64,000 nt of DNA from Verrucomicrobiales bacterium (GTDB taxonomy: Bacteria; Verrucomicrobiota; Verrucomicrobiia; Limisphaerales; J093), in assembly GCA_015075445.1 (NCBI GenBank), contig JABTUJ010000038.1, positions 11,149-75,148 on the forward strand, given 5' to 3'. Below are positions 1 to 64,000 of this stretch, in pieces (positions within the stretch are counted from its first letter, which is position 1; every line of letters starts with the position of its first letter). The translations under genes and the position numbers were made by a program. The notes beneath the pieces are model-generated. The model worked only from the letters and a program-made list of their open reading frames with translations. It did not search any database and was not told where the DNA came from.

Positions 1-3000
1 CCTGTCCCGGCCGCAGGGGTGGCCGGGTTCACCCGGCTGCCTGCGTCGGCCACCGGCCTCGCGTTCACCAACACGCTCAGCCCGGCCCATGCCGCGGAGA
101 ATCAGATCCGCCTCAACGGTTCGGGCGTGGCCCTCGGGGACGTCGACGGCGACGGCTGGTGCGACGTGTTCGTCTGCGCGCTTGAGCAAAGGGGCGCGCT
201 CTTCCGCAACCTCGGCGGCTGGCGCTTCACCAACGTCACCGCCGCCGCCGGCCTTGACTTCCCGGGCCGATTCTCGACCGGCGCGGTGCTCGCCGACGTC
301 GATGGCGACGGCGATCTGGATTTGATCCTCAACGGCATCGACACCGGCACCCGGCTGTTCCTGAATGACGGCCGGGGGCATTTTGAGGCGGCGCCCGACG
401 CCGGTCTCCTGCCCGGTCGCGGCCCCACTACCGGTGCGCTGGCCGACATCGACGGCGACGGCGACCTCGATCTCTACGTCGCGCATTACCGCACCAATAC
501 GGTCCGTTCGACCGGGTTCGCCCTCTTCAACGTGGGCGGACGCCGCATGATCCGGCCGCAGGATCGCGGGCATCTCGAACTCACGCCCGACGGCCGCGTC
601 CTCGAACACGGCGAACCCCACGTCCTCTACCGCAATGAAGGCGGCGGCCGCTTCCGTCCGCTCTCCTGGACCGACGGCACGTTCCTCGACGAAGACGGTC
701 AACCGTTGCGCGAACCGCCCCGCGACTGGGGTCTCAGCGCCGCCTTCCGCGACCTGAACCGCGACGGCTTGCCCGACCTCTATGTCTGCAACGATTTCCA
801 CTCCCCCGACCGCATCTGGCTCAACGACGGCCGGGGCCGATTCCGCGCCCTGCCCCGCCTGGCCCTCCGCCACACCGCGACCTTCTCGATGGCCGTGGAC
901 TTCGCCGATGTGGACCGCGACGGACACGACGACGTGTTCGTCTCGGACATGACCAGCCGCGACCACGGGCGGCGACGGATGCAAATCGCGGGCATGGCCC
1001 CGTACACCATCCTGCCCGGCGTGTACGACGATCGCCCGCAACTCGACCGCACCGTCCTCCAATGGAATCGCGGCGACGGCACCTACGCCGAGATCGCCAC
1101 CTACGCCGGGCTCGAGAACTCGGAGTGGAACTGGTCGGTCCTGTTCCTCGACGTGGACCTCGATGGCTACGAAGACGTGCTCGCCACCACCGGCCACATG
1201 TTCGACACGCAGGACCTGGATGCCCAGGCCCGCATCGCCGCCCAGGGTCCCTATCCCCCCAGCCGGATCCCCGGCAAACTCCTCATGCTGCCGCCCCTCG
1301 AACAGGCCAACCTCGCCTTCCGCAACCAGGGCAACCTCACCTTCGTCGAATGCAGCCCGGCCTGGGGATTCGACGATGTCGGGGTCTCGCAGGGCATGGC
1401 GCTGGCGGACCTCGACAACGACGGCGACCTCGACCTCGTGATCAACAACCTGAATGGCCCCCTCGGCGTTTACCGCAACAACGCCCCCGCGCCGCGCATC
1501 GCCGTCCGCCTCCAGGGTCAACCGCCCAACACCGCCGGTATCGGCGCCCGCATCACCGTCCGGGGCGGCCCCGTCATCCAGGCCCAGGAGATGATGGCCG
1601 GTGGCCGGTATCTCTCCGGCGACGACCCGATGCGGGTCTTCGCGGCTGGCCACGACACGGACCCGCTCGCGATCGAGGTGCTGTGGCGCAGCGGCCGGCG
1701 CAGCGTGGTGACCAACGCCCGGCCGAACACCCGGTACACCATCCACGAACCCGCCGGTGCCACCGAACCGTCTGAGCCCCCGCCCCCGCCGCTGCAACCG
1801 CCAGCATCATCCGCCGCCAGCCCGTTCTTCGAAGACATCAGTGCCTGGCTTGATCACCGGCATCACGACGATCCGTTCAACGATTTCGACCAGCAACCGC
1901 TGCTGCCCCGACGCCTCAGTCAGTTGGGACCGGGCCTGAGCTGGTTCGATCTCGACGGTGACGGCCGGGAGGACTTGATCGTCGGCAGTGGCAAGGGCGG
2001 GCGGCTGGCGGTGTTCCGTAACCGCGCACCGGAGGGCTTCCAGCGCCTGAGCGAACCACCGTGGAACCTCCCCGCATCCCGCGACCGAACCGCCTTGCTG
2101 GGCTGGCACGCGCCGGGTCGGGGACCTGTGCTCCTCGTGGGCTCGGCAAGCTACGAAGCGGACCTCGACCCAGGCGGCGCCGTCCTTCAGTTCGCACCCG
2201 GTGAACCGCAGGCCGCCGAGGTCATCCCAGCCCTGCCATTCAGCGTGGGACCCCTCGCGCTGGCCGATTTCGATGGGGACGGCTTCCTCGATTTGTTCGT
2301 GGGCGGCCGCTGCCTGCCGGGGCGGTATCCCGAGCCCCCTTCCTCGAAGCTCTATCGGCAGGCGGGCGGGCGTTGGGTTTTGGACGTCGAGAACTCGAAA
2401 CGCCTCGAACGGGTCGGGTTGGTCAGCGGCGCCGTGTGGACCGACCTCGAAGGCGATGGTTGGCCGGACCTGGCCCTGGCCATCGAGTGGGGACCGATCC
2501 GCCTGTTCCGCAACGAGCGCGGCCGGTTGAGCGAGTGGCTGGCGCCCGTGGTGAGCGCGCCGCCCGGAGATGCTACGCTCAACGGACAACGTTCAACATC
2601 CAACGTTCAACGGACAACGCTCAACGAGTTGACGGGCTGGTGGAACGGGATTGTCACGGGCGACTTTGACGGCGACGGACTGCTGGATCTCCTGGCCACG
2701 AATTGGGGCCTCAATACCGTGGCCCGCGCGTCGCCGACTGCTCCCTATCGGGTCTACTACGGCGACTTCGCCGACACGGGCGCAGTCCACTTGATCGAGG
2801 CCACCCCAAGTGGACCGCGTGGAGCCGATGTGCCCGAGCGCGATCTCGAGAGCGTCGCCGCCGCCCTGCCGGCCGTGCGGGCGCGATTCCCGACGCACGC
2901 GGCCTTCGGAGAAGCCACCGTGGCGGACGTCCTCGGCCCGGCACTGGCACGCGCTCGACGCCTCGAGGTCGTCACCCTCGCCACGACGCTCTTCCTCAAT

Positions 3001-3663
3001 CGCGGCGACCATTTCGTGGCGGTCCCCCTGCCCCGCGAGGCGCAGTTCGCCACGGCGATGGCCGCGTGCGTCGGGGACTTTGACGGCGATGGCCAGGAAG
3101 ACGTGTTTCTGAGCCAGAACTTCTTTGCCACGCAGGACAAGACGCCCCGCTGCGATGCCGGCCTCGGGCTCTGGCTCCGCGGGGATGGCCGTGGCGGCTT
3201 GACCGCGGTCCCCGCCCACGAAAGCGGCGTGCGCGTGTACGGCGAGCAGCGCGCGGCGGCCTTGGCCGACTTTGACGGCGACGGCCGCGTCGACCTGGCC
3301 GTGACCCAGAACGGGAACGCCACGAGGTTGTTTCGGAACCTCCGCGGTCAACCGGGGCTGCGCATTCGGCTCCAAGGTCCGCCAGGGAACCCCACCGCGG
3401 TGGGTGCCGTGATGCGCAGCCAGACGGGCGATGCTTGGGGACCGGCGCGGATGGTCGGGGCAGGCTCGGGTTACTGGTCGCAGAACAGCGCGGTGGAGGT
3501 GCTCGCGATGAGGGAACCAGTCAGCCGTCTCCGGGTGCGCTGGCCGGGCGGGAACGAGACGCAAGTCGACGTGCCGGAATCCGCCCGGGAAGTCGTCCTG
3601 GGTGCAGACGGCGTGGTCCGGGTAGTTCGCCTGAGAGCGCCCGCCGACCCAAAGCGGCGCTGA
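1..3663 (+). CDS. Large FG-GAP/VCBS-repeat protein with two ASPIC/UnbV (CRTAC1-like) modules; 5' end probably outside window
   Basis: Many DxDGDGxxD repeats; two ASPIC-like segments (AIGARITV..GGRYLS..EVLWRSG; AVGAVM..GSGYWSQNS..VRWPGG); frame is open from base 1. Confidence 0.85.
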   Translation, partial: PVPAAGVAGFTRLPASATGLAFTNTLSPAHAAENQIRLNGSGVALGDVDGDGWCDVFVCALEQRGALFRNLGGWRFTNVTAAAGLDFPGRFSTGAVLADVDGDGDLDLILNGIDTGTRLFLNDGRGHFEAAPDAGLLPGRGPTTGALADIDGDGDLDLYVAHYRTNTVRSTGFALFNVGGRRMIRPQDRGHLELTPDGRVLEHGEPHVLYRNEGGGRFRPLSWTDGTFLDEDGQPLREPPRDWGLSAAFRDLNRDGLPDLYVCNDFHSPDRIWLNDGRGRFRALPRLALRHTATFSMAVDFADVDRDGHDDVFVSDMTSRDHGRRRMQIAGMAPYTILPGVYDDRPQLDRTVLQWNRGDGTYAEIATYAGLENSEWNWSVLFLDVDLDGYEDVLATTGHMFDTQDLDAQARIAAQGPYPPSRIPGKLLMLPPLEQANLAFRNQGNLTFVECSPAWGFDDVGVSQGMALADLDNDGDLDLVINNLNGPLGVYRNNAPAPRIAVRLQGQPPNTAGIGARITVRGGPVIQAQEMMAGGRYLSGDDPMRVFAAGHDTDPLAIEVLWRSGRRSVVTNARPNTRYTIHEPAGATEPSEPPPPPLQPPASSAASPFFEDISAWLDHRHHDDPFNDFDQQPLLPRRLSQLGPGLSWFDLDGDGREDLIVGSGKGGRLAVFRNRAPEGFQRLSEPPWNLPASRDRTALLGWHAPGRGPVLLVGSASYEADLDPGGAVLQFAPGEPQAAEVIPALPFSVGPLALADFDGDGFLDLFVGGRCLPGRYPEPPSSKLYRQAGGRWVLDVENSKRLERVGLVSGAVWTDLEGDGWPDLALAIEWGPIRLFRNERGRLSEWLAPVVSAPPGDATLNGQRSTSNVQRTTLNELTGWWNGIVTGDFDGDGLLDLLATNWGLNTVARASPTAPYRVYYGDFADTGAVHLIEATPSGPRGADVPERDLESVAAALPAVRARFPTHAAFGEATVADVLGPALARARRLEVVTLATTLFLNRGDHFVAVPLPREAQFATAMAACVGDFDGDGQEDVFLSQNFFATQDKTPRCDAGLGLWLRGDGRGGLTAVPAHESGVRVYGEQRAAALADFDGDGRVDLAVTQNGNATRLFRNLRGQPGLRIRLQGPPGNPTAVGAVMRSQTGDAWGPARMVGAGSGYWSQNSAVEVLAMREPVSRLRVRWPGGNETQVDVPESAREVVLGADGVVRVVRLRAPADPKRR
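2573..2628 (+). repeat. Heptamer array (CAACNNN) x8 inside the ASPIC gene
   Basis: ctacgct caacgga caacgtt caacatc caacgtt caacgga caacgct caacgag, translated as ..TLNGQRSTSNVQRTTLNE.. Confidence 0.8.
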
Positions 3664-3769
3664 AGTGCACGCACGCCAAACGCAGGCGCGACTTCCTCAC
3701 CTCCAGCCACGCACAGAGCGTCGTGTTGCCCCTTGACGCCGCCGGACTTCCTCCGTGTCATTCCGTCGC

Positions 3770-4941
3770 ATGGTCACACCAACCACGGGCCCGACGGCCG
3801 GGACTGCCACGGGGAGGACGTTCAACTTCCCCACGCTCTACTTCGAGGCCACCCGCGCCTGCAACCTGCGCTGCAACATCTGCATGAGCGGCAGCAACGA
3901 CCCGCAGCGCGTCCGCCAGAGCCGGCAGGAACAGCTCACCGCCCAGGAAATCGAGGACCTCGTTTTCGCCCGCGTCAGTGAGGTCGGCGTCAAGATCATC
4001 ATCTGGAGCGGCGGCGAATTCCTCACCCGCCCGGACGCCCTGGACCTGTTGCGCGGGGCCCGGCGGCACGGCTACCGCTCCAGCGTCTGCACGAACGGCC
4101 TCCAGTTGAACCAGGAACGGCTGCTCGCCATCCGCGAAGCCGGGGGTGATGATCTGGTGATCTCGCTGGGCATCAACTCGCTGGATGACAGCAACTCCGC
4201 CACGCGCGACGCCGAGGTCGAGGTGACCCTCCGCGCACTGGACCTGTGCGAATCGCTCGGGATCAAGCGCCACGTCGTGGTCAACCTCGGCCGCCACAAC
4301 CTGCAGACGCTTGGTCAGACCTTCGATTACCTGTACCAACGCCGCATCCCCTGGAACCGCTCCCCGTTCACCGCGCAAGGGCCTGGGGCCCAGCATTTCT
4401 GGAACAAAACCTCACCCGCGAAGAGATGGAGCGTTACGCCCACCCGCACATGCGGCGACATGCCTTCGGGTACGTGAGTTACACCCCGTTCTTCCTGGCC
4501 CCCGAGCTGCACGCCAAGTTCTCCCAAGGACGTCGCAACCAGACCGTTCCCCAAAACCCTTCCATCGGCTGCTGGTGCGGCACCTGGCTGGCCATGAGCG
4601 CCGAAGGCGACGTCGCCCCTTGCGCCATCCTGCTCGACGTGCTCAACGCCGGCAACGTCCGGGAAACCCCGGTCCGGGACATCGTCGCGAACACCGAGGT
4701 CTTCCGGCGCATCCTCGATCGCAGCCAACTGGGCGGCAAGTGCGGTCGTTGCCGCTACAAGTTCACCTGCGGCGGCTGCCGGGCCATGGCGTTGTTCGCC
4801 TCCGGCGATTACATGGGCGAGGACCCCCAATGCTTCTTTGAGCCCGTGGACGAGACCACCGTCTGCGAGCACGAGGCTGAGACCGGACGCGTCTTCGAGC
4901 GCTACGCGCTCATGGCCCGTTACGCCGGCGGGGGCATCTGA
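3770..4941 (+). CDS. Radical SAM/SPASM-domain protein, split by a frameshift near 4380-4400
   Basis: CNLRCNIC motif and SGGE in ORF 3755-4477; SPASM motifs (GDVAPC, GKCGRCRYKFTCGGCRA..DPQC) in overlapping ORF ending 4941. Confidence 0.8.
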
Positions 4942-5990
4942 GCTCGGACCGCCGCCCCCGTGGGCTGGCCCTGTTCCAGCACCGCCACGCGCCGCTCCAG
5001 TTCGCGGAGGGTCCGACGCAGCTCAGGCAAGCGTTTGTAGATGGCCGCGGCCTCGACGGCTTTGCTCATCTCGAACGCCGGCGTGCCGAACACCCGTTCC
5101 CCGTCCGGGATGTTCTGGCTCACGCCCGACTGGGCAGCAATGGTCACGTGATTGCCGATCTCCAAGTGACCGGCGATGCCGACCTGCCCCGCCATGACGC
5201 AGTGATGGCCGATCCGCGTTGAGCCCGCCACCCCGGTCTGGGCCACCATGAGGCAATGCGCTCCCAGGCGCACCCCGTGGCCAATCGCCACGACACTGCC
5301 GATCTTCGATCCGGGACCGATCACGGTGTCGTGCAAGGCCCCCCGCTCAATGCTGGCGTTCGCCCCGATCTCGACGTCGTCCTCGATCACCGCCCGCGCG
5401 ATGTGGGGGATCTTGTGATGCACCCCCGCCTGGGTCGAGAAACCCAGACCGTCGTGCCCAATGCAGGCCCCCGCGTGAATCAACACCCGGTTCCCCACCT
5501 GACAACGCTCGTACACCACCACATTCGGCAACAGCACGCAGTCCTCCCCGATCTCCGTGCCGGGCCCGACAAAGACGCCGGGGTACAGAATGGTGCGCCG
5601 ACCAATGCGCGCGTCCTCGCACACCGTGACGTTCGGGTGCACGCTCACCTCGGTTCCCAACGTGGCGCTCGGATGGATCTGTGCCTGCGGGCTGATGCCC
5701 ACCCGCAGATAAGGCCGATGCCCGTGCAACGCCACGAGGATCCGGGTGAACGCATAGTACGGATTGCCCGCGACAATCTGGATCGCGGAACACTCCATGG
5801 GCTCCGGGACCACGATCGCGGTCGCCCGCGTCTGCTTGATCAACAGCGCATAGCGCGGATTGGCCAGGAAGGTGATCTGGCCGGGGCGCGCCAGTTCAAT
5901 AGTCGCCCCCGAGTTGACACACGCCTCCGCATCGCCCACGATCTCCCCGCCCACCAGGCCGGCCAACTCTCCAACCGTCTTCTGAATCAT
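4920..5990 (-). CDS. lpxD: UDP-3-O-(3-hydroxyacyl)glucosamine N-acyltransferase
   Basis: ITFLANPRY, NPYYAF, hexapeptide repeats, IGHDGLGF, DDVEIGANASIERG, MAGQVGIAGHL. Confidence 0.92.
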   Translation of the reverse strand: MIQKTVGELAGLVGGEIVGDAEACVNSGATIELARPGQITFLANPRYALLIKQTRATAIVVPEPMECSAIQIVAGNPYYAFTRILVALHGHRPYLRVGISPQAQIHPSATLGTEVSVHPNVTVCEDARIGRRTILYPGVFVGPGTEIGEDCVLLPNVVVYERCQVGNRVLIHAGACIGHDGLGFSTQAGVHHKIPHIARAVIEDDVEIGANASIERGALHDTVIGPGSKIGSVVAIGHGVRLGAHCLMVAQTGVAGSTRIGHHCVMAGQVGIAGHLEIGNHVTIAAQSGVSQNIPDGERVFGTPAFEMSKAVEAAAIYKRLPELRRTLRELERRVAVLEQGQPTGAAVRAQMPPPA

Positions 5991-6060
5991 CACGTGCCGC
6001 GACCTTAGGAGCCCCGTTCCCACGTGGCAAGCACGGCCGCAGGCACAGGCAAGGGCAGCC

Positions 6061-8502
6061 TCACTTCAGCGTCGCCAGCCCGAACAGACCCCCGGCCGTC
6101 TGTCCCGGATGAGCCTGGAACCGCACCCGCACCCGGTCCTTCCCAGCGGTGAGTTCCCGGTCCAGCAGCCATTCCACCTCGAAGAACCGGCCGGGCGCAT
6201 TGCGATCCAGCGTCTGCGTGGCAATCGTCCGCCCCTCCACCACCACGTCGAACGCGCGCGCCCCGGCATCGTCACCCCAAAACACCGCCTGCAGACGGGT
6301 GTCGCGCCCGGGATGGACCGCCAGCTCGTAGCCAAACCAGCCACCGTCGGGGGCATGACGCCACGTGCGCCCCGCGTGGCTGCCGGACTGGCTCCGCTCG
6401 CCCTCCAGCCGGTGTCGCCGCTCAGAGTCCGGATCGCCGATCTTCACGTAATCCAGGAACGACCGGGCCCGCTCACGCACCTGCCGCTCGGCGTCCGCCA
6501 ACCCCGCCTGATAGGCTTCCCAGCCCCCCTCCGTGAACAGCTCCCAATACACCGCGTAGCGCTGGTGATGCAGCGCGTGGAACGGGACCAACGTCACGTC
6601 CGCGGGCCGGCCCAACCCGCGCGTGCGAAAAGCCAGTCCGCGCCCTTCCACCCGCGCGATCCGTTCACCCAGCTTCTCCACGTCGCCCACCCACACCGGC
6701 ACACGGGGCGTCGGCACCCGCACGTATTCCAACTGCTGCCGGGCATAAGGCGACACCGTCTCCAACCCCTCCCGCCCCAGCTCCCCCGCCAGCACCAGCG
6801 GACCGTACAGCACCGCGACGATGTCCTCGGCCCCGGGCAATGGCTCGACGTGCAAATCCATGGGCACGCGCACCTCCACCCGGTCACCGTCCTGCCACGT
6901 GCGCCGCACCGTGACATAACACCCGGGCTGTCCCGCGACTTCCTGCGGCCGCCCGTTGACGCTTACCGTGAACCCGCTCCCCACCCACCCCGGCCAACGG
7001 ATCTTCAGGCCAACTTCGACCGGCCCGGCACAGCTCAGATGGAGCCGGACGACATCGCCCTCCGGAAACTCCGTCTCCAGGCGCACCCCCAGACCGCGCT
7101 CCGGCCAGGTGAGTTCCGACGCCACGAACAGGTTCACCCACAGCGCGTCGTGGTCGTGGAAAAAGATCGCTTCCCCATACCGGCAGGGATTCTCCATGCC
7201 CGTCCCCACGCAGCACCAGAACGAGTCCTCCGGCCGCGAGTACGTCTTGAAGTGCCCCGGCAGGAGCGGCATGAAATAGCCGAACATGCCTTCCACCGGA
7301 TCCTGCGACGCCAGAATGTGGTTGTAGAGGGCGCGTTCGTAGAAGTCCATGAGGCGCGCCGAAGGATCCCACCCGAACAGGTGCCGGGTGAGCTTGAGCA
7401 TGTTGTAGGTGTTGCACGTCTCGGCCGTTTCCACGCTCAGGTGACGGGCAAAGTCGTCCACGGGAAAGAAATGCTCCCGGTCGCTGTGGCCACCGATCAC
7501 GTATGACCGGTGCTGGGCCACGCGGTCCCACGCGAACCGGGCCACGTCCCGATAGCGCCCCTCGCCCGACAGCTCGTACTGACGCGCTGCGCCGATGAAC
7601 TTCGGGATCTGCGTGTTGGCGTGGAGGCCATCGAGCCGGTCTTCGCCGCGCGCCAGCGGATCGAACACGGCCCGGTGATCGAAGACCCGGGCCAGCTCGA
7701 GGTACTCGCGTCGCCCGGTCGCGCCGTAAAGGTCGGCCAGCACGTCGTTCATCCCCCCAAACTCCATGCGCAACGTGAGCTGCTGCTGGTCCAACGACAA
7801 CCGGTCCATCCGCGCCTTCACCCAGTCCGCCTGACGGCTCACGACCGCCAGGGCCTGCTCGTTGCCGCAGTGCAGGTACGCGTCCAGCAGCCCCGCCATG
7901 ATCTTGTGCAGGGTGTAGTAAGGCGCCCACACCGGCTGCCCCGCTTCGACCCGGTCCATGAAGGACTCCGGGAAGGCGGACAAGTACCCAGCGCGGAAAC
8001 CCCGCCCCGGCGACGCTTCCTGGCACCGGGCCAGTTCCGCGACGATGGCGTCCACCCGCGCCCGGAGCTGCTCCTCACCGGTCGCCGCGTACAGCAGGGA
8101 AAGCGCGGACAGGTAATGGCCCAGCGAATGCCCCCGCAACTCCACCGCCGGCGCCTCCCATCCGCCGTAAGGTTCCGCGGACGACGGCAACCCCGCCGTG
8201 ACCCGGAACATGTGCAGCAAGCGGGCAGGATCCAGGCTCATCAGATACCGCCGGTTCCGCTGCATCGCGTCGTAGAACGGGCCCGCGAGCAACCGCACCT
8301 GCGCGAGGTCGAACGGCCGTGCGCCCATGGGCACGACCGGCGCAACCCCTGCCTTCCGCGGTGATGCCGCGCGTGTGTCCTGCCCCACGGTCTGGGTCGT
8401 CAGCAGCGCTCCAGCCAAACCCACCCCAAACACCACCCGGATCGTCCAACCCCTCAGCCGTCGAGCTCGCTCGACAGCGTCGCGTGTACTCAGAGTCGTC
8501 AT
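6061..8502 (-). CDS. GH127/GH146-like glycoside hydrolase (beta-L-arabinofuranosidase family), secreted
   Basis: YGGWE..LRGHSLGHYLSA, WAPYYTLHKI, HANTQIPK, ETCNTYNMLKL, FWCCVGTGME. Confidence 0.88.
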   Translation of the reverse strand: MTTLSTRDAVERARRLRGWTIRVVFGVGLAGALLTTQTVGQDTRAASPRKAGVAPVVPMGARPFDLAQVRLLAGPFYDAMQRNRRYLMSLDPARLLHMFRVTAGLPSSAEPYGGWEAPAVELRGHSLGHYLSALSLLYAATGEEQLRARVDAIVAELARCQEASPGRGFRAGYLSAFPESFMDRVEAGQPVWAPYYTLHKIMAGLLDAYLHCGNEQALAVVSRQADWVKARMDRLSLDQQQLTLRMEFGGMNDVLADLYGATGRREYLELARVFDHRAVFDPLARGEDRLDGLHANTQIPKFIGAARQYELSGEGRYRDVARFAWDRVAQHRSYVIGGHSDREHFFPVDDFARHLSVETAETCNTYNMLKLTRHLFGWDPSARLMDFYERALYNHILASQDPVEGMFGYFMPLLPGHFKTYSRPEDSFWCCVGTGMENPCRYGEAIFFHDHDALWVNLFVASELTWPERGLGVRLETEFPEGDVVRLHLSCAGPVEVGLKIRWPGWVGSGFTVSVNGRPQEVAGQPGCYVTVRRTWQDGDRVEVRVPMDLHVEPLPGAEDIVAVLYGPLVLAGELGREGLETVSPYARQQLEYVRVPTPRVPVWVGDVEKLGERIARVEGRGLAFRTRGLGRPADVTLVPFHALHHQRYAVYWELFTEGGWEAYQAGLADAERQVRERARSFLDYVKIGDPDSERRHRLEGERSQSGSHAGRTWRHAPDGGWFGYELAVHPGRDTRLQAVFWGDDAGARAFDVVVEGRTIATQTLDRNAPGRFFEVEWLLDRELTAGKDRVRVRFQAHPGQTAGGLFGLATLK

Positions 8503-8559
8503 GATGGTTCGGTGGTTTCCGCCAACTGCCCGCACTCCCCGAACAGGCGAGAAAGGAGT

Positions 8560-9966
8560 CTACGGAACAACGAGGCGGTAAAACGCCATCCCGCTGGTCG
8601 GTGGGTCGATCGGACTCCCGGAACTCACCCCCGCCATCGGCGCCCACTGCGGCGCGGTCAGGCTCGGCGAACTCTGCAAAACCCCGTTGCCCGTCCAAGT
8701 GATCACCACCTTGCCTTGCGCGTTCACCTGGATGCTGGCGATCTGCGGTGGAGCGGCGGCCAACCCCCCGGTGTCGATGAGACGGAAGTTGTCGTAGTAA
8801 AGCGTGAACGCGTCCGCGAAATCCCCTTGGGCGATGAAGACCATCATGGGCGCGCCTTCCACCGCTGCGTCCCAGTTGGGCAGTTGATCCAGCGTGATGG
8901 AGACCGTCTGGGCCCGGCCGGCCGGCTGATCACGACGCGCGATGCCGTACGGAATCCAGGACCCGTTATAGGCAAACTGCTTCGTCACCGCCCACGCCGG
9001 CTGGTTGTTCTCATCCCGATCGGGATAGATGATCTCGAATCGCAGGGTGTAACGGGCCAGTTCCTCGGGGGCAGGCCGCTCCTCGGGCGGGAGATCCAAT
9101 CGCAGCACCTCGGCCAGCTTGGTGTTTGCGAAGGGCAACGTGAAGTCCGCCTTCCAGCCGCCACCCCCCGTGTAATCCACCTGGAGCGACTTGGTCCCGT
9201 GCGTGACCCGGATGTCGTCCTCGCCCGTCGATGTGTACTGCGAGTAAGTGGTCCGTGGCGTCCCGCCCCAGGCCGTGAAGTCCGCGGCGCCCCCCGTGGG
9301 GTTCTCCGCGTCCTCAAAGCTCTGGAGCACCGTGGTCACGGGCGTCGCGCCCGGGGCGTACGTGTCGACCAGGCGCAGGTTGTCCACGTGGAGCGTCAAG
9401 GGCCCGTAGAAAGGATCCTCGTTGGCATCGAAGTTGTCCGCGAACCGGAGGATGATCGGGCCCGCTTCCGGCAAACCCTCCACCAAATCCACCGCCCAGG
9501 ACATGGTCGCCTTGCCGCCGCTGCCCGCCGAGGGCGTGTCCAACTGATCATTGATGTTCCCGAAAAACGCCTGGTTGTTCATCCAGGCGGTCCCTCCCGG
9601 GAAGATGATGTCGTAGCGCAGAATGTAGCGCGCCACATCCGTCGATTGCGCCGCCTCGCGCACCTTGTCCGAAGCCTCCTCCGAGAGGGTGATCATGAAG
9701 TCGTGCACCCACCCCTCGAAGTAGTACAACTCGACCTGAAGCGACTTGTTGCCGTGCGTCACATTGATGTCCTCGTCACCCCACTTGGTGTACTGCTGGA
9801 GGATGACCCCGTCCGGGATGCGATCCCCACCCCAGTTGCCCAGGGCCACGCTCTCGATGTTCTCCTCGAAGCTCTCGAGGATCACGGCATTCTCGGCACC
9901 GCACGCCACCGCCCCGGCCAGGGCGGCCATGCTCGTCAGTAACGTGAGTCTGAGTGGCGTCCTCAT
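8560..9966 (-). CDS. Secreted protein with two internally repeated beta-sandwich-like domains and a verrucomicrobial-type C-terminal domain
   Basis: Signal peptide MRTPLRLTLL..AVACG; repeated (L[EQ]SFE..VTHG.KSLQV..LARY.LR..DN.RL.DT); C-terminus ITW..LQSS..W..FYRLVVP. Confidence 0.7.
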   Translation of the reverse strand: MRTPLRLTLLTSMAALAGAVACGAENAVILESFEENIESVALGNWGGDRIPDGVILQQYTKWGDEDINVTHGNKSLQVELYYFEGWVHDFMITLSEEASDKVREAAQSTDVARYILRYDIIFPGGTAWMNNQAFFGNINDQLDTPSAGSGGKATMSWAVDLVEGLPEAGPIILRFADNFDANEDPFYGPLTLHVDNLRLVDTYAPGATPVTTVLQSFEDAENPTGGAADFTAWGGTPRTTYSQYTSTGEDDIRVTHGTKSLQVDYTGGGGWKADFTLPFANTKLAEVLRLDLPPEERPAPEELARYTLRFEIIYPDRDENNQPAWAVTKQFAYNGSWIPYGIARRDQPAGRAQTVSITLDQLPNWDAAVEGAPMMVFIAQGDFADAFTLYYDNFRLIDTGGLAAAPPQIASIQVNAQGKVVITWTGNGVLQSSPSLTAPQWAPMAGVSSGSPIDPPTSGMAFYRLVVP

Positions 9967-10065
9967 GGTGATTGGCAGGTTGGTTTCACAGGCTACGCGC
10001 AGCATTGTAGGGGCCCGCCCCTCCCGACGCAAGGGGCAGCCGGGTCATGTCCAGTTATGCGGTTC

Positions 10066-10107
10066 TTGAGACAAATCAATTGTCTCTGCGCTCCCTTGCG
10101 TCATATT
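10066..10107 (+). promoter_or_regulatory. FNR/Crp-family-like box with -10 element upstream of moaA
   Basis: TTGAG-ACAA-ATCAA (10066-10079; one mismatch to TTGAT-N4-ATCAA) and CATATT at 10102-10107. Confidence 0.5.
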
Positions 10108-10123
10108 GCCCTCGTCTTTGGTC

Positions 10124-11104
10124 ATGAGCTTTCACTCGTTCGGACGCCGCATCGACTACCTGCGCCTCTCGGTCACCGACCGGTGCAACGAGCGCTGTCT
10201 CTATTGTCGTCCCCATCAGTACGCCGGCTGGAACGGCGCCGCCGATCCCCTCACCGACACCGAACTGCTGCGCATCGTCCAGGTGGCCGCCTCGCTCGGC
10301 TTCCGCAAATTCCGCCTCACCGGCGGCGAACCACTCCTGCGGCCAGGCCTGGTCGACCTGGTCCACACCCTGGCCGCCACCCCCGGGGTCGAGTGCATCG
10401 GCATCTCCACCAATGGCCTGAAGCTACCCGCCCTCGCCGCCCCGCTCCGGCAGGCCGGTGCCCGCACGGTCAATGTGAGCCTCGACGCGCTTTCCCCGGC
10501 CGTTTACCGACGTATCACGGGCGGCCCGCTCGAGCCCGTCCTTGAAGGGATTCGCGCCGCCCTCACGGCGGGCTTCGAGTTCGTGAAACTCAACACGGTC
10601 CTCATGCGCGGCGTGAACGAGGACGAGATCTGGCCCCTGATCCGTTTCAGTTCGGAACAAGGGGTCCCGCTCCGCCTGATCGAGCTGATGCCGCTCACGT
10701 CGCGCGACGTCCTCACCCCGGCGAATTTCCTCGCGATCGGGGAGGTGATTCGGTGGTTGCGGCAGCGGGAGGAACTGGTCGCTTTGCCCGACGCGCGGCT
10801 GGGCCACGGCCCGGCCAAGTACTACCGGCTGGTCACGTCCGGCGCGATCGTCGGGTTCATCGGGGCGATGACCAACCAGCACTTCTGCGACACGTGCAAC
10901 AAGATGCGGCTCACCGCCGACGGCCGCCTGCGCCCCTGCCTCGGGCATCATGACGAGGTCAGCTTGCGCGACGCGCTGGCCGATACCTCGAGCGACGAGC
11001 CTTTGCGCGAGGTCTTCCGCCTGGCCCTGGCCAACAAGCCCTGGGAACACACCTTCCGCGACCAATACCGCCCCTGCCGGCCCATGACCGCCATCGGGGG
11101 CTAA
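10124..11104 (+). CDS. moaA: GTP 3',8-cyclase (molybdenum cofactor biosynthesis)
   Basis: YLRLSVTDRCNERCLYC, RLTGGEPLLR, FCDTCNKMRLTADGRLRPCL, C-terminal MTAIGG. Confidence 0.95.
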   Translation: MSFHSFGRRIDYLRLSVTDRCNERCLYCRPHQYAGWNGAADPLTDTELLRIVQVAASLGFRKFRLTGGEPLLRPGLVDLVHTLAATPGVECIGISTNGLKLPALAAPLRQAGARTVNVSLDALSPAVYRRITGGPLEPVLEGIRAALTAGFEFVKLNTVLMRGVNEDEIWPLIRFSSEQGVPLRLIELMPLTSRDVLTPANFLAIGEVIRWLRQREELVALPDARLGHGPAKYYRLVTSGAIVGFIGAMTNQHFCDTCNKMRLTADGRLRPCLGHHDEVSLRDALADTSSDEPLREVFRLALANKPWEHTFRDQYRPCRPMTAIGG

Positions 11105-11165
11105 GGTCACGCCGCGAGCGCCGAAGCTGGGAAACCGCGACAGACGGTAGGCTCCGACCCTGACG

Positions 11166-11312
11166 AAAAGCGGCGGTGAACCGCGCGCACTCCAGACGCT
11201 GCGCGACCTCCACAGCGTCCGACATGCGCAACGCGTTTGGAGTGCGGCGACTTCCAGCGGCGCTTTTCGTGCCCCCCGCCCCTTCTCCCGTTACGCAAAG
11301 CGGCGGTCAACC
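11166..11312. repeat. REP cluster family A (AAAGCGGCGG..CGCACTCC / GGAGTGCGGCG..CGCTTT)
   Basis: Inverted REP pair 11166-11207 and 11226-11267; third unit from ~11297 is interrupted by the IS and continues at 14755; related copies at 14806-14850 and 32739-32781. Confidence 0.75.
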
Positions 11313-11434
11313 GTGTTGCTTCGGCAAGCGTGCCGGTGCCCAAAATTTCCAGGCGCGGGGTCTGAAAGGCCGCACGCAGCGGGCGCGCGGGCCATGGCAG
11401 GTCGATGGCTCTGGACGCGGGGGTGGCGGGCGAC

Positions 11435-12997
11435 TCAACTGGAGTCGAGGGCCTGGAGGCTCTGCTGGTAGTTCAAGGCAGCCAGGCCGCAGGGTGGTTG
11501 AGCACGGCTTTGGCGTGGTCGTGGAGGGCCTGGAAGTAGACGAAGGGGTTGGCGCCGGCCAGGCGGCAGGTGTGGATCAAGCTCATGAACAGGTCGCCCA
11601 CGCGGGCCCGTTCTGCGTTTTGTAGCCCAGCGAGTTCTTCCGATGGAGGATGGCCGCCTTCAGCGCTCGCTCACAGATGTTATTGGACAGCGGGGCTCCC
11701 GGCTCCCGCAGGAACAGGGTGAGCGGTTCCCAGCGCTTGAGCATGTAATGGATGGCTTCACCGAGGCCGGAGTTGGGTTCGACCACTTTCTGCTCCAGTT
11801 GTTCCCGCATCCATTGTTTGAGGCCCTCCAGGATCGGCGCGCTCTTTCCTGGTGCAGGCGTAAACGATCGGTCGCCGAGAGTTGCTGCTCTTTGGCCTGG
11901 GCGTCATGCTGGAAGACCAGCGCGAGGTCTTCCAGGACCTTTGGCACTGCTCGGGAAAGTTCTCCTTCGTCGACGAAGGTCCTCCGTCCGTGCGGTAGGC
12001 AGTTGGCCAGCAGGGCTTCGAAGTCTTTAGGCAGGTTGCGCGAGAGCCCGTCACATGTGAATGGCTTGGCCAGCCAGGGGCCCGGTGTTGGAGCAGTTCG
12101 GTGAGGTTTTCCCCGGCGTGGTTGCCGCCGGTGAAATAGAGGGCGATGCAGCGATCCTCGACTTGGCAGAGGATACTGGTGGTGAAGATGCCCGTGCGCT
12201 CGCATCCCGCCTGGGCGCGCTCCCGCTTGAGGCTCTGGATGCGCATCTTGGTGTCATCATTGTGGATGAGCTGCGCCTGGGCGGCCAGCCGGGTGAGTTC
12301 CTGGTGAGCCGGCTGCGGGTCGCGGGCGGATTGTTCCATCAACTCCCATTGCGTGGCGGCCGGCAAGGGATCCCCAAGTCCCTTTGCAGCTTCTCCAGTC
12401 GGTAATGCGGCATACCCCACCAAAGCGCAGGATCCCGATCATCAACCCCACGTTGGGATCGTGGCGAGTGGTTCCGCCTCCGGCGGCGCCGGGGGCCGTA
12501 AAGGTTTTGCCGCACAGGCAACAGCGCAACACCTGCAGGGCGAAGACCGTGGCCTGGACTATCGGCTGCGCCACAATGCGCACAATCCGGCTGGGGCCCG
12601 TTCCGCAGCCGGGCCTTGTCGTTACGGCACTCCGGACAACGATCTCCCGGTTGCAGGCTGGGATGGGCCACCTGGACGCGCCCTGCGCCCGCATACTGGC
12701 TGGCCCCGTTGCGACCGTGCCCGCGCACCGGCCGCTTGGGGAACCGCTGGGCTCGTGCCACCCTGGCCGGGAAACACGTTCCGGGTCTTTTCAGTCTTGG
12801 CCCCAAAGATCAACCGCTGCAACCGCCCCACCGTCGCGTTCTTCTTCTCGATGACTCCCATCAGCCACTGCAGCGTGCCCAACAAGGCCGCCACCGTCTC
12901 ATACAAGGCTGCCGGCAGGTGCTGCTGGAGCTGGACCAGCAGCTCTGCAATTGCCCCGATCGAGCGAAGTGATTTCCGGCGCCCGGGTCTTACTCAT
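11435..12997 (-). pseudogene. tnpC: IS66 transposase TnpC, frameshifted
   Basis: Fragments RLQRLIFGAKTEKT, LIHNDDT, CLPHGRR.F, EPNSGLGEAIHYMLKRWEPLTLFL..PLSNNICERALK. Confidence 0.85.
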
Positions 12998-13874
12998 GAC
13001 CCTGAGCCCAGGCGGGCGCGAAAGTCACCGCCCAACGGGTAGACCCACAGCTCTTTGCGCGGTTGATCCCGTCGGCTGGTGCGGGCGTTGTGACCGCGGC
13101 CCGTGGTCAGTCCCAAGCAGATCCAGTTGGCGGCGCGGTAACAGCTCCCCTGGAAACGGGCCGGGTCGATGAACGTTTCCAACAGATGAATCGGATGGGC
13201 GTAGAGCGCTCGCCAGTCCGCGGAGATCCGGCGCGCGATCCGCCCCAGGAGGTGGCTGGCCAACCGCGGCACCTCCAGCCAAGGCATGATCAGGGAAGCG
13301 GGTATTGTAGCCGATGAGGTGGAGGTGCTGGCGGCGCACCTCGGGCCGCCAGCCGATGAACCGGTCGCGCGCGGCCAGGTGGCGCGGCGCCGACGACCAG
13401 GCCATCGCCGCGATCGGCTCGCTGCCGGCCAACACGAGGTACTTCAAATGTTCCCCAACGGGCTGGGTGTAGCGCAGGTAGTGGTGGGTCTGCATCAACT
13501 GACCAAAGAGGGCTCTTGGGCCGTGCGCCGCACCTGGCGGATCTCCAGGCGCCCAGTTCACGCAAGCGGCATTGCCGCGGCCCTTCCACAGCGGCAGGAC
13601 GGGGCGGGGGCCGGCGCTCCACCACATTGTTGGGTGGGGACATCCGTTTGGCCGGCAACTCAATCAGCCCGGCCCGATGCAGTTGCAGTAACAAGCTGCG
13701 GCAAACCATGTCGCGCAACGCGCCGTTGGGCTGGATCCAGTTCCAGGCCCGGCACAGCTCGGCCGAGAGCCGACGGCGACTCCAGAGCGGGTTCTGGGCG
13801 ATCAGACCCTGGATGAACGCAGTGTCTTCAGCGCGGATTTCCCGGCCACGGTAGCGGAGCAAAACCAACGACAT
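12994..13874 (-). pseudogene. DUF4338 (Druantia DruA-like) domain passenger gene, frameshifted
   Basis: RYRGREI..SRRRLSAELC..W.QPNG.LRDMVCR.LLL.L; HHYLRY..VGEHLKYLV; LASHLL..LLETFIDPARFQGSCYRAANWICLGLTTGRG; stop overlaps tnpC start (ATGA). Confidence 0.8.
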
Positions 13875-13930
13875 GCCCCGGAGTGTAAGGGGCCAATCCT
13901 GGAACGCAGGGACGATCGCCGGTTTTCGGT

Positions 13931-14291
13931 TTACCCGGCCACCGGCACCGCGCGCCACAGCGGCGCCGCCACCGCACCGGACGGATCGCCATTCCAGAGC
14001 AACAGGTGCAGTTGATGGGGCTCAAGCGCAGGGCGGCACTGGCGCCGGGCTTGGGCCAGCCACCGAAGCGGCCTTGCGAGAGTCGTTTCTGGCAACACCA
14101 GTAGCCTTGGCCGTCATAGGTCAGGCACTTGATGGCGTGGCCACGCCGCGACCGGAAGACGAACAGCGCCCCGGTTTGCGGGTCGCTACCAGTGCCTGAC
14201 GGCACAGCGCAGCCAGGCCATCGATGCCGCGGCGGAAATCCACCGGTTCGACGGCCAGCAAAATGCGCATCTGCGGGGTGATCTGGATCAT
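13931..14291 (-). pseudogene. tnpB: IS66 accessory protein TnpB (Orf2), frameshifted
   Basis: MIQITPQMRILLAVEPVDFRRGIDGLAALC..FVFRSRR..IKCLTYDGQGYWCCQKRLSQGRF. Confidence 0.88.
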
Positions 14292-14674
14292 GCTCGCCTC
14301 CAGAACGCTTGGCCACCCCACCACCGTCGCCGGATCGCACGGGAACTCCAGCGTCATCTTGGCCCCCTGCCGATCGGACAACTCAATGTGGCACCCGGTG
14401 GTGACTTGGGGCGGCCGCTGGCGGGGCTCAACTCGACAAAGGTCGGCGGTGCGCTGGACCACCCGCGAGGGATGCCTGGGGCAACTGTCGTTTCAACTTG
14501 CTGTAATCCAGACGCAGGGCACGAGCCACCGGCCCACCCCGTGGGTCGCGGCCAAAGTGGCCGCCGAGCTCCAGAGGGCTTGAGTCGCGTGGCTCCAGCT
14601 TGGGACTGGCGCCAACGGTCTAACTGGTCGCGTAGCTCAGACAGATCGGTCGACGAGAATTTCGTTTGTGGCAT
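14288..14674 (-). pseudogene. tnpA: IS66 TnpA-like HTH protein, frameshifted
   Basis: LRDQLDRWRQ..; PTFVEL; CHIELSDRQGAKMTLE; position immediately upstream of tnpB. Confidence 0.6.
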
Positions 14675-14754
14675 AGGTCGGTTCGTTGCGGTTGTCTGCC
14701 TCGAACCGTAGCCGCGGCGGTTTTACCCTTCACGCACTCTTGCCGAAGCAACAC

Positions 14755-14903
14755 GGTCAACCGCACGCACTCCACACGCTCCGCGACCTCCCCACCCCCC
14801 GGCAGGCGCAACGCGTTTGGAGTGCGGCGACTTCCAGCGGCGCTTTTCGTCAGCCGCGTTGCAGCGGTGCTTCCCCCGAACGCCTCCTGACGTCGGCGCC
14901 TAC
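14755..14903. repeat. Remainder of REP family A cluster plus one GTAG-type REP
   Basis: ccgcacgcactcc (14761), gcgcaacgcgtttggagtgcggcgacttccagcggcgcttttcgt (14806-14850, same as 11226-11270), gcctcctgacgtcggcgcctac (14882-14903). Confidence 0.75.
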
Positions 14904-14924
14904 AGCGGCTAAAGGATTCCCCGG

Positions 14925-15398
14925 CTAGACCTGCGCGAGGATGGCCACGTAGTTCTTCCCGTGCTTCCGGGCGCAGTTCGGGCAGGTCGTGTAGTAGAAA
15001 TACAGTCTCTGGAGGTTCCGGCCCTGGCTCTGGACGAACTGCTTCATCTCCTCAATCCATTTCCGCATGTTCCGGTAAGGCCCCTCAAAGACCTTGCAGA
15101 GAAACGTCCCCGACAGGCTTGCCATGTTCGCGCCGGGGATCTCCTTGGTCACCTCGAGGTAAACATCCGCACCCCACAGGGAGTTCTCATCGGCCAGGAT
15201 GACCATGTGCTCCGGTCTGGCACCGGCCGCTTCAATCCGGCCGACGTTCCGCTTCATGACCGCGCCGAAATTCAGCGGGACGTGGAGGAAGCTGGTGACC
15301 CGATCCTTCACGAACCGCTTGTCCTGCCACTGCAATTCCTTGCCGTCCCACGGGGGGATCAAACCGGGGACAACATTCAGGGGAGGGTTCTGTGCTCA
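14925..15398 (-). CDS. Small conserved protein (GyrI-like 'hydrolase' family) with a frameshift in a G-run near 15352-15357
   Basis: MSTEPSPECCPRFDP in one frame joins PWDGKELQWQDKRFVKD..FEGPY..YFYYTTCPNCARKHGKNY in another. Confidence 0.65.
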
Positions 15399-15520
15399 TG
15401 GTTGAACGGCGTCGTGGCCTGCTAGCCATCGACTACCGGGCAACGTAATCGAGCCGGGTTGACGGGAGAAGCCAGAAATAGTTGCGCGATTCGGGCAACG
15501 ATCCTCCGCCACGACTCCGT

Positions 15521-15710
15521 CTTGCTCCTGCTCTTGCTCGGTGCTCTTGCCTTGCTCTTGCTCTTGCTCTTGCTCTTGCCCTCAGCTGCCGCCGGATGAT
15601 GGGTGTGGGCGCGTTTCCTCGCGCAGTCAACGTCGAGATTCGTAGCGTGTTCATGCGGGATCGGACCGGAGCAAGAGCAAGAGCAAGAGCAAGAGCAAGA
15701 GCAGGAGCAG
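15521..15710. repeat. Inverted pair of hexamer arrays (CTCTTG)n ... (GAGCAA)n around an ~88-bp spacer
   Basis: Arrays at 15521-15580 and 15669-15710 in opposite orientation. Confidence 0.8.
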
Positions 15711-15830
15711 GAACCTTGCGCCGGGCAGTGGACTCGGGCATTCGAGGCCTTTCCTGAGAACGCGCCGAGATTAGCGCCAAGAGAGAAGGCGGAGGATTCG
15801 CGGGAAACGTCCATCCCCCACGCACCAAGC

Positions 15831-15856
15831 AAAAGGGGCGCCTCACGGCGCCCCTT
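15831..15856 (-). terminator. Rho-independent terminator after the isomerase gene
   Basis: Minus strand AAGGGGCGCC-GTGA-GGCGCCCC-TTTT, 26 nt downstream of the stop codon at 15882. Confidence 0.65.
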
Positions 15857-15881
15857 GTCAGCGAAAGGATCTGCGGGGTCT

Positions 15882-16913
15882 TCAGGCCCCCATGCCGTCC
15901 TCGAAGGATCCGGCGGCGGCGGGCCAGCAGAGGTGATCGCGCACGAAGGCGATGCCGTTGGCGCTGGTGTAGTCCAGGTCCTTGTGGGCGCTTTCGGCCT
16001 CGACCACAAGCGGGGCGGTCGGACGGCCCATGACCTGCTTGTAGCGGGCCGGGTAGCCAATCTGAATGAGCAACTCGGCGTACCGCTGCATGTTGATGTC
16101 GCCCGACGGCAGGTCCACGAACTGCATCCCGCGCTGCGGCCAGTTGCCGTTCATCATGCGGAGCGGGAAGCCGGGACGGATGACGAAGTTCTTGATGTGC
16201 GCGGCGTAAACGCGGGGCCCGACCTTCAGGAACCGGGTCTCCCAGCTTTCCCCTTCCCAGCAGTGGCTCGGGTCGGCGTTGACCGCGAGGCATTTATCGC
16301 CGTCGCAGATGCTGACGAGCATGTTGAAGTCGTCGGCGCACATGGCGCCGGTGCCCGGGTGGATCTCGTGGCACAGCACGATCCCGCGGTCGTTGGCGGC
16401 CTGGCGGATCTTGGCGGTCTTCTTCACGAACCGCTCCTGGCCTTCCTTGATGAGGTCGAAGTCTCCGCCAGCCCAGAAACCCCACGGATAACCGCTGGCC
16501 ACTTCCCAACCGAACGCCACGCCCCAGAAGGTCGGGAGGACCTTGACGCCCAACTCGATGGCGAGGTCGAACAACCGGAGGAGGTAATCCTCCGCCCAGG
16601 CCTCGATCTTCTCCGGTGCGAGCTTGGCCACGTCGGCGGGAATGAACGGCCGGATGCTCGGGCTGCCGGTCCAGGCGGTGGTGTGCACCCACAGCGGGCA
16701 GTGGCAGGAGATGCCGTCGAGGCTCAGACCGGCCTTCGCAAAGGTCTCCTTGATTTCCGCAGCGCTCTTGAAGCCGGAAGCCCCCTGCAACATGTAGTTG
16801 GACGGCTGGGCACCCGCGGCGCCGGAACGCTTCGCGTACGCGAGGAAATCGGCGAGGGATTTGGCGCCGTGCTGGGCGCCTTCGATCGAGGCATGATAAA
16901 CAGGTTGTGCCAT
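15882..16913 (-). CDS. Sugar phosphate isomerase/epimerase (xylose isomerase-like TIM barrel)
   Basis: HEIHPG, VNADPSH, AHIK, GDIN, VEAE metal-binding motifs. Confidence 0.85.
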   Translation of the reverse strand: MAQPVYHASIEGAQHGAKSLADFLAYAKRSGAAGAQPSNYMLQGASGFKSAAEIKETFAKAGLSLDGISCHCPLWVHTTAWTGSPSIRPFIPADVAKLAPEKIEAWAEDYLLRLFDLAIELGVKVLPTFWGVAFGWEVASGYPWGFWAGGDFDLIKEGQERFVKKTAKIRQAANDRGIVLCHEIHPGTGAMCADDFNMLVSICDGDKCLAVNADPSHCWEGESWETRFLKVGPRVYAAHIKNFVIRPGFPLRMMNGNWPQRGMQFVDLPSGDINMQRYAELLIQIGYPARYKQVMGRPTAPLVVEAESAHKDLDYTSANGIAFVRDHLCWPAAAGSFEDGMGA

Positions 16914-17053
16914 AAGACTGGGTCTTCGTTGAATTGCGTTTCGATGAATTGGCCCACCCGGATTCCGACCGGTGAAGCGGGCGGACTCTAGCCCCCGGCC
17001 GGAAGCCCGGGCAAGCCCAGACTTCCCGGCGCGCATTGAACCCGCGACCGACC

Positions 17054-17126
17054 GTAGGCGCCGACGTGAGGAGGCGAGGTCGCGTTGCCCCCAGCGGCCC
17101 CAAAGCCTCCTCACGTCGGCGCCTAC
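17054..17126. repeat. GTAG-type REP doublet (REPIN-like)
   Basis: GTAGGCGCCGACGTGAGGAGGC (17054-17075) and its perfect inverse at 17105-17126. Confidence 0.85.
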
Positions 17127-17130
17127 AAAC

Positions 17131-20100
17131 CTAAGGGATCACCACCCGGTAGTAGCGCATCGGCGCCCCCAGCGGCTCCGCGTAGCGCATCACGTCCGTC
17201 AGCGCCACCGCCTCCCCAAGCGCCAGCCACGCTTGACCCGCCAGGGCCGGCGCGCCTTCAACCCGATACCGGACGCCCGGAACGCTCGCCCATTCGAAGC
17301 TGAGACCGGCTTCGGCACCCAGCCCCAGCCCGACGATCACAGGCACCGGCACCTGCCGGTTGGGCTCGCCGGGTGTGGGGCGATCCAGCACCGCACGGAT
17401 CAGGCCCTGTCCGTCCGGCAACGAACCATAGGAGGTGTCCGCTCCGAGCATCGGCAGGCGCACGTAGTCCACCACCGCGGGCGCTCCCGCCTGGGTCCGG
17501 ACCAGCGCCAGCACGCTGCCGTTACCCAGGCGGAAACCCGTGTGGACCTCGGCACCGGCCGTCTCAGCGGGTTCGCCGTCAGCCCACAGCAGCCGATACC
17601 CCATGGGTTCGAGCGCGAAGCCGGCGGGGAACCCCCAGCGGGTCAGATCGGTGAGGATATCGGTCAAGTACCAGCCGTCGAGGGAGGTGGGGAACGGGCT
17701 GGCGTTGACCAACTCGATCCACGGCTCGCGCTCGCCTGCACCGTCCAACGGACCCGCGTTGTTCACCGCCAACAGCTCGTTGAGAAAGACGGGTGGAAAC
17801 GGCGGCAAGGTCTGGGCCAGGGAGTTGGCCCCACCGGGCGTGGCGGGCGCCGCCACGCCCTCAACCTCGAGGTCCATGCCCCAGACAATGTCCGAACTGC
17901 CAGGGCTGTTCTGGTGTACCTCGACCGCGACAACGTTGGTCCCGGACCGCAACGCGGCTCCCTCGACGACCATCGGTCCCTCCAACGCCGCGTCGCTGAC
18001 CACCCGGTCGGCCGGACGGTCGAAGGTGATCTCGCCGGTCTCGCCGAACCCGACGCGTAACAGCTCGCGGCCATTGAGGTAGATGGCGGCGGCGTCATCC
18101 ACGACCGTATTCACCTTGAGCCGCACCCCGCTCGTGGGGCCCTCGTACCGGAACGTGGTGCGGAAGTAGAAGGTCAGCGGACCGAGGGTGAGCGGCGTGT
18201 GCTTCGGGAACGGCAACGCCGCGCCTTCCACGTACAGCAAGGCGCGCCCGGAAGGCCAACGGCTGTCGTCGTAGCCCGGTTCGCGCCAGGCGATGCCCAG
18301 ATCCGTGCCCGACTGCTCGTAGCGCCACAGGTTCGTCATCACCAGCAGCGGTCGGGACTCGACCAGACCGAGGGAAGCGACGGCGGCCCAATTGCCGACC
18401 CGGGCGTTGTCCTGCCAGGCATCGATCAACTGCAACGAACCGCCCTCACCGTTGGCCGCTGCGGGCCAGGGCAGGTCGGCCTCAAAACGCACTTCATCGA
18501 TGAGTTCGCCCGGGGCGATGCCCCCAAGGCGGCGGAGGCGCACGGTGTCACCTTCCTTGCCGAGTCGGCCCGTCCACTCGCCCGCCACGGCGAGCCCGCT
18601 GCCATACACAGCCTCGAAGGCGCGGCGATCCTGCACCACAACCAAGAAGCCACCCGGGTCGAGGGTCATCCCCGCCGGGAAGTCAAAGGCGAGATCGCCC
18701 GCCGTGAGTTGGACACCGTCCAGGTCGACGCCGGCGCGGGACGAGTTGTTGAACAACTCGATGAACTCCGTGGCGTTCGTCCGCGGGCGGTACATGATCT
18801 CGTTGATCACGAGGTGCGGCTGCGCTTCCACGACCAGGCGAAAACTCCGCTCGGCCAACCGGGCCCCCGGACCGTCGTCGGTCACCCGCACGGTCACGTC
18901 ATGGGTGCCCGGACCCGCGTCCGGTCCCACGGACCAACTCAGCCAGCCCGTCTCCGGGTGGACAGACATCCCGGAAGGCGCGCCGGCGGCCAGGGCGAAG
19001 GCGAGGTTCTGCGGGGGCAGATCGACATCGAAGGCCACCGCCTGGACGGCGAACGTCTGGCCTTCGCGCAGCGAGTGGTCGGCGATCGGAAGCAGCGTGG
19101 GCGCCTGGTTCACTTCGGTCACGTGCACGTTCACCCGCACCGTTCCCTCGCGCACCGGGCTTCCGTTGTCCACGGCGCGGAGGAGAAAGCTCAAGGCCGC
19201 CGGGCCGTCGGCCTCCGTTGGCCTCCAGCGGAATTCCCCCGTGTGCGCGTCAAGCGCGGCTCCGGGAGGCGCGTCGGGGCCGAGCTCGTAGCGCACCGTC
19301 TGGTCGGGATCAGGGTCGCGGGCGCGGACGGTGAAGGTGAGGAGGTCGTCTTCGGCGACGGTCTGGTCCGGCAGCGGATCGAAGGTCGGCGGCCGGTTGG
19401 CGCCGGCCAGGACGTTCGGCCCGCGCGGGGTGGGCGCTGCCATCGCGTACGGCGGCAATCCCGCACCGTCGGGGAAACGTCCCTCGCTCACGTCATTGGT
19501 CTGCGGGCCGAAGACGACGCTGTCGACCAACGAACCGTCCGGTGCGAACAACCCGATCGCCTCGCCGGCCAGGGCGAGCCGGAAATTGGCATGCAGGTCC
19601 TGGCCCAGGGCGTTCTGACTACCCTCCTCATCGGCCCACACCAGCAAGAAACCGCCGGCCGGAAGGATGACGCCCGGCGGGATGGTGTACTTGGATGGGT
19701 TGTCGAGATTGTCGGTCAGCGTGAAGCCGGCGAGGTCAACGGCGTTCGGCCCGGCGTTGTAGAGCTCGAACCAGTCGTCGAAATCGCCGTCGGCCGGGTC
19801 GGCCACCACCCCGGTATTGCCGGCCATCCATTCGTTGATCCGGACGAGCACCGGGGGCGGACTCAAGCGATTGGGCAGCGCGGGGGTGGGTTCGTGAAAC
19901 ACCTGCCGGGCCTGCGGATCGCCCTCCGGGAAGGAGCCGTAGGAGCTGTCGGCGGCGAGGTTCACGTAACTCACGGCATCCAGCACGAAGGTCCGGCCCT
20001 GGGACTGCCAGGCCAGCACCACCGTGCCTTGCAGGCGGTTGAGTCGGAACGCGGCGTGCAGGTCGGTGCTGCTGGTCTGTTGCGGTTGCGCATCCGCCCA

Positions 20101-23100
20101 CACCAGCAACCGCTCGCCAGGAGCGATCGTCCAACCGGCAGGAAAGGCCCACTGCCGCACGTTCCGCGGGTCGTTGCTGAGATGGCACTCGGCCAGGTTG
20201 ATCGCGGTCGCGCCCGCGTTGAACAGCTCGATCCAGGGATCAAATTCGCCGGCGTTGTCGGCCAGCACGCGGGTGTTGGCGGGCATGATCTCGTTGATCC
20301 AGACCCGTGGCAGGTCTGGCAGCGGGGTCGCGACGTTGTTCGGATGACCAGGCGTCGCCAGCGGCAGCGTGCCCCCGGCGTCCACGGCGCCCCAGTTGCC
20401 GATCCGGTCGTTGTCGCGCGACGGATCCATCAACTGCAGTGACGCGCCCCGCCCATCCGCAGCAGCCGGCCACGGCGGGGCGACGCCGTACGTCACCTGG
20501 TCCAGCACCACCCGGTTCGTGCCCTCAAGTTGCTCGAGCCGCAGCGTCCCGCCCTCACGGGGCAGCGTCCCGCCGAATTCGCCCACCACCACCTCGGCAT
20601 TGCCGTAGGCCGACTGATAACCCGGCAGACTCTCGGCCAGCACGACGTGGCCGCCCGGCGCCACGAACTGTCCGTGGCCGATCACCGCGCCGATCGCGTC
20701 CACCCGCAGTCCCCCCAAGGGGAGCGTCGCCGTCGCCGAGAGATTGTGGATCTCGACGAACGCCGAGGCCGGCGTGGCGCCGTGATGCATGATCTCGCTC
20801 AGCACAAGCTTGCCCTCCAGCGCGACGGCCGGACCCGTATAGGTGACGGTCAGCGAGTCGCTCCCCACCACCGCGCCCGACGGGTCACGCGCCTCGAAGG
20901 CGAGGACGTTCGCGCCGGGGGCGAGCGCGACGCGGACCTGCCAGGTCGTTTCGTCCACCCACTTCACGGCGTGAGACTCGCCATTGACGCGGATCTCGGT
21001 CACCGCGATCGGCGCCCGACCCTGCAACGCCAGCGGCGTGGCGTTCGTGGCGGCGGGCGGCCTGAAAACTCGGAACGCCACGTTGGTCACCGCGGCCAGT
21101 TGCCGGCCGAACTCATTCCGCCGCGCCGTGATCCAGGCACTCATCGCCGTCGGGGCCGTCGCCGTGATGCCGTCGTCGCGGAACACGCGGTGCCATTCAA
21201 GCAGCCGGGGACCGCTGACGGCCGGGTCCATGGGCCCCCGCACCATGTCGGACGCAAGACGCCAGTACACGCGCCGGAACTCCGGTTTGGCGAACATGAT
21301 GCCGGGCAGGTAGCCGGCATCGGGGAACAGGCTGAAGACCGTTCCGAAAGCGCCGTCGGTGTCGTTCGCGTGCAACCGGGACCGGCCGTAGGGGGGGATG
21401 TAGGTGTACAAGTTGTGCGGGTAGCCGGGCGACGTGTAGTGATCCCCGTTGCCGCACATGCGGTTGATGACCCAATAGCCGGCCCAGCTCCGGATGTCGG
21501 CCAGCGCCGACACGCGCGCCACGTAGAGGTCGTCCGTGGGCGCGGCCAGCGCATCCACCAGCCGATAGAGCGCCGCGTAGTCATCATCCGGCACGTTGGT
21601 GACCTTTTTGCGCATCGTGTAGCGGTATTTCGCCTGCTTCTTGACGCCCCCGGTGGTGCGGTAATTGCCGAACGGCTCGTGCGGATAAAGCTGTTCGTAC
21701 ACGTGCGGGTCGTCGTCCCCGTACCAGCTCGTGCACAGCGTGCGCGAGGGCGACAGCGAATCGTAGCGGAACAGGGCGGACCCGTTGACGCTCACGTGCA
21801 CGTAGCGCAGCGCGATCGACGCGAGGTCGACCTGCCGCGCCATCCAATAGGCATGTTTCTCCTGCTGCCGCGTGCCGTTGTCGCCGTTCAAGCTGATGAA
21901 ATCGATGGCCACTTCGTTGTCCCCCAGGACGCGTTGCGTCTGGGGGAACTCGACCGAGTAGGCCGCGTTCCGATAGTCGTCGAACGACCGCCAGTTGCCG
22001 CGGTAACCCACCGTGGCGTTGTAGACCGTGCGGTAGTCGTCGTAGGTGAACGTCGCGTCCACCGGCTCGTCGCTGCGGGTTTCCCGCCCCGTCCAACGCG
22101 TGACGTTGCTCGAGGCCACCCACAGCCGGTACGTGCCAAACACGCCCGGCGCCAGCGTGTCACCGAACCGGACCAGACACTCCAGCGCCGGTGCGCCCGT
22201 GAGCGGTGGCCCCGGGAACCGGCTCGTCACCGCTGAACTCGCGGCGTCGGTCGCCTCCAGGGCAAAGGCCACCAGGCGCCCCGCCGTCTGTCCCGGCAGG
22301 GTCGCACGGTACACACCGTCACCGTCCGGGTCCGTCATGGGCACCGTTTGTCGACCGGTTCCCGGATCCGTCCGCCACACGAGCTGGACCGAGGCCACGC
22401 CGTCCGGGTCCTGGACCCGGGCGGACACGACGACGCCCTGGCCGGCCGCCGGGAGCACCGGCGTGTGCTGCACGTCCCCAATCGCGGGACCGGCATTGGC
22501 AACGCGTCGGCTGTTCGGCTGGCCGGGGGTGCCGAGATTGGAGGGCACTTCCAACGCGCCCACCGCCTCGAGTGCGTGGCCCTTGACCCCGATCACGATG
22601 TAGGGCCACCCGGCGATCCAACGACCTTTGGCCCGGATCGTGAACGTCTGCCCGGCCACGGGCGGCGCGATGCGGGTCGAGAGCCGGTCGTAGGTGATGC
22701 GGTAAACCGAAATGGTGTAGCGCCCCTGGCTCGTCGCCCGCACGTGCAGGCTCCGGCTGCTCTGGTAACCCCCGGCGGTCTCCAGGCTGGATCGTTCGTG
22801 CGAGCCCAGCCGTTCCCACCCACCCAAGCCACTCTCGAAGCCCGCGTTCGTCACCCGGTTGGCGGCTTCGCCGGCCCGCTTCAGCTCGATGTCGTCGAGC
22901 AGACACTCACCAGCCTGGGGACAGAAGACCTGGAGCTCCTCCATCGTTCCCGCCGGGTTGTCGACCACCCCCGTGTGCTCGATGTGCGTCCACGGAGCTT
23001 TGGCCGTCTCGTCGCTGCCTTCCCAGTTCGGGCCGAGCGCATTGTCAGCGTGGGCGTCGATCAGCTCCAGACTGCTGCCGCCTCCATCCGTCCACTGCCC

Positions 23101-24696
23101 CCAGCCATCGCTGTAGGTCACCTCGTCCACCAACACGAAGTCCTGGAACGGCCGCGCCGGATCGTCCGGCCGCGCCAGGGCCAACCGCTCCCCGCGGTCA
23201 GACAGTTCCCCCTCGTAGTCCCCCACCGTGTTGCGGGCGTCGAGCTGCGGGTACCGGCCGATCAAATGCGCGCGGCTCCGCGCCACCGCCAGGTAGCCTC
23301 CCGCCGGAATAACCGTCCCGGGCGGAATCATGAACTCGATCCCGTCCACAAAACGCCAATACCCCACGTCCACCGCCTCGCGACCGCGGTTGTAGAGCTC
23401 CACGTACTCGTCCTCGGCCCGACCGGAGATCGGATGGTACATGATCTCGTGGATGACAACGTCGTCCACGCGGGGGAGATCGTTGGCCCCGCCGGGAGTG
23501 GGCTGCGCGAGCGCGCGGATGCCCGGCGCACCGTCCGGCCAGCGTCCTGACGAAACGCCCCGGGCCTGTGCACCGAACCGCACCGCGTCGATCACGCGTG
23601 CCCCGTCACTCCGGACCAGGAAGATCGCGTCGCCACGCCGGCTCAGCCCGAAGCCCAAGGTGGTCCCCGTAAAGACCACCCGGCCGCCCGGAGCGATCTG
23701 TGTGCCGGGAGGGATGACAAACCGGTTCGTGTCGGCCCGGTCGCTGAGGCCGCACCCGGAAAGATCGACGGTCTGCGCGGAGCCGTTGTGCAGCTCGATG
23801 AACTCCTCCTGGATGGCATCGGCCCCGGCCAGAAACTCGTTGATCGTCACGCCGCCCAGCGGGTCCATCTCCTCGGGGTCAGGCCGGCCCGGAGACCCGC
23901 CCCGAAACGTGCTAGCGGACCACGCCAACACAGAGCGTTCACCGTGGTCGGGACGGGAGAGCTGCAGCGAGTGCCCCGCCCCGTCCGCCGCCACCGGCCA
24001 CGGCATCTGGTCCTCATAGTTCACCGCGAGCAGCAACGCGCCGGTGCGGTGGCGCAGCCGCACCTGGCCGGAGTCGTTGGGAAGCTCGCCGGTGAACGGC
24101 CCGATCACATGGTCGATGCCCGACGCCGCTCGCAACGCCGCCGGGTCGCGCGCCACCACCACATAACTGCGCCCGGCCAGCGCGGTGTTCGCCGGGAACG
24201 TGAAGTCGACGTCGCCCGTCAGGCGGTAGCCGCTCAAATCCTCGGCCACCGGTTCCGTGTTGAAGATCTCGATGTACTCCAGGATCTCGGTCCCGCCCGG
24301 CTCCCGCGGATGATACATGATCTCGGACAGGATGAGCGGCGTGCCCCGGCTCGAAGGAGAGAGCTGCCGGGCGCGGGTCAAGGGCGGACTGGCCGCAGGG
24401 TTCGCCGCCGTGCTTGCCACCGACGAGGACAGCACCATCTCGCGGTGCAGAACCTCATCTTGCCCACACGCACGAGGGCCGGAAACCAACGCGCCGAGCA
24501 TCCCCAGTCCGATGAGGACCCGAGGCACCCCGTGCAGAGGGTGACGTCCCGAACCGCACCGGAATCCCCCGACGCCCGTGGCGAAAAGCCCGCTATCCAA
24601 CTCACTCGTCCGGCAACACCTCAACGTCCCTTGGAAATGCTGCGTCATCGTCTGTTCGCGTCGTGGAAAAGCGCCCATGTGGAGCGGGCATTTCAA
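17131..24696 (-). CDS. Giant surface protein with multiple lamin-tail domains, a CotH kinase-like region, cadherin/Ig repeats and a C-terminal sorting-like domain (start uncertain)
   Basis: Repeated INEIMY/INE..A..E[FWY]IEL.N..G..L..TPG..N; NGDH..HN.Y..NDTD (CotH-like); C-terminus EWASVPGVRYRVE..W..RYYRVVIP. Confidence 0.8.
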   Translation of the reverse strand: MKCPLHMGAFPRREQTMTQHFQGTLRCCRTSELDSGLFATGVGGFRCGSGRHPLHGVPRVLIGLGMLGALVSGPRACGQDEVLHREMVLSSSVASTAANPAASPPLTRARQLSPSSRGTPLILSEIMYHPREPGGTEILEYIEIFNTEPVAEDLSGYRLTGDVDFTFPANTALAGRSYVVVARDPAALRAASGIDHVIGPFTGELPNDSGQVRLRHRTGALLLAVNYEDQMPWPVAADGAGHSLQLSRPDHGERSVLAWSASTFRGGSPGRPDPEEMDPLGGVTINEFLAGADAIQEEFIELHNGSAQTVDLSGCGLSDRADTNRFVIPPGTQIAPGGRVVFTGTTLGFGLSRRGDAIFLVRSDGARVIDAVRFGAQARGVSSGRWPDGAPGIRALAQPTPGGANDLPRVDDVVIHEIMYHPISGRAEDEYVELYNRGREAVDVGYWRFVDGIEFMIPPGTVIPAGGYLAVARSRAHLIGRYPQLDARNTVGDYEGELSDRGERLALARPDDPARPFQDFVLVDEVTYSDGWGQWTDGGGSSLELIDAHADNALGPNWEGSDETAKAPWTHIEHTGVVDNPAGTMEELQVFCPQAGECLLDDIELKRAGEAANRVTNAGFESGLGGWERLGSHERSSLETAGGYQSSRSLHVRATSQGRYTISVYRITYDRLSTRIAPPVAGQTFTIRAKGRWIAGWPYIVIGVKGHALEAVGALEVPSNLGTPGQPNSRRVANAGPAIGDVQHTPVLPAAGQGVVVSARVQDPDGVASVQLVWRTDPGTGRQTVPMTDPDGDGVYRATLPGQTAGRLVAFALEATDAASSAVTSRFPGPPLTGAPALECLVRFGDTLAPGVFGTYRLWVASSNVTRWTGRETRSDEPVDATFTYDDYRTVYNATVGYRGNWRSFDDYRNAAYSVEFPQTQRVLGDNEVAIDFISLNGDNGTRQQEKHAYWMARQVDLASIALRYVHVSVNGSALFRYDSLSPSRTLCTSWYGDDDPHVYEQLYPHEPFGNYRTTGGVKKQAKYRYTMRKKVTNVPDDDYAALYRLVDALAAPTDDLYVARVSALADIRSWAGYWVINRMCGNGDHYTSPGYPHNLYTYIPPYGRSRLHANDTDGAFGTVFSLFPDAGYLPGIMFAKPEFRRVYWRLASDMVRGPMDPAVSGPRLLEWHRVFRDDGITATAPTAMSAWITARRNEFGRQLAAVTNVAFRVFRPPAATNATPLALQGRAPIAVTEIRVNGESHAVKWVDETTWQVRVALAPGANVLAFEARDPSGAVVGSDSLTVTYTGPAVALEGKLVLSEIMHHGATPASAFVEIHNLSATATLPLGGLRVDAIGAVIGHGQFVAPGGHVVLAESLPGYQSAYGNAEVVVGEFGGTLPREGGTLRLEQLEGTNRVVLDQVTYGVAPPWPAAADGRGASLQLMDPSRDNDRIGNWGAVDAGGTLPLATPGHPNNVATPLPDLPRVWINEIMPANTRVLADNAGEFDPWIELFNAGATAINLAECHLSNDPRNVRQWAFPAGWTIAPGERLLVWADAQPQQTSSTDLHAAFRLNRLQGTVVLAWQSQGRTFVLDAVSYVNLAADSSYGSFPEGDPQARQVFHEPTPALPNRLSPPPVLVRINEWMAGNTGVVADPADGDFDDWFELYNAGPNAVDLAGFTLTDNLDNPSKYTIPPGVILPAGGFLLVWADEEGSQNALGQDLHANFRLALAGEAIGLFAPDGSLVDSVVFGPQTNDVSEGRFPDGAGLPPYAMAAPTPRGPNVLAGANRPPTFDPLPDQTVAEDDLLTFTVRARDPDPDQTVRYELGPDAPPGAALDAHTGEFRWRPTEADGPAALSFLLRAVDNGSPVREGTVRVNVHVTEVNQAPTLLPIADHSLREGQTFAVQAVAFDVDLPPQNLAFALAAGAPSGMSVHPETGWLSWSVGPDAGPGTHDVTVRVTDDGPGARLAERSFRLVVEAQPHLVINEIMYRPRTNATEFIELFNNSSRAGVDLDGVQLTAGDLAFDFPAGMTLDPGGFLVVVQDRRAFEAVYGSGLAVAGEWTGRLGKEGDTVRLRRLGGIAPGELIDEVRFEADLPWPAAANGEGGSLQLIDAWQDNARVGNWAAVASLGLVESRPLLVMTNLWRYEQSGTDLGIAWREPGYDDSRWPSGRALLYVEGAALPFPKHTPLTLGPLTFYFRTTFRYEGPTSGVRLKVNTVVDDAAAIYLNGRELLRVGFGETGEITFDRPADRVVSDAALEGPMVVEGAALRSGTNVVAVEVHQNSPGSSDIVWGMDLEVEGVAAPATPGGANSLAQTLPPFPPVFLNELLAVNNAGPLDGAGEREPWIELVNASPFPTSLDGWYLTDILTDLTRWGFPAGFALEPMGYRLLWADGEPAETAGAEVHTGFRLGNGSVLALVRTQAGAPAVVDYVRLPMLGADTSYGSLPDGQGLIRAVLDRPTPGEPNRQVPVPVIVGLGLGAEAGLSFEWASVPGVRYRVEGAPALAGQAWLALGEAVALTDVMRYAEPLGAPMRYYRVVIP

Positions 24697-24981
24697 CGTG
24701 AGTCGGGCCGAGCGACCAGAAGAATCCTGTCAGAAGCGCCAAGATCCGCGAGCACCGGGGAACAAACAACCCTGAAGCAAACTGCGATCCTCCTGTCCCG
24801 CGCCTGCATCACCGTGAGCGGGCGCGCGCCCGTCGTCAAAGGTCGAGGACGGGCGGAGCCGGCGCCACCCGGGCTCCGGCGGGACTTTGCCGGTGCAAAA
24901 CGTCTCGCACGACCGAGGTGACGCGATCACCAAACCGAAGGCCACCGTTGATTCGGGCCACCTGCTCGTTAGACTCGGCCC

Positions 24982-25839
24982 ATGAGGCCTCCTATCCACC
25001 AACTCGCTTCGGCTGACCCATCGCCGTGGAGCGATGCCCTTTCGCCCTCCGATGGCTTGCCGATCCGCGACAGCGGCCCGTGGATTGCCACAAAGCACCG
25101 GCTCTTGACGTACTGCGCAGAGCTCTTCGCCACCGGCATGCAGCACAAGTGGAGAAGCCGCGTGTACCTGGAGCTGTTCTCCGGACCGGGCAAGTGTGTC
25201 GTCCGGGACACGGGAAAGGAAGCGCCGGGCTCGCCGCTCAAAGTAATCAACCACCTGTTCACCCGGTTCATCTTCACCGAGAAGAACCGCGCGGCGGCCG
25301 AGGCGCTTGCGACCCGGATCGAACCCTATGAGAACTCAAGTCGCACCGAGATCTGGTGCGGCGATTGCGCCGAAGCGGTCCCACATCTGCACATTCCGAA
25401 AGGATCGTTGACGTTTGCTTTCATCGACCCGACGGGGATCGGACACGCCCCGTTCGCTCTGATCGAGGCACTGCACCGCAAGACCCAATGCGACCTTCTC
25501 ATCAACATCCAGCATGGGATGGGCATCAAGATGAACATCCACCAGTACACGCCAGACGCCGATGAGCAGTCCGCGCTGACCCGGTTTCTTGGCAATGACG
25601 GGTGGAAGCGGTTGCCGCGGCATCATCCCGGCGACTTCTTCCGTGGAGTGCTGGATCTCTACAAGGGCCAACTCGATAGACTCGGCTTCGCCTTCACCGG
25701 ACGGGAAGTGCTGATCGAGACGCAGAAGCGAACCCCGCTCTACCTCCTGCTCTTTGCCAGCAAGCACGAACGTGGGAAGGAGTTCTGGGAGAAGTCGGTC
25801 AAAGGGGTGATGCACCCGGAACTCGACTTCGGTCTCTGA
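24982..25839 (+). CDS. tcmP: Three-Cys-motif partner protein TcmP-like (methyltransferase-like fold)
   Basis: GPW..KHRLL.Y, YLELFSGPG, GSPL, GDC, FAFIDPTG, DLLIN, YLLLFASKHERGKEFW. Confidence 0.8.
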   Translation: MRPPIHQLASADPSPWSDALSPSDGLPIRDSGPWIATKHRLLTYCAELFATGMQHKWRSRVYLELFSGPGKCVVRDTGKEAPGSPLKVINHLFTRFIFTEKNRAAAEALATRIEPYENSSRTEIWCGDCAEAVPHLHIPKGSLTFAFIDPTGIGHAPFALIEALHRKTQCDLLINIQHGMGIKMNIHQYTPDADEQSALTRFLGNDGWKRLPRHHPGDFFRGVLDLYKGQLDRLGFAFTGREVLIETQKRTPLYLLLFASKHERGKEFWEKSVKGVMHPELDFGL

Positions 25840-25858
25840 AGACGGCACCCTACGCCAA

Positions 25859-27019
25859 GTGACCTCGATGAACGTCACCGTTGAAATGCCGTTGCGGCGA
25901 ACGGCTGAGGTCGGGCGCGGCCGGGTCCAAGAGCCCGGATTCTGGGCGCCGGAAGCTCAGCCCGAACGCGGCCGCGTGGACTTCTGGCGTTCACCCGCGG
26001 TCATCGCCCCCAACAATTTCATCTACAAGAGCCTCTCGAATTGGTCTTTCAACATCGCGGTCGGCTGTACCCACGGCTGCCGATTCTGCTACGTGCCGAG
26101 TACGGCGACCAACAAGCTGGCGCCGCTGCTCGCCCAGCACGGGGTCGAAGATCCCGACGCCGAGTGGGGCAGTTACGTGCTCCTCCGGCCTTGGGACGAA
26201 GCGAAGTTCCTGACCTCGCTTCGCACTGCGGAAAACACGCCTCCCGCGCGGATCAAACCTGATGGTCACCGTGCCGTGATGTATTGCAGCACCACGGATC
26301 CCTACCAAGTAATTCACCACCCGGACCCAGTCCGGCAGCGCGAGTTGGCCCGGCACAGCCGGTTCCTCGTACGTCGTTCGCTCGAGCTCATCCGCGACCA
26401 GTCCACGCTGAACGTCCGCCTCCTCACCCGAAGCCCTCTCGCGCGGGCCGATTTCCCCTTGTTCCGCAGTCTCGGCCGACGGCTGGTGTTCGGCGTGAGC
26501 CTGCCCACGCTCCGTCATGACCTGGCGAAACTCTACGAACCCAGAGCTCCGGCGCCGTTGCAGCGGTTGGCGATGCTTCGCGCCGCCAAGGAGGCCGGTT
26601 TGCACATCTATGTCGCCATGGCCCCCACGTATCCAGAGAGCGACGAAGCCGACTTGCGGGCGACGCTGCAGGCCCTGGCCGAGTTGGAACCGCTGAGCAT
26701 CTTCCACGAACCCATCAACATCCGTGCCGACAATGTGGCGCGCATCGCAGCCCAGGCGCGAACGTCGGACATAGCGCTTCGCACCGACGTGTTTGCCACG
26801 CGGGAATGCTGGTACCGCTACGCCGTGACGACTCTCCGAACAGTCCAACGCCTCGCTCAGGAAGCCAACGTGGCCGACTTGCTCCACTCGTGGCCCGACA
26901 AGTCCCTCGGCACCGAAGCCGCCGTTGCCTCCGTCGCCGATTCCGGGATCGAACAAGCGACTCACTACCGCCGCTGGCTGCAACAATGCTGGGGACGGGT
27001 GAGTGCCTGGCCCCTATGA
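25859..27019 (+). CDS. Radical SAM protein, spore photoproduct lyase-like family
   Basis: NIAVGCTHGCRFCYV, STTDPYQ, LLTRSPL..D, GVSLPT..EPRAP..RL. Confidence 0.8.
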   Translation: MTSMNVTVEMPLRRTAEVGRGRVQEPGFWAPEAQPERGRVDFWRSPAVIAPNNFIYKSLSNWSFNIAVGCTHGCRFCYVPSTATNKLAPLLAQHGVEDPDAEWGSYVLLRPWDEAKFLTSLRTAENTPPARIKPDGHRAVMYCSTTDPYQVIHHPDPVRQRELARHSRFLVRRSLELIRDQSTLNVRLLTRSPLARADFPLFRSLGRRLVFGVSLPTLRHDLAKLYEPRAPAPLQRLAMLRAAKEAGLHIYVAMAPTYPESDEADLRATLQALAELEPLSIFHEPINIRADNVARIAAQARTSDIALRTDVFATRECWYRYAVTTLRTVQRLAQEANVADLLHSWPDKSLGTEAAVASVADSGIEQATHYRRWLQQCWGRVSAWPL

Positions 27020-27075
27020 GGGGCTCTTAGCACCTCCATCGGTACGGCCTACGGTTCACTTCAGAAGCCCCGACC

Positions 27076-28413
27076 TTACGGCTTCCTGGCCAGCCACCAT
27101 TCCACCAGCGCACCCACGGCTTCGTCGGTCGCCGGGAAGGCATCCAATCCCTGGTTGGCGCACACCAACACCGCGAAGTCCCGCGCCGGGGCCAGCCAGG
27201 CGTTCGCGTAGAACATCGTGTTGCAGCCGCAGTGGTTCAGCACCGTCCCGCCCCCCCACGATCGTTCGACCGCGCGCCAACCCAGGGCGTAGTCGCCGCC
27301 CAACGACGGGTCGACCAACGTGCGGTACGTCGCCGGCTGTAACAGTCCGGGTTCACCGCGCAACCCACGCAGATGGTCGGCCACAAAACGCGCCCAGTCC
27401 TCGAGCGGGGCGTGCACCGTCCCCGCCGGGCCGAGCACCGGGGGATTGTCCACCGCCGGACCGTTGTTCCGAACCGGCTCGCCGCCCGAGGCATGTCCCC
27501 AAGGCTGGTCGATCTCACCGGGAGTCCCCAGCCCGCCAAAACCCGCGCGCGTCATGCCCAGCGGCGCGAAGATCTCCGTCCGCATCCCCTCCTCCCAGGA
27601 CACCCCGCTGATCCGCTCCACCATCGCCCCGGCCACCACGTAACCGAGATTCGAGTAGGCATAGGCGCTCCCGGGCGGGTCCTTCGGCTTCGCTGCCAAC
27701 GCCTGTCGCACGGCCTCAAGCCGCTGTTCCCGCACCGTGCCGTTCCGGGCCAGCCGCGCCCAGTTGAGATTCGCCTCCACCCCCGCCCGATGCGCCAGCA
27801 GATGCCGGAGGGTGACCCCCCGGTAGTCGGCGTGGAAATCCGAGGCGAGTTCGGGGAACACCTCGGCCGGGGTTGTCTCCCACGTGAGCTTCCCGCGCTC
27901 GACCCACTTCCCGACCAGCGTAGCCGTCATGGCCTTGGTGTCCGAGCCCAGGTGCCACAGGTCGTTCGTGCTCACCGCCACTTCCGTCCCGCGTTTGCGG
28001 ACCCCCACCGCCCCGATGGCTTCCAGGCCGCGGCTCGTGACCACCGCCGCCGCGAGGGCGGGAAGATCGTGCTGGCGCAACAACGGCTCAAGCAGGCCGG
28101 CGACGGTCGGAGCCGGGGCTGCCGCTGGCTCCACCGCCGCCGTTTCCGGGGACTGCGCCGGGGCGAGCCAGGAAACGAGTACGCCGGCACACAGAATCGC
28201 CCAGCACTTCCCATGAACCGGTGGTGCGGGCTTCCAGCCTGCACCTTCTGCGGTCCATGGCCCCTGAGCAGGTCCGGCAGGAACAGGCCGCTTCCCATGA
28301 ACCGGTGGTGCGGGCGTCCCGCCTGCACTCACACGGTTCCTGGGCCCTGGCCACGGACCATCCCCACCGGGCCGGGCACCCCGGCCTGCCGGCTGTCGTT
28401 CGGACGCCCTCAC
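27076..28413 (-). CDS. Serine hydrolase (beta-lactamase class C/PBP-like); probable GTG start overlapping the upstream stop
   Basis: SDTK (SxxK), LLAHRAG, YSNLGY, HCG; GTGA overlap at 28410-28413. Confidence 0.8.
   Translation of the reverse strand: MRASERQPAGRGARPGGDGPWPGPRNRVSAGGTPAPPVHGKRPVPAGPAQGPWTAEGAGWKPAPPVHGKCWAILCAGVLVSWLAPAQSPETAAVEPAAAPAPTVAGLLEPLLRQHDLPALAAAVVTSRGLEAIGAVGVRKRGTEVAVSTNDLWHLGSDTKAMTATLVGKWVERGKLTWETTPAEVFPELASDFHADYRGVTLRHLLAHRAGVEANLNWARLARNGTVREQRLEAVRQALAAKPKDPPGSAYAYSNLGYVVAGAMVERISGVSWEEGMRTEIFAPLGMTRAGFGGLGTPGEIDQPWGHASGGEPVRNNGPAVDNPPVLGPAGTVHAPLEDWARFVADHLRGLRGEPGLLQPATYRTLVDPSLGGDYALGWRAVERSWGGGTVLNHCGCNTMFYANAWLAPARDFAVLVCANQGLDAFPATDEAVGALVEWWLARKP
28207..28328. 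repeat. Two tandem copies (84-bp period) of a REP-like unit CTTCCCATGAACCGGTGGTGCGGGC.TCC.GCCTGCAC
   Basis: 28207-28244 and 28291-28328; third copy at ~33057-33090. Confidence 0.8.
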
Positions 28414-29765
28414 GCCATCCACTTCGACCGCTGGACGCGCGTCCGGAGGCGCTGGTTGGCCTCGCGATCGTCGAGGAAGCGCTCGGCTTCGGGATCCCAG
28501 GTGACCTTGCGCTTGACCCGCGTGGCGATGTCGCTGAGGTGGCACAAGATGTCGGCCTGGACGGCATCCTCGATCGGGCAGATCGCAGGCTCGCGGCTCT
28601 TGGTGGAGTCGAGGAAATTGCGGACGTGGTTCGCGCTGCGCGGGAGCCGCACGTCCTGGTCGCCGAACTTCTCCTCAATGAGTTTCTCGGGCGAGGTGCG
28701 GATCTGGGTGCGATCCACCAGCACCCAGCCGTCGGTCCCCTCGAACGCCGTGCCGTGGTCCACCAGGGGTCCGTACTTCTTGGTCCAGTCCTCGAAGCTG
28801 TTCAGGGCGATCGGCTCGGCGCCGTTGCGGGTGCCGCGGTAGTGCATCGTGACCCGGTTGGCGAACTCGAAGCGAACGTTCCACGCCACCGACGTGTTGC
28901 AGGCGCCCTGGAGCGGGAACACTCCCGGTCCCTCGATGGTCAGCGGACCGTCCATCATCTCCGGGTGACCCCAGTAGGCGATGTCCAGCGGGTGCACCCC
29001 CCAGCCCGCGATGAAGCCCAGCGCGTAGTCGTAGTTGAACCACCAGGTCTTCCAGGCGCCGTCTTCGTCGTAGGCCTTGCCGAGCGTGTAGGGTGCTTCC
29101 GGCGCGGGACCCAGCCAGAAGTCGTAGGCCAGGTCTGCAGGGGCCGCGATGGGGGCCGTCGAGCCGCCGGGCATGCTGGCCGCGGCCCAGACATCGATGT
29201 TCCGGAGCTTGCCCAGACGACCGTTGCGCACCAGCTCACACGCCTGGCGGAACTGCTGGCTCGAACGTTGCTGCGTGCCGAACTGGAAGATCCGCTGGCG
29301 GTTCTGGCACGCCCGACGCAACTGCTTGTCTTCCTGCACGGACAACCCCATGGGCTTCTCCAGGTACATGTCCTTGCCCGCGCGCGCCGCGGCAACCGCC
29401 ACCGGCACGTGCCAGTGGTCGGGCGTGGCGATGAGCACCGCGTCGATGTCCGGGCGGGCGAGCAAGTCGCGGTAATCAGCGTGGGTTTGGACTGCCTCGT
29501 CCTTGTACGCCCCGTTCACCTGCCTGACGGCCGCCTCGAGGTTGCGCTTCGACACGTCGCATACGGCCAGCACCCGACAATCCCGCTGTGCCAGGAAATT
29601 GCCCATGACCCCGCGCCCCTGGGGACCAACCCCGATGCAACCGACGTGCAGGCGTTTGCTCGGGGCCTCCTGGCCGAACACCGAGCTCGGCAGGATGACC
29701 GGGGTCACCAAAGCCATGGCCGTGGTGGTGTGGAGAAACTGGCGACGCGACAGGATGGGTTTCAT
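28410..29765 (-). CDS. Gfo/Idh/MocA oxidoreductase with Tat signal
   Basis: SRRQFL twin-Arg, IGVGPQG, ATPDHWH, LEKP, GTQQRS, GWGVHPLD. Confidence 0.9.
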   Translation of the reverse strand: MKPILSRRQFLHTTTAMALVTPVILPSSVFGQEAPSKRLHVGCIGVGPQGRGVMGNFLAQRDCRVLAVCDVSKRNLEAAVRQVNGAYKDEAVQTHADYRDLLARPDIDAVLIATPDHWHVPVAVAAARAGKDMYLEKPMGLSVQEDKQLRRACQNRQRIFQFGTQQRSSQQFRQACELVRNGRLGKLRNIDVWAAASMPGGSTAPIAAPADLAYDFWLGPAPEAPYTLGKAYDEDGAWKTWWFNYDYALGFIAGWGVHPLDIAYWGHPEMMDGPLTIEGPGVFPLQGACNTSVAWNVRFEFANRVTMHYRGTRNGAEPIALNSFEDWTKKYGPLVDHGTAFEGTDGWVLVDRTQIRTSPEKLIEEKFGDQDVRLPRSANHVRNFLDSTKSREPAICPIEDAVQADILCHLSDIATRVKRKVTWDPEAERFLDDREANQRLRTRVQRSKWMA

Positions 29766-29983
29766 GGGACGGAGACAGGCGACAGCAGGTTCGCGGTTCA
29801 TTTCAGCAATGCAACGCTCCGGAGTGACCGGGGTGGTGGGGCGGATGCTGCGGCCGGACGCGAACGATGCCAACTGCAAAATGCCAGCAGCCAACGCCAT
29901 CGTCATCGCGCGGCATCCTATTGGCGATCGCCCACCGACTTCAACCACGCACCCCCACCCCCACGCGTTCCCTGCACCTCACG

Positions 29984-30074
29984 CTCGCCCTTCGCCCTTC
30001 CCCCTTCGCCCTTCCCCCTTCGCCCTTCGCCCTTCGCCCTTCGCCCTTTCCCCTTCGCCCTTCGCCCTTCGCCT
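29984..30074 (+). repeat. Heptamer tandem array (TTCGCCC) x13
   Basis: Direct reading; intergenic between divergent genes. Confidence 0.9.
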
Positions 30075-30155
30075 CGATTGGGCTGGACAAGCAGGCGGGC
30101 GAGGCGTCGAATCCCGCTCGATCCAGCAGTAACCTCCCACCCAATCAACGTGAGC

Positions 30156-32105
30156 ATGAAGACAATACCTATCCTCGCGGTGGTGGCCAGCGCTTGTCTG
30201 GGCAGCGCGCTGGCACAGACGCCGCTCTACACCGAAGAGCCGGTCGACCTGGTCAACGACTACCTCTCCCTCGGCGAGTGGAACAGTGCCGGGAACGCCG
30301 AGGGCTGGGGGCGAAACACCGGGGCCATCGCACCCTTTGTCGTCGCCAACGGAACGCTCGAGGTGGCCACCACCGGCGGCGATCCCTGGTTCTTCCGGTC
30401 CGGCTTCGCAAATGCCCTTGGGATCACCCCCGAGTTGACCGTGGTCGAAGTCCGCCTCCGCATGCTGGCCGGGTCCGGCGCCGGCTGGGAGATGTTCTGG
30501 GGCAGCACCGCAGCCGGCCAGGGCGGCTTCTCCGGCGGCCGGCGCATCGACGTCCCCCTGAGCGTGACGCCCGACGACCTGTTCCATGTACTCCACTTCG
30601 ACTTCACCGGCGTCTTTCCCGACGGGATTGCCCTCAACGATTTCCGGATCGATCCCGGCCAGGGCGCCGGCAACCGCTTTCAGGTCGATTACGTGCGGGT
30701 CGGCCGCGTGATGCCCGACACAGACGGCGATGGACTACCCGACGTCGCCGAGACAGGCACTGGCGTCTTCGTCAACCGGCGGGATACGGGTACCGACCCC
30801 GCGAAGGCCGACACCGACGGCGACAGTGTCCCGGACGGCCTGGAAGTCGAGTTGGGCACCGATCCGAACGACCCGGCCGACTTCCCGGTGCCGTCAATCG
30901 ACCGCTATGACGTGAACCCGGCAACCTACGTGGTCAATATCGACATCAAGCCCAACACCCCGACCGTCACCCCGCTGCCGACCACCGGTCCGGTCAAGAG
31001 CTTCGCGATCCAGCCCGCCCTCCCGTCGGGCCTGTCCCTCAATCCCACCACGGGAGTGATCGCCGGCACCCCGACCGCGGTGCGGGCCGCCACCGACTAC
31101 ACGGTGACCGCCACATTCCAGAACGACGCCACGGCGCAGATCGTGCTGAATCTCGAGGTCCGCAACCCCTACATCGCGTTCGATCCCGCCTTCGCCAGCC
31201 GCATCCTCAAGGTGAACCTGGATCTCGGCGGCGGGTTCGCTCCCGACCAGTTCGGTGTCGCCCCCACCACCTTCAGCATCAGCCCCGCGCTCCCGGAAGG
31301 GCTGATCTTCGACGAGCCGACGGGCATCATCTGGGGCACGCCGTTGTCCTACAGCCCGCCCAACACCTACACGGTGACGGCCCAATACACCGGCTATCCC
31401 AACTCGACAGCCGACGTCACCCTGTCCGTTCTCGAAGACCCCCTGGTGACCATCGACCCTGAACAAACCCTGCTCAGCTACCTGTCGTGGGGCGAGTTCG
31501 ACGACCCGGCCGACCTGGAAGGCTGGTTCCGCAACGGCATCGACGTGTTCACCGAGATCGTCGACGGCGCGCTGGTGGTCCGTAACATCGGCGGCGACCC
31601 CTTCTTCGGCAAGAACGGCACCCTCGCCACCGACTTCCGGATTCTCGAGATCCGGGCCAAGATCGTCGAGGGCGTCGAGACCGGCTTCCGTACCTACTGG
31701 TCCGAGAACGCCCCCAACCGCGGCTACAGCGAGGCCACCGCCTACTCGTTCAACGCCGTAGCCGATGGCGAGTATCACGTGTACCAAGTGGACTACCACC
31801 GGGCCACCCAAGGCTCCTTCAATGGCCTGCGCCTCGACCCGGGCAACGGCGCCGGGAACGTCATGCACGTCGATTACTGGCGGTTCGGCAGCTTCGACCC
31901 CTCGCTCGTTGTCACCCGGCAGACCGACGGGTCGCTGCGCCTCCGCTGGCCCTCAGCGGCGACGGGCTACGCCCTGCAGTCCAGCTTGACCGTCACCACC
32001 GGGTGGGCCAGCGACGGCAGCCCCGTAACCACCGAGGGAGATCAGCGCGTCGTCACGGTCCAGCCCACCGGGGCCGCCAAGTTCTTCCGCCTCGCGAAAC
32101 CGTAA
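30156..32105 (+). CDS. Secreted protein with TSP3-like Ca-binding repeats, putative Ig (He_PIG) domains and a verrucomicrobial C-terminal domain
   Basis: Signal MKTIPILAVVASACLGSALA; DTDGDGLPD; PALPSGLSLNPTTGVIAGTP x2; C-terminus LRWP..YALQSS..W..KFFRLAKP. Confidence 0.8.
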   Translation: MKTIPILAVVASACLGSALAQTPLYTEEPVDLVNDYLSLGEWNSAGNAEGWGRNTGAIAPFVVANGTLEVATTGGDPWFFRSGFANALGITPELTVVEVRLRMLAGSGAGWEMFWGSTAAGQGGFSGGRRIDVPLSVTPDDLFHVLHFDFTGVFPDGIALNDFRIDPGQGAGNRFQVDYVRVGRVMPDTDGDGLPDVAETGTGVFVNRRDTGTDPAKADTDGDSVPDGLEVELGTDPNDPADFPVPSIDRYDVNPATYVVNIDIKPNTPTVTPLPTTGPVKSFAIQPALPSGLSLNPTTGVIAGTPTAVRAATDYTVTATFQNDATAQIVLNLEVRNPYIAFDPAFASRILKVNLDLGGGFAPDQFGVAPTTFSISPALPEGLIFDEPTGIIWGTPLSYSPPNTYTVTAQYTGYPNSTADVTLSVLEDPLVTIDPEQTLLSYLSWGEFDDPADLEGWFRNGIDVFTEIVDGALVVRNIGGDPFFGKNGTLATDFRILEIRAKIVEGVETGFRTYWSENAPNRGYSEATAYSFNAVADGEYHVYQVDYHRATQGSFNGLRLDPGNGAGNVMHVDYWRFGSFDPSLVVTRQTDGSLRLRWPSAATGYALQSSLTVTTGWASDGSPVTTEGDQRVVTVQPTGAAKFFRLAKP

Positions 32106-32109
32106 GCCT

Positions 32110-32652
32110 TCAATCCTCAGCGTCGAGCGGCCGGAACTTGAACTTCTGGCCGCCGACGCTCGCCTCCGCCATCAGTCCCTTCTTGGCCTGCGTGAACACG
32201 AGCACGCCCTGCTCGTACTTCGCATTCCGCGAAGCCCCTTCCGCCGCCGCCACCGCGCTCAACTGGGCGCTCATCTCAAGCTTGCTCTCCTTGAATCGTT
32301 CCAGCGTCGCCGCGTCCTCGAAGAAGATCACCTCGGCAAATTCCTGACCCCCGACTTGGGCGCCCACGGTCACTTGCGTCAGCGAGGCCGTCCCGATCAG
32401 CTTGCCCTGTTCGTAGACCAGGCCGTTGCCGTGGGCGCCGCCCAGCACAAAACCCCCTTTGCCCACGTTGGGAAACACGGCGTAACCCGCGGCCTTCTCA
32501 AAGGTCGCTCTTAGCCCGCTATCCGCCTTCTGAAAGGCCTTGATCGCCGCGACCACATCGGCTTCCAGCTTCTTTCGGTCCGCCGCGTGGGTATCGGCAG
32601 CCGCCCAAGACGCCACCAGGATCGTGGCCAGCAGAAATCGCGAAGTTCTCAT
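32110..32652 (-). CDS. YSC84/SYLF lipid-binding domain protein, secreted
   Basis: GYAVFPNVGKGGFVLGGAHGNG, VGAQVGGQEF.EVIFF, KKGLMAEASVGGQKF. Confidence 0.85.
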   Translation of the reverse strand: MRTSRFLLATILVASWAAADTHAADRKKLEADVVAAIKAFQKADSGLRATFEKAAGYAVFPNVGKGGFVLGGAHGNGLVYEQGKLIGTASLTQVTVGAQVGGQEFAEVIFFEDAATLERFKESKLEMSAQLSAVAAAEGASRNAKYEQGVLVFTQAKKGLMAEASVGGQKFKFRPLDAED

Positions 32653-33058
32653 CGTCAGCATCTCATGGGTTGTACGAACTCCCACGAACATGAACCGGAA
32701 CCGGCGGAAGGCAACCCGCACCCGTCCGCTCCGTCCTTACGAAAAGCGCCGCTGGAAGTCGGCGCACTCAACGCGTTGCGCCGGCAGACGCTCACCAGAA
32801 GGTCGCGAAGCGTATGGGTCCCGCCAAAGCGCCGCCCAGCACCCCACCGCCGTCCGACGCTTTTTCTCGCCCCGAGCCATCGCCGTGATGATCTGGTCCC
32901 GTGCCTGACGGAGCCTTCACCTCCTGGCCGCGGCGGGCGGTGATGCCCCGTGCCGATGATCCATACTGCCCTGCCGGCAGTGCCCCCCGGCCCGGCCAGC
33001 AACGCGAGCTCCCTGGCACCCCCGGGTGGTCCCTATGCAATCCCCACGTCTCCGATCC

Positions 33059-34087
33059 ATGAACCTGTGGTGCGGGCGTCCCGCCTGCACGTCCGTAGTG
33101 GCCGCTCGCCAAGCGTCGCCGCAGCGGCCAAGCCGTCCTCCTCAGCACCGCCAGACTCTGCTCGGGCTGCGCCTGCTTCTTGCCAGCTTGCTGGGAATAG
33201 CCGCACCCGGCCTGCCGACCGCCCATGCCGCCGATGCCGCACCTTCCACGCCCACTCGCTCAGGCCATCGGTTCGCGTGTACCGATTACACCCAGGGCAA
33301 GGTCTTCATTGTCTCGGCAGAAGGGAAGGTCGAATGGGAATACGACGCCCCGAGCTGCAACGACCTGTGGGTGCTGCCCAGCGGGAACCTGCTGTTCAAC
33401 ACCGGCCATGGCGTCCGCGAAGTCACCCGCGACAAGCGCGTGGTCTTCGACTACCAATCCTCGAGCGAGATCTATGCCTGCCAGCGCCTGCCAGACGGCA
33501 ACACCTTCGTCGGCGAATGCAACGCCGGCCGACTCCTCCACGTGGATCCCTCGGCCCGCATCGTCAAGGAGATCCGCCTTCTGCCAGCGGGCAAGGATGG
33601 CGGACACGCTTACATGCGCAACGCTCGCTGGCTCGCCAACGGCCATTACCTCGTCTGCCATTATGGCGACCACGTCGTGCGGGAATACGACCCGGCCGGC
33701 CAAACCGTCCGCGATATCCCGGCGCGGGGCGGCCCGCACAGCGCCATCCGGCTGCCCAGCGGCCATACCCTCGTCGCGTGCGGCGATGGTCCCGGCGGCT
33801 CGCGGGTGTTCGAGGTGGACGCCGCGGGAACGCCCGTCTGGGAGGTCGCCCGCGACGAACTTCCCGGGATCTCGCTCAAGTTCATGGCCGGACTCCACCG
33901 TCTGTCCAACGGCCATACGGTGATGTCGAACTGGCTTGGCCACGGGCAGCTTGGCAAGGCGCCGCACCTCATCGAGGTGACCCCAGCCAAGGAGGTGGTG
34001 TGGACCTTCGCCGACCACCAGACCATGCGCACGATCTCAAGCGTCCAGGTGCTGGATGACACGCCTCTCGGCCCCCCGCTGCACTGA
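33059..34087 (+). CDS. Secreted beta-propeller repeat protein (PQQ-like), start uncertain
   Basis: Repeats of ..RLP.G[NH]T..V.E....G..VW. Confidence 0.65.
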   Translation: MNLWCGRPACTSVVAARQASPQRPSRPPQHRQTLLGLRLLLASLLGIAAPGLPTAHAADAAPSTPTRSGHRFACTDYTQGKVFIVSAEGKVEWEYDAPSCNDLWVLPSGNLLFNTGHGVREVTRDKRVVFDYQSSSEIYACQRLPDGNTFVGECNAGRLLHVDPSARIVKEIRLLPAGKDGGHAYMRNARWLANGHYLVCHYGDHVVREYDPAGQTVRDIPARGGPHSAIRLPSGHTLVACGDGPGGSRVFEVDAAGTPVWEVARDELPGISLKFMAGLHRLSNGHTVMSNWLGHGQLGKAPHLIEVTPAKEVVWTFADHQTMRTISSVQVLDDTPLGPPLH

Positions 34088-34141
34088 AGCCCAGCCCCGC
34101 TCTTCCCCCGACGCAGATACACGGCCCGGAATGGCCAGAGC

Positions 34142-34905
34142 ATGATCGAGGTTCACGGACTGACCAAACGCTACGGCCGCCTCGTCGCCGTCGACGAGCT
34201 GTCCTTCACCGTGCGGCCCGGCGAGGTGATGGGCCTCGTGGGCCCGAACGGAGCGGGCAAGACCACCACCCTGCGGTGTGTGGCGGGCATCCTCCCCCTC
34301 ACCCGTGGCGAGGTCCGGCTCGGCGGGCAAGACCTGACGGCCGAGCCGCTGGCCGCGAAACAGGAACTCGCGTACATCCCCGACGAACCTCGCTTGTTCG
34401 ACTACCTCAGCGTGCGACAGCACCTCAGCTTCACCGCCCGGCTGTATCACGTGCCCGATGCCGCCCCGAAGGCCCAGGCGTTGCTCGCCGAGTTCGAGTT
34501 GCTCGAGAAGGCCCGCCAGCTTCCCGGCCAGCTCTCCCGTGGCATGAAACAGAAGCTCGCCATCGCGTGTGGGCTCCTCCACCAGCCCAAGGTCATCCTG
34601 TTCGACGAGCCGCTCACCGGCCTTGACCCCCATGGCATCCGGCGCATGAAGGACACCATCCTGCGCCTCGCCCGCGAGGGCGCCGCCATCGTCATCAGCT
34701 CGCACCTCCTGCACCTGGTCGAGGAAATCTGCTCTCACCTGCTCATCCTCAAGCAGGGGCGCATGGTGACTCACGGCACGCTCGCGGAAGTGCGCCGGCG
34801 GTTCACCGAGACCTCCCGAAGCCAGCCTCGAAGGTGTTCTTCCGCACACCGGACGCACCACCCGGCCCCGCTCCCGACCCGACGGTCAGCTCCAAGCCGG
34901 ATTGA
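34142..34905 (+). CDS. ABC transporter ATP-binding protein (frameshift near 34815-34835)
   Basis: GPNGAGKTT, LSRGMKQK, LFDEP, SSH; the typical SLEEVF-type tail continues in another frame to TGA at 34903-34905. Confidence 0.85.
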
Positions 34906-34914
34906 TCCGCCCCC

Positions 34915-36693
34915 ATGGTCGCCGCCCTGGTTTACCTCCAGCTCTGTTCGTGGGCGAACCTGCTCCTCAGTCAGGTGCGGCGCCTCCGCCACCCGCAATA
35001 CCTGCTCGGGTTGCTGGCCGGAGTGGCCTACCTCGGGCTCGTTTTCTGGCGCCCCTTCACCACCCGCCACCCGGTGCCGGCCGGCGGCATCAACCAGGCC
35101 AACCCAGCCAGCTTCCTCGAAAGCGGCCTCGAAAGCGGCTCCGTCGAGCACCTCGCCGCCGCCGGCCTGTTCCTGCTCGCGGCGTTCACCTGGCTGCTGC
35201 CCTCCAAACGGGCCGCCCTCGACTTCTCAGAGGCCGAGATCGCCTGGCTGTTCCCGGCACCGTTGCCCCGGCGACTGCTCGTTCACTACCGCCTCCTCAA
35301 AACCCAGTTGGGACTCGTGTTCAGCGCGTTGGTCATGGCCCTGGTCACTTCCGCCGCATCCCAAGGACGCTTCGTGTGGGCCATGCTCCCCGGTTGGTGG
35401 ATCCTGATGAGCGCCCTCGAGATGCACCGCCTGGCCGCCGGCTTCACGCGGACACGACTCCTCGATCGCGGCCTGCCCAACTGGGCGCGCCGCCTCCTCG
35501 TGCTCGGCGTGCTCGCCGCGATGGGGTCGCTGATCTGGCGCAACCTCGCTCCGCACCTGGTCGGACTCGGAGCGACCGAGTCGCCCAGCCTGCCACAATG
35601 GACCGCTGCCATCGAAGACGCGCTGGGCAGCGGCATCATCGGCGCGATCCTGCTCCCGCTCCGCACCCTCGCGCGACCGCTCGTGCTCCTCCCGTCCGGC
35701 GCCGGCTTGATCACGTTGCTCCCCGCCCTGGGCGTCCTCGCGCTCCTCTATCTCTGGGCCCTGAAGAGCGCCGTCGGGTTCGAGGACGAGTCCCTGGACC
35801 GCGCCGCGCGCCGCACCCGCCTGGTCCAGGCCGCGCGCACCGGCAACTGGCACCTGGCGGCAGAGCAGCAAAGCGAAGGGCACGCGCCGTTCCCGTTACC
35901 CCCCCGGGGACTCCGCCTGCTGGCCTTGACCTGGAAGAACCTGATCTCCGCCCAGCTCCTCCTGACCTCCCCGTTCCTGATCGTGCTCGGAATCAGCCTC
36001 CTGGGCGGACTGCTCGCCTTCCGGTTCACGCTTCCCGAGGCGCCTTTCCTCAAGTTCTTCGCCGCGATCCTCGCTGGGATCCTCCCCATGGTGTTCATCC
36101 TGGGACCGGAATTGGCGCGCTTCGACCTGCGCCAGGACCTCTCGCAGGCGGACATCCTCAAGACTCTTCCCCTGCCCGGATGGCAAATCGTCCTCGGCGA
36201 ACTTCTGGCCCCCGCCCTCCTGCTCACTTTCCTCCAGTGGCTCATGATCGCGGCGGCAGTGATCGCCCTGCCCGCGATAGGCCACCGCGGCGAATGGTCG
36301 CTCGGCAGCCGCGTGAGCATCGCCACCGCGGCCCTGCTGCTCGCGCCCGCCCTCAACCTGACCCTCCTCCTCCTGCACAACGGCACCGCCCTGCTCTTCC
36401 CCGCATGGGTCCGCCCCATGGGGACCGCCGCAACCGCCAGGACCGCGGCTGGCATCGACGCCATGGGGCAACGGCTGCTTCTGATGCTGGTGCACATGGC
36501 GGGCTTGCTCGTCGCGCTCCTGGTGCCGTGCGCCCTCGGCGGCGCCGTGTTCTTGCTCACCCGCCTGGTGTTCGCGTGGACCCTCGCCCTCCCGCTGGCC
36601 GCCCTCGTCGCCGCGCTCGCCCTGGGAGGTCAGGGCGCGCTCGGGCTAAAGCTGCTCGGCGACCGGTTTGAGCGGATGGACATCACCGACTGA
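34915..36693 (+). CDS. Putative ABC exporter permease
   Basis: Many TM segments; FSEAEIAWLFPAP and RFDLRQDL..LKTLPL motifs; follows the ATPase gene. Confidence 0.75.
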   Translation: MVAALVYLQLCSWANLLLSQVRRLRHPQYLLGLLAGVAYLGLVFWRPFTTRHPVPAGGINQANPASFLESGLESGSVEHLAAAGLFLLAAFTWLLPSKRAALDFSEAEIAWLFPAPLPRRLLVHYRLLKTQLGLVFSALVMALVTSAASQGRFVWAMLPGWWILMSALEMHRLAAGFTRTRLLDRGLPNWARRLLVLGVLAAMGSLIWRNLAPHLVGLGATESPSLPQWTAAIEDALGSGIIGAILLPLRTLARPLVLLPSGAGLITLLPALGVLALLYLWALKSAVGFEDESLDRAARRTRLVQAARTGNWHLAAEQQSEGHAPFPLPPRGLRLLALTWKNLISAQLLLTSPFLIVLGISLLGGLLAFRFTLPEAPFLKFFAAILAGILPMVFILGPELARFDLRQDLSQADILKTLPLPGWQIVLGELLAPALLLTFLQWLMIAAAVIALPAIGHRGEWSLGSRVSIATAALLLAPALNLTLLLLHNGTALLFPAWVRPMGTAATARTAAGIDAMGQRLLLMLVHMAGLLVALLVPCALGGAVFLLTRLVFAWTLALPLAALVAALALGGQGALGLKLLGDRFERMDITD

Positions 36694-38421
36694 GCCCCGG
36701 CGCCGGGCCAGGAACGTCCGAAGAAACAGCATGAGGACACCGACCGAGAGGATGATCAGCAGGATGTCCGTCACCAGCAGCGGGTAGTTCCGCTGCGCGA
36801 TGTAGGTCTTCAACAGCACGAGCAGCGAGGCGGTCGTCGTGAGGACCATGAAGCCCCCGGGAATCAGCACGAACAGCGTCGGCTTCCCGCGACACAGCAG
36901 CCACGCCGCGATCGTGAGCAGGCCGAGCGCCGCCAGGAGTTGATTGGCCGTGGCGAAGATCGGCCACAGCCGGTTGAAGGCGTTGGAGTAGGCCAGCACC
37001 CACATGAGCGCCACCGCCAGCGCGGCATTGAACCAGTGGTGCTTGAGGAGCGCCGGCGGCTGCCGGAACAGCACGGACCAGAGCTCCTCCAGCAGATAGC
37101 GGTTCAGCCGGATCGCCGCGTCAAGCGTCGTCACCACAAACCCCTCCACCAGCAGAATCCCAAAGACCGTGCCCAGCGCCACCGGAATCCCCAAGCCCTG
37201 GTGAAACAGATGGCCGGCCGCGAGCGAAAAACCGAGGATGGGATTCGACTTCACCGCCGGGTCGGTCGGCCAGACGATCGCCTTGTAGTCCTCGAAGTTC
37301 AGCGCCGCGCCAATCGCCACCAACACCAGCATCGCCAGGAGCGACTCGAGCAGCATCGCGTTGTAGCCCACCTTGCGGGCGTCGGTCTCCAGCGGGAGCT
37401 GCTTGCCCGTCGTCCCGCCCGCCACAAGGGAGTGGAAGCCTGAAATCGCGCCGCAAGCAATGGTGATGAACATCATCGGCCAGATGAACCCAAGGTTCCG
37501 GGTCCCCTCCGCCACGTTGAACTCCGGCGCCGTCAGCCTCAGCCCGCCCGCCCCCGTCACCAGCACGGATAATGCCATCAACGCCATGCCGCCGTACAGG
37601 ATCTGGACGTTGATGAAATCCCGCGGCTGCAGGATGAACCAGACCGGCGTCCCGGCGGCAAACAGCACATAGACCGACACGATGATCATCCACGTCTCGG
37701 GCGCCAGCGTCACCGGCCACCAGATGCCCACGATCACCGAGACCACACAGATCGCCGTCGCCAGCCCATACGCCGCGATCGCCGGGATCCCGCGCTTGTA
37801 CATCAGCCAGCCCAGAAAGGGTGACGCCAGGGTGATGATGATGACCGAGGTCGACGCGATCCCCCCGATCTGCCCCATCGCCACCCCGTCCTTCATCACC
37901 GTCTTCAGGAACGTCTCGCCCTCGACCACCCCGATCTTCGCCAGCGGCCACATCGAGGTCAGGGAAATGGCCGTGGCGCTCAGGAACGCGGCGCTCACCA
38001 GAATCAGCATCAGAATCGTGAAGCCCAGGAACAGGTTGAAACCCCAGGTGCCCAGCGTCCTCCGCGCCACCTCCGCCATCGACCGCCCGCCTTCGCGCAT
38101 GCAGATGAACAGGGCCGTGAAATCATGCACCGCCCCGATGAAGATCCCGCCAATGAGGATCCACAGCCACGCCGGTACGTAGCCGTAGAGCACCGCCAGC
38201 GTCGGACCCAGGATCGGACCCGCCCCCGCGATCGCCGAGAAGTGATGCGCAAAAACCACATACCGCTTCGTCGGCACAAAGTCCCGCCCGTCATTGAACC
38301 GGACCGCGGGGGTGGGATGGGCACCGTCTTCGCCCAGAATCCGGGCGATCCGGCGGGAGTAGAAGCGACTCGCGAGCCAGAACAGGACGCCCGCCACGAC
38401 GAGAAGGACCAGGACGTTCAT
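36646..38421 (-). CDS. cstA: Carbon starvation protein A family peptide/pyruvate transporter
   Basis: [52 protein letters not shown]. Confidence 0.92.
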
Positions 38422-38430
38422 GGCTGGCGC

Positions 38431-38565
38431 TCAGCCTAGCAGCTCCGCCACCCAACGCGCAATCGCTGCCTTCGAAGCCGGCGCCGTCAACTGCCCCAAC
38501 GGCTGGCCCGCCTGGAACAGCAGCAGCGTCGGCACGGACATCACTCGCGAGCTGATGAGTTTCAT
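38431..38565 (-). pseudogene. Thioredoxin C-terminal fragment (44 aa, no CxxC)
   Basis: [32 protein letters not shown] resembles the Trx cis-Pro/beta4/helix region. Confidence 0.5.
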
Positions 38566-38695
38566 GGCCCGTCGAGCATGGAGAGTCCGGTGGGTCGCCG
38601 CAAGCCCTCCGCCTCGGCGCACCGCACTGGACCGGGGGAGGCGTCCGTCGGGTCCCGACTTGAACCCGCAGCCCAACGGGACCAGACTGCAGGCG

Positions 38696-39526
38696 ATGAG
38701 CACGAAGACACCAACCGCCCCGTGTCGCCCGCCCCACGGTTTCACCCTGATCGAACTCCTCGTCGTCATCGCCATCATCGCCATCCTGGCCGGCATGCTG
38801 CTGCCGGCCCTGGGCCGCGCCAAGGCCAAGGCGCACGGCATCGGCTGCATGAACAACCTCCGCCAGCTCCAGGTCGCCTGGTTCATGTACGCCCAGGACC
38901 ACCAGGACCTGCTGCCAGGCGTCAGCGGTGGGTCCTTTGCCGGCCCGACCACCTGGGTCTCCGGCTGGCTCGACTTCAGCAATGGCAACACCGACAACAC
39001 CAACACGCTTTACCTCACGGACGCTCGCTTCTCGCAGATTGGCCCCTATGCCCAGAGCGCGAATGTCTATCGCTGTCCGGCCGACCGGAGCATGGCGACG
39101 TTCGGCACCAAATCCCTCCCCCGTGTCCGGTCCATGTCGATGAACTGCTGGATGAACTACCTCTTCAACGTCGACATCGGCCAGGATACTTACGTGATCT
39201 ACCGCAAGTACGGCGACATCGTCGATCCGGGTCCCTCGATGATCTGGGTCCTCATCGACGAGCGCGAGGACAGCATCAACGACGGCTTGTTCCAGACCAA
39301 TTTGAAGAGCCGCGGGGCCGCTGCGCGGATCGTCGATTATCCCGCCAGCTACCACGGCGGTGCGGCGGGCATCCTGTTCGCGGACGGCCATGCCGAGATC
39401 AAGAAGTGGCGGGACCCGCGCACGACCCCGCCCGTGAAGAAAGGCCAACCGATCTCCCTCGACGTGCTCTCCGCCAACAACCCCGACGTTGCCTGGCTCC
39501 AGGAACGCTCGAGCCGCCGGAAATAG
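38696..39526 (+). CDS. Prepilin-type N-methylation / H-X9-DG domain protein
   Basis: [25 protein letters not shown]; [17 protein letters not shown]. Confidence 0.9.
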
Positions 39527-39543
39527 ACACCTCCCCTGCCCGG

Positions 39544-39568
39544 TGGGGTCGCATCTTAACATTTAACA
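39544..39568 (+). repeat. Solo copy of the 25-bp TGGGGTCGCATCTTAACATTTAACA terminal repeat
   Basis: Identical to ends of the 116-bp elements at 40636 and 43247. Confidence 0.9.
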
Positions 39569-39690
39569 ATTGAGGGACCACCACGGGATCCGGCCGACGG
39601 ACCGAGGGCTCCCCCACCCGCCGAAAGCGCAGCGCCGCGTGGCTTCCCCCGCGACGACGGTTCCCCCGGCCGCACCTGGCCGAGACCCCT

Positions 39691-40497
39691 TCAATTTGCC
39701 TTGCGGGTCGAACGTTCCATCAGCCAGAACATGTCCTTGTTGTTGGCCGAGGCGACGTTCAGCGACAAGCCCTTGGTCAGCGGCGGCACGGTGCGGGGGT
39801 CCTGCCATTTCTTGATCTCGGCATGGCCGTCCGCGAACGACAGGCCGCCCGCGCGGCCATGGTAGCTGGCCGGGTAATCCACGATCTTCCACTGCAAAGG
39901 TAGGTCCGGATACCCCCACATCCCGACCACCATCTCGCCGTCGTTGATGCTGTCCTCGCGTTCGTCGAGGAACACCCACGTGAGCGTCGGCCCCGGATCG
40001 AGCAGATCGCTCATCTTCTTGTAGATCCGGAACCCGGCCGGGCCGAACCCCGCCACGTCCGTGCTGTCGAACCAGGCGTTCATGGCGATGCTGCGGACGC
40101 GCGGATACACGACCCCGTTGGCCTTGACCGTGCTCTTGTCGCCCGGGCATTTCCAGATCCCCGCCGCCTGGCCGCAGTAGGGCCAAAGGAGGCTCTTGGT
40201 GAGGTTCCGGTTGATGTCCCAGTTCTCGGGCTTCGACGTGAAGTCCAGGTCGCCATCGACCCATTCGTTCGGGCCATAGGACTGGGGCACCTTGTCCAGG
40301 TGATCATCCACGTACAGGCGCCAGGCCAGCATCATCTGCCGGCCGTTGCCCAGGCACGCGATGCCGTGAGCCTTGGCCTTGGCGCGACCCAGCGCCGGCA
40401 GCAGCATGCCGGCCAGGATGGCAATGATCGCGATGACCACGAGCAACTCGATGAGGGTGAAGCCGGTCAACCGGGGAAGCGGCGGGTTGGTTTTCAT
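39691..40497 (-). CDS. Prepilin-type N-methylation / H-X9-DG domain protein
   Basis: [18 protein letters not shown]; [17 protein letters not shown]. Confidence 0.9.
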   Translation of the reverse strand: MKTNPPLPRLTGFTLIELLVVIAIIAILAGMLLPALGRAKAKAHGIACLGNGRQMMLAWRLYVDDHLDKVPQSYGPNEWVDGDLDFTSKPENWDINRNLTKSLLWPYCGQAAGIWKCPGDKSTVKANGVVYPRVRSIAMNAWFDSTDVAGFGPAGFRIYKKMSDLLDPGPTLTWVFLDEREDSINDGEMVVGMWGYPDLPLQWKIVDYPASYHGRAGGLSFADGHAEIKKWQDPRTVPPLTKGLSLNVASANNKDMFWLMERSTRKAN

Positions 40498-40635
40498 AGG
40501 CGATGGCCCACGGAACAACGCCGCCACGCTACGCGACCCGTCGCCCCCGCGCAAGCGCCGCAACCGGCGCCGCAACCCAGCGAACCAGCACCGGCGGCCC
40601 CCCAGCCGCCCGTTTCCCGCCCGTTTCTCCCCACT

Positions 40636-40751
40636 TGGGGTCGCATCTTAACATTTAACATTCGGGCCTTCCGACCGGAAGGTCGCTGCCGCTCCGGACG
40701 CGCAACCGGGCTGTCCGGTGGCCAATTGTTAAATGTTAAGATGCGACCCCA
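40636..40751. mobile_element. 116-bp MITE/REPIN-like element with perfect 25-bp terminal IRs
   Basis: TGGGGTCGCATCTTAACATTTAACA (40636-40660) and its inverse (40727-40751). Confidence 0.8.
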
Positions 40752-40824
40752 AATAGGAAGTCGAGCGGGGCCGGCGGTTATGGGGCAGACACCGGCTCGC
40801 ACGGCTGCTTGACTGGTGCGCGTT

Positions 40825-43230
40825 ATGAAACTCCCGTTCCGCTGCTGGGCCGGCCTGCTGCCCGGCCTGCTGGTGACCGCTTCGCCGGCCGACGCCGGCT
40901 CCCGTTCGTTGCCTCCCCTGGTCCTGCCGCAAGGCGTGGGGGTCAACATCCACTTCACCCGCGGCCACGAGCGCGACCTGGACCTGATCGCCGCCGCCGG
41001 GTTCCGGTTCATCCGCATGGATTTTGTCTGGAGCAGCACCGAACGGGTTCGAGGCGAGTACGACTGGTCGGCCTACGACGAGTTGACCGACCAGCTCGAT
41101 CGGCGCGGTCTCCGGGCGCTCTACATTCTGGATTACTCGAACCCGCTTTACGAAGACACCGTGGTCGCCCGCAACCCCATCAGCGGCCGCGAGGAACGGA
41201 CCACGGCGTCTCCGCAGCAGCCGCAAAGCGTGGCCGCGTTCGCCCGCTGGGCCGCGGCGGCCGCGGCGCACTTCCAGGGTCGCGGCATTCTCTGGGAGAT
41301 CTGGAACGAGCCGAACATCAGCTTCTGGAGGCCGCGTCCCGACGTCGAGCAGTACACGACGCTGGCGCTGGCCACATGCCGGGCGGTGCGGGCAGCCGAT
41401 CCCGAGGCGATGCTGCTGGCACCCGCCAGTTCGGGATTTCCCTGGGAGTTTCTCGAGGCGTTCTTCCGCTCCGGGGTGCTCGCGTATCTCGATGCCGTGA
41501 GCGTGCACCCCTACCGCAGCTACAGTCAGGCACCCGAGACGGTGGCCCGGGATTACCGGCGACTACGGGCGCTGATCGAACGCCATGCCCCGCCCGAAAG
41601 GCGGTCCCGGCCGATCGTGAGCGGCGAATGGGGCTATGCAACCCATGCACGGGGTGGCGTATCGCTCGAGACCCAGGCCGCCTTCCTGGTCCGCCAGCAA
41701 CTCGTCAACCTCCTCCACGGTGTGCCGCTCTCGATCTGGTACGACTGGAAGAACGACGGCCCGGACGCGAACGATCCCGAGCACAACTTCGGGACGGTCA
41801 CGGACGCGCTGGAGCCCAAGCCAAACTACCGGGCGGTGCAGACGTTGACGCGGGAGCTCCACGGCTATCGGATCGCGCGGCGGATCGAGACGGGGCAGGC
41901 GGAGGCCTACGTGCTGTTGTTGGTGAGCGACAAGGGCGCCCCGAAACTGGTGGGCTGGAGCGCCACCGAGAGCCGGCCCGTCGAGCTGCCTTTCCGCGGA
42001 GTCACCGCAGACACCGCAGAGTTGGTGGACGGCTGGGGCGAACGACAAGCTTTTGAAACGTCGTTGCGCAATGCCGGGGAGGCGCTGCGCTGGAATCTCG
42101 GACCGCTGCCTCAATACCTCACGCTGCGTTCGCCCCAACGGGAGCTGTCCGCCGCCGCGGCCTGGCAGGTGGGCCCGATGCCCGCCCTGATCGAGGCCGG
42201 AAGCAGCCAGGGCGTGGACGTGCCGGTGCTGGTGACGAACCCGTTTTCGCAACCCCTGACGGTGAAGGCGAGCCTGCTGGGTTTGGATCCGACCCGCCGC
42301 CCCGTGGCTGAAGGCAGACTGGGCCCTGGGGAATCACAGTTGTTCCGGCTTGCCGTACGGACAAACCAGCGCTGGCCCGCTGAGATCGAAACCCAAATCC
42401 GGGTGGAATTGAGCCTCGAGGCGATCGGGAACCAGTCCGCCTGGCAGGGAACCTGGCACGAGCCGTGGCCCTTCACGCTCGCGAATCCGCTCGACCTGGA
42501 GCTCGCTGCGGTCGCCGGAGGTTACCGGCTGCAACTGCGGAACTCTGCGCGGGACGTCGTGGAGGGGCGAGTTCGTCTGGCGCGTGTTGAACAGGACCTG
42601 CGCCTGACCGAAGCGCAGCCGGAAGTCACGCTCGAGGTCAAGAGCGAGCTTCGCAGCACCGGAGTCCAGATCTGGGATGTCCAGGGCCGGACCATCGTCG
42701 AGACGCCGTGCTGGAGTTTTGTCCCGTTCGACCCGGGGCCGCTCCGCGCCGTGCCCGACGGGGATGGCACCGTGGGGGCGCAAGTCCGGCTGACGATGGC
42801 CGACGCGCCGGGAGGTGGCACAGCGCCCTACCCCAAAGCGTGGCGACTGGACTACGAGTTTGGTGCCGGGTGGCGCTTTGTGCGGGTTGCCCCCACGGCC
42901 CCGGCGAGTTCGATTCTCCTGGAGTTTCCGGAAGCGCTCGGGCTGTGGGTTCACGGCGACCGGTCTGGCAACGCACTGCGACTGAGAGTAACGGACTCAG
43001 CGGGCCAGACCTTCCAACCCGACGGACCGCGCCTGGACTGGACTGGCTGGCGGTGGGTGGAGTTCGATCTGAAAAACCTCAGGTCCGCGGGACATTGGGG
43101 CGGAGCCAATGACGGGGTGGCGCGCGGCTGGCTGCATCTGGACACGCTGCTGCTGGTAGACAGCACGCGCGACCCGACGAAAGGCACCCTCTACTTTGCT
43201 GGCCCGGTGTTGGTGCGACCCGATCCCTGA
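40825..43230 (+). CDS. Clan GH-A glycoside hydrolase (GH5/GH39-like) with C-terminal carbohydrate-binding-like domain
   Basis: GVNIHF, RMDFVW, WEIWNEPN (acid/base), SVHPY, SGEWGY (nucleophile), IWYDW. Confidence 0.8.
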   Translation: MKLPFRCWAGLLPGLLVTASPADAGSRSLPPLVLPQGVGVNIHFTRGHERDLDLIAAAGFRFIRMDFVWSSTERVRGEYDWSAYDELTDQLDRRGLRALYILDYSNPLYEDTVVARNPISGREERTTASPQQPQSVAAFARWAAAAAAHFQGRGILWEIWNEPNISFWRPRPDVEQYTTLALATCRAVRAADPEAMLLAPASSGFPWEFLEAFFRSGVLAYLDAVSVHPYRSYSQAPETVARDYRRLRALIERHAPPERRSRPIVSGEWGYATHARGGVSLETQAAFLVRQQLVNLLHGVPLSIWYDWKNDGPDANDPEHNFGTVTDALEPKPNYRAVQTLTRELHGYRIARRIETGQAEAYVLLLVSDKGAPKLVGWSATESRPVELPFRGVTADTAELVDGWGERQAFETSLRNAGEALRWNLGPLPQYLTLRSPQRELSAAAAWQVGPMPALIEAGSSQGVDVPVLVTNPFSQPLTVKASLLGLDPTRRPVAEGRLGPGESQLFRLAVRTNQRWPAEIETQIRVELSLEAIGNQSAWQGTWHEPWPFTLANPLDLELAAVAGGYRLQLRNSARDVVEGRVRLARVEQDLRLTEAQPEVTLEVKSELRSTGVQIWDVQGRTIVETPCWSFVPFDPGPLRAVPDGDGTVGAQVRLTMADAPGGGTAPYPKAWRLDYEFGAGWRFVRVAPTAPASSILLEFPEALGLWVHGDRSGNALRLRVTDSAGQTFQPDGPRLDWTGWRWVEFDLKNLRSAGHWGGANDGVARGWLHLDTLLLVDSTRDPTKGTLYFAGPVLVRPDP

Positions 43231-43246
43231 CCCGCCCACGACCCAT

Positions 43247-43362
43247 TGGGGTCGCATCTTAACATTTAACAATCGGGGCAGCTCACGGGAAGATCGTCGT
43301 CGTCCCGGGCACGGCGGAAGGCGAAGATCTGGCCAATTGTTAAATGTTAAGATGCGACCCCA
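43247..43362. mobile_element. Second 116-bp MITE/REPIN-like element with the same 25-bp IRs
   Basis: IRs at 43247-43271 and 43338-43362. Confidence 0.8.
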
Positions 43363-43442
43363 AGAATCATGCGGAAAACCGGGAACATGCGTTTGACCCT
43401 TGCAAACATTGGATTTTCCTTGTGTCCGTTGGGCGAACTTGG

Positions 43443-43519
43443 TGGCACCCCCGCCGCGATTCGAACGCGGGACCCTCTGCTTAGAAGGCAGATGCTCTAT
43501 CCAACTGAGCTACGGGGGC
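43443..43519 (-). tRNA. tRNA-Arg(UCU), 77 nt, CCA encoded
   Basis: GCCCCCGTAGCTCAGTTGGATAGAGCATCTGCC-TTCTAA-GCAGAGGGTCCCGCGTTCGAATCGCGGCGGGGGTGCCA. Confidence 0.97.
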
Positions 43520-43529
43520 AACCAGACGC

Positions 43530-43737
43530 AGGCACGTCACCCACAGACCCGGTAAGCGCCGCACCCCGATGTCGGGATCGCCTCCCGGCACGTGGCCCGA
43601 CGCCGGTTCCGGACCCGCGAAGAGGCCCGGAACCCGCCAACCGCGCGCGCCGCAAGACGCGGCAGGCATTCCGTCCCCGGCCCGTCGGCCGGGCGGCCAC
43701 CGCTCGAAGGCCCGATCCTGTGTGGGACGTGACATCC
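43530..43737 (-). ncRNA. Candidate rod-shaped structured RNA (6S-like?) upstream of tRNA-Arg
   Basis: Ends pair (12/14 WC, then G-U pairs); nested stems; apical hairpin GGTTCCGGGCC/GGTCCGGAACC; TTGCCG..CATAGT promoter-like sequence just upstream. Confidence 0.35.
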
Positions 43738-43831
43738 AAGTCGTACTATGGCCGCCGACGGGTGACCGGCAAGCGGATTCACTGGGCCGCTGCGCGCTGG
43801 CTTTTTCCGGGGCGTCTGGGAGGATACCGCC

Positions 43832-44908
43832 ATGCAGAGCAGTCCTGATTCAGCGGCGGGGTGGCTGGTTCTCTTCTGTGGTCTGGCGTTTCTGGCGGCG
43901 ATGGGCGGCGGCGCGCTCCCCACGTTGGTCCGCCTGACCCACACCCGGCTGCAGGTGGCGATCAGTTTCGTTTCGGGACTGATGCTGGGCCTCGGCGTGT
44001 TGCACCTGCTGCCCCATGCGGCGGGTGAACTGCGCTCGGTGGACCAGGCGTCGGCCTGGTTGATGGCCGGGTTCCTCGTGATGTTCATCCTCCAACGATT
44101 CCTCGACTTTCATCATCACGACGTGCCCGAAACTGAGTCTGAGCACGCCCACCACGGCGGCTGCCAGCACCATCACGAGGCGGCGCCAGTCGCGGCGGGC
44201 GGTCCCGCCCGACCGCTCGACTGGGTGGGAATTGCGATCGGGCTCTCCATTCACTCACTCTTCGACGGCCTGGCGCTGGCATCGGCGGCGGTGGCGGGGC
44301 AACAGGGACACGGGATGGCGCTCGCCTGGGGCACGGCGCTGGCCGTCATCCTGCACAAGCCTTTCAGCGCCCTGGCGATCACCACGCTCATGGCCGCCAG
44401 CAACGCGCCCCGCCGGTGGCATCATCTGGTGAATGCCGCCTTTGCCCTCGTGACCCCCATCGGAGCCGTGCTGTTCTTTCTGGGCGGGGCGGAGTTCGCC
44501 GCGGCCCACCCGGCGGTGTTGGGGGCGGCCCTGGCGTTTTCCGCCGGCACGTTTGTGTGTGTCGCCTGCGCCGATCTGCTGCCCGAACTGCAGTTCCACT
44601 CGCACGACCGGATCAAGCTCACCGTGGCTCTGCTGGTCGGGTTGGCGGTGGCCGTGCTCATCGGGCGGTTTGGTCACGCTTCCCATGACCACAATCACCT
44701 CGAGGACGCCCCTCACGACCCGTCGCATGGTCATGACCATGATCACGATCACGACCACGACCACAACCACGATCACGATCACGGCGGGATCTGGCCGGGC
44801 TGGTCTGGCGACGGTCTCGCGGTTGCCAATTTCTCCTGGCCCGCGCCGGGTGTTACGACACGAACTTGCCCGGGTTCAGAATGCCCCGGGGATCCAGGGC
44901 GTGTTTGA
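43832..44908 (+). CDS. ZIP family metal transporter with His-rich loop and HD-repeat tail
   Basis: LHLLPH, SIHSLFDG, ILHKP, DLLPEL; HDHDHDHDHDHNHDHDH. Confidence 0.88.
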   Translation: MQSSPDSAAGWLVLFCGLAFLAAMGGGALPTLVRLTHTRLQVAISFVSGLMLGLGVLHLLPHAAGELRSVDQASAWLMAGFLVMFILQRFLDFHHHDVPETESEHAHHGGCQHHHEAAPVAAGGPARPLDWVGIAIGLSIHSLFDGLALASAAVAGQQGHGMALAWGTALAVILHKPFSALAITTLMAASNAPRRWHHLVNAAFALVTPIGAVLFFLGGAEFAAAHPAVLGAALAFSAGTFVCVACADLLPELQFHSHDRIKLTVALLVGLAVAVLIGRFGHASHDHNHLEDAPHDPSHGHDHDHDHDHDHNHDHDHGGIWPGWSGDGLAVANFSWPAPGVTTRTCPGSECPGDPGRV

Positions 44909-46232
44909 TCTGGCGGTGCAAGCTGCGCACCGCTGAATCCGCGGCCAACGGCCACCACCGCTGTTTGGCGAGGCCGATGCCGTGTTCCCCGGTGACGACC
45001 CCGCCCCAGGCGAGCACCTGGCGGAACAGGGCGTCCAAGGCGCGCTGACTCCGCTCCTTCGCGCCGGGTTGGGCGAGGTCCACCATCACATTCACGTGGA
45101 TGTTGCCGTCGCCGGCGTGACCGAAGCAGGCAATCGGGAGGCCCGAGCGTGCCTGGAGATCCTCGGCGAACTGGAACAGGTCCTCCAGCCGGCTACGCGG
45201 CACCGCCACGTCTTCGTTGAGCTTGGTCAGCCCGGTGTCGCGGAGGGCATAGGAGAACTCGCGGCGGATCTGCCACAAGCGCTCGCATTCGTCCGCGCCG
45301 AAGGCCCGCTGCACGAAGCGCGTTTCGGCATTGCGGGCGACGGCCGCCAGGCGTCGAAGTTCGGCCCGGACGGACGCCGGCTGGCCGTCCAGTTCGACGA
45401 TGAGGAGGCCTTCGCAACCGGCCAGGCGACGGCTGCCCGTGCGGCGCTGGGCGGCAGCCAGCGTGAACTTGTCGGCAATCTCCAGCGCGCAGGGGAGGAA
45501 CCCGGCGGCGAAGATGTCCCGCAAGGCGCGGGCAGCGGCCGCCATCGAACGGTAGCCCACGCAAAGGCAGGCGCGCGCCGGCGGGAGCGGCAGCAGCTTG
45601 AGGGTCGCCTCGGTGATCACGCCGAGCAGCCCCTCGGAACCGACGAAGAGCCGGGCCAGCTCGAAGCCGCTCTTGTTCTTGTGCGTGCGGCTGCCCAACC
45701 GGGCCACGGTGCCATCCGCCAGCACGACCTCGAGTCCCAGGACGTAGTCGCGCGTCACACCGTACTTGAGGCAGCGCGGCCCGCCGGCGTTGGTGGCGAT
45801 GTTGCCCCCAATCGTCGAATCCGCCCGGCTGGCCGGGTCGGGCGGGTAGAACAACCCCCGGGCCTCGACGGCATCTTGCAGCGCTTGGGTCGGGACCCCC
45901 GGCTGCACCACGGCCACGAAGTCACCCGTATGGATCTCCTTGATGCGTCGGAGCCGGGCGAGGGAGAGGGCGATGCCCCCCTGGACCGGCACACACCCTC
46001 CGACGTACCCGTGGCCCGCACCCCGGGGCGTGATCGGGATGCGATGCGCATGGGCGAAACGCAGGATCCGGGCGACAGACGCCGTAGTGCGCGGCAAGGC
46101 CACAGCGTCCGGCTCATGCCGGGCGAACCATTTATCGCCCGCGTGAGCGGCCCGAGTGGCTTCGTCCAGGCGCAGTTCACCCGCGGACAACTCGCGGGCC
46201 AGGGATCGCAACCGGGCAGCCGGCGCGGTCAT
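44853..46232 (-). CDS. FAD-linked oxidase, GlcD/D-lactate dehydrogenase family
   Basis: YPPDPAS, IGGNIATNAGG..KYGVT, GSEG.LG, GHAGDGNIH, GEHGIG, DPRGILNPGK. Confidence 0.9.
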   Translation of the reverse strand: MTAPAARLRSLARELSAGELRLDEATRAAHAGDKWFARHEPDAVALPRTTASVARILRFAHAHRIPITPRGAGHGYVGGCVPVQGGIALSLARLRRIKEIHTGDFVAVVQPGVPTQALQDAVEARGLFYPPDPASRADSTIGGNIATNAGGPRCLKYGVTRDYVLGLEVVLADGTVARLGSRTHKNKSGFELARLFVGSEGLLGVITEATLKLLPLPPARACLCVGYRSMAAAARALRDIFAAGFLPCALEIADKFTLAAAQRRTGSRRLAGCEGLLIVELDGQPASVRAELRRLAAVARNAETRFVQRAFGADECERLWQIRREFSYALRDTGLTKLNEDVAVPRSRLEDLFQFAEDLQARSGLPIACFGHAGDGNIHVNVMVDLAQPGAKERSQRALDALFRQVLAWGGVVTGEHGIGLAKQRWWPLAADSAVRSLHRQIKHALDPRGILNPGKFVS

Positions 46233-46450
46233 TGAGGGTTGTCCTTCGGAGCGTCGATCAGGGAGCGGGCATCGGCGGCGTTGACCTCCGGGACATCGAC
46301 CAGGAACTCGATCCCGGCGATCCCGGCGCTGCCGGCGAGGTTTGATTTCTCGTTCCGGATGGTGGCGGGAATGCCAGCGGCATCGAGTCGCGACCGAACC
46401 ACCTGCGCCTCGGCATCCCGGAACGTGCGAAAGACAGTGACCAGTTCCAT
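46229..46450 (-). CDS. DUF2007-like putative signal-transducing protein
   Basis: LVTVFRTF..EAQVVRSRLDAAGIP..V.E..A..AR; stop overlaps next start. Confidence 0.7.
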   Translation of the reverse strand: MELVTVFRTFRDAEAQVVRSRLDAAGIPATIRNEKSNLAGSAGIAGIEFLVDVPEVNAADARSLIDAPKDNPQ

Positions 46451-46481
46451 GGCCGAAGGCTACGCCCGGCGCGGGCGGGCT

Positions 46482-47144
46482 TCAAGCGAGGGGGTCATCC
46501 GTGGCGTCGTGGGCGTCCGCACTGGGGCGACACTCACCCGTTTCCCCCATCGGCGGAACGTCCCCTTCCGAGAAGTGCACCACCTGGTACCGATGAATGG
46601 CGGCATCGCGACGACGCCAGTCGTCCGGACCAACACCGGCCTTGAGGGCGAGTTGGCTCAGGAACCGGATCTTGTCGGGGAGCTTCTCCCACACTTGCGG
46701 CAGATAGGTGGCCCGCCGGTCGCCCAGGCGGAGCAGCACGCCATCGCGACCCGGTTCGAGCTGGTCCAGCAGGTCCTGCGGTGAGCGGAACCGCACCAGC
46801 TCAGGGGGGGAGAGCACGCTGATCTCGATCTCGATGGTGTCGAGTTCCTCCGCAGCCACGGGCGGGAAGCGGGCGTCCTGGGTGGCGGCGACGCGGGTGT
46901 TCTCGACCACGGCCCGCCAGAGCGGCCAACGCGGCTCGACGTTGCCGATGCAGCCCCGCAACTGTCCCTGCTGCGTCAGCGTGACGAAGCAGCCCAGGCT
47001 GCCGTTGAGCCGCGGCGGCAGCTTGCATGCCTCAAAGCTCGGCACGACAGTCCCTGCGACGGTGCATCGCAAGGTCTCACGCGCCAACCCGAGGAGCAGG
47101 AGCTGTTCGTCGGCATTGAGTTGGGGTTCGCTTGAGCTGGACAT
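46482..47144 (-). CDS. amrA: AmmeMemoRadiSam system protein A (AMMECR1 family)
   Basis: GCFVTL..LRGCIG, DARFPPV..EL..EISVLS, ATYLPQVW, L..KAG. Confidence 0.9.
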   Translation of the reverse strand: MSSSSEPQLNADEQLLLLGLARETLRCTVAGTVVPSFEACKLPPRLNGSLGCFVTLTQQGQLRGCIGNVEPRWPLWRAVVENTRVAATQDARFPPVAAEELDTIEIEISVLSPPELVRFRSPQDLLDQLEPGRDGVLLRLGDRRATYLPQVWEKLPDKIRFLSQLALKAGVGPDDWRRRDAAIHRYQVVHFSEGDVPPMGETGECRPSADAHDATDDPLA

Positions 47145-47239
47145 GATGAACCGGACCGACGCGTTTCTGCCGCCATGGCTCCCGCGAAGCAAGTCGATTG
47201 GCCACGGCATTTCCGTGCCCGGGCCCGCCGGCGTGTCGC

Positions 47240-48557
47240 TCAGACCGGGGGCGTGTCGAGCAAGGGCGCCGGGTCACGCACCGTGAACCAAGTGGCCGCC
47301 GCGGCCAGGAGGATCCCGCAGACACCCGTGAGCGCCAGCAGCAGCCGCAAGGCGAGGAGCGGCTCAAGCGTGGGCAGCCAGGTGCGCGCGGCGAAGAGGA
47401 GCCCCAGGTAGGCCACGCCGACGGCCACCAGCCAGGGCACGACCTGGAACCGCTCCCGGGCCAGCAGGTTGTTGATGAGCACATTGGCCAGCGTGAGTGG
47501 AACCATCGCCCAGGCGAACCAGGGCACCAGCGGAGCCGCGGCCCAGAACGCGGGTTTGCTGAAGAACACCAGCCGCAACGGCCACTCCGGCAGCAGGGTG
47601 CAGGCAATCGCCCCCAACACACCTCCACCCGCCGTTGCCACCAGCGCCATCGGCATCGCCCGCGATCGCCGCGTGAGCGCCGCACTCCGCGCCACCTTCG
47701 GGAACATCACCTGCGCCAGCGGCATCGCGTACATCATCAGCGCGAGCCCGACCAGCGCCGCCGGCATGTAGAGTTCCTGGGTCGATTCCGGGAACACGCT
47801 CCGGACGTACATGACATCCACCGTCGTGAACAGGAGCACGGTCCCCGCCCCCAGCGTCAGCGGAACGATCCGCCGCAGCCAGGCCCCCCAGGCGACCGGG
47901 GCGCCCGGACCGCGCAACACGTCCCGGATGATCCACGCACACAGTCCGGTCGCACCCGCCAAACCGATCAGCGCCCCGGTCATCCCGCCGGCCGCCTGCC
48001 CTCCGAGGAGCAGAATCACCGTCACCATCGTGAAACGCCCCGCCCCATCCGCGATCAGGGCCGCCCCCAGCCCGGCAAAGTGTTGGCGACCCTGCACCAC
48101 GCCGCGGAGGATCGGCCCCCACAAGCAGCCCAACCCCATCCCCAGCGTGGCCCAGAACGCCGCCGGATCCGGAATCGCCAGCGTCCGCAGCAGCCACGGC
48201 TGCACCAGCCAGCTCAGCCCCACGACCGCCAGCCACAACAGCAGCGTCGCCTTCAACAGCGCCCGGCTCGTCCCCGTCAGCTTCCGCTGCAGCTCCGGCG
48301 TCACCGCCGCCGCCGCCTGGTGCGTGAAGACCGTCTGCAGCCCGATCGTCGGAATGCCGAGCAGGAGATAGAACCGCAGCAGGGCGAAGAAGACGATGTA
48401 CTCGTCCCGGTCCATCCAGCGCTGGGCCACAATCTGGGTGGCCAGCATCAGCGCTCCGCTCACTCCGGTGGCCAACACCAGCCAGGTCCCCTGACGAAAG
48501 AACGCGGCGTGGCTCTCGCCCGGGTGTTCGGCTGGTGCTGGTGCGGAAGGGTTCATC
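47240..48557 (-). CDS. Polysaccharide flippase / MATE-like membrane protein
   Basis: About 12 TM segments; VMFPKVA; adjacent to a GT4 gene. Confidence 0.7.
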
Positions 48558-48603
48558 ACTGGAGGGGCGCCGGCCACCGGGGCCGCCCGCCCGGTCATCC
48601 CTT

Positions 48604-49827
48604 TCATGGCGGCAGATCCCCCGGCGTTGAGCCGGGACGCCCGGCCCACTCGACCACGTCCGCGGCCCGCCGGCAGATCACCGGCCAGTCCAGGCGTTCC
48701 CGCACCCGACGCGCCGCCGGTCCGGCGAGGGCCGCGCGATTGGCCCACGGCTCCCGCAGCCAGGCCAACAGCGTGTCCCCGAAGCTCGCCCCATCAAACC
48801 GCGAGAACCGCAGGAGCGGCTCGTCGTGGAAATACCGCCGCAAACTGTCCAACGGGGTGCAAACGGCCGGCAGGCCCACCGCGAGATACTCGACCACCTT
48901 CGCCACGAAAGCGCAGTGAGTGCCGGCCGATTCCTCGTAAGGCACCATGCCCACCGTGGCCGTGGCCAGATGGCTGGCGATCGCGTCGTAAGGGACAAAC
49001 CCCAGGTGACGCAGCACGTCGGCCACTCCCTGGCGGCGGGCCCGGCGGAGGAAGGCGCGCCACGCCTCGGTCTCGCTGCCGAGGAATTCGAAGCGCACGT
49101 CCGGCCGGTCCGCCCGCACCCGGGCCATGGCTTCGAGGGCGATGCGCTGCAGGTGATGATGGTCAAAAGACCCATGCATCACGATCCGTGGCGGCCCCTG
49201 GGCGCGCGCGGCGACCGCCTCGGCACGGAACGGAAACGCCGTCGCGTCGTAGCCGTAGCCCAGGGGCCGCAGTCGCGTCGTCGGATAGCCCGCTGCGGCG
49301 AACCGGTCAGCCAGCGTCTCGGACACCGTGAGCACCGCCTCGGCCTGGAAACGGTGCGGCAACGAGAGTTCGTAGCGCTTCAGCACCGCCAGCAACGGCG
49401 GCGGCATCCGCCACGCCGGCCAGGTCTCCAGGAACCCGGTGAGGTGGTCCAGGAAGTTCATCACTACGGGCACCTGCAACGGCTGCCTGAGCCGGCCCGC
49501 CGCCACCGCCGCGATCGCGTGCTGCGAGAGCAGGACATCGAAGCGCGTCTGCCTCGCCGCCGCGGCCACCTGACGGGCCAGGGCGGCCGGGTAGAGCAGG
49601 TACTTCACGTTGCGCAGGCGCGTGTAGCGGCCCATGCGCCACCGCGTGAACCGGTGCAGGCGAATCCCGAACGTCGCGGCCACCTCGTCCGGGCGCTCGT
49701 CCTGCGGGCCGAACACGTGAACCTCGTGCCCGCGTCGCACCAGTTCCCGCACGAGATAGGCGGCCTCGGCCGATCCGCCGCCGCTCGGCGGGTGGAAGGG
49801 TTCGTGCGTGAGGAGGGCGACACGCAT
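48604..49827 (-). CDS. Glycosyltransferase family 4
   Basis: MRVALLT..PPSGGG..LVRRGHEVHV; KVVEYLAVGLPAV. Confidence 0.85.
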   Translation of the reverse strand: MRVALLTHEPFHPPSGGGSAEAAYLVRELVRRGHEVHVFGPQDERPDEVAATFGIRLHRFTRWRMGRYTRLRNVKYLLYPAALARQVAAAARQTRFDVLLSQHAIAAVAAGRLRQPLQVPVVMNFLDHLTGFLETWPAWRMPPPLLAVLKRYELSLPHRFQAEAVLTVSETLADRFAAAGYPTTRLRPLGYGYDATAFPFRAEAVAARAQGPPRIVMHGSFDHHHLQRIALEAMARVRADRPDVRFEFLGSETEAWRAFLRRARRQGVADVLRHLGFVPYDAIASHLATATVGMVPYEESAGTHCAFVAKVVEYLAVGLPAVCTPLDSLRRYFHDEPLLRFSRFDGASFGDTLLAWLREPWANRAALAGPAARRVRERLDWPVICRRAADVVEWAGRPGSTPGDLPP

Positions 49828-49832
49828 CACGG

Positions 49833-50963
49833 TCAGGGCAGGGAACGCAGGAACCGGGTCAGTATCGCCGCCGCCTGTTCCACCTCCCGCAGCCCCACCC
49901 ACTCGTCGGCCGTGTGCGCTTGCGCGATGTCGCCGGGTCCGAACACCACGCTCGGGATGCCTCCGTGACCGAGCACGGACGCGTCGCAGAAGAACTGCAC
50001 GCCGCGCGGCTGGCGTTGCCCGACGCAGTCCATGAAACGCCGCACGAACGGGAGGTCCGGGTCCGTTTCCAGCGGCCAGCACGGAGCACCTTTGTGGTCG
50101 GCCACCGTCGCCCGCAACCCGTGCAGCCGCAGCAGGGCGCGCACCTCCCGCACGACGCTGGCCACGCTCTCGCCCGGCAAGGTCCGGCGGTCCACGGTGA
50201 TCTGGCACCGGTCGGGCACGATGTTGGGCTGCGTGCCGCCGGCGATGCTGCCGACGTTCACCGTGGCCCGCCCCAGCAGGGGGTGGGTTTGTGGACGCAG
50301 CATCGCGGCGTACTCCGTCTCGATCGCCTCCACCACGCGGGCCATCTCCAGCACGGCGTTGCGACCCAGTTCCGGACGCGCGCCGTGGGCGGCCTTGCCC
50401 CGCGTCTCGAGTTGCAGCCAGACGTCCCCTTTGTGCGCCGTGATGACCTGCAGTCGGGTGGGCTCGCCGACGATGGCCAGGTCCGCTTTGAGGCGGGCCG
50501 CGGCCAGCGCTCGTGAGCCGCTCTGGGCATGCTCTTCATCCACCAGCGCCGTAAACAGCACCTCCGTGCTCGCCGGCCGGCGCCCGCGGCGCGCCACTTC
50601 CCCCAAGGCGCTGAACATCGCCGCCACGCTGCCCTTCGTGTCGCACGCCCCGCGCCCGTGCAACCGCCCCTTCCGCCGCACCGGCCGGAACTGCTCGGGC
50701 GAAGCCGCCACCGTGTCCAGGTGGGGCGCCAGGATCACTCGCTGCCGCCGTCGCCCCGAAGGTTCCAGCCGCACCCAGAAGTTGTCGCGGCCCGGCAACA
50801 CCGACTGCCGCTCAACCCCCAACCCCCATCGATCAGCCAGTGCTGCCAACCACGCCCCCACCCGCTCCTCTCCGCCCAGGGGATCACCCGCCGGCAGAAA
50901 GGCCGGGTTCACGCTGGGCAGCGCCACCAGTTCACGCAGCAAACGGATCGGGTCCATGGGCAT
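49833..50963 (-). CDS. M20 family deacylase (ArgE/DapE-like)
   Basis: HLDTV, GRGACDTKG, DEE, GEPT, GPG....AH..DE. Confidence 0.9.
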   Translation of the reverse strand: MPMDPIRLLRELVALPSVNPAFLPAGDPLGGEERVGAWLAALADRWGLGVERQSVLPGRDNFWVRLEPSGRRRQRVILAPHLDTVAASPEQFRPVRRKGRLHGRGACDTKGSVAAMFSALGEVARRGRRPASTEVLFTALVDEEHAQSGSRALAAARLKADLAIVGEPTRLQVITAHKGDVWLQLETRGKAAHGARPELGRNAVLEMARVVEAIETEYAAMLRPQTHPLLGRATVNVGSIAGGTQPNIVPDRCQITVDRRTLPGESVASVVREVRALLRLHGLRATVADHKGAPCWPLETDPDLPFVRRFMDCVGQRQPRGVQFFCDASVLGHGGIPSVVFGPGDIAQAHTADEWVGLREVEQAAAILTRFLRSLP

Positions 50964-51105
50964 CCCCGCCCTCAGCGCGAGGCCGGGAAGCGCGCAGTGT
51001 GCGGCACGGGGGCCTGCCCGGCAAGCATCCAAGCCCACAGCATCCAAGCCCACGCCCTCCCACGCGGGGCGTGAGACAGAATCCCGGCTGCCTCGTCGGC
51101 TGATC

Positions 51106-51175
51106 CTCTGTGTCCTCCTGAGCTCTGTGCTGAACCCGGGTGCGGCTTTCAGCACAGAGCTCGGAGGACACAGAG
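51106..51175. repeat. Long inverted repeat (28-bp arms, one bulge, 13-nt loop) built from CTCTGTG/CACAGAG units
   Basis: ctctgtgtcctcc-t-gagctctgtgctgaa / ttcagcacagagctc-ggaggacacagag. Confidence 0.8.
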
Positions 51176-51300
51176 CTAACCACACGGCGGACAGCCACCC
51201 TCGGTATCCAGCTTTCGGGTGCCTCGGCGCAAAATCAGGCCCGCAAACGAACGATCCCTAGGATTTGTGTCGCACACCCTCCCGTCCACCTCCCGGCGGA

Positions 51301-52104
51301 TCAGGCCGGTTCGCCAAACGCAAACGCGCCGTAACCCACCACGCGGTCCGGCTCCGCCGCGTCTGCCGAGATTGCTCAGTTGCAGCGTCTCGCGCAACCC
51401 GCGCGCGCGCGCGGCGAGCAAGCCCGCAATGGCGCGGTGCCCCAGGCGCACTGCCCATCCAGTCGGTCTCCCCGCAGTCCCACGATGGCTTCCGCCGTGG
51501 CCTGGTCGCGCCGCCGCGCCACTCCGTACTCGAGGTAGTGGCTCAGGTCGGAGCTCACCACCACACACGTCTCCCCTCCTCCCCACAGCCGGTCCAGGAC
51601 CTCCGCCACCTCCGCCGCGCCCGCCCGCCCCACCAGCAGCGGCACCAGCCTAAACTCATCCAGCACCGTCTGCAGAAAGGGCAGCTCCACCTCGAGGCTG
51701 TGCTCCGGTTGATGGGCGGGTTCGTACACACTGACCTGCGGCATCCCGAGGACGTCCTCCCGCGCCGCCCGATCCACCGGCACGACCCCCAGCGGTGTGG
51801 CGAAAGCGTCCAACCCGCTGGTGACAATCCCGTCGAATTCCTCGTAGTGCGAAGGGCCGATGACCACGGCCCGTCGAATTCGCTCGTGCGCCGGCCCCAG
51901 CCGGACAAACGCCGCCGCAGCGACCGATCCCGAATAAACGTACCCGGCATGCGGGGCAATCATTGCCTTGGGTACCGGCCCCTCGGGTGGAACCGCCCCG
52001 GCGAGATAGTCATTCACGTCGGACTGCAGCCGCACAGAACTGGCCGGATAGAATCGGCCCGCCTGAGCCGCCGGCCTCACGCCTCCCATGGTCGCACCCT
52101 TCAT
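51301..52104 (-). CDS. amrB: AmmeMemoRadiSam system protein B (MEMO1 family); frameshifts in 3' ~150 bp
   Basis: RPAAQAGRFYP, PHAGYVYSG, GPSH, EHSLEVELPFLQ, SSDLSHY; VVGYGAFAF tail in another frame ending 51301. Confidence 0.88.
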
Positions 52105-53297
52105 GACGACACCCGCTCGCCGGATCCAGTTCCTTCCGCCGCGGCGCGCGAAAGTCCGGGATTCGCAGGGGTAACTGGCGCCGCCCACACCCCCGGCACC
52201 ATTTGGCCGCACGCAGGACACGCCCCGGTGCACCCCAGCCGGTTCTCCAACACGCGAAAGCCCTGCCGCCGGATCAGCGTCGTGCCGCAGCCCGGACAGC
52301 GCGTGTCCTCCCAACCATCGACCCGGCCTGGCAGATTCCCGGCGTACACAAAGTGCAGTCCGGCGGCCGTGCCAATTTCGGCCGCGCGCGCCAGGTCGCG
52401 GGCGGTGGTCGCATGCGGATCCGTCATTCGATAGTCCGGATGAAACGCCGTGACGTGCCAGGGGATGTTCCGGTCCACTCCGGCCAGAAACTGGGTGAGG
52501 TCGCGCAACTCGGCCTCGTCGTCGTTGAAGCCCGGCACGAGCAGGGTGACGACCTCGAGCCAGATCCCGCGCGCCCGAAGCTGCCGGATCGTCTCCCTGA
52601 CATGGGCCAACGTGCCTCCCAGGCTCCGGTAGCGGCGATCGTTGAACCCCTTGAGATCCACCTTGTAGGCCGTCAGCCATGGCTGGAGGAAATCCAGGGC
52701 CTCGGGCGTGGCGTTGCCGTTCGAAACGAACGCGCAGTGGAAGCCCGCCGGTCGCGCCGCGGCAAACACCGCCTCCGCCCACTCCGCGGTGATCAACGGC
52801 TCGTTGTAGCTCGACACCACCCAGCGGGCATCCGCCCGGCGCGCGGCGGCGACGAGCTGTTCCGGCGTGACCGGTTTGAACGTCGTGCTGGCCAGTTCGT
52901 CGCGCAGCGACTGGCTGGTGATCCAGTTCTGGCAATAGCCGCAGTGGAAGTCGCACCCCAGCATCCCAAACGTCAAGGCCGTGCTTCCGGGCAACCCATG
53001 GAAGAACGGCTTTTTCTCGACGGGATCACACGCCACCCCGGCCACGTACCCAAACGGCACCCGCAATCCGTCCCCGGCGTGGAAGCGCACCTTGCACACG
53101 CCGCGCCGCCCCGGGGCCAGGAGACAGCGGTGGCCACAAGCCACGCACCGCACCGTCCCGTACTCCTGCCGGTACAGGCTGCCGGGCACCGTGTGACGAT
53201 CGAGCGCCTCCCCCAACCGCTCGCCCCCACGCCCGGAGGCGGCGGCTGCCACGCCGGCCAGCTCTGTTCTTTCGCGCATCATCAGCGGGGTCGCCAC
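52101..53297 (-). CDS. amrS: AmmeMemoRadiSam system radical SAM enzyme
   Basis: C..C.HRC..G.C.VR, DPVEKKPFFH, GCDFHCGYCQNW, YNEP, AFHPDY, YAGN..TRCPGC. Confidence 0.92.
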   Translation of the reverse strand: MATPLMMRERTELAGVAAAASGRGGERLGEALDRHTVPGSLYRQEYGTVRCVACGHRCLLAPGRRGVCKVRFHAGDGLRVPFGYVAGVACDPVEKKPFFHGLPGSTALTFGMLGCDFHCGYCQNWITSQSLRDELASTTFKPVTPEQLVAAARRADARWVVSSYNEPLITAEWAEAVFAAARPAGFHCAFVSNGNATPEALDFLQPWLTAYKVDLKGFNDRRYRSLGGTLAHVRETIRQLRARGIWLEVVTLLVPGFNDDEAELRDLTQFLAGVDRNIPWHVTAFHPDYRMTDPHATTARDLARAAEIGTAAGLHFVYAGNLPGRVDGWEDTRCPGCGTTLIRRQGFRVLENRLGCTGACPACGQMVPGVWAAPVTPANPGLSRAAAEGTGSGERVSS

Positions 53298-53429
53298 GCG
53301 AGTACCGCACTTTCCCGCGATGCTGGCAGCCTACGCCCGTGCCGTGATCAAGGCAACCCGGGGCTTGCCACACCCGGCCCCCTTTCGGGAAGGTGTCGGC
53401 CTCGCCGCGGTCGGCACGCCGCGGCCGGC

Positions 53430-54287
53430 ATGACCGCGCGTCAACGAAGCCTCATCGAGCTCAACCTCGCCGTGTTGCTCTGGGCGGGCACGGCGCTGTT
53501 CGCCAAGTGGATTGCGCTGCCTCCGTGTCAGATCACCGCCCTGCGATCGGTCGTGGCGGCCCTGACGGTGCTGGTCCTGCTGCGCGGACGCGGCCGGTCG
53601 TTGGTCCTGGGCGATCGCCGGGACCTCGGTCTGCTGGTGGCCGGCGGGCTGTGCCTGGCGGCCCATTGGGTCACCTATTTCCAGGCCATCCAGGTGTCCA
53701 CTGTCGCGGTGGGCATTCTCGCCCTGCACACGTACCCGGTGATCACGGCCCTCCTCGAACCGGCCTGGCACCGGGAACGGCTGCGGCTCCCGGACGTCGT
53801 CCTGGCGCTGGTGGTGCTCGCGGGCGTCGCCGTCCTGCTGCCCAGCCTCTCCTTCACCAGCCAGATCACCCGCGGCGTCGCGTTCGGCGTCCTGTCCGCC
53901 CTGTGCTTCGCCGTCCGCAACATCCTCACCGGTGGCGTGGTGAAGCGACAGGGCGGCGGCAAAGTCACCTTGTACCAGCTCGTGGTTAGCGCGGTGGCGC
54001 TCGTGCCGGCCGCGTGGCTCTGGGGTGAGCCGTTGACGCTGAAGGCCGGGGGCCAACTCCTGCTGCTCGGCGTGATCTTCACCGCCCTGCCGCACACCCT
54101 TTACACGCGCAGCCTCGGCCACCTCAAGGCCACCACCGTCGGCATCATCGCCACCCTCCTGCCCATCTACGGCGCCGTCTCCGCCGCACTCCTCCTGGGC
54201 GAAGTGCCCGCCCTCCGCACCGTGATCGGCGGCGCCATCATCCTCGTCGCCATCACTGTCGAGACCTGGCGGGTCATGCGGAAGTAA
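53430..54287 (+). CDS. DMT/EamA family transporter
   Basis: Two 5-TM repeats; HWVTYFQAIQ, TYPV..LEP, LLGEVP. Confidence 0.85.
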   Translation: MTARQRSLIELNLAVLLWAGTALFAKWIALPPCQITALRSVVAALTVLVLLRGRGRSLVLGDRRDLGLLVAGGLCLAAHWVTYFQAIQVSTVAVGILALHTYPVITALLEPAWHRERLRLPDVVLALVVLAGVAVLLPSLSFTSQITRGVAFGVLSALCFAVRNILTGGVVKRQGGGKVTLYQLVVSAVALVPAAWLWGEPLTLKAGGQLLLLGVIFTALPHTLYTRSLGHLKATTVGIIATLLPIYGAVSAALLLGEVPALRTVIGGAIILVAITVETWRVMRK

Positions 54288-55815
54288 CCTCCGCCGTGCC
54301 CGCCTCGGGGCCTTGGGCGGAACGGGCCCGGCCGGCCGCCCATTCGCGTGAGCGCCGAATGGCCTCGGCCATCGTCCGCGCCAGCGGCACCGTCTCCTGC
54401 AACGCCTTGCGCAGATGCCCGGTCTGCAGCGCCTCGCCCAGTGAGAAGGCGTCGAACAGGGCGCTGATCACCGCCTGCTCGAGCTCGGCCCCGCTGAAAT
54501 CCGTGCTGACCTCGCCCAAGGTCGCCCGGTCAAACTGCGCCGGATCCCGTCCGCGTTTCGCCAGGTGAATGCCGAGGATCTCCGCCCGCTCGGCCGCCCG
54601 CGGCAGATCCACGAAGAAGATCTCGTCGAAACGTCCTTTGCGGAGCAACTCGGGCGGCAACTGCGCGATCTCGTTCGCCGTCGCCACCACGAACACCGGC
54701 GCCGTCTTCTCCGACAGCCACGTCACGAACGTCCCAAACACCCGCGCCGTCGTGCCCGCATCCGAGAACGTCGAGCCGTGCGTCCCGGCAAACGCCTTGT
54801 CGATCTCATCCACCCAGAGCACCGCCGGCGCGACGGATTCCGCCACGGCAATGGCCCGCCGCACGTTCTCCTCGGAAGACCCGACCAGGCTGCCAAACAT
54901 CCGGCCCATGTCGAAGCGCAGCAGCGGGACCTGCCAGAGGTTCGCCGTGGCTTTCGCGCACAGACTCTTGCCGCAACCCTGCACCCCGAGCAGCAGCAGT
55001 CCCCGCGGCGCGGGCAACCCGTACGCCTGGGCAGCCGGCGTGAAGGCCGCCCCCCGCTGGGTCAGCCACTCCTTCAATCCTCCCAGACCACCGACGGTGG
55101 CAAACGTCTCCTCGCTGGCGAAGTACTCGAGCAAGCCGCTCTTCCGGATGATCTGCCGCTTCTCGGCCAGCACTTCCGCCACCTGCTCAGGCCCCAGCCG
55201 GCGGTGCCGCACCAGCATCCGCGCGAACACGTTCTCCGCCTCGCCCAGCGTCAGCCCCAGCGCCGACTGCAGCAGACGCTCCCGTCCCGCCTCATCCAGT
55301 TCGATACTCACCTGCTGGCGCGGCTGCACCTCGCGGCTGATGCGATCGAGCAATGCCCCCAGATCGGCCCGCGTGGGCAGCGGGAACAGCAGCACGGTGA
55401 CCTCCTTCTCGATCTCGGCCGGCAACTCGAGCAGCGGCGACAGCAGGACCAGCGTCTTGAGGCTCTCCTTCAGATGGCGCGCGCATTCCTTGAGCCGCCG
55501 CGTCACCGCCGGGTGCTGCCGGGTCAGGAACGGATGCAGATCCTTGAAGACGAACAGGGCCGGACCGACGTGATCGATCACCTGGTCCAGCGCCGCCAGC
55601 GGATCGCGCGAGGGCGCGTGCCGTTGCTTCTGGGACTGCCACGACGCGCCCAGCGGGATCAGCCCCGTCGTGCAGCTCCACTCAAACACCTGCTTCTCGC
55701 GTCGCTGCCCGATGGCGGCCAGCACAGCCTCGACCCGCGCCTCCTCATTGGAGACGATGTAAAGGAGCGGGTAACGGGCCCGGATCAGGTCCTCGAGTTC
55801 CTCGATGAGGGTCAT
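54274..55815 (-). CDS. AAA+ ATPase, Ycf46-like
   Basis: [13 protein letters not shown]; GVQGCGKSL; VDEIDK; [24 protein letters not shown]. Confidence 0.88.
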
Positions 55816-55830
55816 GGCGTGCGGCCGAGC

Positions 55831-56067
55831 TCAGCGACCCAGCCAACGCCGCCACCACGGACGCGGCGGCGGCGGCGTGGCGGCCACGCTGGCCTTCAAC
55901 CGCGTGGCCAGCGTCTCAGGGGGCGGATGCTGGGCGCGGTCGTGCCGCAACACCTCTTCGGCATGCTCGAACTCGAGGGCGGCCTGTGTCTGCTGCGCCT
56001 GCTGCTGGGCCGCCTGCTCGGCGCGCTGCTCCTGGCGGAGCCGGGATGCTGGGGGGTCGGGTTCCAT
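55831..56067 (-). CDS. Small Gln-rich hypothetical protein (candidate anti-sigma/adaptor)
   Basis: ATG at 56067 after GAGG; EFEHAEEVLRHD..PP..LA.RL..PWWRRWLG; tightly between sigma and ATPase genes. Confidence 0.6.
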   Translation of the reverse strand: MEPDPPASRLRQEQRAEQAAQQQAQQTQAALEFEHAEEVLRHDRAQHPPPETLATRLKASVAATPPPPRPWWRRWLGR

Positions 56068-56078
56068 GGGGGCGTCCT

Positions 56079-56639
56079 CTAGGCGGTTTGGGCGAACGTG
56101 GCGGCGAACGCCCGGCGCGCGCGATGTAGCTTGCCGCGGATGGCGTCGGCGGTCTGCGCGGTGAGTTCGGCCACTTCCTGGTAGCTCAGTTGTTCGTCCG
56201 CGACCAGCAGCAGCAGCTCGCGGTATTCCGGCGGCAACCGGTCGAGGGTTAGCTGGATGCGCTGCCCCAGTTCCTTGGTCTCGAGCACGCGCAACGGACT
56301 GTCGGCCGGGCTGGCCGACCGTTCCCAGACCGCCTCGTCCGCGTTGCTGATCATCGTCCGGGAATTCCAGGACTGCAGCAGGTTGCGGCAATGGTTGATG
56401 GCAATGCGATACAGCCAGGTCCGCACGGCCGCCTCCCCGCGGAATTCGTCGTACTTGCGCCAGGCCTTCAGGAACACGTCGTGCGTCGCGTCCTCCGCCT
56501 GCGTCGGATCGCCCAACATGCGCAGGGCGAGATAATAGATGACTTGCGCGTGCACCGCGTACACCTGTCCGAACCCGCTCGCCTCCCACGCCGCCAGGGC
56601 GTCGGGCGCGAACAACTCGGGCTGGCCGGACTCGCTCAT
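56079..56639 (-). CDS. ECF-family RNA polymerase sigma factor
   Basis: AEDATHDVFLKAW..F..TWLYRIAIN (region 2); LSYQEVA..IRGKLHRAR (region 4). Confidence 0.92.
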   Translation of the reverse strand: MSESGQPELFAPDALAAWEASGFGQVYAVHAQVIYYLALRMLGDPTQAEDATHDVFLKAWRKYDEFRGEAAVRTWLYRIAINHCRNLLQSWNSRTMISNADEAVWERSASPADSPLRVLETKELGQRIQLTLDRLPPEYRELLLLVADEQLSYQEVAELTAQTADAIRGKLHRARRAFAATFAQTA

Positions 56640-56720
56640 CGTGCTGTTACTATGCCGTGATGCCTGCCCGACCTTGCCGCGTCGCCCCGAGAGACTTGGT
56701 CACGACCCCGTCGCTCCACC

Positions 56721-56846
56721 CCTCACCCTTCGCCCTTCGCGCTTCCAACTTCGAACTTCGTCTTTCGAACTTCGGACTTCGTCCTTCGCCCTTCGAACTT
56801 CGTCCTTCGCCCTTCGAACTTCGTCCTTCGCCCTTCGAACTTCACT
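56721..56846 (+). repeat. Heptamer array (CTTCGNN) x18 with higher-order 21-bp period
   Basis: (cttcgtc cttcgcc cttcgaa) x3 plus variants; abuts the stop codon of the pilin-like gene. Confidence 0.85.
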
Positions 56847-57651
56847 TCCTCCGGCTGGCGCGCTCGTTGATCCACGCGGTGTCCCGCGGTGCCTGGCGGA
56901 CACCCGCCACCCCTTTTTGGATGGTTTGCGGATCCACCCACTTGCGGATCTCCGCGTGGCCGTCGGCGAAGCTCAGACCGCTCGCCTCATGGTGGTAGAG
57001 GGCCGGCAGATTCCCCCACTCGGGCGGACGATCCACCAGGACGAGCAGGTAACCGTCGTCGAGGCTCTCCTCGCGCTCGTCAATGAACACGAACTGGGTC
57101 GAGGGCGATTGGATATCCGACATCTTGCGATACGTCCACCACTGTCGGTCGATGATCGCCGTGTGCCAACTATTGCCGTTCATGCAGCCGTTCATCGAGA
57201 TGCTCCGCGTCCGCGGGTACTTCTTGCCGCCAATCGTCACCATGAACTTGTCGGCCGGACACTTGTAGATGGCGATGGACTGGTTGTAGGGATAGAGCTT
57301 GCCGCGCGGGGGCATGAGCAGGTTGATGTTCGTCCAGCTCGAGGGGTTCACGGGACCGGCGGTCGTGTGCAGCCACCCGCCCACCCAGCCGGTGCCGTCG
57401 CCGTCGCCGTTCTCGACGAGTGCGTCCCGATGATCATCGGCGTACATCATCCAGGCCAGGCCGAGCTGGCGGCCGTTGTTGATGCACCCCACGCTGTGGG
57501 CCTTGGACTTGGCCCGGGCCAGCGCCGGGAGCAACATCCCCGCCAGGATGGCGATGATGGCGATCACGACCAGCAGTTCGATGAGCGTAAATCCGGCTCC
57601 GCCCCCCTTACCGGCCGCTCCGGGGAAGCGTTTCTTTGTCAGCGTGTTCAT
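56842..57651 (-). CDS. Prepilin-type N-methylation / H-X9-DG domain protein
   Basis: [18 protein letters not shown]; [16 protein letters not shown]. Confidence 0.9.
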
Positions 57652-57740
57652 AGGTGATGCAGCCCCACCAATAAGCCCCGGCCGCCACGGTGTCCAGCGC
57701 CGAAGCGGGGCTGGGTTGACTTCGCCGGCGTCTGCACCGG

Positions 57741-57968
57741 CTACGAGTCCGCCCGGGTCGGCTCATGCACTTCCGCCCGTGCGATCAATGCCACGTCCAG
57801 AAGGTCGAGGGCGTCATCGTCCTTGTGCATCACCACCAACGTCCGGCCCCGCGGGGTCAGCGTGGCGAACTCTGGGTGTGGCACATGAAAGGCCTGCCCT
57901 TCCACGTACACGGTGAAGGGTCGAAACGCCGACCCTCGTAGAAGCTGGCGGATCTCATCGCTCGTCAT
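57741..57968 (-). CDS. Small conserved hypothetical protein
   Basis: IRQLL...FRPF......V.HPE motif; TTGAGC-17-TAAACA-6-ATG promoter-like context. Confidence 0.6.
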
Positions 57969-58038
57969 CACCCCTGTTTACCGCAGATCGCAGGCCGGCT
58001 CAAGCACCTTGGCGTGGCCAGCTTGGCGTGGCCTCGCC

Positions 58039-59064
58039 TCACGGCCGGTGCTGGTGCGCGTAATCGGCCAGCGCCCGCAGGTTGGCCTCGGGGGTGCCCC
58101 GCGGCACCTCGCAGCCCGCCCCCACGATATAGCGCGGTCCCGCCGGCCGATGGCACTCGGCGACTGCCGCCGTGACCACCTCAGGGGTGCCGCCCTTGAG
58201 CACCTGCACCGGATGCAGGTTCCCCAGGAGCACCTGCTGCGGCCCCATCGCGGCACGCGCCTCGCCCAGGGGTGAAGGGTAATCGAGGTCCACGATGTCA
58301 CACCCCAGCCGCCCCATGCCCGCCAGGATCGGCCGCGTGTTGCCGCAGATGTGGAGTCGCACCTTCGTGCCCAACGCGTGTAACCCTTCCACCAGCTTCT
58401 TCTCGTACGGCCAGACAAACTCCTCGTAAAGCTGCGGGCCGACCAGCGACGCCGCCGCATCCCCCACCCCCATCAGATCAATGCCCGCCTCGACCTGCGC
58501 CCGCGCAAACCGCAGTTCCATCGCAATCACGAACTCGAACAGGTCCCGCACAAACGCCGGGTCGTCGAAGAAGTCCGTCATGAGCGTGTTGATCCCGCGC
58601 AGGTCGGCCGCCTCCGCCACCGGACCTTCCACCCACCCCTCGATCAGCTTCTCACCCTTCACCCGCTCTTTCAGCAACGCCACGCCTTGCACCCGATCCG
58701 TCATCCGGCCGCCCCCCAGCGGATCCGGCGGCCGCAGCCTCGCCAGGTCCGTCTTGTCCGCCAGTCGCGCCTCATGTTCCACCAGCGCCGGCGGTTGGTC
58801 CTCGAAATACTGCACCTTCGCCCCGCAGTCCGCCGCCTCGCGGGCTGGGTCCGAGATCACGGAGACGTAGTCGAAGCCGAACTTCTCCGCGACCCGAAGC
58901 TGCGCCTCGACCAACACCCGATGGTCGCGGGCGTAATCGCCGTACCGACCGCCGATCTGGTCCACGGCATACATCATGGTGATGGGCATCAGGGGCAGCC
59001 GATCCACCGGCTGACCTGCCAGGTGTGCCAGGACGCGTTCGCGCCCGGTGAGATTCGTCGTCAT
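58039..59064 (-). CDS. Uroporphyrinogen decarboxylase family protein (MtaA/CmuA-like methylcobamide methyltransferase fold)
   Basis: EAADCGA, VEGP...A..LRG, GDAAAS, LHICG, GNLHP, GAGCEVP.GTP..N. Confidence 0.85.
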   Translation of the reverse strand: MTTNLTGRERVLAHLAGQPVDRLPLMPITMMYAVDQIGGRYGDYARDHRVLVEAQLRVAEKFGFDYVSVISDPAREAADCGAKVQYFEDQPPALVEHEARLADKTDLARLRPPDPLGGGRMTDRVQGVALLKERVKGEKLIEGWVEGPVAEAADLRGINTLMTDFFDDPAFVRDLFEFVIAMELRFARAQVEAGIDLMGVGDAAASLVGPQLYEEFVWPYEKKLVEGLHALGTKVRLHICGNTRPILAGMGRLGCDIVDLDYPSPLGEARAAMGPQQVLLGNLHPVQVLKGGTPEVVTAAVAECHRPAGPRYIVGAGCEVPRGTPEANLRALADYAHQHRP

Positions 59065-59403
59065 GCCGCCAGCCAAGCCACCGCGCGTCCGCCGCGCGTT
59101 GACCGGCGTCAAATACCCGAACACCCGCTCCGTGAACCCGTCCTTCCGGAGCCAAACAGGGGTCACCGGACGGGAACCCGGAGACCTGGTGGCACAACCG
59201 GGTAGCTCGCGAGACGAGCTTCCGGCTCACGGCGGCGCAGCAGGCGACCCCGCAGAACCCTGCCTCCCCGGTCACAGTACTTTTGGCGCAATTCGCGCTA
59301 TTCGGCGGGGTGGCAGGCGTGTCACATCCACCTTGAGCTGCCTCGGCCGTCCGAATAGTCTTCTGCGGCACGCCGTAGCACACACTGACCAGGAGACCCA
59401 GCC

Positions 59404-59859
59404 ATGCCACACGCAACTTCATGGACGGCCGTCGAAGAGCAGTTGCTGGGCACGATGAGCGACCAGGACCTGGCGCAACGCCTGGGTCGCTCCGTGCGGG
59501 CCGTCGCCCTCCGCCGGTTTCAGCGGCACCTTCCCAAGTTCCAGTCCCGACGACGGCCCTGGACGGCCGCAGAGGTGGAACTGCTGGGCACGATGTCCGA
59601 CCGCAAGTTCGCGCGGAAATTCAAGCGCAGCGTCCGCAGTGTCATCGTGAAGCGGTGCGAGAAAGGCATTCCCCTCGTCCATCGTCAGATGCACCGTTGG
59701 ACGGCAGCCGATGACCAATTGCTCGGCGCACGGCCAGATTCACAGATTGCGCTGTTGCTCGGGCTGAGCCATTTGGCGGTCAGCCGTCACCGCCAACGGC
59801 TGGGCATCCCGGCCCGTCGTCGAGCTCGGGGAGCGGGAACGTCCCCTGGGCGCAGGTGA
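59404..59859 (+). CDS. Protein of three tandem Myb/HTH-like repeats
   Basis: WT..E..LLG...D...A....RS...V...R..GIP x3; AGGAG RBS and TTGAGC-17-TAGTCT promoter upstream. Confidence 0.7.
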   Translation: MPHATSWTAVEEQLLGTMSDQDLAQRLGRSVRAVALRRFQRHLPKFQSRRRPWTAAEVELLGTMSDRKFARKFKRSVRSVIVKRCEKGIPLVHRQMHRWTAADDQLLGARPDSQIALLLGLSHLAVSRHRQRLGIPARRRARGAGTSPGRR

Positions 59860-59943
59860 CCGCGTGTCGATCGGGCCGAACAGACTCGGGAGATCCCAGC
59901 CAATTCCAGACCCGGTTCGCAGAAAGGGCCCAGCCCACGTCGC

Positions 59944-60075
59944 TCATTGTCCCTTGGCCCGGTAGAACCGATGGGGTTTGCCCACGGCGCCGGGGTCCAA
60001 AACCACCGGCCGGTGCTGGTCGGTGGCCACCACGCCCAGCGAGGTCCAGGTCTGGAGGTCATCGGAGACCAGCAA
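59944..60075 (-). pseudogene. Orphan C-terminal domain of a truncated secreted protein
   Basis: Reads LLVSDDLQTWTSLGVVATDQHRPVVLDPGAVGKPHRFYRAKGQ* with no start; same pattern as the C-termini at 8560, 17131 and 32105. Confidence 0.6.
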
Positions 60076-60103
60076 GGAATCACTGTCCGCCAACTGCTGC
60101 CCA

Positions 60104-60730
60104 TCATTTGCCGGAGCGGTCTGGCGGTAATCCGAAGACGAGATGGTCTTTGGCCTTGTCTGCTAGCGCGACCTTGCGTGTCTGCCAATCAGGCAGGGCG
60201 CGTTCGAGAGCGGCCCAGAAAGCCGGACCGTGGTGCCCTTCGCGCAGGTGAACGAGTTCATGAGCGATGACATAGTCCGCCAAGCGGACGGGCAACTGGA
60301 GCAGCCTCCAGTTGAAATAGACGACCCCGTTCCGACCGCATGAGCCCCAACGAAAGCCCAAGTCACGCACTTCCACACGGCTGGGTTTGCTGGCGGTGCG
60401 GGCCGAAAGAGCCTCAACCCGTCGCTTCAGCCAGTCTGTCCCGGTGGAGACATACCAATGGCGGAAATGCGGCTCGGCGGGCCGCGCGTCACGCCGCAAG
60501 GTGAACCGGGTGCCATCGAACTGGAGCGGTTGCGCCTGCCGCTCCACCAGCTTGAGCCGGTAACGCCGGCCAAGATAAGAGAACGCTTCGCCGGAAACGT
60601 ATTCGGGCCCGCGCATCCTGGGTGCGGCTTCCTCCTTGAGCGCCAACTTGCGATGCACCCAGAGCAGTTTCTTGCCGACCCAGCGGGTAAGTTCGTCGGC
60701 AGAGGTTCCGCCGTTCCCGGTCGCCATCAT
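60104..60730 (-). CDS. YgjP/M48 (SprT-like) metallopeptidase-family protein, apparently N-terminally shortened
   Basis: GEAFSYLGRRYRL, RWGSC, NWRL, YVIAHELVHL..H...FW. Confidence 0.8.
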   Translation of the reverse strand: MMATGNGGTSADELTRWVGKKLLWVHRKLALKEEAAPRMRGPEYVSGEAFSYLGRRYRLKLVERQAQPLQFDGTRFTLRRDARPAEPHFRHWYVSTGTDWLKRRVEALSARTASKPSRVEVRDLGFRWGSCGRNGVVYFNWRLLQLPVRLADYVIAHELVHLREGHHGPAFWAALERALPDWQTRKVALADKAKDHLVFGLPPDRSGK

Positions 60731-61311
60731 ATCGGGCAGTCCGCACCGAAGTGTTTCCGGAACACCTGCCGCAACCTCCCGCGAGGCATGGGGAGATCGT
60801 TCTCGTAATCCCAATACTCCAGAATCTCGGTCACCTTCTCCATGTCAATCCGCCCGGCCGTCTCCAGGACCCGGAGCAGCTTGATGGTGCTCCAGCATTC
60901 AATGCCGTTCGCGTCCGCCACGCGAATCATGCCGGAGTCGTCGGTGATCACGGGGATGTCTTTGACGAACCCAACCGCCAGTGCCCTCAGGTCCTCGCGG
61001 GAGAGGTTGATCTCATGCTCGTCGGCATACGCCAGGAGGAAGCTGAAGGCATTCAATGCCCTCGTGCGGTCCTCGCCCCGCAGTTCAAAGCGCTTGGCCT
61101 TCCGGTCGTTGCGATACTCCGCGTGGCTGACCCATTCAAACTTGTGCCGCACCCGGAAGTTGCTGGCGTATTCGTCATCCAACTCTGCCAGTACATGGAG
61201 CGAGTACGGCGGCGGCGGGCCAAAGGACCGCTGCAACAGCGGTCGAATCGAGTTGCCCAGCCGGAAATACGCGTTGCTGTCGAGCAAGACGTCCTGGCTG
61301 GGCGCGCTCAT
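60727..61311 (-). CDS. PIN-domain putative toxin
   Basis: VLLDSN, ELDDE, SREDL..LA, VITDD acidic tetrad; translationally coupled to the upstream gene. Confidence 0.7.
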   Translation of the reverse strand: MSAPSQDVLLDSNAYFRLGNSIRPLLQRSFGPPPPYSLHVLAELDDEYASNFRVRHKFEWVSHAEYRNDRKAKRFELRGEDRTRALNAFSFLLAYADEHEINLSREDLRALAVGFVKDIPVITDDSGMIRVADANGIECWSTIKLLRVLETAGRIDMEKVTEILEYWDYENDLPMPRGRLRQVFRKHFGADCPI

Positions 61312-62444
61312 TTCGCCAGTTCCCCCGACAGGGCCTTGGCGTCGGCCAGGGAAACCCCGAGCACGCGATGAATGAAATGCTCCGATCCCGTTTCCTGCCT
61401 GCAGAAACCCGCCAACGCTTCGAAGAACGGGCTGCCAAAGGCCGAACGCGCGACCGCGATATAGGCTGCGGGTTCGGGCGGCAGCTCGTGGAACAGCGTT
61501 TGGGAAACGGTCTTGCAGCCCTTGACGAAGTTCGTCACTGACCCCATGAACCCGCTTTTCTGCCCGAAATCTGTCTTCGGCCGACCGTGCGCCGCCTCGT
61601 ATCTCTCGACCGCGCGGCCGATGGTATAGGGCGAAATGACGTGCTTGCGCGCATCGGTGCGGATGCGGGTGATGCGGGCACCCACGCCGGACACGCTCTG
61701 CAAAGTCGCGCTCAACCTGGCGGCATAAGGCTGTGGGAACAACAAGGCCTCGGCGAAACTGTCGGCAAAGTCCTCCCCGGCATCGTTGGCCAGCTCGGGC
61801 GCGAGCGAGTGGCCCAGTTCATGGGCCATCCAGAACTTGAAATCCACAATGTTGCTGTCCAGGTTCACGAACACCCAGGTTGTCTGAGAATCCGGCAGAT
61901 GGATGTTCAGGGCGTTGCCGTGATGCTCACGCGCGCCCCACAGCACCGGCACAAGGACGGCATGGAGCTGGTTGAATTTGTTGATGAGGTCCGTGAACTC
62001 GATGACTTCCTTCTCCTCCAGCCCCATCTCCCGGCGCACCTGCGCGGCCACCTCCTGAACGTAGGCGTAATCGTCCGTTGGATCCTTGAGTGTCGGCGGG
62101 TGGGTCAGTTCCTGCCGGGGTAGGTACCTCACCAGTCGCTTGAGCCATTCGCCCGTTTCCCGGGCGTTGTCAAGGTGTTCGTCCCGGGTCTTGCGATGCG
62201 ACTTCTTCCGGAACGACACTACCGGCACGGCGACAGCGGGCGGGAGCGTGACCAACTGCTCGAAGGCCAGCCCCAGCAGCATCCCCAGGCGGAGTAGCTT
62301 GTCCGGCTGCGGGAACGATTCTCCGGTTACCCATTTCGAAACCGCCTCGCGCGACACTTTCAGTTTTTCGGCCACTCCAGATTGGTTGAGGCCGGCCTTG
62401 ATGAGGGCATCCTGAAGGACGGAACGGTTGAGGGCCTTTTGCAC
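61308..62444 (-). CDS. XRE-family HTH fused to ImmA/IrrE (M78) metallopeptidase
   Basis: GLNQSGVAEKLKVSREAVSKW..G..P; SFRK; FWMAHELGH; ADSFAEALLFP; probable GTG start at 62444. Confidence 0.85.
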   Translation of the reverse strand: MQKALNRSVLQDALIKAGLNQSGVAEKLKVSREAVSKWVTGESFPQPDKLLRLGMLLGLAFEQLVTLPPAVAVPVVSFRKKSHRKTRDEHLDNARETGEWLKRLVRYLPRQELTHPPTLKDPTDDYAYVQEVAAQVRREMGLEEKEVIEFTDLINKFNQLHAVLVPVLWGAREHHGNALNIHLPDSQTTWVFVNLDSNIVDFKFWMAHELGHSLAPELANDAGEDFADSFAEALLFPQPYAARLSATLQSVSGVGARITRIRTDARKHVISPYTIGRAVERYEAAHGRPKTDFGQKSGFMGSVTNFVKGCKTVSQTLFHELPPEPAAYIAVARSAFGSPFFEALAGFCRQETGSEHFIHRVLGVSLADAKALSGELAK

Positions 62445-62475
62445 GCCGGCAAACTGCTCGAAAGCGGGAGGCGTG

Positions 62476-62676
62476 TCAACTTGTGTCAACCGGCCACTCC
62501 GCCGACGCGTCGAGCCGGCCTTTGAGTGATACCTCGCGGAAGTTGGCGCGCTTGGTCAATTCGGGCACGTCGCTATCGCCCTCGATCCATTGCCAGCCCA
62601 TCGCCTTGAGCTGCTCACAGAACGGGCGCTCGACCAGGTCGTAGTCCCATTTGGGTTTTGCTCGTGGCCGATTCAT
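62476..62676 (-). pseudogene. hsdR: N-terminal fragment of type I restriction subunit R
   Basis: LVERPFCEQLKAMGW..GD...ELT.R.NFREV.L.GRL, then the frame ends. Confidence 0.65.
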
Positions 62677-62751
62677 TTCAGGACGTAGCGCCCGGTCTTC
62701 AACGTGCCCACCCGTTTCACCAACCCAGCTTTCACCAGCGGTCGCAGCAAG
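62673..62751 (-). pseudogene. C-terminal wHTH remnant (Fic-like gene end) cut at the transposase element boundary
   Basis: LLRPLVKAGLVKRVGTLKTGRYVLK*, ATGA-coupled to the hsdR start. Confidence 0.45.
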
Positions 62752-63852
62752 AAGGGGTCAGTCCCGGCTATTGGAGAGTTCGTCCTTGACGCCGTCGCTT
62801 CGCCCGAGTAAGCCCTCCCCCCATGGCCCGCAACTTGAGAGTCGAGTATCCCGGCGCGATCTATCACGTCATGAATCGGGGCGACCGCCGCGAACCCATC
62901 TTCAAGGACGACCCGGACCGGCAGCGCTTCCTGGAGACGCTGGCCGAGACCGTTCTCAAAACCGGGTGGCAGGTCCACGCGTATTGCCTGATGCCGAATC
63001 ATTTTCACCTGGTGGTCGAGACGCCCCAAGCCAACCTGGTCGCCGGGATGAAGTGGTTCCTGGGCACGTACACCAGCCGGTTCAACCGGCGCCACCGGCT
63101 TTGCGGCCACCTCTTCAGCGGGCGGTACAAGGCACTGGTCGTGGACGGCAGTGGCAACGGGTATTTGCGGACGGTCGGGGACTATGTCCACCTGAATCCG
63201 GTCCGGGCCAGGCTGTTGACCGAGGAGCAAGCGCTGAGCGATTACGCGTGGAGCAGTTACCCCGCGTACTTGCGGGCGCCGTCCCAGCGACCGGGTTGGC
63301 TGCGGGTGGATCGGTTGCTGGGCGAGTGCGGGATCCGGCGGGACGACGCGGCGGGACGGCGCGCCTATGCCGCCGCCCTCGAGACGCGACGCCGGCGCGA
63401 GGAACCGGGGGAGTGGCAGGCGGTGCGACGCGGCTGGTTTCTGGGCGGGGCGGAGCTGAAGGATCGGTTGCTGGAGCAGATGGGGCGCGGGGTGGGCGAG
63501 CATCACGACGGCGACGCGAAACGGGAAACGGAGGAGCAGAGGGCCGAGCGGATCGTCGGGGAGGAGCTGCGCCGGCGCCGTTGGAGCAAGGCGGACCTGG
63601 GGCAACGGCGCAAGACGGAGAGGGAGAAGGTGGCCATCGCGGTGCGGCTGCGGCGGGAGACGGTGCAGACGTTGGATTGGATCGCGCAACGATTGCAGAT
63701 GGGCTGCCGGCACACGCTGGCGAACTGTCTGAAGAAGGCGAGGACCTACCAATAGCCGGGACTGACCCCGATGCCATTGCAGATGGGTTGTCGGCACACG
63801 CTGGCGAATTGCCTGAAGAAGACGAGGACCTACCAATAGCCGGGACTGACCC
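62752..63852 (+). mobile_element. Y1-HUH (RAYT-like) transposase element with GGGGTC-type inverted ends and a duplicated 3' end
   Basis: GGGGTCAGTCCCGGCTATTGG near 62754; inverse copies ending near 63769 and 63852. Confidence 0.8.
62823..63755 (+). CDS. REP-associated tyrosine (Y1 HUH) transposase with C-terminal HTH
   Basis: MAR.LR..YPGAIYHVMNRG..IF; YCLMPNHFHL (HUH); GHLFSGRYK; YVHLNPVRA; YAWSSY. Confidence 0.92.
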   Translation: MARNLRVEYPGAIYHVMNRGDRREPIFKDDPDRQRFLETLAETVLKTGWQVHAYCLMPNHFHLVVETPQANLVAGMKWFLGTYTSRFNRRHRLCGHLFSGRYKALVVDGSGNGYLRTVGDYVHLNPVRARLLTEEQALSDYAWSSYPAYLRAPSQRPGWLRVDRLLGECGIRRDDAAGRRAYAAALETRRRREEPGEWQAVRRGWFLGGAELKDRLLEQMGRGVGEHHDGDAKRETEEQRAERIVGEELRRRRWSKADLGQRRKTEREKVAIAVRLRRETVQTLDWIAQRLQMGCRHTLANCLKKARTYQ

Positions 63853-64000
63853 CGCTGCCGCAACGCAACCACACCGCGCCTGCATCGCTCGTGTACACCA
63901 CCGGCCAACCGCCGGCGGCCAAGCGCTCGCGCAACGCCCGCGGAGCCAGCGCGGTCGCGGGGCGCTCATCATCCGCCACCACGATCAGCCGCGGCTGCAT

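Follow-up and report, generated by a model that had tools for sequence, protein, structure and literature searches.

The window, a stretch of 64,000 nucleotides from contig JABTUJ010000038.1 of a Verrucomicrobiales bacterium (GCA_015075445.1), contains at positions 11313–14754 an IS66-family insertion sequence that has a fourth gene, placed between tnpB and tnpC. This gene encodes a DUF4338 protein whose modeled C-terminal domain adopts a GNAT fold with Mom of phage Mu as its best structural match. The explanation that we favor as a whole, and hold to be somewhat probable, is that of a four-gene IS66 element carrying a Mom-like, transposase-coupled enzyme that is directed at nucleic acid and favors or controls transposition. 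That the DUF4338 gene serves transposition in one way or another we consider probable; that its product modifies nucleic acid seems plausible to us, if on balance slightly doubtful. Insertion sequences are thought to hold little besides the transposase and a few known helpers, and to our knowledge the DUF4338 enzyme family has not been described for them.

The genes of the window copy are broken into fragments that match, on the minus strand, the Pfam families TnpB_IS66, then DruA/DUF4338, and then DDE_Tnp_IS66. The same genome holds six copies of the element, five of which are mutually identical, intact, and 3475 bp long. Compared with these, the window copy has 37 indel columns (35 missing and 2 extra bases, mostly in homopolymer runs), so that all four of its genes are frameshifted, and 16 substitution columns, many of which adjoin indels. 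The five intact copies have all four open reading frames whole and show the order given in the preliminary description as tnpA-tnpB-DUF4338-tnpC, the gene in the tnpA position being named orf1 here. When the intact proteins are mapped onto the minus strand of the window, orf1 (P0003, 131 aa) occupies positions 14288–14674 with 9 of the indel columns; tnpB (P0002, 120 aa), which is IS66 Orf2-like, occupies 13931–14291 with 2; the DUF4338 gene (P0001, 294 aa) occupies 12994–13874 with 6; and tnpC (P0004, 526 aa) occupies 11435–12997 with 20.

The element very probably belongs to the IS66 family of insertion sequences, in a four-gene form. TnpC, an IS66-type DDE transposase, matches PF03050 at 1.3e-45 and NF033517 at 1.5e-63 (215 bits versus a cut-off of 180), and the tnpC fragments of the window match PF03050 and PF13817; TnpC matches neither zf-IS66 nor LZ_Tnp_IS66 of Pfam, and two CxxC pairs are invariant in its alignment despite the missing zf-IS66 match. 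TnpB matches PF05717 at 2.3e-27 (95.3 bits; cut-off 26.6) and NF033819 at 9.1e-27 (92.8 bits; cut-off 50), and the DUF4338 protein matches PF14236 at 1.2e-28 (100.6 bits; cut-off 27); its fragments in the window match PF14236 too. No Pfam or NCBIfam family matches Orf1, which shares 43% identity (E = 3e-19) with the product of the tnpA-position reading frame in an ordinary IS66 element of three genes, carried by a Thiodictyon plasmid (L104). With such three-gene elements the window element shares an IS66-type DDE transposase and a TnpB that score above their family cut-offs, a homologous orf1, an 8-bp target duplication, terminal inverted repeats, and an ATGA overlap between orf1 and tnpB. It differs from them in its fourth gene, which has a promoter-like pair of its own, and in the coupling of tnpC to this gene rather than to tnpB. 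Canonical IS66-family elements such as IS66 and IS679 are reportedly arranged as tnpA-tnpB-tnpC, as ISfinder and Han et al. 2001 are said to record; the layout with tnpC directly after tnpB is not found here, where the DUF4338 gene sits between the two.

The ends of the element are exact, as had been claimed, and are marked by perfect 16-nt inverted repeats at 11313–11328 on the tnpC side, with the inward reading GTGTTGCTTCGGCAAG, and at 14739–14754 on the orf1 side. They are bounded by identical 8-mers, GGTCAACC, at 11305–11312 (tnpC side) and 14755–14762 (orf1 side), which form the target-site duplication; with the flanks included, the inverted repeat reaches 31 nt at 90%. The inverted repeats of IS66 elements usually start with GTAA (ISfinder), whereas those of the window element start with GTGT. 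These ends recur unchanged in the five other genomic copies. The insertion point lies inside a copy of a palindromic, REP-like repeat of ~100 nt, of which the genome holds 58 copies of at least 90 nt; an intact neighboring copy outside the element, at 11174–11270, is 90% identical to 14754–14850 and so serves as an empty-site paralogue. Signs of mobility are the six genomic copies themselves and the 8- or 9-bp flank repeats on five of them (exact 8-bp in four, 9-bp in one, and none in the sixth). Exact 8-bp flank repeats are also present in six relatives.

The four-gene arrangement is widespread. Of 598 scanned stretches, 562 were confirmed as related; they span many bacterial phyla and include one archaeal MAG. 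The order tnpB>DUF4338>tnpC is found in 57 of the 80 best related loci, another 10 have DUF4338>tnpC with tnpB inverted after it, and an IS66-type transposase gene lies directly downstream of DUF4338 in 74 of the 80. Similar ends of ~24 nt recur in the relatives, the candidate ends beginning GTGT or GTGA under a search pattern that itself demanded GTG[TA]. The kept gene order and recurring ends support the proposal that elements with GTGT-type ends form a subgroup of their own within IS66. Median identities to the query across 28 complete four-gene loci are 34% for Orf1, 61% for TnpB, 58% for DUF4338, and 49% for TnpC, which ranks DUF4338 about level with TnpB and above TnpC. The DUF4338 gene is an integral part of the element and not a casual passenger; the label of passenger under which it had initially been described does not fit a gene as conserved as tnpB.

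A promoter-like pair for DUF4338 and tnpC lies at 13882–13909 on the minus strand. It consists of a -35-like hexamer at 13904–13909 and the -10-like TACACT at 13882–13887, which had already been noted 7 nt ahead of the DUF4338 ATG. Of 72 distinct upstream regions, 63 contain the exact 8-mer and 53 the -35/-10 pair, which occurs in 2 of 1600 random control windows. The spacer measures 17 nt in 44 of the 53 regions with the pair, and the distance from the end of the -10 to the start codon is 6–7 nt in 44 of the 53. Position 13909, the first of the -35-like hexamer, reads differently in the window copy than in the run contigs. A simple sigma-70 scan returned no promoter within the element. The placement of the conserved pair at the DUF4338 start implies a leaderless start. 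At the other end of the gene, its stop codon shares the ATGA previously pointed out with the start codon of tnpC, and the 4-nt overlap of stop and start is found in 14 of the 28 complete four-gene loci. The promoter-like pair and the overlap support the suggested co-expression of the DUF4338 protein with the transposase. The element may be read as two transcription units. One, orf1-tnpB, would be transcribed from the left end; in the other, the conserved internal promoter would drive DUF4338 and tnpC together, as a leaderless pair with coupled translation.

DUF4338 is not specific to IS66 elements: other transposase families also have it as a neighbor or fusion partner. Within the same genome, the gene is also found in a second IS66 element and in an IS4/IS701-like insertion sequence of 2556 bp with 9-bp duplications and at least six copies. 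As part of a single reading frame it is fused to a Tn5-like transposase (two copies) or to an ISAs1-like one (four identical copies and one variant), the ISAs1-fused forms retaining only the GNAT part (profile positions about 104–290). A transposase domain is present on 8 of 17 long family members in a representative library, where fusions could be gene-calling artefacts, whereas the same-genome fusions are uninterrupted, multi-copy reading frames. In a tree of 40 sequences, hand-picked as was the set for the fusion scan, the DUF4338 proteins group by partner family, the starred clade comprising 25 IS66-linked rows, and at least three changes of partner are required. That DUF4338 is fused to transposases speaks for a part in the transposition process itself. 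A literature search found no paper describing a link between DUF4338 and transposases. Annotation pipelines name the free form “DUF4338 domain-containing protein” and the fused forms simply “ISAs1 family transposase.”

The model of P0001 (pLDDT 91) folds into a small winged-helix-like N-terminal domain followed by the GNAT domain. Searching the model with two aligners placed Mu Mom first, bearing out the Mom-type GNAT resemblance that had been read from the sequence. The top Foldseek match is 8bv8 (Mu Mom; E = 1.1e-6, 19% identity), and VIA-align likewise ranks Mom first, with 170 residues aligned at Z = 14.7 and rmsd 4.1; the GNAT ranked second scores 13.1, and hundreds of CoA-dependent acetyltransferases align at Z of about 12–13. 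Mom leads ordinary GNATs by a modest margin. For the N-terminal domain, fold matches are weak, with a best VIA-align Z of 5.6 and no Foldseek match at E ≤ 0.001. By hhalign, the family alignment matches a 28-sequence Mom alignment with E = 0.0013 over 151 columns and a probability of 18%, and the probability against the single Mu Mom sequence is 3.5%. Pfam Mom is matched at E ≤ 0.05 by 22 of 59 family members and other Pfam GNAT families by none of the 59; besides PF14236, these members match no Pfam family but Mom. P0001 itself does not match Pfam Mom (PF25680) at E ≤ 0.1; P0263, a fused relative, does so with 29.6 bits versus a cut-off of 27.1. The motif LETFID..F.G.CY.AANW..LG.T.G aligns with the FADER...VYQASNF block of Mom.

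Mu Mom is described in PMC13219725 as a GNAT whose reaction moves glycine from Gly-tRNA(Gly) onto N6 of adenine in double-stranded DNA. The same paper gives its key residues as H58, Y59, R111, S124, D149, R151, and Y159, with R111 essential, as is an HTH-like insertion (residues ~175–209) between the last strands. In the DUF4338 family, by equivalences drawn from sequence alignment and not from superposed coordinates, the residue aligned with H58 is kept in 59 of 59 sequences, that with Y59 in 55, that with S124 in 57, and that with Y159 in 55, and the position of D149 is D or E in 52 of the 59. R111 has no clear equivalent in the alignment, and R151 aligns one position off. The place of the HTH-like insertion is taken by a short basic loop of ~18 residues (about 258–275) with lower pLDDT. 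Further differences from Mom are an identity of only 14–19%, the additional N-terminal domain, and the setting of the gene, which is found in insertion sequences beside transposases, whereas mom is found in a phage with com. The winged-helix-like domain, the basic GRGR loop that the protein carries, and the lack of an R111 equivalent would all suit a partner that assists the transposase without catalysis, by binding DNA or in an architectural role, with its GNAT domain serving as no more than a scaffold. We regard such a partner as very unlikely, given that the positions of the Mom catalytic residues H58, Y59, S124, and Y159 are near-invariant over 59 diverse sequences and that the GNAT part is what the ISAs1-fused forms keep.

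The GNAT fold would also fit an ordinary GNAT that depends on acyl-CoA and tunes transposase activity by acetylating a protein, for example the transposase or a host factor. The CoA-dependent enzymes that align to the model at Z of about 12–13 include protein N- and lysine-acetyltransferases, and fusion to a transposase would suit a protein substrate in cis. However, Mom is the best match by structure, profile, and Pfam, with no CoA-dependent GNAT family of Pfam matching any of the 59 family members. CoA-dependent GNATs are expected to have a glycine-rich Q/RxxGxG/A motif in the loop from strand 4 to helix 3, and this motif is absent from that loop in the DUF4338 alignment inspected by eye. 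We consider a protein acetyltransferase of this kind unlikely.

For a Mom-like enzyme directed at nucleic acid, the DUF4338 protein would be a sister of Mu Mom in which a winged-helix-like N-terminal domain is joined to a catalytically active GNAT domain, acting as an acyl- or aminoacyltransferase. We infer the enzymatic activity, DNA as the substrate, an aminoacyl-tRNA or another non-CoA compound as the donor, and an effect on transposition. Produced together with the transposase, the enzyme would work with it, most likely through a covalent mark on DNA; placed on the element, its ends, or its target, such a mark could control or favor transposition. Accessory genes are coupled in other insertion sequences, as with istB of IS21 and tnpB of IS66, and the DUF4338 protein would likewise be an accessory protein made alongside the transposase. 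Dam methylation controls IS10 and IS50; the logic would be alike if the DUF4338 enzyme marks DNA, the putative marker being encoded here by the element itself. A self-written DNA mark might provide epigenetic control, marking of targets or ends, or immunity, and if DUF4338 marks DNA or otherwise controls transposition, it would add a new layer to transposon biology and provide a first testable function for DUF4338/DruA. The family is very large, with 8,682 clusters at 50% identity; it pairs repeatedly with differing transposase families, and its nearest structural relative hypermodifies DNA.

An anti-restriction or anti-phage function, as raised in the preliminary description, is not favored by our results. 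The enzyme could be cargo that hypermodifies the DNA of the host, plasmid, or phage carrying the insertion sequence, allowing it to survive restriction after transfer, with co-expression as the only link to the transposase. Mom, the closest structure, shields DNA from restriction according to PMC13219725, and relatives at 50–84% identity over many phyla and one archaeal MAG fit very successful horizontal spread. For such a function, however, coupling or fusion to several transposase families is not needed, and the HTH-like insertion of Mom is absent. None of 50,697 phage records contains a match to DUF4338, among 72,556 plasmid records just 2 do, and P0001 matches no PADLOC family, including DruA, at E ≤ 0.1. 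We therefore think anti-restriction cargo quite unlikely.

The shared Pfam family PF14236, which is named after DruA and is matched by P0001 at the above 1.2e-28, also allows for a Druantia-type defense protein that happens to sit in insertion sequences, or a neutral passenger acquired once. This we judge most improbable: no PADLOC DruA model is matched, and a neutral passenger would hardly be expected to be so conserved, to keep a conserved promoter-like pair, or to hold its place in the gene order across many phyla. DUF4338 is termed a GNAT domain in PMC10853773; we found no function of DruA in print, and a whole-word literature search for DruA together with GNAT returned no papers. Extended beyond this element, a Mom-like, DNA-acting transferase, possibly with an aminoacyl-tRNA donor, might be a general partner of DDE transposases (IS66, IS4/IS701-like, Tn5-like, and ISAs1-like), made with or fused to them, through which an element writes its own covalent DNA mark during transposition. 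The same chemistry would then explain DruA in Druantia, a broader reading that we offer as speculative and rather doubtful. In every intact context examined in the same genome, the neighbor or fusion partner of DUF4338 is a transposase and not DruB-E of Druantia.

The window element is a mobile IS66-type insertion sequence at 11313–14754, with its genes on the minus strand. Its terminal inverted repeats (11313–11328 and 14739–14754) are perfect over 16 nt and are flanked by the direct repeat GGTCAACC (11305–11312 and 14755–14762). Pfam matches on the minus-strand ORF fragments run from TnpB_IS66 through DruA/DUF4338 to DDE_Tnp_IS66; the ends, duplication and family order of the four-gene IS66-like element in the preliminary description were all found. 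The element lies within a ~100-nt palindromic, REP-like repeat that often occurs in tandem pairs (window 11158–11270 and 14754–14853), splitting one copy. Because an uninterrupted copy adjoins (11174–11270, 90% identical to the right flank at 14754–14850), the insertion and duplication can be read directly. A blastn search of the genome with the palindromic repeat returns 158 hits across 47 contigs, 58 of them at least 90 nt long, and at 14726–14876 the run contigs reach a depth ~30–40 times that of the flanks. Separately, ORFs on both strands of 15430–16300 give long runs, CSCSCS, KSKSKS, ARARAR and LALALA among them, that point to a short tandem DNA repeat.

The frameshifts of the window copy could be checked against other genomic copies: the 8.2-Mb genome (100 contigs) holds five more, intact, 3475 bp each and mutually identical. 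These encode Orf1 (131 aa; no family match, 43% identity to the ORF at the tnpA position in a conventional three-gene IS66 element), TnpB (120 aa; matching IS66 TnpB models), the DUF4338 protein (294 aa; PF14236 at 1.2e-28) and TnpC (526 aa; PF03050 and NF033517, both over cut-off), with ATGA overlaps at orf1/tnpB and DUF4338/tnpC. Its transposase, TnpB, orf1 and duplication place the element within the IS66 family; its four genes depart from the canonical plan of three. The window copy (3442 bp) differs from the intact copies by 37 indel columns (35 bases missing, 2 extra), mostly within C or G runs and distributed over tnpC (20), orf1 (9), DUF4338 (6) and tnpB (2), so that all four genes are broken; there are also 16 substitution columns, many adjoining indels. 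Since single-base homopolymer deletions outnumber substitutions, the frameshifts suggest an unpolished consensus rather than decay. Assembled DNA run contigs from two studies carry the intact version at ~10 times flank depth; because these contigs merge all copies, they cannot decide whether the frameshifts are real. Two RNA libraries yield contigs over parts of the element, 13632–14791 among them, with flanks at similar depth, and therefore give no call of transcription. A contig joint, 11203>14882, was discarded, as one side spans 22 letters and the joint lies in repeats. The flank repeats of the six copies are exact over 8 bp in four and 9 bp in one. The remaining copy (L006, contig C10, 125396–128870) has no target duplication and lies ~1 kb from a fused element of ISAs1 type (L102); recombination between copies or nested insertion may account for it.

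The tnpB-DUF4338-tnpC order, which the preliminary description had proposed to look for in other genomes, recurs widely. When one genome per species was scanned, 562 of the 598 stretches obtained proved to be relatives; the best 80 show 50–84% identity and span Verrucomicrobia, Acidobacteria, Planctomycetes, Proteobacteria, Chloroflexi and others, plus one archaeal MAG. Among these 80 loci, 57 have tnpB, DUF4338 and tnpC in this order on a single strand, and in 10 (nine plus L052) an inverted tnpB-orf1 pair comes after DUF4338 and tnpC. In three loci tnpC lies downstream with the upstream side lost at a contig end, in one it lies downstream with tnpB not within reach, and in three a more divergent IS66 transposase is downstream, for a total of 74 of 80 with an IS66-type transposase gene directly 3′ of DUF4338. 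The others comprise two loci with tnpB upstream and no clear tnpC, two in which the contig stops just past the DUF4338 gene, and two, both from one MAG, with no transposase adjoining. DUF4338 belongs integrally to a widespread IS66 subgroup and forms a conserved unit with tnpC. That orf1-tnpB occurs in both orientations is consistent with its being a unit separate from DUF4338-tnpC.

All four genes reach at least 80% coverage at 28 loci, whose median identities to the query are 34% for Orf1, 61% for TnpB, 58% for DUF4338 and 49% for TnpC; the DUF4338 stop and tnpC start overlap by 4 nt in 14 of these complete loci. Over ~24 nt the candidate ends of the relatives are similar to those of the window element, and they start with GTGT or GTGA, a start that the search pattern itself demanded (GTG[TA]); exact 8-bp repeats flank six of them. 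The closest relative, L017, has an in-frame stop within the first 83 codons of its DUF4338 gene (5001–5249). Its TnpB and DUF4338 protein are both 84% identical to those of the query, its TnpC only 54%, a difference suggestive of a mosaic element.

The TACACT reported 7 nt 5′ of the DUF4338 ATG is located there; taken on its own, with no relatives compared, it carries little weight, and the intact element gave no sites in a simple sigma-70 scan. Among the relatives, the exact 8-mer TTGCGTTC is found in 63 of 72 distinct regions upstream of DUF4338, and a −35-like and −10-like pair in 53 of the 72, as against 2 of 1600 random control windows from the same loci. In 44 of the 53 pair-bearing regions a 17-nt spacer separates the two hexamers, and the −10-like hexamer ends 6–7 nt ahead of the start codon in 44 of the 53. 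This geometry would imply a leaderless DUF4338-tnpC message whose transcript starts at, or adjoining, the start codon. The pattern had no match ahead of the DUF4338 gene of the IS4-like element, and the pair is put forward for the IS66-type relatives alone. At 13909, the first base of the −35-like hexamer, the window copy differs from the run contigs.

A profile search of the same genome placed DUF4338 beside other transposases as well. In addition to a second four-gene IS66 element with DUF4338, the genome contains a 2556-bp insertion sequence in six intact copies and one broken copy (L009–L015; contigs C50, C30, C17, C11, C21 and C35), with 18-bp perfect inverted repeats and 9-bp duplications in all three copies examined. 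Its DUF4338 gene, 48% identical to that of the intact IS66 copies, overlaps the gene for a 437-aa DDE transposase that matches no Pfam family beyond a weak hit to IS4. Single uninterrupted ORFs join DUF4338 to a Tn5-type transposase in two copies (L099 and L100; C57 and C12), and the GNAT part only is fused to an ISAs1-type transposase in four identical copies (L101; C32, C37, C46 and C81) and one variant (L102, C10). Among 17 long members of the family taken from a representative library, eight include a transposase domain (DDE_Tnp_1, Tn5-type, DDE_5, IS66 or ISAs1-type), one has extra HTH domains only and eight have nothing else. A tree of 40 sequences of our choosing groups DUF4338 by partner family, with 25 IS66-linked rows in the starred clade, and requires that the partner changed at least three times between IS66 and other families. 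DUF4338 has been coupled or fused repeatedly to different DDE transposases, and its link is to transposases in general, beyond IS66 alone. One rival reading treats the gene as anti-restriction cargo; its fusion to transposases favours action in cis and counts against a role in anti-restriction or defence that is independent of them.

The likeness of DUF4338 to Mom-type GNAT enzymes, first suggested from a motif, was borne out by structure prediction. A model built from a 59-sequence alignment is confident (pLDDT 91.0) and comprises a small N-terminal domain (residues 1–70; a hairpin and three helices) and a GNAT domain that begins near residue 105, with a linker of poor order between them. In Foldseek the phage Mu enzyme Mom (8bv8) ranked first (E 1.1e-6, 19% identity), ahead of ordinary acetyltransferases (from 3e-5), and VIA-align also placed Mom first (Z 14.7, rmsd 4.1 over 170 residues; next chain 13.1). 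Profile comparison of the family with Mu Mom gave E 0.012, and with a 28-sequence Mom alignment E 0.0013 over 151 columns at a probability of only 18%. The Pfam Mom family was matched by 22 of the 59 members at E ≤ 0.05 (best 1.7e-6) and other GNAT families in Pfam by none; the 294-aa protein of the intact copies itself did not match the Mom family. A profile search of solved structures returned only a weak eS25 match (E 0.46), Mom not being retrieved by sequence. DUF4338 has been termed a GNAT domain in print (PMC10853773). A CoA-dependent protein acetyltransferase is a rival reading of this fold.

Mom H58/Y59 align with DUF4338 H133/Y134 (kept in 59 and 55 of 59), S124 with S208 (57 of 59), D149 with D238 (D in 32, E in 20 of 59) and Y159 with Y247 (55 of 59). 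R151 lands one position off R241, and R111 has no clear partner in the sequence alignment. The HTH-like insertion, essential in Mom (PMC13219725), is replaced in DUF4338 by a short basic loop. The protein is a GNAT that resembles Mom and conserves its putative catalytic residues; because it departs from the Mom family in several features, it is classed as Mom-like rather than as a Mom. The N-terminal domain alone gave nothing at E ≤ 0.001 in Foldseek and at best Z 5.6 in VIA-align, with mostly winged-helix proteins matched, and is for this reason described only, and weakly, as winged-helix-like; HTH_32 was matched weakly by 4 of 59 members. Specific reading of the inverted repeats by this domain is unlikely, since the N-terminal domains are very similar despite unrelated element ends.

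The likeliest working interpretation is that the DUF4338 protein would mark DNA in partnership with the transposase. It would be an active transferase with nucleic acid as its target, possibly using a donor other than acetyl-CoA, as in Mom; beside the transposase, it would mark the DNA of the element, its ends or its target, and the mark would control or favour transposition. Alternatively, the protein could be a non-catalytic partner of the transposase, a reading to be set beside the retention of the putative catalytic residues. It could also be a DruA-type defence protein or a neutral passenger; none of the PADLOC DruA models matched it.

The papers searched yielded no link of DUF4338, DruA or Mom to insertion sequences: a query on DUF4338 found nothing concerning them, and one pairing DruA with GNAT as whole words found no papers. 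Queries on a fourth gene in IS66 tnpA/tnpB/tnpC elements and on IS66-family tnpC inverted repeats with GTAA gave none relevant by title, and one on IS66 tnpC with a passenger gene gave TnCentral only. The Mom paper (PMC13219725) does not contain 'transpos' or 'Druantia', nor does the YprA preprint mention 'DruA'.

The DUF4338 family comprises 8,682 clusters (50% identity, E ≤ 0.001) and is patchy: 17 of the 201 genomes sampled within the phylum have it, and none of 14 control genomes does. It was absent from the 50,697 phage records searched and present in 2 of 72,556 plasmid records, whose members RefSeq labels 'DUF4338 domain-containing protein' or, when fused, 'ISAs1 family transposase'. 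On a Thiodictyon plasmid (L103; NZ_CP020372.1, 282572–287344), an integrase gene and an IS91 transposase gene lie between DUF4338 and an IS4-family transposase gene, an arrangement that looks like a DUF4338-IS4 element interrupted by a second element.
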